From: Candidatus Thorarchaeota archaeon
GTDB lineage: Archaea > Asgardarchaeota > Thorarchaeia > Thorarchaeales > Thorarchaeaceae
Length of the DNA stretch: 11,134 nt
Direction of reading: 5' to 3'
NCBI GenBank assembly: GCA_016840855.1
Contig: JAEORO010000229.1
Coordinates: forward strand, 1 to 11,134
How positions within the stretch are numbered: position 1 is the first letter of the stretch; the number at the start of each line of letters is the position of its first letter. Positions 1 to 11,134 of this stretch are shown piece after piece. The notes under the pieces are model-generated. The model had not been told where the DNA came from. It worked only from the letters and a program-made list of their open reading frames with translations, and made no database searches. Both the position numbers and the translations under genes were made by a program.

Positions 1-2
1 GT

Positions 3-2294
3 GATATCCTTGTTGCCTTAGGAGAATTTCTCGAAAACAATCATCCCCTTGTCCCCTCAGGGTATTGTGAAGAATGGTGGTCCCATGATCTTGACCGTGC
101 TGTTTCGAAAATAACACTGACTGAGCTAAAAAAACATCTTTCGAAATTTGATATGACTCCAGAGGACATTAATCAGTTTGTAGACTCTCCACTCACACGA
201 ACTCCAAGTGCATCTCAAACAGTTCATCTTTCAAAGAAGTTGAAAATTCCACTCCATCCATTTTATCTATACCGCTGGATGGCGCTCACTCCTGACGAAA
301 CGCTGAAAATAAGAGAGTGGCTTCTTACAAAGCATACAATTAAAGATTCCATTATGATTTTACCTTTTAAAAGTGAATACAAACACTTGTTAGAGAAAGC
401 AGCAATCCCGCATACTTTGGCATCAGGTAAAAAGAAAATTCTTCTTAGCGACGATGCTGTAGCCATTCTTGCTCAACTTGGAAAGAAGGATGCAACTCCA
501 AAAGGAACCACACCTCTCGAACTGATGAGTTCTGTGGCATCCGTGAAATTGATGGACAAAGTTGGTTTTTCTATTGGGGCTAGAATGGGTCGACCTGAGA
601 AAGCTGAAGAACGACGGATGAAACCACCAGTTCAAGCTCTATTTCCTGTTGGTCGTTCAAAAGGAACTGAACGTCGAATAGAGGAAGTAGCTAAGAGTGT
701 AGAGCACATATCCACCCTTGATACCTTTGAGGGAAACTCGATTGGACTTGAAACTACTGGCTCTAATGGTGTAGAGCTGGAGATGGTTTCTAGAATCTGT
801 CCAATTTGTTCATCTGAAACATTTGAATCACGATGCCCTAAATGTGGAGTACATACCAATATTCAACCATGGTGTTCTCATGAAGACTGTGGGCGACCAG
901 TTGATTCTAACACTGGGATGTGTCAATATAGCCACGATGTGAACCTTATTCGAGTAACTAAAAAAGTCCAAGTAGATATAACAGCTCTAATCAATCGCGT
1001 CAAGACGGAGGTCAGTGAGTTTGAAGCGCATGGTGTCCGTGGTGTTTTAGGCCTCACTAGCGACTACAAAATTCCTGAGTATCTTGGAAAAGGTATTCTC
1101 CGAGCAAAATATGATGTATATTGCTATCGTGACGGAACAGCACGTTTTGATGCAACTGATGCTCCATTAACGCACTTCACTCCAAGAGAGATAGGTACTC
1201 CAGTTAGTCGCCTACATGAGCTTGGCTATGTCACAGATCAATATGGAGAGCCTCTAATCACTGATGATCAAGTTGTTGAACTCAGGGTTCAGGATATCAT
1301 TGTGCCAGAGAATTGCGCGATGTACTTGGTAAGAGTCGGACGGTTCATTGACGACTGTCTAGAAAAGATGTATGGCTTAGATAGGTACTACAAGTTTGAT
1401 GTTCAAGAGGATGTCATTGGACAACTTGTCATTGGTCTTGCACCTCATACATCAGCTGGAATTATTGGTCGTATTATTGGATTCACAAATGCCAGTGTTT
1501 GCTATGCCCATCCTTATTGGCATGCAGCTAAGAGAAGAAACTGTGATGGTGATGAAGATGCGCTCATATTAGTCCTTGACGCACTTCTCAATTTTTCAAA
1601 GAGTTATCTTCCAGCTGGCAGAGGTGGTCTGATGGACGCACCTCTTGTCCTGTCAGTCATTCTTAAGCCAACTGAAGTTGATGATGAGAGCCATAATATC
1701 GAAGTCTGTAGACGATATCCTGCTGAGTTCTACAATATGGTAGCAGAAGCGAGGCCTCCTAAGGATGTAGAGAAACTAGTCGACATTATTGCATCCCGAC
1801 TTAATTCAGCTGCGCAGTACGAAGGATTTGGATTCACACATAGTACATCATCATTCGACTCTGGTCCCAAAAATACTAGATACAAGATATTGGGTAGCAT
1901 GGATGAAAAATTGAACGCTCAACTGAAACTTGCTACTCTTATCTCAGCAGTTGATGCAAAGGATGTTGCTGAGCGTGTGCTATCGCATCATTTCTTCCGT
2001 GACATTCGAGGTAATCTGAGAGCTTATTCTACACAGAAAATTCAGTGCCAGAAGTGTCGAAGGATCTATAGACGTATTCCTCTCTCTGGTAATTGCATAT
2101 GTGGGAGTAAACTCTCTTTGACAGTCAGGCAGAAGAATATCTCAAAATATCTGGACGTGACCAGAAAAATCATCGAAGAGCATGGCCTTGATCAGTATCT
2201 GCAGGAACGGCTGAAACTCATTAGAGTTTCTTTAGACTCACTTTTCGTATCAGAACAGACCTCATTAACTGACTTTGATATCTTCGAGCCTTAG
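3..2294 (+). CDS. polC: DNA polymerase D (Pol II) large subunit DP2, 5'-partial (begins upstream of the window)
   Basis: The frame is open from base 3 and reads DILVALGEFLENNHPLVPSGYCEEWW, a conserved DP2 block, so ATG 153 is not the true start. Other DP2 motifs: IGARMGRPEKA, LFPVG, a Cys-rich Zn region (798-935), KGILRAKYDVYCYRDGTARFD, GLAPHTSAG, catalytic HAAKRRNCDGDED (NCDGDED at 1539-1559), GGLMDAPL, DIRGNLRAYSTQ, C-terminal CQKC...CIC Zn site and PIP-like QTSLTDF. Confidence 0.98.
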   Translation, partial: DILVALGEFLENNHPLVPSGYCEEWWSHDLDRAVSKITLTELKKHLSKFDMTPEDINQFVDSPLTRTPSASQTVHLSKKLKIPLHPFYLYRWMALTPDETLKIREWLLTKHTIKDSIMILPFKSEYKHLLEKAAIPHTLASGKKKILLSDDAVAILAQLGKKDATPKGTTPLELMSSVASVKLMDKVGFSIGARMGRPEKAEERRMKPPVQALFPVGRSKGTERRIEEVAKSVEHISTLDTFEGNSIGLETTGSNGVELEMVSRICPICSSETFESRCPKCGVHTNIQPWCSHEDCGRPVDSNTGMCQYSHDVNLIRVTKKVQVDITALINRVKTEVSEFEAHGVRGVLGLTSDYKIPEYLGKGILRAKYDVYCYRDGTARFDATDAPLTHFTPREIGTPVSRLHELGYVTDQYGEPLITDDQVVELRVQDIIVPENCAMYLVRVGRFIDDCLEKMYGLDRYYKFDVQEDVIGQLVIGLAPHTSAGIIGRIIGFTNASVCYAHPYWHAAKRRNCDGDEDALILVLDALLNFSKSYLPAGRGGLMDAPLVLSVILKPTEVDDESHNIEVCRRYPAEFYNMVAEARPPKDVEKLVDIIASRLNSAAQYEGFGFTHSTSSFDSGPKNTRYKILGSMDEKLNAQLKLATLISAVDAKDVAERVLSHHFFRDIRGNLRAYSTQKIQCQKCRRIYRRIPLSGNCICGSKLSLTVRQKNISKYLDVTRKIIEEHGLDQYLQERLKLIRVSLDSLFVSEQTSLTDFDIFEP

Positions 2295-3151
2295 TCCCCA
2301 TTTTGTGACTCAAGAGCTAGAGGTAGTAAGTCTTGGTCCTCAATCATGCCTACAAGACTTCCAGTAACAGACAATACGGGTGCCTGATCGATTTCTTCGT
2401 TCCTGAGTGTTCTTACACATTCCGATACCGTAGTGATTTCGGTGAAGTTAATGATGTTCTTAGTCATCACTTCTTCAACAGCTTTGCTTGGCAATCGAAG
2501 AAGTTTCTTGGTGACGACAAGGAAATCTTTCGAAGTCCATCCCCAATCGACTGCACTATCTGTACCGCTGAAGGTCTGTGAAATGTTATCTTCAACTGTA
2601 ACCTCGGAGAGGCGAATGAAATCGCTCACAGTTATCACTCCGGTCACGCCACCTCCTTCACTAAGCACAACAAGGCTATTTTTTCCAGCCATCTCCATTA
2701 TCATGTATGATAGGGAAATGGGCGTCTTCTCCCAGACAGCAGTCAATGTTCGTGTAACAAATTTGGAAATATCCATTGAGCCATATTTCTCGTCATTTTC
2801 AAGAGTCGATCCTAGAATATCTGGGATTGAAACTAGGCCAACAAGCTCATCTTTTTCAACAACAGGAAGTCTTCTGTATTTTTTCTCAATCATTATCTTC
2901 AGAGCAGTCCTGATATCAGTCCTAGGAGTCACGGTTTCCGGGTTTCTCACCATGAGCATTGCCAGCTGATTCTCATCCGCCTTACGGAGAAGATCAGTTC
3001 TAGTCACCATCCCTACTAGTGACTTGGTTCCCTTCTTTACAACAGGAACACCGTTTATTTGCTTCTCAGCCATAAGCTGAAGAACATCTTCTCTAGTTCC
3101 TGGTACAGACACGTATACTACGTCCGATTGCATGCAATCCTTGACCATCAT
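2291..3151 (-). CDS. CBS-domain protein (two Bateman modules, four CBS motifs), putative adenine-nucleotide-sensing regulator
   Basis: 286 aa with repeated CBS signatures: VKDCMQSDVVYV, GVPVV..LVGMVTRTDLL, RRLPVVEKDELVGLVSIPDIL, VTGVITVSDFI, VEEVMTKNII, APVL...LVGMIEDQDLL. GGAG SD-like element at 3163-3166 (minus strand). The start could be ATG 3151 or 3148. Confidence 0.92.
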   Translation of the reverse strand: MMVKDCMQSDVVYVSVPGTREDVLQLMAEKQINGVPVVKKGTKSLVGMVTRTDLLRKADENQLAMLMVRNPETVTPRTDIRTALKIMIEKKYRRLPVVEKDELVGLVSIPDILGSTLENDEKYGSMDISKFVTRTLTAVWEKTPISLSYMIMEMAGKNSLVVLSEGGGVTGVITVSDFIRLSEVTVEDNISQTFSGTDSAVDWGWTSKDFLVVTKKLLRLPSKAVEEVMTKNIINFTEITTVSECVRTLRNEEIDQAPVLSVTGSLVGMIEDQDLLPLALESQNGD

Positions 3152-3284
3152 TGTTAGGACTACTCCGGTTTATAGAAACTTGAGCACTCATCAAATCACA
3201 TGGATATTGAAGTACTCCAGTGGAATTGATGTAGATGGATTAGTATTTTTTTAGGTCACCTTTTATGGTTTTCCTTGTGCAAAT

Positions 3285-3845
3285 CTACCATGGATTTTTT
3301 TTCAGACCTAGCAAGTAACTTAGTGCATTACTGAACCAGTGTATTCCCAAAGTAGTTAGTATAAGAATTATCACAAAAATTGGACTTGGTGTTAACAATG
3401 GTGATGCAAAAATCAGTGCCATGATAATGAATCCCGTTTGGTCAAGAAATGGTGACGGGTCTCCACTTTTTACATCTACTCTTCTTTTGATGAATGAACC
3501 AATCACATCTCCGGTTAGGGCTCCCAGTGACAAGAGAAATGCTACTGGAACATTAATACTCAGAACATAGTCCATCTCAGGTGTTATGGAAACAAACTGA
3601 GCAAGTAGTGGCTTTAGAAAAGGGGCTGCAAGAAATTGTCCTATCCCTGTGAGTGTTCCCAAAAAAACTCCTATGATGAACCCTCGAATTGTCTTACCAT
3701 TGCCCAGTATGCGCCGGCCATCACGAAAATTCCTGCCACCATCAATCGGTTTTCCACCTCCACCTATTACAGGTGCCGCATTGGCAATCCATGCTGATAA
3801 TCCAAGCCAGATTGAAAGTTCAAAGATGGCAAATTCCTCATACAT
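3285..3845 (-). CDS. carS: CDP-archaeol synthase (CDP-2,3-bis-(O-geranylgeranyl)-sn-glycerol synthase, DUF46 family)
   Basis: 186-aa polytopic membrane protein with the CarS motifs ANAAPV..GGG.PIDGG..F.DGRRILG.GKT.RG, GALTGDVIGSFIKRR, LDQ and H..SN..SYLLGLK..PW. GGAG at 3855-3858 (minus strand) lies 9 nt before the ATG. Confidence 0.95.
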   Translation of the reverse strand: MYEEFAIFELSIWLGLSAWIANAAPVIGGGGKPIDGGRNFRDGRRILGNGKTIRGFIIGVFLGTLTGIGQFLAAPFLKPLLAQFVSITPEMDYVLSINVPVAFLLSLGALTGDVIGSFIKRRVDVKSGDPSPFLDQTGFIIMALIFASPLLTPSPIFVIILILTTLGIHWFSNALSYLLGLKKNPW

Positions 3846-3883
3846 CTAGTAATGCTCCGTGTCTGTCGTCGAGTTAACCAATT

Positions 3884-4585
3884 TCACTCTTTCTCATGGG
3901 GCTTCTCAGGTGATAGACCTCTCTCAATGAGGTAGAGTCGCCCGTCTGAATACTCTCCTTCAGGTACAATTCTTTGGATGATTCTCTCGCCTGTTCCTTG
4001 TGCAACCCGTAATTTTATTGTGTAATCTGACCAAAAGTCCAAGATGTTCTTTGCAACCGGTTCGAAGTCGTCAAAGCCCTTGATTTGAGCTCTCACCTGA
4101 TTCAGAACTAACACAACAATATCTTTGTTTCTTGCTAGCCCCTTCAACAATCCAGCTTGCCTATTTAGCTCCCGGTGTTTAGCATAGTTTGTCTTCTTAT
4201 CTTCGAGTTCTAGTCTATAGTATCTAGTCAAAGTATCAACTATAACAAGTTTCATGTCCGCTCGTAAATACAACTCTAGGTCGTCAATCAATGCTCCTTG
4301 CTCATCGAATCCCTTTGGGGCGAGAATTTTCACTTTATTTTCGATTTCACTGAACGATTTTGCAGTTATCTGTTCAAGTCGTTTGACTGGTGATGTGTTT
4401 TCAGAGTTGACATAGATTGTACCAAAATTAAGCCTGTGTGCATTTGAAACAAACTGGAGTGCTAGAGTTGTCTTTCCTGAGGCTGCATCACCATAAACAT
4501 GTGTGAAAAAACCCGTGTGGAGACCGCCCTCAAGAATTCGATCAAGTAAAGATACCCCAGACGGAAGAATCAAATTCAATCCCAC
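3884..4585 (-). CDS. radB: RadB-like RecA/RadA paralog (ATPase domain only)
   Basis: 233 aa with no RadA N-terminal domain. Motifs: LPSG...LDRILEGGL, Walker A GDAASGKTT, YVNSE, Walker B LVIVD, VLVLNQV. GTG start, with an AAGGTGA SD-like element at 4599-4605 (minus strand). RadB versus aRadC subfamily cannot be resolved by eye. Confidence 0.82.
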   Translation of the reverse strand: MGLNLILPSGVSLLDRILEGGLHTGFFTHVYGDAASGKTTLALQFVSNAHRLNFGTIYVNSENTSPVKRLEQITAKSFSEIENKVKILAPKGFDEQGALIDDLELYLRADMKLVIVDTLTRYYRLELEDKKTNYAKHRELNRQAGLLKGLARNKDIVVLVLNQVRAQIKGFDDFEPVAKNILDFWSDYTIKLRVAQGTGERIIQRIVPEGEYSDGRLYLIERGLSPEKPHEKE

Positions 4586-4638
4586 TGACTAGTTGTCATC
4601 ACCTTCAAGTGATAAGCATATCTAGAAGGACAGATATC

Positions 4639-5403
4639 ATGCTAAAGTGGCAGGTAGCGATTGCCACAGAGAACCCTAAAGTTCTCTATCTAGTCATTGA
4701 GCTCTTGAAAAAACTCAATCTCCAGTTTGAGGTCTGTACACCTGGCAATCCTCGATGTCAAGAGGCTAAAGTAGTTGTTTCAACATTAGAGGACTCCAGC
4801 AATCATAATTCTCTGGTCATTGTCAATGAAACAATGGACCCTGATTTTACAGCGATTGAGATCTTGGCAAAGCTAAATGATATTCAAGATCCTGCGGTTG
4901 CCGCAATAGGAGTTGATCCCGGAATGCGGTTCGGAATTGCTCTAGTCATTGATGGCATTGTTCTATTCAAAAGCTCACTAACAAGTCCCGGTTCCGCAGC
5001 TAGAATGACCTCTCGTTTGGAATCGTATGTCTATCATCTTTTTCCAAAATGCAAGATAATTGTACGAGCAGGAACAGGCTCAAAATTGTACACGGCCTTG
5101 TATCTCCGAACTATGCACGAAGAGTTTCCAAATCTGAATGTTGAGCTTGTTAATGAGCATCGAACAACATTATCAAGCGGCATAACCTCTGACCAATCCT
5201 CAGCAATTCTTATAGCTGGAAGGTCTGGACGATTGCATGAAGCGAGTGATAGAATTCTTGAACCAAAAGTAGGGTATGTAAGGTCTCTGAAACTATTTGT
5301 ACAACGATTCACTCGAGGTAAACGTGAAATCACAACTGATGAAGCTCACGCAATTCTACTTGGAGAACTGTCTTTAGATCGTATTTTGTCAGGCGATTAC
5401 TAA
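4639..5403 (+). CDS. Uncharacterised protein with a central RNase H-fold (YqgF/RuvC-like) putative nuclease domain
   Basis: AIGVDPGMRFGIALV (Asp at 4915), ELVNEHRTT (Glu at 5155) and SDQSSAILIA (Asp at 5191) match the YqgF-type pattern DxG..xGxA / VDERxTT / DxxAAxxI. ATG 4639, preceded by GAAGGA at 4625-4630, is preferred over the track's GTG 4609. Confidence 0.72.
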   Translation: MLKWQVAIATENPKVLYLVIELLKKLNLQFEVCTPGNPRCQEAKVVVSTLEDSSNHNSLVIVNETMDPDFTAIEILAKLNDIQDPAVAAIGVDPGMRFGIALVIDGIVLFKSSLTSPGSAARMTSRLESYVYHLFPKCKIIVRAGTGSKLYTALYLRTMHEEFPNLNVELVNEHRTTLSSGITSDQSSAILIAGRSGRLHEASDRILEPKVGYVRSLKLFVQRFTRGKREITTDEAHAILLGELSLDRILSGDY

Positions 5404-7331
5404 ACAATAAAGAAACTCTCAACTTCATGTGAGGTTATTTCCGGATCATTTGGGATGATTTGAGTGACATCAGCTAACCAAGACGGGATGAATCTACTAA
5501 GATAGGACGTTCCAAACCGTTGGTCGAGCAATACAATCACACCTCTATCATCCAGTCTTCTTACAGGTCTGCCTGCAGCTTGGATTGCACGAGTCATTGC
5601 AGGGAGCACATAGGCATAATCTCTCCCTTTCTGATTGAATCTCGAATCGTAATAGTTGATGAGTGCCTCCATTCTTGGAGTGGGTTTAGCATAAGGGACT
5701 CCTACGACCACTACGCTTTCCATCGTTGTCCCTGGGAAGTCTCCCCCCTCAGAGTTTCGACCACCTTGTACCCCAAGAAGCACTGCTCCACCACGATCTC
5801 CTTCCTCTCTAAAAGCTTGAATCAATCTATCATTCTCAGCTCCTTTCATCCCTGGTTTTTCAATGAAGATTTTGCGTCGAATACGTTTCTCGAAACCGGC
5901 ATCAATTAGAGACTTGCCTACTGAGTAGCTGGAAGTAAAGATTCCAGTGTTACTTGGAGTGGCATTTACGACAGCTACACATTGATCTACCATCTGCTCA
6001 AAAGTTGAATCACTTCTATTTTGGAATGATGTGTCTAAATCGCTGATGATTAGACCAAGCCTATTCTTTCTCGCGAAAGGGCTTTGAAAAGTTGCCTTGA
6101 CGGCATCTGGTCCGAATCCTAACATTTCAGCATATGCATCCAATGGTGAGATGGTACCAGATATCGCTACTGAGCTATGCACCATGCTCAATACTTTTTC
6201 AGTAACTGATGTTGGATCCAATGCAACAAGGTCTATCGAAACTCTTCTGCTTTCTCCATAACCCCTACTGGAAGCTAATAGAAATGTGTAGTCCTTCCTT
6301 TCCGCGCATCTCAACCATCTAATCAGAAACTCGCTTACTCTGTGGATTGAAGAACGTGGAAATTTGCCTGCTTTTAATAAGCCTCGTCTGATTTTGGATC
6401 CTAAATCCTTCATGTGGGCAAGGATCTGAGGTTGATGCTCCAATTGAGCTATCTTAATTGCAGTTTCGACTATTTGTTTAGGATCTACTAACCTCTCATC
6501 AACCTGTTTCATATCTGAAGAGAGTTCCAAGACTGCCTTAGCCAGAGAACGAGTGAAGTCCTTCGAGGGTTCGTCATTATAGGTTATTGCTTCTCGGAGT
6601 GCTTGCCTTATTGTTCCTATGGTCAATGAGTCACTTGCCGAGTCAAGTGCTGTAGAAGGAACATTATGGGCTTCATCTTGCACTAGTACAATTTTTGATG
6701 GTGGTGTTTCAAGATCAGGGATGAACACTTCAAGTATCCAAGGGTCTAAGACATAGAGATATGAAAGAGCGACAACATCTACTACCTTTGCAAGACGTTT
6801 TGCGAGTTCATAAGGACATAATGATTTACTACTCGCAATTTTAGCGATCTCTGGGGCTGAAAGTACCTTCTTCGGCATATCTTCCAAAAGGTCTTCAGGA
6901 TTTCCTGCCCGACGAAGATTCTCATAATAAACACATCTTCCCGTTGCTTTTAATTGACCACAGACTTCAGAGATTGGGGCAACGAAATCTGCATTTTCTA
7001 GTACAAAGGAATTCAAACACATGTGACGTCGTCCACGGAAAGAAACGCCGGAAACTTCCCTTTTACCTGATATTTCTTCAAGCTCTTCCATAACTCGATC
7101 AAGCTGTCTATGTGTTCGAGCGCAATACAGTATCTTTCCATCTTTCTCATTGACCCATGGCAACACACTGCTTAAGGTAACACAAGTCTTTCCAAAGCCA
7201 TTTGGCGCTTCTGAACAAATATGAATACTGGCTTTGACAGACGCCTCAATTTCCTTCATCATTTGCTCTTGGCCTTCACGTGCTTCAGGATACGGAAAAA
7301 AGTCCATATAGCTCATAGAATCTTTGGACAT
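5400..7331 (-). CDS. xpd: XPD/Rad3/DinG-family Fe-S cluster 5'-3' DNA helicase (SF2)
   Basis: 643 aa. Q motif FPYPEAREGQ, Walker A APNGFGKT, RTHRQL, four Fe-S cysteines (HMCLN, EVCGQ, GRCVYY, LCPYE), motif II DEAHN, motif III SGTISP, SEGGDFPG, VGVPY, motif VI QAAGRPVR and LLDQRF. Confidence 0.95.
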   Translation of the reverse strand: MSKDSMSYMDFFPYPEAREGQEQMMKEIEASVKASIHICSEAPNGFGKTCVTLSSVLPWVNEKDGKILYCARTHRQLDRVMEELEEISGKREVSGVSFRGRRHMCLNSFVLENADFVAPISEVCGQLKATGRCVYYENLRRAGNPEDLLEDMPKKVLSAPEIAKIASSKSLCPYELAKRLAKVVDVVALSYLYVLDPWILEVFIPDLETPPSKIVLVQDEAHNVPSTALDSASDSLTIGTIRQALREAITYNDEPSKDFTRSLAKAVLELSSDMKQVDERLVDPKQIVETAIKIAQLEHQPQILAHMKDLGSKIRRGLLKAGKFPRSSIHRVSEFLIRWLRCAERKDYTFLLASSRGYGESRRVSIDLVALDPTSVTEKVLSMVHSSVAISGTISPLDAYAEMLGFGPDAVKATFQSPFARKNRLGLIISDLDTSFQNRSDSTFEQMVDQCVAVVNATPSNTGIFTSSYSVGKSLIDAGFEKRIRRKIFIEKPGMKGAENDRLIQAFREEGDRGGAVLLGVQGGRNSEGGDFPGTTMESVVVVGVPYAKPTPRMEALINYYDSRFNQKGRDYAYVLPAMTRAIQAAGRPVRRLDDRGVIVLLDQRFGTSYLSRFIPSWLADVTQIIPNDPEITSHEVESFFIV

Positions 7332-7398
7332 TAGGGCTCTACAAATGTGTGCCAGTTACAGCCCTGATAATCCTGTTGCTTCTTCCCATCGCTTGCGT

Positions 7399-7435
7399 TA
7401 GTGATTTATCTGACCTTTTCATTCAGATAGTGATT
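7399..7435. promoter_or_regulatory. Inverted repeat TATCTGA-N9-TCAGATA overlapped by an 8-bp direct repeat TAGTGATT; candidate operator or 5' hairpin
   Basis: TATCTGA at 7407-7413 and TCAGATA at 7423-7429; TAGTGATT at 7399-7406 and 7428-7435. Lies in the xpd / PAC4-like divergent intergenic region, ending 4 nt before ATG 7440. Function is inferred only. Confidence 0.35.
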
Positions 7436-7439
7436 AATT

Positions 7440-7784
7440 ATGGAGTTTGATGATATATCTGAGTTCTCATCAGAAACGTCGGCAGGAACCATCAAAGTAC
7501 GCATTATGCACATGACAAATGGGCTTCTAGTCCTAATCTCTGACTCAACCAAGTTTAGACTTGGTTTCTCTGCAATGGCTATCCCCCCGGGGCAAGGTCG
7601 CTCTGAACCCACATCAGTCGGATTCTTCACAAAGGAGATTGATAGTACGCTTGTAAGAACACTTGCTGAACGGGTGTCCTCATGGACTAACCAGACATGC
7701 ATGCTTGTTGTAGGAATGAGTTCACTTTCTAGAGAACGAATGTTGGAGCTCATGTCTCTTTTGAGGGATCATTTTCTGACTTAA
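7440..7784 (+). CDS. Proteasome assembly chaperone PAC4 (PSMG4/Pba4)-like protein
   Basis: 114 aa. IKVRIMHMTNGLLVLIS..FRLGFSAMAIP...PTSVGFF...STLVRTLAERVSSWTNQTCMLVVGM aligns by eye, colinearly, with human PSMG4 as I recall it (VHFHVMRLTDSLFLWVG..HLRNLAVAM...PVSTSLLG...TTSTGLAQRLARKTNKQVFVSYNL). The length is similar. Confidence 0.7.
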   Translation: MEFDDISEFSSETSAGTIKVRIMHMTNGLLVLISDSTKFRLGFSAMAIPPGQGRSEPTSVGFFTKEIDSTLVRTLAERVSSWTNQTCMLVVGMSSLSRERMLELMSLLRDHFLT

Positions 7785-7983
7785 TCTGTTCAGCCACTTC
7801 ACGTACCCACTGACCAGTTTCATCTATCTCACAGAGAACTTCGATATACTCTTCCCAGCTTAATCCATTTGCTTTTCTCCAGCTCTCAAATGATGAATGG
7901 ATATTGTCCAGTGCCTCTTGATGATAACGACAGAGGCTGCCTTCTCTTAAAGCCTCACGACCACAAATCGTACAGAGTTTCAC
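7750..7983 (-). CDS. Small hypothetical protein with an N-terminal CxxC-x10-CxxH zinc finger and a Trp-rich acidic helical C-terminus
   Basis: 77 aa with CTIC...CRYH, then W..A.G.SWEEYI...ETGQWVREVA. The GTG start overlaps the topoisomerase TGA stop (GTGA, 7980-7983), a typical translational-coupling arrangement. Confidence 0.8.
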   Translation of the reverse strand: MKLCTICGREALREGSLCRYHQEALDNIHSSFESWRKANGLSWEEYIEVLCEIDETGQWVREVAEQIKSENDPSKET

Positions 7984-10109
7984 TCTTCAGTTTCCTCCTG
8001 CCGTTTTTCGTTATTTTTTATTCGCCGCTCTTCGAGTGCTTTGAGCTCGTCTTTTCGCCCTGGGCAGTCTGCCCAATTGATACAGGTTTCCCACCTTCTA
8101 CGTGCTGATACCACTTGGAACATCTGATACCCACAATAAGGGCATTTCTCATCTAGAGGCAACAAATCTCCTTTTTGTGGCAGAGGAAATGTCTGATCGC
8201 ATTTTCCTTCACTATAGTTGGAACATCCTACGAACCGTTTTCCTGTCTTGGAGGATCTTATAACTCGAAGTGTCCCCTCTCCACACTTCGGACAAGCACC
8301 GAGTTCTTCCTTCGACTTCCAGTATCTCTGAAGACCATTTACAAGATCGGTCCCTATTTCTCCTTCCTGTGATTTGAAATTCTCAAGCAACTCTAAAAGC
8401 TCTACTTTTGCTTTCGATAATACATCATCTCTGTTTTTTGTTTCCTGTTGGATGTTATCCATCTCTCTCTCTAGTTGGCGTGTTAGCTCTGGAGATAAAA
8501 TGTCTGGCATATATTTCTCAAGAGTTTCATAGAGGGCATACCCCAAAGTGGAAAGCTCAAAGTTATCATTGATTGTATATCCTCGTGATTTAATAGAGTC
8601 GACAATTCCGGCCCTAGTCGCTTTCGTACCTAAATTCTCCCGTTCTAAAAGCTTAAGCAGACTCGCTGGATTGAACCGTGGAGGAGCTTGAGTGTATTTA
8701 TTCTCACATCTAACGGAGCTTAATAGAAGCGACTCCCCCTCTGATATCTTAGGAAGCTCTCTCTCGTTCGTTCTAGCATATACACCATAGAACTCCATCC
8801 ATCCTGGTTTTAATACCCTAAGTCCTCTCAAATACAGCAGATGCTCATCATGTCTAATGTCAGCGCGAAGATGTTCTTTTACTGCAGCTTCACCAAAGAG
8901 TGCGAGAAACCTTCTCACTATTAGGTCGTAAATTTTCTTCTCACTAGGTGTTAATCTTCTTGTCGCCTTTGAACCTGTGGGGTGTATCGCGGGATGAGCC
9001 GGGTCACTTTTTTGCCCTTGTGCTGGAGTGAGATAATCTGTTCGCAACACTCGACTCACCAATGAAGAATAGTCTTTCATCTTACCAAGGCCATTGAGAA
9101 TCTCCAGTAGATTCAGACTCGGTGGTAATTTCTCACTATTTGTCCTAGGATAAGAGATGAGTGCATCAAGATAGAGAGTTTGTGCAATTGCCAGTGTTCT
9201 GCTCGGTTTGAATCCAAAGTGTCGATAAGCCTCGGATTGGAGGGTGCTCAGATTAAATGGCGGATGTGGGTGCTGTGTGGTTGTTCTGCTGTTTATTGAA
9301 TCTACAAATGCAGTAGTTCCATCCAATGCTTTTACAACTCTCTCAGCCTCACTTTTTGTGTCTATGCGCTTCTTTGAATACTCTAGTTCTATCTCTGAAC
9401 CTCTGTGTACACTCTTTGCATGGATTACCCAGTATGGAAAAGGCACGAAGACATTGATCTTTTGTTCCCTCTCAGCTACATATGAAAGGGTTGGTCCTTG
9501 TACTCTTCCAGTAGAAACTATCTTGAACCAACCAGAAGTGTTCTTTATTGCGAGAGTCAACGCTCTGGTGAGGTTGATGCCATACAACCAATCAATCTCA
9601 TGTCTCACGAAACCAGCTTCAATCATTGGGAAATCCAGCGTGTTTGACATATTCTCAAAGGCATGTTGTATCTCTGACTCTGTCAAAGTACTGAAAATCA
9701 TGCGGTGAGCTTTCTCAGTATTTGCCTTGCAAGCATGTACTAATGTAAGATATCCGATCAGACTTCCTTCAATATCATAATCAGTTGCTACAACAAAGGT
9801 CTCGATATCCTTTGCAAGAGTTTTGATTAGATTGATGATTGGTTTTGTTTGGGTGGCTCTCTTTTCCACTTCATACTTTGGGACCCATAAAGTTTCCAAT
9901 CGGGGATAATCCCACCCCTTCACACTTTGCTTTAGTTCGAATAGGTGTCCAAGTGCATATACAACGATTAGACTATCCGTTTCTCTTTTACACTCATAAT
10001 AAGACACGCTTCGTTTCTTCACTTCAATCGGGGCTAGATTTTCGTCCAGAGCTATAGCTATGCGTTTAGCCGCAGTCGGCTTTTCAGTGATAATCATAAC
10101 CTTGGACAT
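7980..10109 (-). CDS. topA: Type IA DNA topoisomerase (archaeal TopA/Topo III) with C-terminal zinc ribbons
   Basis: 709 aa. TOPRIM IITEKP and ATDYDIEG, GHL, STGRVQGPTL, catalytic ISYPRT, AHPAIHPT, LGTKATRA. C-terminal CPKC...GCSNY...C and CPYC...CINWADC zinc ribbons. GAGGT SD at 10118-10122 (minus strand). Confidence 0.97.
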   Translation of the reverse strand: MSKVMIITEKPTAAKRIAIALDENLAPIEVKKRSVSYYECKRETDSLIVVYALGHLFELKQSVKGWDYPRLETLWVPKYEVEKRATQTKPIINLIKTLAKDIETFVVATDYDIEGSLIGYLTLVHACKANTEKAHRMIFSTLTESEIQHAFENMSNTLDFPMIEAGFVRHEIDWLYGINLTRALTLAIKNTSGWFKIVSTGRVQGPTLSYVAEREQKINVFVPFPYWVIHAKSVHRGSEIELEYSKKRIDTKSEAERVVKALDGTTAFVDSINSRTTTQHPHPPFNLSTLQSEAYRHFGFKPSRTLAIAQTLYLDALISYPRTNSEKLPPSLNLLEILNGLGKMKDYSSLVSRVLRTDYLTPAQGQKSDPAHPAIHPTGSKATRRLTPSEKKIYDLIVRRFLALFGEAAVKEHLRADIRHDEHLLYLRGLRVLKPGWMEFYGVYARTNERELPKISEGESLLLSSVRCENKYTQAPPRFNPASLLKLLERENLGTKATRAGIVDSIKSRGYTINDNFELSTLGYALYETLEKYMPDILSPELTRQLEREMDNIQQETKNRDDVLSKAKVELLELLENFKSQEGEIGTDLVNGLQRYWKSKEELGACPKCGEGTLRVIRSSKTGKRFVGCSNYSEGKCDQTFPLPQKGDLLPLDEKCPYCGYQMFQVVSARRRWETCINWADCPGRKDELKALEERRIKNNEKRQEETEE

Positions 10110-10217
10110 CTTTCAATACCTCTATTCTCAGTCGTTATCACAATCAATAACTCATTCAAATAGCCATTGTGGCATACATACCAATCAATGTTAGTACAAC
10201 TTTGCATATCGCGCAAG

Positions 10218-10254
10218 TCTTAAAAGCAGACGCAAAATGGGGACCGCTCGAGGT
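10218..10254 (+). promoter_or_regulatory. Putative TATA-like element and Shine-Dalgarno of the OSTC-like gene
   Basis: TCTTAAAA at 10218-10225 and GAGGT at 10250-10254, the latter 7 nt before the in-frame TTG at 10262. Confidence 0.4.
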
Positions 10255-10261
10255 AAGATAT

Positions 10262-10684
10262 TTGAAGCCTTGGTGGCCGAGATATATAGTAAAGCCAAGA
10301 GTGCGGCTCAGTAGACCCAGTTTCGGGATGCCTACTCGCCCTCCAGACACAGTCATATTTGGTATAATGTTTCTTGTTGTACTTTTCGTTCTCGGTGGTA
10401 ACATCTACACGCTAGTTCGAACACCACCTGCTATCGCTGGAACTCAAAGTGGTGCTCCAATCGTTATTGCTCCAGGGATTGATCAGCAACTGGGAATGGA
10501 AGGAATCGTTGCTTCGGTAATCATTCTTGTAGGTGTTGTCGGTCTCGGACTAGTATATTATGCCTCTAAGTATGTCTTCCAGCCAGGCTATGCAACAAGG
10601 CTCATGATACTTGGAATGATAATGGCAGGTGTATCTTTTCTGGTCTTTAGCTATCTATGGAACATCAAAGCGGGTCTTCTATAG
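10262..10684 (+). CDS. DC2/OSTC-like (OST3/OST6 family, transmembrane region only) oligosaccharyltransferase accessory subunit
   Basis: Three predicted TM segments. PRVRLSRPSF...P.DTVIFGIMFLVVLFVLGGNIYTLVRTPPAIAG...PIVIAPGIDQQLGMEGIVAS...GVVGL...SF....WNIK matches human OSTC as I recall it ([45 protein letters not shown]...NGQYIMEGLASS...GGLGF...SF....MRMK). The start was moved from GTG 10169 to TTG 10262 (140 aa) because of the GAGGT SD. Confidence 0.8.
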   Translation: MKPWWPRYIVKPRVRLSRPSFGMPTRPPDTVIFGIMFLVVLFVLGGNIYTLVRTPPAIAGTQSGAPIVIAPGIDQQLGMEGIVASVIILVGVVGLGLVYYASKYVFQPGYATRLMILGMIMAGVSFLVFSYLWNIKAGLL

Positions 10685-10719
10685 ACTGCTCCTTGACCAC
10701 AGGAAAGCAAACCATCGAT

Positions 10720-11133
10720 TTATGACATAAATACATGGTCTATTCCTGTCCTCTCAAACAGACTGGAGATTAACTCCTGAGCTATCTCCAGTTTTATCTT
10801 CTTTCTCTCACTTGCAGGAAAGTGGTTCTCATGTCCTGGTTTCGACCATTTTCCAACACTAGTACCAAAATCCATACCAGCCAGGATGATTCGTTTTGGT
10901 GAATATTCACAGACTACATGACAGGCTCTATCTCCATCTGTGAACCCGCCCCATAGAAATGCCCTATTAGTTGGTTGAACCTGTGTGCTTCCTAAAACGT
11001 CTTTTAAAATAGGGACTGTAGACTTCACAATCTCTATGTTGTCACCGTGAGCGTGCACAATGAGAAGAGCTCCTGCAGCCTTTGCTTTTTTGAGGTGATC
11101 AAGATTTCCATCCAAATCCGTAATAATCACGTC
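10720..11133 (-). CDS. mptE: 6-hydroxymethyl-7,8-dihydropterin pyrophosphokinase MptE (DUF115), 5'-partial
   Basis: The frame is open to the window edge. Motifs: TDLDG, VHAHGDNI, GSTQ..P, GGFTDGDRA, LAGMDFG..VGKWSK, K.IKL..A. Confidence 0.92.
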   Translation of the reverse strand, partial: DVIITDLDGNLDHLKKAKAAGALLIVHAHGDNIEIVKSTVPILKDVLGSTQVQPTNRAFLWGGFTDGDRACHVVCEYSPKRIILAGMDFGTSVGKWSKPGHENHFPASERKKIKLEIAQELISSLFERTGIDHVFMS

Positions 11134-11134
11134 A

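Follow-up and report, generated by a model that had tools for sequence, protein, structure and literature searches.

Does the protein encoded at positions 7440 to 7784 of an 11,134-nt stretch of Candidatus Thorarchaeota archaeon DNA (the whole of which is referred to below as the window) belong with the eukaryotic proteasome assembly chaperone PAC4 (PSMG4), and, if so, what might such a protein do in an archaeon? Eukaryotic 20S proteasomes depend for their assembly on dedicated chaperones. PAC3, which can homodimerise, forms a heterodimer with PAC4, and PAC4 binds the beta-facing side of the proteasome alpha subunits and promotes alpha-ring assembly. In the accessible literature, the only archaeal proteins so far described as related to factors of eukaryotic 20S assembly are the PAC1/PAC2-like PbaA and PbaB (PMC3605417), which represent an unrelated fold and family (PF09754), are about 250-270 aa long and are not neighbours of the gene considered here. 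The accessible part of a 2026 review presents archaeal 20S particles as assembling without added factors and mentions no PAC4-like archaeal factor, and the word 'proteasome' does not occur in the main text, as accessible, of a large Asgard survey preprint. Our search of the full-text literature retrieved no description of an Asgard or archaeal PAC3/PAC4-type homologue; the supplementary ESP tables of such surveys may list the family. If the protein acts on the proteasome, it would add an assembly component to the eukaryote-like gene set of Asgard archaea, to which eukaryotes are more closely related than to any other archaea.

The gene, its surroundings and its predicted fold

The gene (7440..7784, plus strand, stop codon included) is an ATG-started ORF of 114 codons and a stop, found in both the six-frame ORF list and the DNA, and we refer to its product as PAC4L (PAC4-like). 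The sequence motifs on which the first-pass annotation had based its assignment to PAC4 (RLG, AMAIP, PTS and LAERVS..TN) are all present, as R40-L41-G42, A45-M46-A47-I48-P49, P57-T58-S59, L75-A76-E77-R78-V79-S80 and T83-N84. Public databases hold 94 related proteins at 60-89% identity, nearly all of 114-115 aa. They come from Thorarchaeota, Sifarchaeia or Promethearchaeota MAGs and are all annotated as 'hypothetical proteins'; many already bear a precomputed tag for the Pfam family PAC4 (PF16093). A narrow profile built from 25 Thor sequences (A1) gives a single-copy match in 80 of the 85 other genomes of the taxonomic family of the window (family f1; other families and genera are likewise designated by coded f and g numbers). 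These 94 homologues and the single-copy matches in the family indicate a real gene rather than a chance frame. No longer or fused forms (316-2000 aa) of PAC4L were found, a search of this kind being weak evidence. An antisense ORF of similar length (115 aa, 7406-7753) does overlap PAC4L, but it is the plus frame that is conserved at the protein level, in the 94 homologues and across Asgard genomes down to about 20% identity, and that yields a confident fold model with specific structural matches, so that the possibility of PAC4L being a chance frame or a shadow of the opposite-strand ORF is negligible; the antisense ORF was rejected as a true gene on the grounds of this conservation.

PAC4L is separated by a spacer of 108 bp (7332..7439), presumably containing both promoters, from the divergently transcribed gene for the XPD helicase (5400-7331, minus strand; Pfam Helicase_C_2, DEAD_2 and HBB). 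At its other end, PAC4L overlaps by 35 nt (7750..7784) the 3' end of a convergent gene (7750-7983, minus strand) for a 77-aa zinc-ribbon protein, which over positions 605-673 of 677 of NCBIfam PRK05776 (E = 1.1e-11) matches the C-terminal tail of topoisomerase I, and beyond it lies the gene for topoisomerase IA (7980-10109, minus strand). The domain annotation of the window further includes PolD DP2 (3-2294), a CBS protein, CDP-archaeol synthase, a RadB-like ATPase, an unassigned 264-aa ORF, an OST3/OST6-like membrane protein and an MptE-like fragment. As stated in the first-pass annotation, there is no proteasome or PAC3-like gene within the 11,134 nt, and neither UbiX nor UbiD is encoded beside PAC4L in the window.

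The order of secondary structure elements that had been read from the sequence is borne out by an AlphaFold2 model (pLDDT 85.1, pTM 0.80; 25-sequence alignment), in which strands 5-13, 16-25, 28-34, 44-48 and 59-62 are followed by a helix (69-83), a strand (86-92) and a final helix (98-113). The predicted arrangement, in which one helix, one strand and a second helix at the C terminus follow a five-strand sheet, is that of the PAC3/PAC4 fold, and in the structure search the model matched the PAC3/PAC4/LpdD fold only. The top Foldseek match was human PAC4 (8qyj_M, 'Proteasome assembly chaperone 4', chain M of a human 20S assembly intermediate; E = 5.7e-6, TM 0.74), followed by LpdD (8pzo; E = 5.3e-6, TM 0.63) and PAC3 (2z5e; TM 0.62), and Pba was also among the proteins that the fold matched. 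Structural matches within one Z unit count as tied, and structure alone thus favours PAC4 only mildly.

Relationship to PAC4 and LpdD

A closer match to LpdD had been named in the first-pass annotation as a finding that would refute it, and we examined this point with sequence profiles. The Pfam PAC4 profile (PF16093) matches PAC4L over profile positions 1-73 of 77 with 22.3 bits and E = 1.3e-4 (22.6 bits in a scan of the whole genome), below its gathering cut-off of 31 bits. The profile PF21758 (PAC_bac, named LpdD_chaperone in Pfam 38.1) gives 25.1 bits and E = 1.5e-5, again below its cut-off of 27 bits. PAC4L is therefore a member of the LpdD/PAC3/PAC4 superfamily, sharing its fold and homology to at least two of its member families, yet it belongs to neither Pfam family by their own thresholds.

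To resolve its position, alignments of different breadth were compared with 177,635 PDB sequences. An Asgard-wide alignment of 31 sequences, reaching down to about 20% identity (A2), had human PAC4 as its sole significant match (E = 1.1e-6, 31.6 bits). Two largely separate sub-profiles, one of 17 genus-level PAC4L sequences of the Thor order (A5) and one of nine PAC4L sequences from lineages in which the gene adjoins UbiX/UbiD (A3), likewise retrieved human PAC4 as the only match of this fold, with E-values of 7.4e-6 (residues 6-112 aligned to 14-116) and 6.3e-5, respectively. None of A2, A5 and A3 matched the LpdD, PAC3 or Pba entries of the PDB at E<=10; this includes yeast Pba3-Pba4 and human PAC3 (2z5b, 2z5c, 2z5e, 6jpt). 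Conversely, a control alignment of seven Asgard LpdD-like sequences, among them the paralogue encoded in this genome (A6), matched L. plantarum LpdD (E = 5e-11) and left PAC4 unmatched. The single PAC4L sequence had no match among the PDB sequences at E<=10, A1 had no PAC or LpdD match, and a sub-profile of Loki-type PAC4L sequences (A4) had no matches in the PDB at all. A1, when run against 1.84 billion representative proteins, returned only 21 matches at E<=1e-3, all within the same family range; with so narrow a profile, neither eukaryotes nor other phyla could be reached. Within the A2 alignment, 23 of the 31 members match Pfam PAC4 and 14 match PAC_bac at E<=0.01.

Because PAC4L profiles match PAC4 and not LpdD, whereas A6 behaves in the opposite way, PAC4L can be placed in a PAC4-like clade distinct from LpdD proper, and the possibility, raised at the outset, that the protein lies closer to LpdD finds no support. 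The two clades are nonetheless homologous as judged from sequence, since hhalign aligns A2 with A6 over 106 columns with a probability of 97.7% and E = 1.4e-12. We are thus highly confident of both the homology to PAC4 and the assignment of the protein to an Asgard-wide PAC4L clade. As to the first-pass identification of a PAC4 homologue, the fold and the matches of A2, A5 and A3 to human PAC4 sustain it, whereas membership of the Pfam family, judged by its cut-off, does not follow. PAC4L is the closest prokaryotic relative of eukaryotic PAC4 found in this analysis, although its identity to the human protein (8qyj chain M, 8tm3, 5wtq) is about 12-16% and, unlike the latter, it has neither a PAC3 partner in its genome nor a proteasome gene context. 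The PF16093 tags on some members of the Asgard-wide clade were already in the databases. LpdD has so far been likened to Pba3/4 by structure only, according to the accessible text of its description (PMC10865409), and the Asgard PAC4L clade provides a sequence-level bridge between LpdD and Pba3/4-type chaperones.

The alignments single out the loop and strand D35-G42 (DSTKFRLG; 7542..7565, plus strand), in which D35 and G42 are invariant or nearly so. P49 (codon 7584..7586) is the sole invariant residue of the 31-sequence Asgard-wide alignment and corresponds to P43 of A6. E77, which lies within A76-E77-R78 ('AER', 7665..7673) at the centre of helix 69-83 of the model, is invariant in the Thor-order alignment and matches the 'AEK' of LpdD-like proteins. 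Both P49 and E77 are thus common to LpdD-like proteins, whereas human PAC4 aligns C at P49 and Q at E77. The metal site of LpdD is described, in the accessible text, as formed by the strictly conserved His35, His61 and Asp63 (PMC10865409). The equivalent residues of the seven Asgard LpdD-like sequences, H34, H64 and D66, are invariant, and hhalign pairs the first metal-ligand His (H34) with R40 (7557-7559) of PAC4L, the second (H64) with K65 and the Asp with D68 (K65-D68 codons, 7632..7643). PAC4L accordingly has R40/K65/D68 in place of the LpdD triad, with two of the three ligands replaced.

Distribution in Asgard archaea

A2 matches occur in 326 of 400 Asgard genomes, a count that includes cross-matches to LpdD-like genes and weak matches in f9 and f10, as well as in 83 of 90 high-quality genomes and 73 of 85 genera. 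As the f15 and f16 loci that were read turned out to be LpdD-like, the PAC4L clade proper is somewhat smaller than 326 of 400 genomes. Its named carriers include Thor-, Sif-, Loki-, Hel-, Hod- and Atabey-archaeal MAGs. At E<=1e-12, PF21758 picks out canonical LpdD-like genes in 130 of 400 genomes, namely in f1 (80/85), f11 (17/22), f12 (2/2), f15 (4/5), f16 (6/6), f22 (14/135) and a few elsewhere. Families f11, f12, f15 and f16 have the LpdD-like form only, most others have PAC4L only, and both are found together in Thor-like genomes. That the two forms are distributed in a partly complementary way would be expected of equivalent functions more than of different ones. Some look-alikes carry the labels Bathyarchaeota and Nitrososphaerota and are leads suggesting that the clade or its kin may reach beyond Asgard archaea.

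The genome from which the window derives is 92% complete and contains nothing that matches PAC3 (PF10178) at E<=10, so that the Pfam comparison yields no PAC3 with which PAC4L could form a PAC3-type heterodimer. In five related genomes, the only additional matches that the family profile gave were to LpdD-like genes. The canonical LpdD-like paralogue of this genome is located on another contig (C127), scores 122 bits with PF21758 and contains the motifs GGDEHHIGG...PGHKD. UbiD is also encoded on another contig, in a GHMP-kinase-UbiD-AcnX cluster with no adjoining PAC-fold gene. In addition, the genome encodes two proteasome alpha subunits, as do 28 of 31 Thor-like genomes, two beta subunits and three PAC2-family (PF09754) proteins.

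Candidate clients and the origin of the clade

By analogy with its relatives, our best guess is that PAC4L is a small dimeric chaperone. A small protein with the PAC3/PAC4/LpdD chaperone fold, it would be non-catalytic and probably a dimer, as are LpdD (a homodimer), PAC3 and PAC3-PAC4; the single copy of the gene and the lack of a PAC3-like partner point to a homodimer rather than a heterodimer in this case. Such a dimer would hold a client or a cofactor while a large oligomeric enzyme matures, and the conserved loop face D35-G42/P49/P57-S59/E77 is its putative binding face. Candidate clients were assessed from gene order at one locus per genus in 44 genera, 42 of which (22 families) have PAC4L, and from the co-occurrence of the respective genes.

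The leading candidate client, by analogy and only tentatively, is the alpha ring of the 20S proteasome, because this is where the eukaryotic relative PAC4 acts; its lead over the two other readings discussed below is a narrow one. The role of a proteasome chaperone proposed in the first-pass annotation is not reflected in gene linkage, a proteasome beta-subunit gene being found within two genes of PAC4L at one of 42 loci (in f30, two genes before it) and a PAC2-family gene, five to six genes away, at two of 42. Neither does it emerge from the phyletic pattern: across families, the presence of PAC4L is independent of the number of alpha paralogues, with f8 and f13 having PAC4L and one alpha subunit, and f11, f15 and f16 having two alpha subunits and either no PAC4L or the LpdD-like form only. 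Prediction of the complex between a PAC4L dimer (A5) and alpha1 of this genome (A7), run without controls, scored 0.18 and 0.24, the mark being 0.32, and weighs neither for nor against this client. Other observations that speak against a proteasomal client are that UbiX/UbiD is the only recurrent interpretable gene context, that kinship to LpdD-like proteins is strong and that PAC3 is lacking, together with the Pfam scores below cut-offs, the failure of A4 to match in the PDB, the absence of the P49 and E77 equivalents from human PAC4 and the account, in the 2026 review, of archaeal 20S particles that need no added factors. The UbiX/UbiD genes next to it elsewhere in the Asgard archaea suggest that PAC4L originated beside a vitamin-like cofactor system that serves lipid-precursor synthesis, so that a proteasome role is tentative. 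PAC4L proteins are small and soluble, so that binding of alpha subunits or of prFMNH2 is directly testable.

Alternatively, PAC4L might use this fold as a chaperone or adaptor for a client other than the proteasome and UbiD, such as a DNA-repair/topology factor or a recurring HD phosphohydrolase, a reading about as likely, and as tentative, as that of the alpha ring. In all 16 sampled f1 genera, and likewise in f2 and the two f4 genera, XPD is the immediate neighbour of PAC4L, and in f19 it is no more than two genes away. Topoisomerase IA or the 77-aa zinc-ribbon gene is found next to PAC4L, or at most two genes off, in 12 of the 16 f1 genera, in f2 and in f8/g27. The gene order XPD-PAC4L-(77-aa zinc ribbon)-topoisomerase IA of the window is a type seen in f1 and f2. 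A protein with HD and HD_assoc_2 domains is encoded next to PAC4L in f4 (two genera), f14 (two genera) and f32, with the order XPD-PAC4L-HD in f4, and it can be added that the phyletic pattern of neither UbiD nor alpha paralogues fits that of PAC4L cleanly. Against such a client, XPD is transcribed divergently from PAC4L and the zinc-ribbon gene is convergent with it, and we know of no member of the PAC3/PAC4/LpdD fold that acts on XPD, topoisomerase or HD-type clients. Moreover, topoisomerase IA, XPD, PAC4L, UbiX, UbiD, AcnX and HD may derive from one old syntenic block that has been eroded differently in each lineage, in which case XPD, topoisomerase IA, HD and UbiX-UbiD-AcnX look like pieces of a block of unrelated housekeeping genes. 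A functional link between PAC4L and XPD or topoisomerase was set aside as conserved synteny.

The remaining reading, which we consider only slightly less likely than the alpha ring, is that PAC4L does the job of LpdD, its dimer taking reduced prenylated FMN (prFMN) from UbiX and helping to load or activate the UbiD-family decarboxylase of the archaeal mevalonate pathway; in a more speculative variant, the Arg and Lys that stand where the metal ligands used to be would touch the phosphate of the cofactor themselves and not through Mn2+. LpdD is, in the accessible text of its description, a dimer that has the Pba3/4 fold, binds prFMNH2 and helps to activate UbiD (PMC10865409), and the accessible text of another study, citing Hayakawa et al. 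2018, assigns UbiX-UbiD-AcnX to the archaeal mevalonate pathway as its decarboxylase and dehydratase module (PMC9128505). UbiX or UbiD is found no more than two genes from PAC4L in eight of 42 genera and seven of 22 families, none of which is Thor-like. In f5, f6, f28 and f29, PAC4L lies directly upstream of the UbiX-UbiD-AcnX genes and on their strand. In f3 and f8/g27 its position is directly upstream of UbiD, in f30 directly upstream of UbiX, and in f8/g28 UbiD lies at a distance of two genes; in three genera the junction between PAC4L and UbiX/UbiD consists of few-base gaps or overlapping stop and start codons. Also consistent with the job of LpdD are the hhalign relationship of the two clades, the wide occurrence of UbiD (324 of 400 Asgard genomes) and the fact that most families carry either PAC4L or the LpdD-like gene and not both. 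In the Thor genomes listed, PAC4L shares a contig with UbiD at a distance of about 19-24 kb, which looks like the remnant of a shared locus.

The occurrence of the genes themselves argues against this reading. Family f21 (14 genomes of seven genera, with three of the genomes in a single contig) has UbiD in 0/14 genomes at E<=1e-3 and UbiX in 0/14, and f13 has UbiD and UbiX in 0/12 each; AcnX was above its cut-off in none of the five genomes examined from these two families. A2 nevertheless matches in 13 of 14 f21 genomes and 10 of 12 f13 genomes (23/26 together), and retention of PAC4L where both UbiD and UbiX are absent means that it does not serve prFMN/UbiD only. Strict co-occurrence of PAC4L and UbiD in fact fails in both directions: f13, f18 and f21 have PAC4L without UbiD, and f26 (UbiD in 6/7) and f10 (UbiD in 9/12) have no matches, or only weak ones, of either PAC-fold family. 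The job of LpdD would, besides, already be covered by the canonical LpdD-like gene in this genome and in 80 of the 85 others of its family, PAC4L is not near UbiD in the window, and its profiles never match LpdD in the PDB (8po5, 8pzo), at whose His35 and His61 PAC4L has R40 and K65. In Loki-type genomes with both clades, it is the canonical LpdD-like gene that lies 1-2.5 kb from UbiD, whereas PAC4L is beside an ADH-synthase aldolase gene, which in Loki-type families is located upstream of it (verified in four genera).

To return to PAC4L as a dimeric chaperone with the alpha ring as its leading candidate client, the gene order observed in seven families would be explained if the PAC4L clade arose from the LpdD-like family and was originally encoded beside UbiX-UbiD-AcnX, a prFMN-dependent decarboxylase module. 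The UbiX/UbiD context itself is an observation; its ancestral status is our inference. Departure of the gene from the module in this lineage, the presence of a true LpdD paralogue and the persistence of the clade in families without UbiD, UbiX and AcnX suggest that PAC4L now serves a prFMN-independent client here. The old gene context suggests, in turn, that PAC3/PAC4 originated by exaptation of a UbiX/UbiD cofactor chaperone. In its fullest form, which we offer with considerable doubt, PAC3-PAC4 would descend from an Asgard LpdD-type clade of the UbiX-UbiD operon that had lost its metal site, become prFMN-free and was already acting as a homodimer on the 20S alpha ring before the diversification of alpha subunits in eukaryotes. 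The more general proposition of the first-pass annotation, that a PAC4-type chaperone existed before alpha subunits diversified, is plausible in the light of the sequence relationships.

LpdD-like genes in the window's genome and in family f16

The canonical LpdD-like gene of the window's own genome (Pfam PF21758, 122 bits) lies on contig C127 (L006:1486-1854, minus strand), and UbiD is not encoded close to it. It is flanked on one side by the gene for a glycine-cleavage P-protein subunit and on the other by a 102-aa ThiS/Urm1-like ubiquitin-fold gene, beyond which lies a MiaB-like radical-SAM gene. A second, near-identical LpdD-like copy is a C-terminal fragment at a contig edge (C209:5-121); the estimated contamination of this genome is 6%. 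In genome G117 of family f16, the LpdD-like gene adjoins two ORFs on the minus strand (L084:4210-5571, 454 aa, and L084:3451-4008, 186 aa), the lengths of which are those of UbiD and UbiX, respectively; neither has a Pfam match at E≤1e−3.

Families in which UbiD, UbiX and AcnX were not found, and a recurrent HD protein

Families f21 (14 genomes, G131-G144) and f13 (12 genomes, G081-G092) seem to be devoid of the archaeal-type lower mevalonate pathway: no match to UbiD (E≤1e−3) or UbiX (E≤1e−10) was obtained across the 26 genomes, and AcnX did not score above the cut-off in any of the five genomes tested. Given this seeming absence, isopentenyl phosphate or diphosphate must be made by another route in these archaea. 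In eight families, a gene for a distantly dGTPase-like protein of about 420-430 aa, composed of HD and HD_assoc_2 domains (L032:4434-5717 and L039:4102-5361, both on the plus strand, and relatives), adjoins the PAC4-like gene or ends the UbiX-UbiD-AcnX cluster.

Other ORFs of the window and the proteasome gene set

The 709-aa topoisomerase IA gene (7980-10109, minus strand) adjoins a 77-aa zinc-ribbon ORF (7750-7983, minus strand), which starts 4 nt within its end. This separate ORF matches NCBIfam PRK05776 (E = 1.1e−11) at positions 605-673 of 677, that is, the zinc-ribbon C-terminal tail of topoisomerase I. The same order, topoisomerase IA followed by the small zinc-ribbon ORF, recurs in 11 of the genera sampled from the window's family, as well as in f2 and f8 (genus g27), an arrangement that resembles a conserved split or a conserved trailing module.

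The RadB-like gene and XPD are separated by a 264-aa ORF (4609-5403, plus strand) that could not be assigned to a family, its match to DUF460 being weak (E = 0.075); most of the genera sampled from the window's family have an ORF of 251-276 aa at this position. A 171-aa membrane protein (10169-10684, plus strand) aligns with the C-terminal portion of OST3/OST6 (PF04756, E = 2.3e−10), a family counted as eukaryote-like within the Asgard protein repertoire.

Proteasome and PAC2-family genes of the window's genome are distributed over contigs C110, C35, C5, C204, C250 and C187, and comprise two alpha, two beta and three PAC2-family (PbaA/PbaB-like) genes. In 28 of the 31 genomes of the window's family, the alpha subunit is encoded by two paralogues that share about 40% identity.
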